From Woeseiaceae bacterium (GTDB taxonomy: Bacteria; Pseudomonadota; Gammaproteobacteria; Steroidobacterales; Woeseiaceae), in assembly GCA_022615525.1 (NCBI GenBank), contig JAKEGN010000159.1, positions 1-29,806 of the forward strand: a DNA stretch of 29,806 bases. Reading direction: 5' to 3'. Under the pieces are notes generated by a model. It did not search any database. It was not told the DNA's origin and was given only the letters and a program-made list of their open reading frames with translations. Both the position numbers and the translations under genes were made by a program. Shown here one piece after another: positions 1-29,806 of the stretch. The first letter of the stretch is position 1. Every line of letters begins with the position of its first letter.

Positions 1-342
1 GGACGCCTCGAGTTCCACATAGACATAGGATAGCGTTGCGACCACGTCGATGTTGTCCGCGAGCGGCGTATTGAAGCCGAAACCCAGGTCGAAGTTGGTC
101 GCATCGACATCGAAATCGAGATCTGTGGTCGCATAGCCGCCAAACAGGTGAAACTGGTCGGTCAGCGCGAAAGACCCGCCGATACTGAAACCGTCACCAT
201 CGATGTCCGGGCTGTCGAAATTCACCTGCCCATATCCGATCTCGGCGTAGGTGTAATTCAACCCCGACGAGTTTGCCGCGCCCTGCGCCATGGCGCCGGC
301 CGACATTCCCATTAGTAGCAAAAAAGATACAAAACGCTTCAT
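1..342 (-). CDS. Outer-membrane beta-barrel protein, N-terminal part (runs off the window start; absent from the ORF track)
   Basis: My translation from ATG at 342: MKRFVSFLLLMGMSAGAMA-QGAANSSGLNYTYAEIGYGQVNFDSPDIDGDGFSIGGSFALTDQFHLFGGYATTDLDFDVDATNFDLGFGFNTPLADNIDVVATLSYVYVELEAS, 114 codons with no stop. Sec signal peptide, alternating aromatic/hydrophobic beta-strand pattern, GGAG Shine-Dalgarno (SD) 6 nt upstream. Confidence 0.75.
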   Translation of the reverse strand, partial: MKRFVSFLLLMGMSAGAMAQGAANSSGLNYTYAEIGYGQVNFDSPDIDGDGFSIGGSFALTDQFHLFGGYATTDLDFDVDATNFDLGFGFNTPLADNIDVVATLSYVYVELEAS

Positions 343-519
343 GAAATTCTCCGAAAGTGCCCAAGTGTGCGCACAATAGCCGAACGGCCTGTCGCTTGCG
401 CGAGACGCGTCACACAATTGCCGCAGGCCCGGTTATTGTTAAGTCATTGTGCAACAATTGCTGCCCGCTGACCATGTCGCGCGGGAGCGACAGGTCTTAA
501 GCGGTTGCGGAGCCAGGTC

Positions 520-939
520 ATGAGCTCACAGGCCCACTATCAGCTTGCCGCAGACCTCGTATTGCTGGTGCACACGCTTTTTGTCGTGTTCGTCGTTCTC
601 GGGCTTGTCTTGATACTGTGCGGCGCCCTCTTTGGCTGGTCGTGGATACGCAATCCCTGGTTCCGCCTGGGCCACCTGCTGGCGATAGCGGTCGTCGTGC
701 TTCAGTCCTGGTTCGACGTTCTGTGTCCTTTGACGACGCTCGAGACCGCGCTCCGCCAGCGCGCCGGTGATGCCCCTTACGCCGGCTCGTTCATGGCTCA
801 CTGGCTCGAGGCATTGCTGTACTACAGCGCGCCCGCCTGGGTCTTCGTGCTCTGCTACACGCTGTTCGGCGCCGTGGTTGCGGCAAGCTGGCACTGGATA
901 CGCCCGCGGCCATTTATTGCGCGCGATGCCGAGCGCTGA
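520..939 (+). CDS. DUF2784-family membrane protein
   Basis: Pattern LAADLVLLVH...FRLGHLLAI...CPLTTLETALRQRAG..Y.GSFMAHWL matches DUF2784 as I recall it. ATG at 520 with GGAG at 509-512 is preferred over TTG at 505. Confidence 0.75.
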   Translation: MSSQAHYQLAADLVLLVHTLFVVFVVLGLVLILCGALFGWSWIRNPWFRLGHLLAIAVVVLQSWFDVLCPLTTLETALRQRAGDAPYAGSFMAHWLEALLYYSAPAWVFVLCYTLFGAVVAASWHWIRPRPFIARDAER

Positions 940-951
940 TTTTTCGCGGCA

Positions 952-2313
952 TTACTTGCCGATGCAGAACTCCGAAAAAATGCGGCCGAGCAGATCATCG
1001 CTGGAGTAGGCGCCGGTGATTTCACCGAGCGCCTGATGGGCCAATCGCAATTCTTCGGCGAGCAATTCCCCGGCCTTGTTCTCCTCGAGCGCCAGGGCGC
1101 CTGCATCGAAATGTTCCTGCGCGCGCCTCAGCGCTTCGAGATGCCGGCGCCTCGCTGTGAATGAGCCCTCGCCAAGGTCCTCGTACCCGGCCAGGTCGCG
1201 AATTGCCGCCCGGAGTGAGTCCAGGCCCGCGCCGGTTTTTGCCGACAGCAGGATGGTAGGCGCCCGCGCCTGCGCTGGTCCCGGGATTTCGCCGCTCAGA
1301 TCGATCTTGTTCCGTACAACGAGGAGTGGAATGTCAGGCGGCAGGTCCGCCGCGGCGTAGTCCGCTTGCGTGTCGCATTGCCCGGCCGCATCCTCGACCC
1401 ACAGGACGGCGTCAGCATTGCGGATGGCTTCCATTGCGCGGCGGATTCCTTCCGCCTCGATGCGATCGGGATTCTCGCGCAAGCCTGCCGTGTCGACGAG
1501 CTCTACCACCAGACCGTCGATATCGATACGTTCCCGCAGGATGTCACGTGTCGTGCCCGCAATCTCGGTAACGATGGCAGACTCCTCGCCGCTCAGGCGA
1601 TTCAGAAGGCTCGATTTACCGGCGTTCGGTCGGCCGGCGATAACCATGCGATAGCCGTCGCGCAACAGCCTCCCGGTCCGGGCCTTGCCTGCCAGTTCTG
1701 CAAAGGCTCTCGCGCATTGCCCGATAGCGCGGCGCAATCCTGCATCGGCCAGGAAGTCGATTTCCTCTTCCGGGAAGTCGATTGCAGCCTCTACATGCAT
1801 GCGCAGGCGAATGAGCTGCTCCTGAAGCGCGCTGATGGCCGCCGAAAACTCGCCGGATAACGATCGCAATGCGGCTCGCGCCGCCTGGCGCGAGCCGCTA
1901 CCCACCAGGTCCGCAATGGCCTCGGCCTGGACGAGATCGAGCTTGTCGTTCAGGAACGCCCGCTTGGTGAACTCGCCCGGTTCGGCGCGCCTTGCGCCCA
2001 GCGCAATCGCAGCGCCGACGAGGTCCGAGACCGGCACCGGCCCTCCATGCCCGTGCAGTTCCAGCACGTGTTCGCCGGTGAAAGAATGTGGCGCCGGAAA
2101 ATACAAAGCGATACCCGTATCGATCCGCTGACCGTCTGCGTCATGAAAATCGCCGAGCGCTGCCATGCGGGGTTTCGGCAGCTTGCCCAGGATCCGCCGC
2201 GCGATCTCTGGTGTGGCCGGGCCCGAAATGCGTACGATGGCGATCCCGCCGCTGCCGGGCGGCGTCGCAGCCGCCGCGATAGTATCCTGCGCGTAGTTGC
2301 GCATATTGCTCAC
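952..2313 (-). CDS. mnmE: tRNA uridine-5-carboxymethylaminomethyl(34) synthesis GTPase MnmE (TrmE)
   Basis: DTIAAAATPPGSGGIAIVRISG N-terminus; G1 GRPNAGKS, IAGTTRD, DTAG, NKID; C-terminal FSEFCIGK; sits downstream of yidC. Start is GTG 2313 or ATG 2304. Confidence 0.97.
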   Translation of the reverse strand: MSNMRNYAQDTIAAAATPPGSGGIAIVRISGPATPEIARRILGKLPKPRMAALGDFHDADGQRIDTGIALYFPAPHSFTGEHVLELHGHGGPVPVSDLVGAAIALGARRAEPGEFTKRAFLNDKLDLVQAEAIADLVGSGSRQAARAALRSLSGEFSAAISALQEQLIRLRMHVEAAIDFPEEEIDFLADAGLRRAIGQCARAFAELAGKARTGRLLRDGYRMVIAGRPNAGKSSLLNRLSGEESAIVTEIAGTTRDILRERIDIDGLVVELVDTAGLRENPDRIEAEGIRRAMEAIRNADAVLWVEDAAGQCDTQADYAAADLPPDIPLLVVRNKIDLSGEIPGPAQARAPTILLSAKTGAGLDSLRAAIRDLAGYEDLGEGSFTARRRHLEALRRAQEHFDAGALALEENKAGELLAEELRLAHQALGEITGAYSSDDLLGRIFSEFCIGK

Positions 2314-2333
2314 TCTCTGCGACGGCCTGCGGG

Positions 2334-2424
2334 GAAAAGGTGCCGGATTTATTTTCTTCTTACCGCCAAGGCGTTACTCGCTTCGTTTTCTTCGGGCGAA
2401 AGAAAATAAATCCTCCACCTTTTC
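2334..2424. repeat. Intergenic element with 25-bp imperfect terminal inverted repeats (copy 1)
   Basis: GAAAAGGTG-CC-GGATTTATTTTCTT (2334-2358) versus AAGAAAATAAATCC-TC-CACCTTTTC (2400-2424), 23/25 paired. The arm sequence recurs at 19924-20020. Confidence 0.75.
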
Positions 2425-2425
2425 A

Positions 2426-4117
2426 CTATTCTTCGCCCTTGTTCTTTTTCCTCACGCCTTTCGCCGCAAGTGCTTCCTGGTGTACCACCTTGTTGATGCG
2501 CCACTGCTGCGCGATGGACAGCAGCGTGTTGGTCACCCAGTAAAGCACCAGCCCCGATGGGAAAAACGCAAAGAAGCCGGTGAACACGACCGGCATGATC
2601 TGCATGACTTTCGCCTGCACGGGATCCGCGGGTGCCGGGTTCAATTTTTGCTGGAAGAACATCGCCGCACCCATGATCAACGGCAGAATGAAGTACGGGT
2701 CCCGGGATGACAGGTCTGTAATCCAGAGCGCGAACGGCGCCTGCCGCATCTCCACGCTTTCCAGCAGCACCCAGTAGAACGCCAGGAAGAAAGGCATCTG
2801 GATCAGGATCGGCAGGCAGCCCGCGGCCGGATTCACCTTCTCGCGTTTGTAGAGGTCCATCATGGCCTGGCTGAGTTGCTGCCGGTCGTCCTTGTAGCGG
2901 TCCTGCAGGGCTTTCATGCGCGGCTGTATCTCGCGCATCTTCGCCATCGATCGCCCGCTCGCCTCGGTCAGCTTGTAAAACGCAATCTTGATGAGGATCG
3001 TTACCAGGATGATCGCAAGTCCCCAGTTGCCGACAAAGCTGTACACCCTGGACAGCAGCCAGAACAGCGGCTGCGACAATATGGTCAGCCAGCCGTAATC
3101 CACTGTGAGCTTGAGCTGCGGGGAAATTTCTTCGAGCTGATTCTGCAGCTTTGGCCCGACAAACAGGACGGTCTGAAAAGCGTGCTCGCCGCCTGCCTCT
3201 ACCGTGATTGGCGCCGCGATCAGGCTCGATATTGCGACGTTGTCCCTGACCGAGATTCCGTACCGGTATGGCTGGTCGCGCGTTGGTGATATCGCGCTCA
3301 GGAAATGGTGTTGAATCGATGCAATCCAGCCATTAGTTGCAGTCTGCGACATGGGGCCGTCGGACATCAGGTCATCCCGGTCCAGTTTCTCGGACTTCTC
3401 GCCATTGAAAATGACCGGCCCGTCGAACGAGTACGTATCCACGTCGAACATCGAGCGCTCGATAGGGACCGAGCGGCGGCGAATCTGCGCATAATCTGCG
3501 CCGCGCCATTCCGTTTCGCTGTCATTTATCAGCGTTTGCGTGACATCGATCCGGTAGCTGCCGCGGGTGAAACGCAGCACCTTTTCGACCGTCACTCCGC
3601 TTTCGTCGCGCCAGGTGAGTGGAACAAGCAGCTCGTCCCCGTCTCCCAGCTCGAAGTGTTTTGCCGGCGCGCTAAACTTTGCGAGGTGATTCGGTTCTGC
3701 GCCGTTGCCGGACGATCGCAGGCCTGTCTGCAACAGGCCATGGTTTCCGGATTCCGGACTCAGGAGCTCGACGAGGTCGTTCGGTCGGTCCTTGTGGACG
3801 GGGTACTTGAGCAACAGCGCGCGCTGCAGCGTCCCGCCCTGCTCGCTGATTTCGATCTGCAGTACGTCCGTCCGTACCTGGATCGTCTCCGCTTGCGCCG
3901 TGTCCGCCGCTGCGGCCGGCTGAAGGGCCGGCGCTTCTCCAGGGGTTGCGGTGAGGTCCGGCAGCTCCGGACCGGTCTCTGGCGGCGATTCCGCAGCAGG
4001 CGCGGGTGATTCTGTCTGCTGGGCCGGTCGCGGCCCGTAGTCCTGCATCCACGCCTGGTAGGTAATCCAGAGCATCAGGCCGAATGCCGCCCACACCAAC
4101 AGTCGCTGGTTATCCAT
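2426..4117 (-). CDS. yidC: Membrane protein insertase YidC
   Basis: Start MDNQRLLVWAAFG (ATG 4117; the longer ORF-track start lies inside rnpA). Periplasmic domain, VDYGW, GNWGLAII, YKREKVNP-AGCLPILIQMPFF, DPYFILP, GLVLYWVTN. 563 aa. Confidence 0.97.
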   Translation of the reverse strand: MDNQRLLVWAAFGLMLWITYQAWMQDYGPRPAQQTESPAPAAESPPETGPELPDLTATPGEAPALQPAAAADTAQAETIQVRTDVLQIEISEQGGTLQRALLLKYPVHKDRPNDLVELLSPESGNHGLLQTGLRSSGNGAEPNHLAKFSAPAKHFELGDGDELLVPLTWRDESGVTVEKVLRFTRGSYRIDVTQTLINDSETEWRGADYAQIRRRSVPIERSMFDVDTYSFDGPVIFNGEKSEKLDRDDLMSDGPMSQTATNGWIASIQHHFLSAISPTRDQPYRYGISVRDNVAISSLIAAPITVEAGGEHAFQTVLFVGPKLQNQLEEISPQLKLTVDYGWLTILSQPLFWLLSRVYSFVGNWGLAIILVTILIKIAFYKLTEASGRSMAKMREIQPRMKALQDRYKDDRQQLSQAMMDLYKREKVNPAAGCLPILIQMPFFLAFYWVLLESVEMRQAPFALWITDLSSRDPYFILPLIMGAAMFFQQKLNPAPADPVQAKVMQIMPVVFTGFFAFFPSGLVLYWVTNTLLSIAQQWRINKVVHQEALAAKGVRKKNKGEE

Positions 4118-4502
4118 CGGCCCGATTGTCCTTCGTGGCGCTGCGGTTCGCGCGGCCCCTGCTCCAGTGCCGCTCCAGGCTGTCGAACAACGCCTTGTTG
4201 TCTGCCAGGTGAGTGCCACTCTGGTTCAGCACGACTATGTCCAGGCCCTCGAGCTCCGCCCGGTGACGGCGAAACGACTCCCTGACGATGCGCTTCAGGC
4301 GATTCCGCGACGATGCGAGCCGGCAGTGCTTCTTGGATATGGCCATGCCGAGCCGGGCCTCCTGGCCTGCGTTTTCTGTTGTCAGCACGGTAAACATGTT
4401 GTCGCGACTGCGGCGGGCCTTGCTGAAGACGCGCCCGAAAGACGCGGCGTCCGTCAGGCGGCTCGTTCGTTGAAACCGGTGATCGGGCCGTTCGCCCGAC
4501 AT
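4110..4502 (-). CDS. rnpA: Ribonuclease P protein component
   Basis: RF...SRL...F..VF, ARLGMAISKK, RNRLKRIVRESFR (RNR motif), LDIVV; between rpmH and yidC. ATG 4502, 130 aa. Confidence 0.95.
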   Translation of the reverse strand: MSGERPDHRFQRTSRLTDAASFGRVFSKARRSRDNMFTVLTTENAGQEARLGMAISKKHCRLASSRNRLKRIVRESFRRHRAELEGLDIVVLNQSGTHLADNKALFDSLERHWSRGRANRSATKDNRADG

Positions 4503-4543
4503 GTTATTTATTTCTGTCTGCGCCGGCGGTTGGCCACGGGCCG

Positions 4544-4678
4544 CTACGGGGTAAGCTCGGCGCGGCCTTTCGCGCGGCGCCGTTTGAGGACCAGGCGGCC
4601 GCCCTTGGTTGCCATTCTTGCGCGAAATCCGTGGGTGCGGGCCCGCTTCAATGCGCTGGGCTGGTAGGTGCGTTTCAT
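4544..4678 (-). CDS. rpmH: 50S ribosomal protein L34
   Basis: [44 protein letters not shown], 44 aa, canonical L34. Confidence 0.99.
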
Positions 4679-4733
4679 GAGCCTGATACCTGCGTCTGTG
4701 CCGGGGCTCTCCCCAGCCAAAAGAAAGCCGGCA

Positions 4734-4762
4734 AGGGTACGCGGGCACTCAATTAGTGTCAA
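4734..4762 (-). promoter_or_regulatory. sigma70 promoter for rpmH-rnpA-yidC
   Basis: Minus strand TTGACA (4762-4757), 17-nt spacer, TACCCT (4739-4734), followed by the GC-rich TGCCGGC, which resembles a stringent discriminator. Confidence 0.65.
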
Positions 4763-4907
4763 TAGAACAAACAGTTAATACATGCTCCTCGTGGCTTTTT
4801 CCGTTTGATGGCGCAAGCTGCACAGACGTATTAGACTGCCGGTCCGCCGACATTTTTGTTAGCGTCTTTATTTTTCCGCCTTTTGTTTCATGTGCCCGGG
4901 GACCTCG

Positions 4908-6230
4908 TTGCAGACCGAGACAACGCTGTGGAATGACTGTGTCCGCGAACTCCAGGCGGAGCTTCCCGAGCAGCAGTTCAATACCTGGATTCGACCGCTG
5001 CAGGCGGTCGAGGAAGGCAATGCGCTGAAACTACTGGCCCCCAATCGCTTTGTCGTCGACTGGCTGCAGCAGCATTACGTGGAAAGAATCCTGCAGCTCA
5101 TCGACCGCAGCGGTGACGCGATGGAGCTGGTCATCGAGGTGGGCTCGCGTCACGCGGCACCGCCTCCGCCGGGACCCTCGCGTGCTTTGGCAGCTGCGGT
5201 CACGCCCGTTGCGAGCCGCCTGAACCCGACCTTCACTTTCGCCAATTTTGTCGAGGGCAAAAGCAACCAGCTGGCGCGGGCCGCGGCATTCCAGGTCGGC
5301 GAAAACCCGGGAAAATCCTATAATCCCCTGTTCATTTACGGCGGCGTCGGCCTCGGCAAGACACACCTCATGCAAGCCATCGGCAACGCGATGCTTGCAC
5401 GCGATCCGTCGGCGAGGGTCAGTTACGTGCACTCCGAGCGTTTCGTCGGCGACATGGTCAAGGGGTTGCAGCACAATACCATTTCGGACTTCAAGCGCTC
5501 GTATCGGTCCCTGGATGCCCTGCTGATCGATGATATTCAGTTTTTCGCCGGCAAGGATCGTTCACAGGAAGAATTCTTTCATACGTTCAACGCCCTGCTC
5601 GAGGGACATCGACAGATCGTGCTCACCTGTGACCGATATCCAAAAGAGGTGCGCGGTCTCGAAGAGCGGCTCAAATCACGCTTTGGCTGGGGCCTTACTG
5701 TCGCAATCGAGCCACCGGAACTGGAAACTTCCGTGGCAATCCTGATGAGTAAGGCCGCGAATGAGTCCGTGGTGTTACCGGAAGAGGTTGCTTTTTTCAT
5801 TGCCAAACGTATTCGGTCGAATGTGCGGGAGCTCGAGGGCGCATTGCGCCGCGTTTCAGCGAATGCACAGTTCACCGGGAAACCGATTACAGTGGATTTT
5901 GCCAAGGAGGCGCTGCGCGACCTCCTGGCATTGCAGGAACGGCTGGTTTCCATCGAGAATATTCAGAAAACCGTCGCCGATTACTTCAAGCTCCGGGTTG
6001 CCGACCTGCTCTCCAAGAGGAGGACCCGCTCCATCGCCAGACCGCGACAGCTCGCAATGGCGCTGGCAAAGGAACTGACGAGCCACAGCTTGCCGGAAAT
6101 CGGTGACGCATTCGGCGGAAGGGATCATACGACCGTGCTGCATGGGTGCCGACGGATCGCGTCTTTACGGGAACAGGAGAAGCGGGTTGATGAGGACTAT
6201 ATGAACCTGTTAAGGACATTGACAGGATGA
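4908..6230 (+). CDS. dnaA: Chromosomal replication initiator DnaA
   Basis: [29 protein letters not shown], Walker [36 protein letters not shown]. Start probably TTG 4908 (GGGGA upstream); ATG 4890 is possible. Confidence 0.98.
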
Positions 6231-6440
6231 TGTGGAAAAGCTGTGGGCAGTACGAGAAAGACCGCGGGGATCGCCCACAATGCACAGGGTACTCACAGGA
6301 ACGACGTAGATCATACAGGCTTTCCGGGTGGCGCTTACTAAATGTAAGCTACTGATAAATTGGATAAAAAAATAGTTATGCACAGCTCCTTTGGTCGCTA
6401 ATAATAACTAGAACAGAGATATCTCCAATATTTATTAACA
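6231..6440. other. Putative replication origin oriC (dnaA-dnaN intergenic)
   Basis: Two TTWTNCACA matches (6231-6239 reverse, 6376-6384 forward), degenerate ..CACA boxes at 6242-6317 and 6359-6367, an IHF-like site at 6345-6357, and an AT-rich tract at 6398-6440. Confidence 0.7.
6345..6357 (-). promoter_or_regulatory. IHF-binding-site match within the oriC candidate
   Basis: Minus strand TATCAG-TAGC-TTA fits WATCAR-N4-TTR. Confidence 0.5.
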
Positions 6441-6450
6441 GGTGTCATGC

Positions 6451-7548
6451 ATGAAGCTAGCCGCAGCTCGTGAAGCTCTTTTGAAGCCGTTGCAGTCCGT
6501 GATCGGGGTGGTTGAACGTCGGCAAACGATGCCTATCCTGGCGAACGTATTGCTGGTGGCAAAGAACGACAAGCTGGCAATCACGGCCACGGACCTGGAG
6601 GTAGAGCTGGTGGCTACAGCGCCGGTCGATGTTCAGACGGGCGGTGAAGTGACGGTGCCGGGTAGAAAGCTGCTGGACATTTGCAGGGCCTTGCCGGAGG
6701 GAGCGGAAGTCCAGATTGGCCAAAGTGGCGAGAAGCTGGTGGTCAAGTCAGGGCGGAGCAAATTTACGTTGACGACCCTGCCGGCGGCGGAGTTTCCCAC
6801 CGTCGAGGACATCAATGCCGGACAGTCACTGGAGCTCGCGCAGGAAACGCTGCGCAGACTGCTCGACAAGACGCATTTCTCGATGGCTCAGCAAGATGTC
6901 AGGTATTACCTGAATGGGCTTTTGCTGGAAACCGGGAAAAAGCACCTGCGGGCAGTCGCAACAGACGGGCACCGCCTGGCGCTTTGCCAGGTTGAGCTCC
7001 CGGGCGGCAAGCTGCCGGAGCAGCAGGTCATCGTGCCGCGCAAAGGGGTACTGGAACTTCAACGCCTGATGACCGGGGAAGGCACGCTGAACCTCGAGCT
7101 GGGCAGTAACCATATCCGGATCCAGCTCGACGGGATCCGTTTCACTTCGAAGCTCATCGACGGGCGATTTCCCGAGTACGAGCGGGTTATCCCGCAGGAT
7201 ACGACGAATGCGCTGGGGGCGGACAGGCAGTTATTCCGTGCCGCCTTGCAAAGAACCGCGATCCTGTCGAACGAGAAATACCGCGGCATACGCCTGACCA
7301 TACACAGGGATACGGTCATCCTGCAGGCACATAACCCGGAGCAGGAAGAGGCCGAGGAAGAGCTCGCCGTGTCGTACAAGGGTGCCGACATAGAGATAGG
7401 GTTCAACGTCAATTACCTGCTGGATGCCCTGGGAGCCATCGAGTCCGAGCAGGTCTCACTGGCGCTCGTGGATGGCAACTCGAGCTGCCTGTTGCGCCAG
7501 CCGGACTCCGACGACTCCAAGTACGTCGTTATGCCGATGCGCCTCTAG
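6451..7548 (+). CDS. dnaN: DNA polymerase III beta sliding clamp
   Basis: LQSVIGVVERRQTMPILANVL, ATDLEVEL, SMAQQDVRYYLNG, ATDGHRLA, SKLIDGRFPEY, IGFNVNYLLD, YVVMPMRL. ATG 6451. Confidence 0.98.
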   Translation: MKLAAAREALLKPLQSVIGVVERRQTMPILANVLLVAKNDKLAITATDLEVELVATAPVDVQTGGEVTVPGRKLLDICRALPEGAEVQIGQSGEKLVVKSGRSKFTLTTLPAAEFPTVEDINAGQSLELAQETLRRLLDKTHFSMAQQDVRYYLNGLLLETGKKHLRAVATDGHRLALCQVELPGGKLPEQQVIVPRKGVLELQRLMTGEGTLNLELGSNHIRIQLDGIRFTSKLIDGRFPEYERVIPQDTTNALGADRQLFRAALQRTAILSNEKYRGIRLTIHRDTVILQAHNPEQEEAEEELAVSYKGADIEIGFNVNYLLDALGAIESEQVSLALVDGNSSCLLRQPDSDDSKYVVMPMRL

Positions 7549-7564
7549 CCACTGCGGCGCACCC

Positions 7565-11184
<3,620 letters not shown>

Positions 11185-11190
11185 CAACGC

Positions 11191-11219
11191 CCACGATCCA
11201 TTCGACGGCTGGATCGCGG
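11191..11219 (-). terminator. Hairpin between convergent gyrB and plsC-like genes
   Basis: Minus strand CCGCGATCCA-9 nt-TGGATCGTGG, 10 bp with one G.U pair. No U-tract, so intrinsic terminator function is uncertain. Confidence 0.35.
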
Positions 11220-11251
11220 ATCGGGACAAGGAGGGCGGCAGGCACCGATTC

Positions 11252-11974
11252 TCAAAAGGCTGCGTAACCGGTGCTGATTTCGCGCATTTTTCCTTCGATC
11301 CAGTCCTGCACGAGCAGGTTGGTTTCTTTCGGCGGCTGTGCGGATGCGTCGATCGGCGGACCAATGACGAAGCGGATCAGCCCGGGTTTCTTGATGACTC
11401 CGCGCCGCGGCCAGAAATCGCCGGCGTTGTGTGCAACCGGCACGATCTTCACCCCCGCCTCGCGCGCAAGAGCGGCTCCACTTACGCCGTATTTCTTGGT
11501 CTTTCCGGGCGCCACGCGCGTTCCTTCGGGGAAAACAGTGACCCAGATCCCTTCGGCCAGCCGCGCCTTGCCTTGTTCAATCACCTGAATGACGGCGCTG
11601 TGACCGGCACCCCGGTTGATCGCTATCGGCTGCATTGCCGCCAGGCCCCAGCCGAAAATCGGTATCCATTTCAACTCGCGCTTCAGTACCCAGGTCTGGA
11701 TCGGGAAGAAAACGAGCTGCGCGTAGGTCTCGAACACTGTTGAGTGCTTTATGAGAACTACGCTCGGTTCCCGGGGAATGTTTTCCTGGCCCTCGACGAC
11801 GTACTGGAGCCCGCAGATCCAGCGGCCGGCGATGAGCATCGATTTGCCCCAGGCGCGCGCGACGGCAAAGCACACACTGTGGCCAAACGGCCAGCAGAGC
11901 GCGACCGTCGACGAAGCGATCGAAACCGAGGCATAAAAATAGAACTGGAACAGGAGAGAACGAATCAGCAGCAC
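11252..11974 (-). CDS. plsC: 1-acyl-sn-glycerol-3-phosphate acyltransferase (PlsC family)
   Basis: KHSTVFET (HX4E variant), VLKRELKWIPIFGW, IAINRG, VFPEGTR, IVPVAHN. GTG start with GGAG SD; the gyrB-plsC-glyS neighbourhood is typical. Confidence 0.85.
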   Translation of the reverse strand: MLLIRSLLFQFYFYASVSIASSTVALCWPFGHSVCFAVARAWGKSMLIAGRWICGLQYVVEGQENIPREPSVVLIKHSTVFETYAQLVFFPIQTWVLKRELKWIPIFGWGLAAMQPIAINRGAGHSAVIQVIEQGKARLAEGIWVTVFPEGTRVAPGKTKKYGVSGAALAREAGVKIVPVAHNAGDFWPRRGVIKKPGLIRFVIGPPIDASAQPPKETNLLVQDWIEGKMREISTGYAAF

Positions 11975-12018
11975 CCTGTCATCTCCGGGTATTGGTCATC
12001 CCTGTGAGCATGACAGTA

Positions 12019-14109
12019 CTACGCCATGGACAGTTGCGAAATATCGGCGATTTCGAGAAACAGATCGCGCAACTCTGACAACAGGGCGAGACGGTTTTTC
12101 TTGAGCTCCTGATCGTCTGTCATGACCATGACCTCGTCGAAGAACCGGTCGACAGGGTTACGCAATCCGGACAGAGCGGTCAGCGCTTCGGTGTACTGGC
12201 GCTGCTCGATCAGGGGGCGGAATTTTGCAGATGCAGCCCCAAGGGCGTTATGCAGTTGCTTCTCCGCGTCGTCGATCAGCAGGCTCGCCTTCAGCCGGGG
12301 CGATGACTGAAGAGCGGCTTGCCGCAGGATATTGCCGATGCGCTTGTTCGCGGTAGCCAGCGCCGTTGCCTCATCCAGTCGCGAGAATGCGGCAACGGCC
12401 TTGAGACGCAAATCGAAATCGAGCAATGACGCCGGGCGTTTGCTACGCACCGCTTCGAACATTTCCGCCGCCAGCCCCGGGCGTTCCAGGTACCAGGCAC
12501 GGAGCCGCTCGATGATGAACTCACGGAGGGACTCGAGCAGTTCCGTGCTGTTCTGCAAGTCGACTGGCTGGGACTTTACCGCGGACGCAAGCAATTCATC
12601 GAGATCCAGGTCGAGTTGTTTCTCGATGATGATTCGTATGAAGCCAAGAGCGGCCCGGCGCAGGCCGAAAGGATCGCGGCTTCCGCTGGGTTTCCGGTTG
12701 AGTGCGAAGTTTCCCGCCAGCATATCGAGCTTGTCGGCGATCGCGAGCGCCATTCCTGCGGGACTTGCGGGCAATGAGTCGCCGGCAAATCGCGGCAGGT
12801 ACTGCTCACCGATGGCTGTCGCCACCGGCGCCGGTTCTCCATCCGCCATCGCGTAGTAACGCCCCATCAGGCCCTGCAGCTCCGGAAACTCGTTGACCAT
12901 TCCGGTCAGCAGGTCACACTTGGCGAGTGCCGCCGCGCGTTGTACATCGCCTCGCTTCGCGCCCGTGGCGCCGGCAATCCGTTCAGCGATCCCTGCAATA
13001 CGCTGGGTCCGTTCGGCCATGCTGCCAAGACCCTGCTGGTACACCACGCCCTTCAGTCCGTCGATTCGATCCGAGAGGGTCGATTTTCGATCCGTCTCCC
13101 AGAAGAAGGCCGCATCGGCAAGCCTTGGCCTGATGACCCGCTCGTTGCCATCGCGAACCCGTTGCGGCTCCGTGCTCTCGATATTTGCGATCGTGACGAA
13201 AACGGGTAGCAGCTCTCCGTCCTTGCTTGATACGGGAAAGTAACGCTGGTGACCGCTCAGCGTGGCAACGATGACTTCCTTGGGAAGCTTGAGAAAATCC
13301 TGGTCGAAGGTACCGGTGATGGCAACCGGCCACTCGTTCAGTGCGGTAACCTCGTCGAATAGCGCGAGATCTCCGCCCGGCCGCCCGCCCGCTTCACGGG
13401 CGGCCTGATCCACAAGTTCGACGATACGTTTTCTTCGGGCGGCAAAATCGGCCAGCACGAAGGCTTTCTTCTCCAGCAATTCCAGGTATTGTCCCGGCGA
13501 GTTGACCGTAAGTTCCTGTGGGGCATGAAAGCGGTGCCCGCGGGTTTTCTTTCCTGCGCGGATCCCCAGAACTTCGCCTTCGACCAGGTCCCTTCCGTGC
13601 AACATGACCAGCCAGTGCACCGGACGCACGAACTCCGCCTCCGAACTACCCCAACGCATGCGACGCGGAATCGGGAGGTTGTCCAGCGATTGCTGCACGA
13701 TCGCGGGCAGGAGTTGCGACGCTGGTGCACCTTTCTCGGAGATCGAGCAGGCGAGCCACTCACCCTTGTCGTTGACTTCACGGCGCAGTTCGGCAACGTC
13801 CACCCCGCATTTTCGTGCGAAAGCGAGCGCAGCCGGTTTCGGTACGCCATCCCTGTCGAAAGCAACTGAAACCGGCGGACCCTTGAGTTCCACCTGCCGG
13901 TCCGGCTGTGATCGCACAAGTTTGTCGACCAGCACGGCGAGGCGCCGCGGAGTTCCAAACGCGCGAACTTCGCCGTGCTGCAAGCGACTCTCATCGAGCA
14001 ATGTGGCGAGATTGGCCGCGAATGCATCCATCAGCGACTTCAGCGCTTTCGGCGGCAGCTCTTCGGTTCCGACTTCTACCAGGAAGTCGGCGGTCGCGAT
14101 TTTCGCCAT
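12019..14109 (-). CDS. glyS: Glycine--tRNA ligase beta subunit
   Basis: DFLVEVGTEELPP, FGTPRRLAV, MRWG...FVRPVHW, GNERVIRPRLADAAFF, EFPELQGLMG, GSRDPFGLRR, FFDEVMVM..D..LKKNRLALL. Confidence 0.98.
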   Translation of the reverse strand: MAKIATADFLVEVGTEELPPKALKSLMDAFAANLATLLDESRLQHGEVRAFGTPRRLAVLVDKLVRSQPDRQVELKGPPVSVAFDRDGVPKPAALAFARKCGVDVAELRREVNDKGEWLACSISEKGAPASQLLPAIVQQSLDNLPIPRRMRWGSSEAEFVRPVHWLVMLHGRDLVEGEVLGIRAGKKTRGHRFHAPQELTVNSPGQYLELLEKKAFVLADFAARRKRIVELVDQAAREAGGRPGGDLALFDEVTALNEWPVAITGTFDQDFLKLPKEVIVATLSGHQRYFPVSSKDGELLPVFVTIANIESTEPQRVRDGNERVIRPRLADAAFFWETDRKSTLSDRIDGLKGVVYQQGLGSMAERTQRIAGIAERIAGATGAKRGDVQRAAALAKCDLLTGMVNEFPELQGLMGRYYAMADGEPAPVATAIGEQYLPRFAGDSLPASPAGMALAIADKLDMLAGNFALNRKPSGSRDPFGLRRAALGFIRIIIEKQLDLDLDELLASAVKSQPVDLQNSTELLESLREFIIERLRAWYLERPGLAAEMFEAVRSKRPASLLDFDLRLKAVAAFSRLDEATALATANKRIGNILRQAALQSSPRLKASLLIDDAEKQLHNALGAASAKFRPLIEQRQYTEALTALSGLRNPVDRFFDEVMVMTDDQELKKNRLALLSELRDLFLEIADISQLSMA

Positions 14110-14112
14110 ACC

Positions 14113-15045
<933 letters not shown>

Positions 15046-15152
15046 CAATGATTTCGCGCAAATCCGGTGGCGCGCAGTATAACCGCATATGCACGCGCTG
15101 GAAGCCGCAGGCACAGGGCATAGGGCCTCGCCGCGGCACCCGACGGGGACGG

Positions 15153-15169
15153 AACACCAAATTGGTGCG
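15153..15169. promoter_or_regulatory. NtrC-binding site 1
   Basis: AACACCA-AAT-TGGTGCG versus TGCACCA-N3-TGGTGCA. Confidence 0.7.
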
Positions 15170-15182
15170 CAAAGCCTAAAAG

Positions 15183-15199
15183 CGCACTAGAATAGTGCG
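15183..15199. promoter_or_regulatory. NtrC-binding site 2
   Basis: CGCACTA-GAA-TAGTGCG, perfect 7-bp arms. Confidence 0.75.
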
Positions 15200-15213
15200 T
15201 ATTGCCCAGGCCC

Positions 15214-15230
15214 CGCCCCAATCTGGTGCG
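15214..15230. promoter_or_regulatory. NtrC-binding site 3
   Basis: CGCCCCA-ATC-TGGTGCG; centres of the three sites are 30 and 31 bp apart. Confidence 0.65.
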
Positions 15231-15265
15231 GAGCATCCGGTGCTAGTGGCTGGCAAACCCATAGG

Positions 15266-15278
15266 GATCAAGCACTTG
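15266..15278 (+). promoter_or_regulatory. IHF-like site between the NtrC enhancer and the sigma54 promoter
   Basis: GATCAA-GCAC-TTG, 12/13 to WATCAANNNNTTR, centred near -48 of the inferred start site. Confidence 0.5.
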
Positions 15279-15293
15279 CGGTACCGGCAGTGA

Positions 15294-15309
15294 TGGCACG
15301 CTTTCTGCA
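15294..15309 (+). promoter_or_regulatory. sigma54 (-24/-12) promoter of glnA
   Basis: TGGCAC-GCTTT-CTGCA with exact GG-N10-GC spacing, ~70 nt upstream of the glnA ATG. Confidence 0.85.
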
Positions 15310-15377
15310 CAGCAAAAGCAATCGGCAGTTGGCTTAGCCGTCTGCCATCGCATTTTATTTAACTGGAGGATAGGTTC

Positions 15378-16787
15378 ATGACCCCCGCTGAGGTACTCGG
15401 CCTGATAAAGAAAAAGGACGTCAAGTTCATCGATTTTCGATTCACGGACACGAAGGGCAAGGAACAGCATGTCACTGTACCGGCGCGGGTCGCGAGCGAA
15501 GAACTGTTCGAAGACGGCAAGATGTTCGATGGCTCTTCCATCGCCGGCTGGAAAGGCATCAACGAGTCCGACATGATCCTGATGCCGGATCCCGATTCCG
15601 CCGTGATCGATGTCTTCTCCGAAGAAGTGACACTGAATCTTCGCTGCAACGTCATCGAACCCGCCACCATGCAGGGCTACGACCGCTGTCCGCGCACGCT
15701 CGCACAGCGTGCCGAGGCTTACCTGAAGTCGACCGGCATTGCCGATGTGGCCTACTTCGGCCCGGAAAACGAGTTCTTCGTATTCGACGATGTGCGTTGG
15801 GATTCGACCATGCAGGGCGCGATGTATGCCATCGACTCGAGCGAGGGCGCCTGGAATACCAGCCGCAGCTACGAAGACAGCAACACCGGTCACCGTCCCA
15901 CGGTGAAAGGCGGTTACTTCCCGGTACCGCCGGTCGATTCACTGCACGACATCCGCTCTGCAATGTGCCTGGCGCTGGAGGAAATGGGCCTGCAGACCGA
16001 GGTACATCACCACGAAGTTGCCACGGCCGGCCAGTGCGAAATCGGTGTGCGCTTCGGCACGCTGTGCCGCAAGGCGGACGAGGTGCAGATACTGAAGTAT
16101 GTCGTGCACAACGTAGCTCACAGTTACGGAAAGACCGCCACCTTCATGCCGAAACCGCTGGTCAACGACAACGGCAACGGCGCACACGTCCACCAGTCCC
16201 TGTTCAAGGGCGGCAAGAACCTGTTCAGCGGCGACGGCTACGGCGGCCTGTCCGATCTCGCACTCTACTACATCGGCGGCATCATCAAACATGCGAAAGC
16301 GCTGAACGGTTTCACCAACCCGGCCACCAACAGTTACAAGCGGCTGGTTCCCGGATTCGAGGCGCCGACCATCCTTGCCTATTCGGCACGGAATCGTTCC
16401 GCTTCCATTCGCATCCCCTACGAAGCCAACCCAAAAGGACGCCGCATCGAAGTGCGATTCCCGGACTCGATGGCAAACCCGTACCTGGCGTTTTCCGCCA
16501 TGATGCTGGCCGGCCTCGACGGCATCCAGAACAAGATTCACCCGGGCGATGCCATGGACAAGGATTTGTACGACCTGCCGCCCGAGGAAGAGAAGAAGCT
16601 GTTGCTCGTCGCATTCTCGCTGGAAGAGGCGCTCAATTCACTGGACAAGGATCGTGAGTTTCTCAAGGCTGGCAATGTTTTCAGCGACGACCTGATCGAT
16701 GCCTACATTGACCTGAAGAGGGAAAACGTTACCCGGCTGCGGATGACCACCCATCCGGTGGAATTCGACATGTACTACAGCCTGTAA
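15378..16787 (+). CDS. glnA: Glutamine synthetase type I
   Basis: [72 protein letters not shown], adenylylation loop [18 protein letters not shown]. Confidence 0.99.
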
Positions 16788-16803
16788 CGGGTAAAACTGT
16801 GAA

Positions 16804-16826
16804 CCGGGCGGCATTTTGCCGCCCGG
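16804..16826 (+). terminator. GC-rich hairpin after glnA
   Basis: CCGGGCGGCA-TTT-TGCCGCCCGG, a perfect 10-bp stem with no following U-run; could be a leaky terminator or an mRNA 3'-end stabiliser. Confidence 0.5.
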
Positions 16827-16865
16827 CCGCTGGCGACAGACAGGGCTCCAAGCTATGCTAACTGC

Positions 16866-17396
16866 ATGCAAATACGGCTACTTATCGCAGTTGTACTCAC
16901 CCTTGTCGCAGGCGTCGTGCTTGCGCAGGCTTACCGCTGGGTGGATGAAGACGGCGTGGTCCACTACTCTGACCGGCCGGAGCCCGGAGCGGAGGAAGTG
17001 CAACTGCCGGAGTATCGTTCGTCATCCAGGCCAACAACGCCTGCACCGGCCAGCCGCTACACACGCCGTGAGGAAACAGCGGCCAGCGATGCCAACCAAC
17101 CGTTCAGTTACCAGAGCCTCACTGTCGCAACTCCCGCCTCCGAACAGACGCTATGGAATATCGAAGGGGTACTGAGCGTCAGCCTGAGCCTGCAGCCGGC
17201 GCTGCAGAGCGGGCACCAGATTCGGGTGTACTTCGACGGCACCCCGCGCATGGTCAGCGGCACTTCGTTCCAACTGGAAGAGGTGTACCGTGGAGCGCAC
17301 AACCTGCAGGCGGAGGTCATCGATCAGGCGGGCAAGCTGATGATACGCAGCGAGCCGAGCCGCTTTTACGTGCAGCAAAACGCGATCGCGAACTGA
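16866..17396 (+). CDS. DUF4124-family exported protein
   Basis: Signal peptide, then AQAYRWVDEDGVVHYSDRP (DUF4124 signature) and a C-terminal beta-rich domain (YRGAHNLQAEVID). The position between glnA and ntrB is common in gammaproteobacteria. Confidence 0.85.
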   Translation: MQIRLLIAVVLTLVAGVVLAQAYRWVDEDGVVHYSDRPEPGAEEVQLPEYRSSSRPTTPAPASRYTRREETAASDANQPFSYQSLTVATPASEQTLWNIEGVLSVSLSLQPALQSGHQIRVYFDGTPRMVSGTSFQLEEVYRGAHNLQAEVIDQAGKLMIRSEPSRFYVQQNAIAN

Positions 17397-18502
17397 ACGC
17401 AGCGATACCGCGCCGGCAGAAAGATCCAAAACTTCCAGCGAGCATCGTCGATGGCCTGACGACCGCCGTCATCCTGCTGGATCACAATTTCCTCATAATC
17501 GAGCTGAATCCTGCGGCAGAGAACCTGCTGGGCGTCAGCGCGAACCGCGCGCTCGGTCAGCCGTTGCTGCCTTTCGTCGACGACGACGCGGAGTTACGCG
17601 ATGTGCTTGTGCGAACGCTGGTATCCGGCGTGCCACATGCCAACGAGCTCCGCCTCAGTCCAAGCGAGGCCCATGCCGAGAACCGGATCATCGACTGCCG
17701 TGTTTCCCTGATGGCGTCGGCAGAGCTGGAGGATGCGTTGCTCGTCGAAATGAACGACGTGACGAGGCGGTCCAAGATCAGCCGGGAAAACGCCCTGATC
17801 ATCCAGCACGGCGCGGGCAGGCAAATGATTCGGCAGCTCGCACACGAGATCAAAAACCCGCTCGGCGGCTTGCGCGGGGCAGCGCAACTCCTGGCGCGGC
17901 AACTGGAAAGCGAAGAACTCAGAGAATACACGGGCGTCATCATCAGCGAAGCCGATCGGTTGGCGGCGCTGGTAGACACCTTGCTCGGGCCCGGTGGTCC
18001 ACCAAATAAGAAGCCGGTCAATGTCCACGAACTGCTCGAGTACGTCGTGCGGCTCGTGGAGCCGGACATCGGCGAGCACGTTCGATTCCGTCGGGACTAC
18101 GATGCAAGCCTGCCGCTCATCGATCTCGATCGTGACCAGATGGTGCAGGCATTTCTGAATCTCGTGCAGAACGCGGCAACGGCCCTGGAAGGCCGCGGGC
18201 AAATTACGCTTCGTAGCAGGGCCGTCATGAATTTCACGATCGGCGATGTCCGCCACAGCGCCATCGCCAGTATCGATATCGAAGACGACGGCCCGGGCAT
18301 ACCACCGCAACTGCAGGACTCCATCTTTTACCCGCTGGTGACCAGCCGGCCCGAAGGCACGGGCCTCGGGCTGCCGGTCGCCCAGGAATTGCTGAGTCGC
18401 CACGGTGGCCTGATCGAGTTCGAGAGCCGGCCCGGCCGAACGGTGTTCTCGGTGCGCATCCCGTTGCGCGCGACAAAGCGAGACAACCGTGACTACCGCT
18501 GA
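17393..18502 (+). CDS. ntrB: Nitrogen regulation sensor histidine kinase NtrB (start uncertain: CTG 17393 proposed; ATG 17153 is the only canonical alternative)
   Basis: PAS-like N-terminus (SIVDGLTTAVILLD, LNPAAENLL), H-box AHEIKNPL, NLVQNA, DDGPGI, GTGLGL; lies upstream of ntrC. Confidence 0.93.
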   Translation: MNAAIPRRQKDPKLPASIVDGLTTAVILLDHNFLIIELNPAAENLLGVSANRALGQPLLPFVDDDAELRDVLVRTLVSGVPHANELRLSPSEAHAENRIIDCRVSLMASAELEDALLVEMNDVTRRSKISRENALIIQHGAGRQMIRQLAHEIKNPLGGLRGAAQLLARQLESEELREYTGVIISEADRLAALVDTLLGPGGPPNKKPVNVHELLEYVVRLVEPDIGEHVRFRRDYDASLPLIDLDRDQMVQAFLNLVQNAATALEGRGQITLRSRAVMNFTIGDVRHSAIASIDIEDDGPGIPPQLQDSIFYPLVTSRPEGTGLGLPVAQELLSRHGGLIEFESRPGRTVFSVRIPLRATKRDNRDYR

Positions 18503-19895
18503 GTTGGAAGCCTGGGTTGTCGATGACGACCAGTCGGTGCGCTGGGTGCTCGAGAAAGCATTGCGCCAGGCCGGCATCAGCACGCGCAGTTTCGAACGGG
18601 CAGAGCACCTGCTCGCAGCGATAGACCGGAGCACGCCCGATGTCCTCATTACCGACATACGCATGCCGGGAATGGACGGTCTCGCGTTGCTCGATCGACT
18701 GAGCAGCACGCGGCCGGATCTTCCGGTGATAGTGATGACAGCGCACACGGATCTCGATCACGCGGTGGCCGCGTATCGCGGCGGCGCATTCGAGTACCTG
18801 CCGAAGCCCTTCGACGTGGACGAGGCCATCAGTCTCGTACAGAAAGCGGCACGGCGCAACGGGGCGCATGACAAGAGTGCCTCGATGTCTTCGAAGGACG
18901 ATATTCCCTCGATGCTCGGTAAGGCGCCGGCAATGCAGGAAGTGTTTCGTTCCATCGGGCGACTGGCGAAATCCAGCCTTACAGTTCTCATCACCGGCGA
19001 ATCCGGCACCGGCAAAGAGCTTGTCGCACGCGCACTGCACCAGCACAGTCCGCGCGCGGACAAGGCGTTCGTTGCACTGAACACGTCAGCTATTGCCGCT
19101 GAACTTCTGGAGTCCGAACTCTTCGGTCACGAGCGCGGCGCATTTACGGGGGCAGACGCGCGCCGCATCGGCCGATTCGAGCAGGCCAACGGCGGCACGT
19201 TGTTTCTGGACGAGATCGGCGACATGTCGCCGGCACTGCAAACCCGATTGTTGCGCGTGCTCGCGGAAAGCGAGTTCTATCGTGTCGGCGGCCAAACACC
19301 GATCCGTGTGGATGTGCGGGTGATCGCGGCAACCAACCAGGACCTGGCCAGGGCCGTCAAGGAAGGCCGCTTCCGCGAAGACCTGTACCACCGGTTGAAC
19401 GTGATCCGCATCGATACGCCGCCGCTGCGACATCGGCGTGAGGACATACCGGTGCTTCTGAATCACTACCTGAAGGACGCGGCCAGGGAACTCGACACGC
19501 CGGCGAAGAAGATCAACAGCGATGCCATGGAGATCCTGAAAACCTACGACTGGCCGGGAAACGTCAGGCAGCTCGTGAATACGGCGAGGCGACTTACCGT
19601 AACGGCACCCGGCGGGGTGATCACGAGCCTGGACATTCCGCAGGATCTCGGAGGCAGGAACAGTTCCGCAAACGCGGAAAACGAATGGACCAGGAGCCTT
19701 GCCGACTGGGCCGAGCGCAAGCTGGGCGAGGCCGATAGCGGCCCACTCCTTGAAGTGGCGCTGCCCGCTTTCGAGAAAACGCTGATCCGGATTGCACTGG
19801 AGCGCGCCCGCGGTCACCGTCAGGAAGCGGCAAAACTCCTGGGATGGGGACGAAACACGCTCACGCGCAAGATCCGCTCGCTGAACCTCGACTAG
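18489..19895 (+). CDS. ntrC: Nitrogen regulation response regulator NtrC
   Basis: Receiver WVVDDD..TDIRMPG, Walker [50 protein letters not shown] start overlaps the ntrB end by 14 nt. Confidence 0.98.
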
Positions 19896-19923
19896 GAGCA
19901 AGCAGCGCTCGCAACATGGAGCG

Positions 19924-20020
19924 AAGGTGCCGGATTCATCTGCAAAAGGTGGTGTGACATCGCCCGCCGGGTTGCCTGGGGCCGCGGGCAGGCGTAGCAG
20001 AAAATAAGTTCGGCACCTTT
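19924..20020 (+). repeat. Intergenic element with terminal inverted repeats (copy 2), possibly a structured RNA
   Basis: AAGGTGCCGGA (19924-19934) pairs with TTCGGCACCTT (20009-20019). The reverse complement of the right arm matches the 2336-2357 arm at 20/22 nt. Nested internal stems. Confidence 0.7.
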
Positions 20021-20035
20021 GTCCCTGCAACACGA

Positions 20036-20109
20036 ACGGCGCCACGCCGCCATGCCTTTCTCGCTCGGAAATCCTAACTCACTCGAAAGGCATACCGTCG
20101 TGTCGCCGT
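20036..20109 (-). repeat. 74-bp element with 25-bp imperfect inverted repeat
   Basis: ACGGCGCCACGCCGCCATGCCTTTC (20036-20060) versus GAAAGGCATACCGTCGTGTCGCCGT (20085-20109): 21/25 Watson-Crick pairs plus one G.U on the minus strand. Confidence 0.65.
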
Positions 20110-20148
20110 CTCGATATCCGCTGCAGGGGCCCGCATCGCTGGCGAGCG

Positions 20149-21096
20149 TCAGGTCTGCAGCGAACCGATGAGTTGCGAGACAGACGTCATCTCGTGACGT
20201 CGCAGGTAATCCGCAATCCCGTCATTTATCGTTTTGCATAACAGCGGATCGTAGAACAGCGCGGTGCCTATGCCTACGGTCGTCGCGCCGGCGATGATGA
20301 ACTCCAGCGCATCTTTTGCCGTCATGATGCCGCCCTGGCCGATGATCGGAATGTTCCTGGGCCCGGCAACTTCGTAAACCTGCCTGACCTTCAACAATGC
20401 GATGGGGCGTATGGCCGGGCCGGAAAGCCCGCCGCGAACGTTGCCCAGCACCGGCCTGCGCTGCTCTATGTCGATTGCCATGCCCGTGATCGTGTTGATC
20501 ACGGCAAGCGCATCGGCGCCAGCCTCGATGCAGAGGCGGGCGTTCTCTCTTATGTCGGTCTGGTTCGGCGACAGTTTGGCTATGATCGGTTTGCGTGTTT
20601 CCCTGCGGCAGGCTGCAACTACTTTGGCGGACATGTCCGGATAGTTGCCGAACGTCAGGCCACCTTCCTTGATGTTCGGGCAGGAGATGTTGATCTCGAT
20701 GGCGTCTATCGGAGAATCGTCGAATCGTCGCGTGACCTCGGCGTAGTCCTCGACGGTCGATCCGCAGACGTTGGCTATGAAGCGCGTTTCGCTGAAGTCG
20801 AGCTGCGGCAGGATCTCGTCGACGACCTTGTCCATCCCGGGGTTCTGCAAGCCGATGGCATTCAGCATGCCGGCTGGTGTTTCGCACACTCGATGCGGCG
20901 CGTTGCCCAGCCGCGGTTCGCGGGTCGTGCCTTTCAGCACGATGGCGCCGACGTCCCGGTTGGAAAACCCTTCTATGCGAGTGTATTCCTCGCCGAAACC
21001 GACGCAGCCCGACAGCAGGACTATGGGCGAGGACAGCGACAATCCGCAGAAGTCGACTTGCAGGGGATTGGGCAGCGATTTTCCGGCTACGGCCAT
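20149..21096 (-). CDS. pyrD: Dihydroorotate dehydrogenase, class 1 (soluble, catalytic-Cys type)
   Basis: LSGCVGFG, VLKGTT, NAIGLQNPG, EINISCPN, KLSPN, INT, GGLSG, IIGQGGI, VGIGTA. 315 aa, no N-terminal membrane anchor and no C-terminal ferredoxin. Confidence 0.88.
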   Translation of the reverse strand: MAVAGKSLPNPLQVDFCGLSLSSPIVLLSGCVGFGEEYTRIEGFSNRDVGAIVLKGTTREPRLGNAPHRVCETPAGMLNAIGLQNPGMDKVVDEILPQLDFSETRFIANVCGSTVEDYAEVTRRFDDSPIDAIEINISCPNIKEGGLTFGNYPDMSAKVVAACRRETRKPIIAKLSPNQTDIRENARLCIEAGADALAVINTITGMAIDIEQRRPVLGNVRGGLSGPAIRPIALLKVRQVYEVAGPRNIPIIGQGGIMTAKDALEFIIAGATTVGIGTALFYDPLLCKTINDGIADYLRRHEMTSVSQLIGSLQT

Positions 21097-21175
21097 TCGT
21101 TATCGTTTCTGCGGGGACGGGTCGGCATGCGATCATGCAGTTTACCGGGATAACGACAATTTTGCGCCGCCCAGC

Positions 21176-21640
21176 ATGTTCAGCCTGATCCTGTATCAGC
21201 CGGAGATTCCGCCCAATACTGGCAACATCATCCGGCTGTGCGCCAATACCGGAACGAAATTGCATCTCATCGAACCATTGGGTTTCGAGCTGGACGAACC
21301 GCGCCTGAAACGGGCCGGCCTCGACTACCGGGAGTTCGCCGATGTGCTGGTGCACGGCAGTCTCGACGCCTGCCTCGAGAAGTTGCAGCGGCCGCGCGTA
21401 TACGCACTCAGTACCCGCAACCCGACTTGCTATACCGATGAGCAATTCCGACCAGGCGATGCGTTTCTTTTCGGGCCTGAAACACGAGGGCTGCCGCTGT
21501 CCATACTTGAGAACCTGCCTGCATCGCAAAGACTGCGATTACCGATGCAAGCGGGCAGCCGCAGCTTGAATTTGTCGAACAGCACCGCGGTGGTGATTTA
21601 CGAGGCCTGGCGCCAGCAGGGGTTTGCAGGAGGGCGCTGA
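21176..21640 (+). CDS. trmL: tRNA (cytidine(34)-2'-O)-methyltransferase TrmL
   Basis: LYQPEIPPNTGNIIRLCANTG, LHLIEPLGF, KRAGLDY, FLFGPETRGLP, RSLNLSNS. ATG 21176, 154 aa. Confidence 0.97.
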   Translation: MFSLILYQPEIPPNTGNIIRLCANTGTKLHLIEPLGFELDEPRLKRAGLDYREFADVLVHGSLDACLEKLQRPRVYALSTRNPTCYTDEQFRPGDAFLFGPETRGLPLSILENLPASQRLRLPMQAGSRSLNLSNSTAVVIYEAWRQQGFAGGR

Positions 21641-21674
21641 ACACAGCGCTGCACGCCGGCGCCGCGCCACCGGC

Positions 21675-22691
21675 TTACTCGGGCTTGAGCGCTCTGCCCA
21701 TGAGCGCCGCCACCGCCTCCCGCGGCGGGGCACCTTCGTAAAGCACGCGATAGATTTGCTGGCAGATCGGCATCTCGACGTGCAATCGTTCGGCCACTTC
21801 ACGCACGGCTTTTGCAGCCAGAACGCCCTCCACCACCTGCTGGATTTCTTCCTGAGCCTCATCGATGGTCTTGCCGCTGGCAAGCGCGAGCCCCATGCGG
21901 CGGTTGCGTGACAGGTTGTCGGTGCAGGTGAGCACCAGGTCGCCCATGCCGGCGAGGCCCATGAACGTGTCCTGCTTCGCACCGAGCGCGAGGCCGAGCC
22001 GCGTCATTTCGACGAGACCTCGACTGATGAGCGCGATGCGCGTGTTTGCGCCGAAACCCAGGCCATCGGAAATACCGGCGCCGATGGCCAGCACGTTTTT
22101 GATCGCACCGCCGACTTCAACGCCGATCATGTCGGAGGATGTGTAGGCGCGGAATTTCTCGCCCGAAAGGCTGGCAGCAAGGTCGGCGGCAAAAGTATCG
22201 TCGTTCGCCGCGATGGTCATGGCCGTCGGCAAACCGGCGCCAACCTCTTTGGCAAAGGTCGGGCCGGACAGCACCGCCATCGGCAGGTCATCTCCCAGCA
22301 CCTCCGCCGCAACCTGGTGCGGAAGCTTGCCGGTGGTCAGTTCGAAACCCTTGGTCGCCCAGCAGATACGCGCACTTCTTGGCAGCAGTGGTTTGATCTG
22401 CAAAAGCGTTTCGCGCAGTGCGTGGCTCGGCACGGCGATCAGGATATCGGTCGTGCCCGAGAGGGCCTTCCGCAGATCGGGTTCCGCACGCAAATTGTCG
22501 GGAAACGGGACGCCCGGCAGGTACTTCCGGTTCTCACCCGCCGCCGAAATCCGTTTCAGGTCATCGCGATTCCGGCCCCACAGCCGCACCTCGCGGCCCT
22601 TGCGCGCGAACTGCAACGCGAGCGCAGTACCCCAGGACCCGGCCCCGATGACGGCGACCGGCGCTTTTGCGGAATCGACCGGCGCGGTCAG
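21675..22691 (-). CDS. gpsA: NAD(P)H-dependent glycerol-3-phosphate dehydrogenase (CTG start proposed)
   Basis: The Rossmann motif VAVIGAGSWGTALA lies upstream of the ORF-track TTG 22616; ENRKYLPG, AVPS, LSGPTFAKEV, GAIKNV, GLAGMGDLVLTC..NLSRNRR, VEG. In-frame stop at 22713-22715 with no ATG/GTG/TTG before the motif. 338 aa from CTG 22691. Confidence 0.95.
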   Translation of the reverse strand: MTAPVDSAKAPVAVIGAGSWGTALALQFARKGREVRLWGRNRDDLKRISAAGENRKYLPGVPFPDNLRAEPDLRKALSGTTDILIAVPSHALRETLLQIKPLLPRSARICWATKGFELTTGKLPHQVAAEVLGDDLPMAVLSGPTFAKEVGAGLPTAMTIAANDDTFAADLAASLSGEKFRAYTSSDMIGVEVGGAIKNVLAIGAGISDGLGFGANTRIALISRGLVEMTRLGLALGAKQDTFMGLAGMGDLVLTCTDNLSRNRRMGLALASGKTIDEAQEEIQQVVEGVLAAKAVREVAERLHVEMPICQQIYRVLYEGAPPREAVAALMGRALKPE

Positions 22692-23176
22692 TGAGCGCCC
22701 CCGTTCGAACCATCACCGCCCGCCTGGGCTTTGGCCGCCTGCTGTCGCGACTGCGCGTAAAGCGCATCGAAATTGATTGGCTGCAGCAGGAATTCGGGGA
22801 AGCCGCCCTTGGAGATCGCAGTCGAGATGGTTTCGCGTGCGTAGGGGAAAAGCACGTTGGGACAGAAACTGCCGACGATGGCCGCAAACTCTTCAGCATT
22901 GTAGCCGGTGATGTGGAACAGCCCGGCCTGCTGCAGCTCGACCAGGAACAGGGTCTTGTCTTCGTGCTTGGTCTCGACGGTTACCGTCAGCACGATTTCA
23001 TGGTTGTTACCGACCGACTTGTTGTGGGAGCTGCGCAGATTGAGATTGGTCTTCGGCGTCCAGTCAGCGGTAGTAAAGACTTCCGGCGCACTCGGGGACT
23101 CGAAGGAAAAATCCTTTATATAGATCTTCTGGATGCCGATCTGCCTCTCCGGCGCGGTTGTTGCTGGTTCAGTCAT
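22688..23176 (-). CDS. secB: Protein-export chaperone SecB
   Basis: IQKIYIKDFSFESP, FLVELQQAGLF, CPNVLFPYARE, GGFPEFLLQPINFDALY. ATG 23176, 162 aa. Confidence 0.97.
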   Translation of the reverse strand: MTEPATTAPERQIGIQKIYIKDFSFESPSAPEVFTTADWTPKTNLNLRSSHNKSVGNNHEIVLTVTVETKHEDKTLFLVELQQAGLFHITGYNAEEFAAIVGSFCPNVLFPYARETISTAISKGGFPEFLLQPINFDALYAQSRQQAAKAQAGGDGSNGGAH

Positions 23177-23192
23177 TTGCAGGTTCCTGATT

Positions 23193-23483
23193 TTATGAAC
23201 TGGCCTGATCGGCCGTTCCTTGAATTCCCAGAATCCGGTCGAGCTCGCCGGACTTGTCCAGGGCATAGAGTTCCTCGAATCCACCGATCGCCCGATCGTC
23301 GATGAATACCTGCGGCACTGAGCGGCGGCCGCTGCGTTGCTGCATTTCCTCGCGCAATGCCGGATCGCTGCTCACGAGCACATCCTCGTAACTGGCGCCC
23401 TTTTTCTTCAACAGCATGCGGGCAGCGCCGCAATAGCCGCAGCTCTCGGAGCCGTAAATCACTATTCTGGGCCTGGTATTCAT
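23193..23483 (-). CDS. grxC: Glutaredoxin 3
   Basis: CGYC active site, GRRSVPQVFI, IGGFEEL; between rhodanese and secB. Confidence 0.9.
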   Translation of the reverse strand: MNTRPRIVIYGSESCGYCGAARMLLKKKGASYEDVLVSSDPALREEMQQRSGRRSVPQVFIDDRAIGGFEELYALDKSGELDRILGIQGTADQASS

Positions 23484-23511
23484 TGGCGGTATCCCGTCCG
23501 GGAAGCGGACC

Positions 23512-23955
23512 TCAGGATTTCTTCCTGGTCTTCCGGGCCGTGACCAGGGGGAGGTTGGCCTGCGTCCAGCCGGCTATGCCGCCCTTCAGTCCGTACACGC
23601 TCTGGAATCCCGACTTTCGTAACTGGGTTACGGCGCGGGACGAGGTCATGCCGGAATCGCACACGGCAACGATGGGTTTCGAACGAAGGCCCTCGAGTTT
23701 TTCGTTCTTTGCGCCGAGCTCGTCGAACGGTATATTTTTCGCGTTGACGATGTGGCCTTTCGCGAAGGCCTCGGGGCTGCGCAAGTCCAGTACGACCGCA
23801 TCGTTATTGATGAGTTTTACCGCATCCTGCGGTTCGACATTGACCAGGCCTCCGGCCTTGCGGCGCAGTTCCGTGAAAATCAGCAGAAAGAAACTGAACA
23901 GCAGCGCCGTCATCAGCAGCATGTGGTTCGCTGCGAATTCCAGGTATTGATCCAT
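23512..23955 (-). CDS. Rhodanese-like domain membrane protein (YibN type)
   Basis: MDQYLEFAANH plus a TM helix, VVLDLRSPEAFAKGHI, VCDSG, LKGGIAGW..ANLP; canonical place upstream of grxC-secB-gpsA. ATG 23955. Confidence 0.9.
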   Translation of the reverse strand: MDQYLEFAANHMLLMTALLFSFFLLIFTELRRKAGGLVNVEPQDAVKLINNDAVVLDLRSPEAFAKGHIVNAKNIPFDELGAKNEKLEGLRSKPIVAVCDSGMTSSRAVTQLRKSGFQSVYGLKGGIAGWTQANLPLVTARKTRKKS

Positions 23956-23989
23956 GAAAAGGTACGTTCGACTTGTTGAAAAGTGCGGC

Positions 23990-23998
23990 ATTATACCA
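23990..23998 (-). promoter_or_regulatory. Extended -10 promoter for rhodanese-grxC-secB-gpsA
   Basis: Minus strand TG-G-TATAAT (perfect), followed by GCCGC; 34 nt upstream of the ATG. Confidence 0.7.
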
Positions 23999-24082
23999 GT
24001 CGAAATCCGGAATCGCTGGCCGCAAGGCGGTCCCGGGTATGCCGGTTGAAAACGACCCGTACAGGCTCCCGATCCGCGACCC

Positions 24083-25240
24083 ATGAAGACCCTGACTGCT
24101 GTCCTGTTTGTACTCGGCCTGTGCCCGGCGCTGGGCTTTGCACAGGACGACAACAGCGAGATGACGAAGGTCAAGGAGCAGGAACTCGAGGAGGTTCGCG
24201 AGCGCATCAGCGACCTGAAACAGAGCATGGACCGGCGCGCTGCCGAAAGGGACCGGATTACCGGGGAATTGCAGGCGGCCGAGGTGATCATTTCCGAAAA
24301 GCGGCTGCACCTGCAGGAACTCGAAAAACAGCGCCGCTACAGCGAAAAGAAGAAGGCAGACCTCGACCAAAAGCTGAAGGCGCGGGAAGCGGAACTCGAG
24401 ACGGAAACCAGCCTGCTCGAGGACCAGGTTGTCGCTGCCTACTCCACCGGCGGCCAGGAACGGCTCAAGCTGTTGCTGAACCAGCTCGACCCTGCCGCGC
24501 TGGGCCGGCAACTCGCGTACTACCGCTACTTCAGCGAGTATCGCAGCAGGAACATCGAGGCGGTCAATACGCACATCAGCGAGCTACGGCAGCTGCGCGC
24601 ACAGGTGGCCGAAGAAGAGAATCGTCTCGCAGGTCTTACCCGGGAGCGTTTTGTCGAGCTCACAGAGCTTGGCGCGGCACAGGAAAAACGCCAGCAACTC
24701 CTGGTGAGCCTGAAGTCGCGCATTGCCGAGGAGGGCTCGGAAATCCAGCGCCTGGCGGCACAGGAACAGGACCTGTCACGCCTGATCGCCGAGCTCGGGA
24801 GCATCCTCGCGGATTACCCGATACGGTCGGAAGAGCCCTTCAGTGAGTTGAAAGGACGCCTGACCTGGCCGGTAGCGGGCGGGCTGGTGCACGATTTCGG
24901 CCAGCCGCGGGCCGGGGGCCTGAAGTGGAACGGGGTCGTACTTACGGCGCCGCGCGGCCGGGAGGTCCGGTCGGTCTACCATGGCCGGGTGGTGTTTGCC
25001 GACTGGCTGTCGGGCCTGGGACTGCTGGTCATCGTCGATCACGGCGAGGGGTTCATGACGCTGTATGGCTACAACGAGACCTTGCTGAAAGCGACTGGCG
25101 ACTGGGTCGCGCCCGGCGATGTCATTGCGACGGTTGGTGATTCGGGAGGGCAGTCGCAGTCCGGGCTGTATTTCGAAATCCGCCAGGGCACAACGCCGGT
25201 CAATCCGCGCCGCTGGATCACCCGCAATCCGCGCAGCTGA
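24083..25240 (+). CDS. envC: Murein hydrolase activator EnvC (coiled coil plus degenerate M23/LytM domain)
   Basis: Signal peptide, long coiled coil, LTWPVAG, WNGVV, ADWLSGLGLLVIVDHG, LYGYN, GDSGG...LYFEIR. Zn ligands are replaced, as in EnvC. Confidence 0.9.
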   Translation: MKTLTAVLFVLGLCPALGFAQDDNSEMTKVKEQELEEVRERISDLKQSMDRRAAERDRITGELQAAEVIISEKRLHLQELEKQRRYSEKKKADLDQKLKAREAELETETSLLEDQVVAAYSTGGQERLKLLLNQLDPAALGRQLAYYRYFSEYRSRNIEAVNTHISELRQLRAQVAEEENRLAGLTRERFVELTELGAAQEKRQQLLVSLKSRIAEEGSEIQRLAAQEQDLSRLIAELGSILADYPIRSEEPFSELKGRLTWPVAGGLVHDFGQPRAGGLKWNGVVLTAPRGREVRSVYHGRVVFADWLSGLGLLVIVDHGEGFMTLYGYNETLLKATGDWVAPGDVIATVGDSGGQSQSGLYFEIRQGTTPVNPRRWITRNPRS

Positions 25241-25248
25241 GGGCCCTG

Positions 25249-25257
25249 TGCTATTGT
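25249..25257 (+). promoter_or_regulatory. Possible extended -10 internal promoter upstream of ctpA
   Basis: TG-C-TATTGT in the envC-ctpA gap. Confidence 0.35.
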
Positions 25258-25331
25258 CTGGAACAGTGCGTTAGAGAAGCGCCGGGCCAGAAATGCCAGA
25301 ACAGCGGCCCGCGACCCCGGAGTGTATCCAC

Positions 25332-26570
25332 ATGTCCCTGAAAGCCAGAGCCGCCCTGGTCCTGACCATAGGCACCGTATTGGGCCTCGGGCTGTCCATC
25401 GGGGGCAATTATCTGAAAGACCCGGTTCAGCCCGACCCGAGGGGCCTTGACTGGGAGCAGGCGCGGCTTTTTGCCGAAGTCATCGAGCGGGTCAAACAGG
25501 ATTATGTCGAGCCGGTCGACGATGCCGAATTGCTGGAGAGCGCTATCCGGGGGATGGTGGCAAATCTCGATGCGCACTCCGAATTTCTGGACGCCGATGA
25601 ATACGAAGACATACGCATCAGCACCACAGGCAGGTATTCCGGCATCGGACTCGAAGTCAGCACGGTCGATGGCGAGATCCTGATCGTAGCGCCGATCGAC
25701 GGCACGCCGGCACACCGCGCCGGGCTCCAGGCCGGCGATGTCATCGTGGCTATCGATGGCACGACCGTGGCGAACGAAGGACTGCAGCAAACCATCGCGC
25801 GCATGCGGGGCCGCGAGGGCACGCTGGTTACCATTACCGTTTTGCGCGGCGAGGAAGACGAAGCGCACGTTTTCAGTTTGCGACGGGAGAACATACAGAC
25901 GGCAAGCGTGCGCCACGAACTGCTCGAGCCGGCTTACGGATACGTCCGCGTGAGCCAGTTCAATGACACGACTGCCGAAGAACTGAGCCGCGCGGTCGAT
26001 GATCTGCAACAAGCCGAAGACGACGCGCAAGGGATAATGCTGGCTGGACTGATACTGGACCTGCGCAACAATCCGGGCGGCGTACTCGATGCGGCCGTCG
26101 ATGTGTCAGACCTCTTCCTCGATTCGGGCGTCATCGTGTCGGCCGACGGCCGCACCCCGGAATCGCGCTTTACCCGCAACGCCCATCGCGGCGATATCCT
26201 GGATGGAGCGCCGATCGTCGTACTGGTCAACAATGGCTCGGCCTCTGCGTCGGAGATCGTCGCCGGCGCGCTGCGTGACCACCACCGGGCGCTGATCGTC
26301 GGCACCACTACGTTTGGCAAAGGTCTCGTGCAGACCGTGATGCCCTTGTCCAAAGGCCGGGCGATCAAGCTGACGACGTCGCGCTATTACACACCATCCG
26401 GCGAGTCGATCGACGCGACCGGCATCATGCCCGATGTCGTGGTGGAGGGATCGGAACACTACCCGGAGCCGAGCCTGCAGGTCGAAGTCGATCGCGAAGG
26501 TGATGCACAGCTGATCGAAGCGATCGAACGCCTGCGCCGCCATCGGATTCTCCAGTCCAGCGCAGAGTAG
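25332..26570 (+). CDS. ctpA: Carboxy-terminal processing protease, S41 family (PDZ plus S41)
   Basis: LDAHSEFL, YSGIGLEV, PIDGTPAHRAG, DLRNNPGG, SASASEIVAGAL, FGKG, TTSRYYTPSG, GIMPDV. ATG 25332 with GGAG SD. Confidence 0.93.
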   Translation: MSLKARAALVLTIGTVLGLGLSIGGNYLKDPVQPDPRGLDWEQARLFAEVIERVKQDYVEPVDDAELLESAIRGMVANLDAHSEFLDADEYEDIRISTTGRYSGIGLEVSTVDGEILIVAPIDGTPAHRAGLQAGDVIVAIDGTTVANEGLQQTIARMRGREGTLVTITVLRGEEDEAHVFSLRRENIQTASVRHELLEPAYGYVRVSQFNDTTAEELSRAVDDLQQAEDDAQGIMLAGLILDLRNNPGGVLDAAVDVSDLFLDSGVIVSADGRTPESRFTRNAHRGDILDGAPIVVLVNNGSASASEIVAGALRDHHRALIVGTTTFGKGLVQTVMPLSKGRAIKLTTSRYYTPSGESIDATGIMPDVVVEGSEHYPEPSLQVEVDREGDAQLIEAIERLRRHRILQSSAE

Positions 26571-26586
26571 GCCGCGGGCGCCGCGT

Positions 26587-27399
26587 TTGATTTCTGTGCG
26601 GGCAGCAAAATGGGTGATCCCTGCAGTCGCGGGGTTAATGCTCAGTGCAATGGTCGATGCCGAACCGGTTCCACGCATCGCGATTATCATCGACGATCTC
26701 GGGTACGAACTCGAAGCGGGCCGAAGGGCGGTGAATCTTCCCGGACCGATCGCCTGCGCCGTATTGCCCTCGACGCCACGCGCCCGTGAGCTCGCGCGTG
26801 CCGCACAGATGGCAGGCAAGGAGGTATTGCTGCACTTGCCGATGCAGTCCGCCATTGACGATGCGGATCAGGAGCCCGGGATGATTCGCCTGGATACCAC
26901 ACGAGAGCAGTTCGCCAGGAGTTTTGACGAGAGTTTCGAATCCGTTCCGTTCGCCATCGGCGTAAACAGTCATCGCGGCAGCCTGCTGACGCAACATCCC
27001 GGCCACATGGAATGGCTGATGGAAGAGATCACCGCACGTGGTGACCTGGTGTTCGTCGACAGTTACACGACACACCGGAGCGTAGCGTTGCAACTGGCCC
27101 GAGAGAACGGCATACCATCGGTGCGGCGCGACGTGTTTCTCGACGCCGATCGCGATGACGAATCGATCGCACGGGAGTTCGATCGGCTGAAGCAGCTCGC
27201 GAGGTCGCGTGGTCTTGCAATCGCCATCGGGCATCCCCATCCGGAAACACTGGCATTTCTCGAACGCGAGTTACCCGGACTCGCGGAGCAGGGATACGAG
27301 CTGGTCGGAATCAGGGAGTATGTTTCGCTGAAATATCGGGCGGGAAATACGGATGCGCTACCGCCGGCGGTCAGCGCTGCGGCGGCAACAGCCGATTGA
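26587..27399 (+). CDS. Divergent polysaccharide deacetylase family protein (YibQ type)
   Basis: IAIIIDDLG, EVLLHLPM, GVNSHRGS, FVDSYT, RDVFLD, AIAIGHP; typical position after envC-ctpA. TTG start. Confidence 0.92.
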   Translation: MISVRAAKWVIPAVAGLMLSAMVDAEPVPRIAIIIDDLGYELEAGRRAVNLPGPIACAVLPSTPRARELARAAQMAGKEVLLHLPMQSAIDDADQEPGMIRLDTTREQFARSFDESFESVPFAIGVNSHRGSLLTQHPGHMEWLMEEITARGDLVFVDSYTTHRSVALQLARENGIPSVRRDVFLDADRDDESIAREFDRLKQLARSRGLAIAIGHPHPETLAFLERELPGLAEQGYELVGIREYVSLKYRAGNTDALPPAVSAAAATAD

Positions 27400-27452
27400 A
27401 CCCGAGGGTGCAAATTCGATCAAACGGTCCGTTTTCCGGGAAGAGTGTGCAG

Positions 27453-28559
27453 ATGACCAGGTACTCCGTCGTTTCTTGCCTGACAGGCGCTTTGGCATGC
27501 GTCTTCGGCATCCTTGGCTGCGGCTTCGTGGCACTCGCGGCGGCGCAGGAGCAGGAGCAGCACCAGGAACAGCACCCGGAGTCGGGTGAGGTCGCCTGCA
27601 CCATGCAATACGACCCGGTCTGCGGCGTGGACGGGAAGACCTACAGCAACGATTGCGTAGCGGGTGCCGCCGGTGTCGAAATTGCCGCAACGGGATCCTG
27701 TGCCGAGCCACCTTCAGGATCCGCTTGCGACGGCGAGTCGGATCCGGTCTGCGGCGAAGATGGCAAGACCTACGGGAATGCGTGTTTCGCGGCGGAGGCA
27801 GGCGTCGAAATAGCGTTCTACGGGCTTTGCCCCGACGCCGCGGCCTGCACCGAGGACTATGCACCGGTCTGCGGATCCGATGGCAACACCTACAGCAACG
27901 CCTGTTTCGCCACGGCTGCGCAGGTCGATATTGTTGGCGACGGAATTTGCGAGGCAGCGAAGGTGACCTGCTCGGACGACTTCGAGCCGGTCTGCGGTGT
28001 TGACGGAAACACTTACGAAAACGTTTGTATCGCCCAGCAGGCCGGGGCAGAGATAGCGAGTCTCGGCGCCTGTGCCGGTTCCGAATGTCCCGCCGTGTAT
28101 GAGCCGGTCTGCGGTGTGAATGCCCAGACCTACAGGAATCGTTGCGAAGCACAGCTCGCGCGCATGGCCGTGCAACGTCGCGGCGTATGCGATGTAAGCA
28201 ACTGTCCGGAAGTCATCGTGCCGGTGTGTGCGCCCGACGGCCAGTCTTACGACAATGCCTGCAAGGCCCAGGCGGCGGGGTTCGAGACCGTTACCGAGGG
28301 CGCATGCAACCTGCGGGCATGTCCGAAGGTGTTTGTGCCGGTTTGCGGCGCGGACGACAAGACCTATGGGAATGCCTGCCTCGCCGAAAGATCCGGAGCG
28401 CGTATCCTGCACGCCGGTCTGTGCGAGGCCCAGGGACGCAACTGCCCGCGCGACTATCGGCCGGTTTGCGGTCTCGACGGTGTTACCTACGAGAACGAGT
28501 GCCATCTTGAAAATGCGGGCGAGACGATGGCTTACGCCGGGGCGTGCCTGGGCCAGTAG
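27453..28559 (+). CDS. Secreted protein with eight tandem Kazal-type serine-protease-inhibitor domains
   Basis: Signal peptide ending LAAA-Q, then 8 repeats of C-x7-C-x10-C-x14-C with PVCG.DG.TY.N.C cores. Start is ATG 27453, or TTG 27396 overlapping the upstream stop. Confidence 0.9.
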   Translation: MTRYSVVSCLTGALACVFGILGCGFVALAAAQEQEQHQEQHPESGEVACTMQYDPVCGVDGKTYSNDCVAGAAGVEIAATGSCAEPPSGSACDGESDPVCGEDGKTYGNACFAAEAGVEIAFYGLCPDAAACTEDYAPVCGSDGNTYSNACFATAAQVDIVGDGICEAAKVTCSDDFEPVCGVDGNTYENVCIAQQAGAEIASLGACAGSECPAVYEPVCGVNAQTYRNRCEAQLARMAVQRRGVCDVSNCPEVIVPVCAPDGQSYDNACKAQAAGFETVTEGACNLRACPKVFVPVCGADDKTYGNACLAERSGARILHAGLCEAQGRNCPRDYRPVCGLDGVTYENECHLENAGETMAYAGACLGQ

Positions 28560-28600
28560 CCACTGGCGAGCACCGCAGGCAGATCGTTCAGGCTACAGCG

Positions 28601-29806
28601 TCACGCGGACCAGGCGGGCGTGAGGCGACCGGTGGTGTCGCGACTATAGGGCAGCCATGCCAGACCGACGAGCTCGATGTGTATGTCCGTCGTCTTTGGT
28701 TTCACCAGCACTTCCTCGAGCTCCTCGGCTTGCGCATCGAAGGCAGTCTCCAGCGCGTCGATTTCGCGTTCCAGTTCTGCGTTCAGTGCTTCAAGATCTG
28801 AACGAACCTTCTGGGCGGTTTCCTTTGCCCGCGCAACGTCGCTCGCTTCTTTCTGTGCGCTTCCTGCGCTGCGAATCGTGGTTCCAACCCGGCTCGCTGT
28901 CGAGCTCGTGAGACGTTTGCGCCCCAGTAAGGCGCCAAGTATGGCCGTCCCCAGCGACACCGCCGTATCCAGTTTCTTTTTCGTCGACTGCTGCTGTTCA
29001 CGCTGGATTGCCTGCTCTGAACGCAGCAGCCGATTTTCCAGCACGAGTGCTTTGCTGCCATAACGTTTTCGCAGTTTGTCTACGGCATCGTCGCGCTTTT
29101 CATTGGCGAGTTGTTGCAGGCGTACGCGAAACTGTCCCTCGGTTTCGCCGGACCCCGATGTCATCCGGTACTTGCTGCTGCTATACAAACGGACGGACTG
29201 TGTTTTGCGCAGCCACTGCATCAGCAACTTCTCCCAGTCACGGTAGTTCTTTTCGCTTGCGGCGGCCGACGGGAACTCTGCGAATCCTGCACCAGGCAGG
29301 GGCGCATCGAGAAGTCCGTCTTTCGCCAGTGGCAATATCTCGGAGCTGTCCCAGTCGACCGGCAACGGACCGTCTCCGATTTCGGCCGTAACAAGCACCG
29401 GCCGGCGTTCATCGACATTCAGGCGACTATCGCTCAAAGCGATCTCCGCGGCGGCAATCACGCGCGGGTAGTAAACCAGGTTGCCGCCCTTGGCAGGCAG
29501 GTAGACCTGGTGAATTCCCGGTGCGAGGACCGGCGCATCGCCGGCGCTTTCCTGAGCGGATTGCTGCGCGCTTGTCCTCGCGACGGGCGGAGGGGGTGCC
29601 GGGGCCGCGCTTTGCCGCTTCGCCGCCGAACACAACGCGGAAATCTGCTCGCGGGTCAGCGGGCCGGCGAGGTAGGACATGGCCCAGCGCGTATTGAAAA
29701 CCACGGGCGCGTCTTCGTGGACGTTGTGCAGCAGAAACCTTCTCTTGCCGAGTCCTGCGAGCGTCTTCTCCATTTTCTGCCGGTCGAACGATTCGCTGCG
29801 CACGCC
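28601..29806 (-). CDS. C-terminal part of a probable HerA/DUF87-like ATP-binding protein (5' end outside the window)
   Basis: Frame is open to the window edge. FLLHNVHEDAPVVFNTRWAMSYLAGPLTREQI resembles the end of the ATPase region of a widespread uncharacterised HerA-like family, from recall only; followed by an Ala/Pro linker and coiled coils. Walker motifs are not in the window. Confidence 0.55.
   Translation of the reverse strand, partial: GVRSESFDRQKMEKTLAGLGKRRFLLHNVHEDAPVVFNTRWAMSYLAGPLTREQISALCSAAKRQSAAPAPPPPVARTSAQQSAQESAGDAPVLAPGIHQVYLPAKGGNLVYYPRVIAAAEIALSDSRLNVDERRPVLVTAEIGDGPLPVDWDSSEILPLAKDGLLDAPLPGAGFAEFPSAAASEKNYRDWEKLLMQWLRKTQSVRLYSSSKYRMTSGSGETEGQFRVRLQQLANEKRDDAVDKLRKRYGSKALVLENRLLRSEQAIQREQQQSTKKKLDTAVSLGTAILGALLGRKRLTSSTASRVGTTIRSAGSAQKEASDVARAKETAQKVRSDLEALNAELEREIDALETAFDAQAEELEEVLVKPKTTDIHIELVGLAWLPYSRDTTGRLTPAWSA

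Follow-up and report, generated by a model that had tools for sequence, protein, structure and literature searches.

An eight-domain array of four-cysteine Kazal domains conserved in Woeseiaceae, a probable multi-headed inhibitor of serine proteases

Layout of the Kazal gene and its product

The window, that is the whole stretch of DNA that was analyzed, is one entire contig of 29.8 kb (29,806 nucleotides) from a 2.4-Mb, 68%-complete MAG of Woeseiaceae. It carries mnmE, yidC, dnaA, dnaN, recF, gyrB, glyS, glnA, ntrC and pyrD, then envC, ctpA and yibQ, in agreement with an earlier note on this DNA which placed the Kazal array in an origin-proximal housekeeping block. The gene after yibQ (27453-28559, forward strand) has a predicted product of 368 aa which consists, from the N- to the C-terminus, of a leader of about 31 residues, a 17-residue linker and eight Kazal domains. 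The frame 27396-28559 was found open throughout in the ORF list, and the longest ORF call for the gene begins with a TTG at 27396, overlapping the stop codon of yibQ. Translation likely starts at the ATG at 27453, with the sequence GGAAGAG about 7 nt upstream. The following features were assigned, all on the forward (+) strand, with the basis given in brackets.

24083-25240, +, EnvC-like M23 activator (NCBIfam/Pfam)
25293-26570, +, S41 C-terminal processing protease CtpA/Prc (NCBIfam/Pfam)
26587-27399, +, YibQ-type divergent polysaccharide deacetylase, PF04748 (Pfam)
27453-28559, +, coding sequence of the predicted exported eight-domain Kazal protein, stop codon included (ORF translation, Pfam Kazal_1, full-length ortholog alignment)
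27453-27545, +, Sec-type signal peptide of about 31 residues (by inspection)
27546-27596, +, flexible linker rich in Gln, Glu and His, preceding domain 1 (sequence, low pLDDT)
27597-27701, +, Kazal domain 1, P1 Met (pattern, gap-free GmSPI-2 alignment with E 1.6e-9)
27726-27830, +, Kazal domain 2, P1 Gly, present in seven- to eight-domain forms only (pattern, ortholog comparison)
27846-27950, +, Kazal domain 3, P1 Glu, present in a subset of orthologs only (pattern, ortholog comparison)
27969-28073, +, Kazal domain 4, P1 Asp (pattern, ortholog comparison)
28086-28190, +, Kazal domain 5, P1 Ala, with the highly conserved scaffold TYRNRCEA ... VQRRG (pattern, ortholog alignment)
28203-28307, +, Kazal domain 6, P1 Glu (pattern, ortholog comparison)
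28320-28424, +, Kazal domain 7, P1 Lys, with Lys or Arg in 18 of 36 orthologous domains (pattern, ortholog comparison)
28443-28547, +, Kazal domain 8, P1 Arg, with Arg in 21 of 34 orthologous domains (pattern, ortholog comparison)

When searched with C.{7}C.{10}C.{14}C, the translated frame gave exactly eight matches, none of them overlapping. The number of domains, their spacing and all eight starts listed above were reproduced by this pattern search as the earlier note had given them, and so was the end of the array at 28547, where the last Cys codon ends. Measured from Cys to Cys, the linkers between the domains are 8, 5, 6, 4, 4, 4 and 6 residues long and lie within the range of 4-8 residues claimed before. 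The eight domains hold 32 Cys residues, as previously counted, and three more are located in the N-terminal hydrophobic segment.

By inspection, the leader has a short basic N-end and a long hydrophobic core followed by Ala-Ala-Ala and then Gln. A comparable hydrophobic leader with an A-x-A end before Q, E or D was found by inspection in all 34 orthologs, which agrees with the Sec-type signal peptide proposed earlier. The Cys residues in the leader raised the question of a lipoprotein, a reading that was rejected because the orthologs share no conserved L-[AS]-[GA]-C lipobox. The earlier note expected folding by the Dsb system, and DsbB is encoded in the genome. The linker preceding domain 1 differs among orthologs in both length and sequence.

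We also considered that the gene could derive from contamination or a eukaryotic fragment. This was rejected, since the contig carries dnaA, dnaN, recF and gyrB, has an even GC content of about 0.62, and the position of the gene is conserved in nine genomes of the family. The best public relative, from a Woeseiaceae bacterium, has a protein identity of 94%.

Family membership, predicted fold and residue pattern of the domains

Both Pfam models named for a scan in the earlier note matched the product, each along eight stretches: Kazal_1 with an E-value of 8.9e-65 (215 bits against a cut-off of 21) and Kazal_2 with an E-value of 8.1e-50 (167 bits against a cut-off of 22.8). Each single domain also exceeded the cut-off in a profile search of the genome. 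At the level of sequence profiles a chance origin of the Kazal match is excluded. None of the NCBIfam models matched the Kazal protein.

The core C-x7-C-x6-Y-x3-C, with Asn at P15' and Cys at P3, is present in all eight domains of the window. The classical framework of six Cys residues with disulfides I-V, II-IV and III-VI was not found, since all eight domains contain only Cys II, III, IV and VI. Alignment to the turkey ovomucoid third domain identified the first Cys of each unit as the P3 residue, Cys II, and no Cys was found two to three residues after Cys IV. The earlier assignment of the retained Cys residues, with loss of the I-V pair, was confirmed by this alignment. The missing I-V pair defines a subtype rather than an exclusion from the Kazal family, because GmSPI-2, an accepted member, is similarly reduced.

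GmSPI-2, the silk proteinase inhibitor 2 of Galleria mellonella (PDB 4hgu/2m5x, MEROPS I1), likewise has the spacing C-x7-C-x10-C-x14-C without Cys I and V. The domains of the window share with it the four Cys residues, this spacing and a domain length of about 36 residues, and the Cys residues of domain 1 are in register with those of 2m5x/4hgu. The alignment of GmSPI-2 with domain 1 is gap-free over 36 residues, with about 55% identity as judged by eye. GmSPI-2, which has two disulfides, has been reported to inhibit both subtilisin and proteinase K with high activity (PMC4169406). It is a single insect domain of 36 residues with Thr at P1, whereas the Woeseiaceae protein has eight fused bacterial domains with varied P1 residues and a predicted inhibitory activity. 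As GmSPI-2 with the same 7/10/14 spacing has been solved and reported active (PMC4169406), the four-Cys type is not new, contrary to what the earlier note left room for.

A second close relative is CrSPI-1 from the horseshoe crab (PDB 3qtl, 3pis), a non-classical Kazal protein that also has compact domains and a short linker, and it gave a sequence match with an E-value of 9.7e-12. Domain 1 of CrSPI-1 has two disulfides (PMC4169406), and the protein was solved in complex with subtilisin (3qtl; PMC3082530). CrSPI-1 differs from the Woeseiaceae protein in having two domains and not eight, in being an animal immune protein and in a slightly different C-terminal spacing. LDTI (leech tryptase inhibitor), rhodniin and ovomucoid third domains are further close solved relatives of domain 1. 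Ovomucoid (3 domains), LEKTI (15 domains) and the oomycete proteins EPI1 and EPI10 resemble the array in carrying tandem heads with differing P1 residues on one secreted chain. Classical eukaryotic Kazal proteins have six Cys residues per domain, whereas the Woeseiaceae array has four and its linkers are far shorter (4-8 residues). A Kazal domain with two disulfides can be a stable subtilisin inhibitor, as found for EPI1a (PMC1236909); the atypical domains of LEKTI and EPI1a lack Cys III and VI, whereas the Woeseiaceae type lacks Cys I and V.

A full-length AlphaFold2 model was built from an alignment of the 34 orthologs. Its mean pLDDT was 84.6, and means over blocks of 10 residues within the domains were mostly 85-96, with three dips to 76-78. 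Every domain was predicted to form a hairpin, a short helix and a final strand, as in the Kazal fold. Residues 1-5 and 28-45 had pLDDT values below 50, with a helix at residues 10-20. The pTM was merely 0.46, as expected for a beads-on-a-string layout. The AlphaFold check proposed earlier thus yielded eight Kazal folds predicted with confidence. A Foldseek search against the PDB returned only Kazal or follistatin-type entries, among them 4hgu (GmSPI-2; TMt 0.83, rmsd 1.3 A), 1an1_I (LDTI; TMt 0.87) and 3pis (CrSPI-1 domain 1; rmsd 0.4 A over 31 columns). Pfam, the alignments, the predicted fold and Foldseek agree that these are genuine Kazal domains, as first read from the DNA.

Inhibitory Kazal domains conserve the P3 Cys and P15' Asn while the other ten contact residues are hypervariable (PMC1236909). 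We compared 34 distinct Woeseiaceae orthologs, which together hold 234 domains with the strict pattern C-x7-C-x10-C-x14-C. Asn was found at P15' in 231 of the 234 domains, the Tyr/Phe position was conserved in all of them, and P2 was Pro or Thr in 203. Ranked by variability among the 35 positions, P1' was second and P1 fourth. Within the domain, the mean was 1.60 bits at the seven variable contact positions and 1.05 bits at the remaining non-Cys positions (permutation p 0.03). Judged from these alignments, the residue pattern of the Woeseiaceae domains is that known from Kazal inhibitors.

The P1 class was found to be partly bound to domain position, being acidic in domains 3-4 and basic in domains 7-8. 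P1 was Asp or Glu in 84 of the 234 domains (36%), which is unusual. Of the 38 domains grouping with domain 1, 22 have exactly its loop, CTMQYDPVCG with Met at P1, and this conservation hints at a conserved target.

Not all Kazal-like modules inhibit proteases; those of follistatin, agrin and SPARC do not. By analogy, the array could be a rigid, protease-resistant and disulfide-stapled scaffold for binding or adhesion. The strong matches to follistatin and agrin point this way, follistatin chains leading the whole-chain Foldseek ranking by E-value, as do the many acidic or Gly residues at P1 and the short linkers, which suggest a compact rod. The additional EGF-like or follistatin N-subdomain is absent here, however, and the best matches of single domains are the true inhibitors GmSPI-2, LDTI and CrSPI-1. 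The loop-holding P15' Asn, P3 Cys and P2 Thr/Pro are also nearly invariant, while the contact positions vary as in inhibitors. We therefore regard a non-inhibitory scaffold as quite improbable.

Conservation, distribution and gene neighborhood

The orthologs align over their full length with 48-96% identity. The number of domains per ortholog was 6-8, with 5-8 of them fitting the strict pattern; in the two orthologs with five strict domains the sixth has C-x9-C in place of C-x10-C. In a small-genome lineage (L028:7262-8065 of G008, a family genome of 1.8 Mb), the spacing from Cys III to Cys IV is C-x9-C rather than C-x10-C in one domain. The order of domains is colinear across orthologs. Domains 1, 5, 7 and 8 were found in nearly every ortholog and domain 6 in most, and changes in copy number fall between domains 1 and 5.

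Sixty relatives were searched for the array. All 36 other Woeseiaceae genomes carried it, with 5-11 matches each and nearly always in one gene. Among the 24 genomes searched from the remaining families of the order, just one had Kazal matches, in the form of a three-domain protein encoded elsewhere in the genome. An even sample of 300 Gammaproteobacteria contained 11 genomes with any match, and those outside Woeseiaceae were single weak domains. No Kazal match was found in 14 control genomes. Within Gammaproteobacteria the Kazal array is, by these searches, a signature of the family Woeseiaceae.

A wider protein search resulted in 1792 matches at E <= 0.001 among 8000 candidates scored. Most of the best 120 of these matches have four-Cys domains, and many have 6-8 such domains. 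NCBI records label entries from Woeseiaceae, Myxococcota, Polyangiaceae and Sorangium as 'Kazal-type serine protease inhibitor domain-containing protein'. Judged from these sequences, arrays of several Kazal domains are common both in Myxococcota and in metagenomes, and Woeseiaceae are not the only prokaryotes to have them. The other prokaryotic arrays also have 6-8 four-Cys domains, but they have longer linkers, with proteins of 500-640 aa for 6-8 domains, and other gene neighborhoods; the position after envC-ctpA-yibQ was found only in Woeseiaceae within the sample searched.

The earlier note held that an eight-domain array stands out in its surroundings and left its novelty to an architecture search. 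Instead, the gene is a conserved one in its family, and bacterial arrays of 6-8 domains are numerous. Because the architecture is common and the relatives are already annotated, the suggestion of novelty largely falls. The functions proposed in the note are still reasonable as candidates. The domain type, the fold and the probable mechanism are of a textbook kind, and public records already carry the annotation.

Two of the metagenomic proteins, with 7-8 domains, have ordinary bacterial gene surroundings. Two multi-Kazal genes (L110:2055-3743 and 3814-5466; 562 and 550 aa) lie side by side on an unrelated bacterial contig from a metagenome and adjoin a gene for a leucine-rich-repeat protein, and on another contig a 594-aa seven-domain Kazal gene follows an ECF sigma factor pair, near an M4 peptidase/adhesin. 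Larger proteins of Patescibacteria/CPR bacteria and of DPANN archaea (Woesearchaeota, Aenigmatarchaeota and Micrarchaeota) were seen to contain one or two Kazal domains, in many cases of the four-Cys type, and so were those of predatory Bacteriovoracia and Myxococcota (loci L049-L102). The wider distribution leans to episymbionts and predators.

In tblastn synteny searches the order envC-ctpA-yibQ-Kazal, on one strand, recurred in nine family genomes. The Kazal gene follows yibQ directly in five of the nine loci, and in three loci 2-4 kb are inserted before it. The small-genome lineage has no match to yibQ at this place, and there the Kazal gene comes immediately after ctpA. YibQ itself was matched by no NCBIfam model. 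The distance from yibQ to the start of the Kazal gene in the window is 53 nt. No match to a sigma-70-like promoter was found between the two genes, and a promoter and terminator scan near the Kazal gene gave nothing above the expectation from shuffled sequence. Co-transcription of the Kazal gene with envC-ctpA-yibQ is plausible from this arrangement. In a metagenomic gene call of 501 aa (P0005), Kazal domains share a single product with a PF04748 domain of the YibQ type; either the two are truly fused in some relatives or the start was called wrongly.

On its other side the Kazal gene faces a convergent gene of more than 400 aa (28601-29806, reverse strand) that runs off the contig end. It had no Pfam or NCBIfam match. 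Its relatives, 49-57% identical, adjoin the Kazal gene in seven family genomes, and charged, coiled-coil-like sequence is abundant in it.

From its position the Kazal protein could be a dedicated regulator of envelope proteolysis, binding or buffering CtpA or another endogenous periplasmic protease (HtrA-type) and tuning cell-wall remodeling together with EnvC and YibQ. Such a role would fit with the gene order kept on one strand throughout the family, the short gap to yibQ without a promoter-like match, the joining of PF04748 and Kazal domains in P0005, and the almost invariant loop of domain 1, whose target might be endogenous. Gene order within one family is largely inherited, so that synteny is weak evidence of a functional link, and the three-domain homolog outside Woeseiaceae (L029) is not near envC, ctpA or yibQ. 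To our knowledge no Kazal inhibitor acts on S41 Ser-Lys dyad proteases, which counts against CtpA as the partner. We consider this regulator unlikely.

Proposed function and candidate targets

The protein is most likely a periplasmic or secreted multi-headed canonical inhibitor of S8/S1 serine proteases, to which we assign a probability of roughly three in four. The exported protein would form disulfide-rich beads on a string, made of eight compact two-disulfide Kazal domains that each act as a canonical (standard-mechanism) serine protease inhibitor. The exposed loop just past the first Cys (P3 Cys, P2 Thr/Pro, variable P1) would occupy the active site of the protease like a substrate, with the conserved P15' Asn and two disulfides, II-IV and III-VI, holding it rigid. 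That the closest solved relatives, GmSPI-2 and CrSPI-1, are active inhibitors counts in favor of inhibition.

The P1 residues of the eight heads (Met, Gly, Glu, Asp, Ala, Glu, Lys and Arg) would give a mixed inhibitory range. Domain 1 would be suited to subtilisin- or chymotrypsin-like enzymes and domains 7-8 to trypsin-like enzymes, while the acidic heads may target enzymes that tolerate Glu or Asp, or bind weakly. Asp and Glu are poor P1 residues for most S1 and S8 enzymes, as known from ovomucoid P1 variants. With 36% of the P1 residues acidic, some heads may be weak or inactive. The linkers of 4-8 residues may also keep all heads from binding proteases at once.

After Sec export and Dsb folding the protein would by default reside in the periplasm, since it has a Sec signal without a lipobox in a diderm; further export may occur. 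There it would probably shield envelope proteins from serine proteases, be they S8/S1 enzymes that the cell itself secretes, while in transit, or foreign ones in a protease-rich sediment. The periplasmic ecotin of Gram-negative bacteria (MEROPS I11) would by analogy match the default location of the array. Ecotin differs in having an unrelated fold without homology, and it is a dimer with one adaptable loop pair as opposed to eight separate heads.

The MAG itself encodes possible endogenous targets, with at least three loci for S8 enzymes and at least two for trypsin-fold proteins. Three S8 genes were also found in a complete genome of the family. Woeseiales have been described as proteolytic, with S1 and S8 peptidases, and Woeseiaceae as cosmopolitan and abundant protein degraders in marine sediments (PMC7082342). 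The same survey of Woeseiales peptidases explicitly did not report inhibitor matches (PMC7082342).

A complex was predicted between domain 1 and an S8 subtilase of 421 aa from the same genome, which bears a signal peptide and was represented by its catalytic domain. The complex scored 0.60 (median of three) compared to 0.18 for the best control; only 5 of 78 solved complexes had scores of 0.60 or less, as did all 4 mismatched pairs (of 180) that passed. The mark set for this score was reached by 51 of the same 78 solved complexes and by 2 of 108 mismatched pairs. On the inhibitor side the predicted interface comprises residues 45-55 (P7 to P4', including the P1 residue Met51) and residues 62-69 (P11' to P18', including P14', P15' and P18'), and on the protease side Asp169, His200 and Ser355. 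The predicted interface is that of canonical docking, and the complex prediction lends weak support to inhibition. As solved Kazal-subtilisin complexes exist, the score may reflect memory or likeness.

Taken one step further, the gene could be a core envelope-operon gene co-transcribed with envC-ctpA-yibQ, its product a periplasmic, multi-specific shield or regulator by which a strongly proteolytic cell would survive the serine proteases that it and its neighbors secrete. The invariant domain 1 would then act on a conserved endogenous subtilase and the variable heads on foreign enzymes. We hold this extended proposal to be speculative and on balance doubtful. If true, it would be the first functional role given to a bacterial Kazal inhibitor.

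Protease inhibitors are poorly understood in bacteria. In the literature searched we found no paper on a tested or otherwise characterized Kazal-family member from a prokaryote, and in this respect the earlier statement that bacterial Kazal proteins are poorly characterized stands. No literature linking Kazal with Woeseia was found, nor any mention of Kazal in the Woeseiales and Woeseiaceae papers examined. The importance of the array rests mainly on its family-wide conservation in a dominant proteolytic sediment lineage and on its position beside envelope-remodeling genes. A conserved multi-headed inhibitor at this position could help explain how these cells handle self-inflicted and environmental proteolysis, and the array would offer compact, disulfide-stapled inhibitor modules with varied specificities.

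None of the matching sequencing runs listed that hold the Kazal gene was an RNA run. The DNA runs that hold it were sediment and soil metagenomes. For the stretch 26400-28700 of the window, 83% of the sampled words were found in one sediment metagenome and 10-21% in many runs labeled as soil or wetland metagenomes, which suggests that close relatives of this Woeseiaceae lineage also live outside marine sediment.
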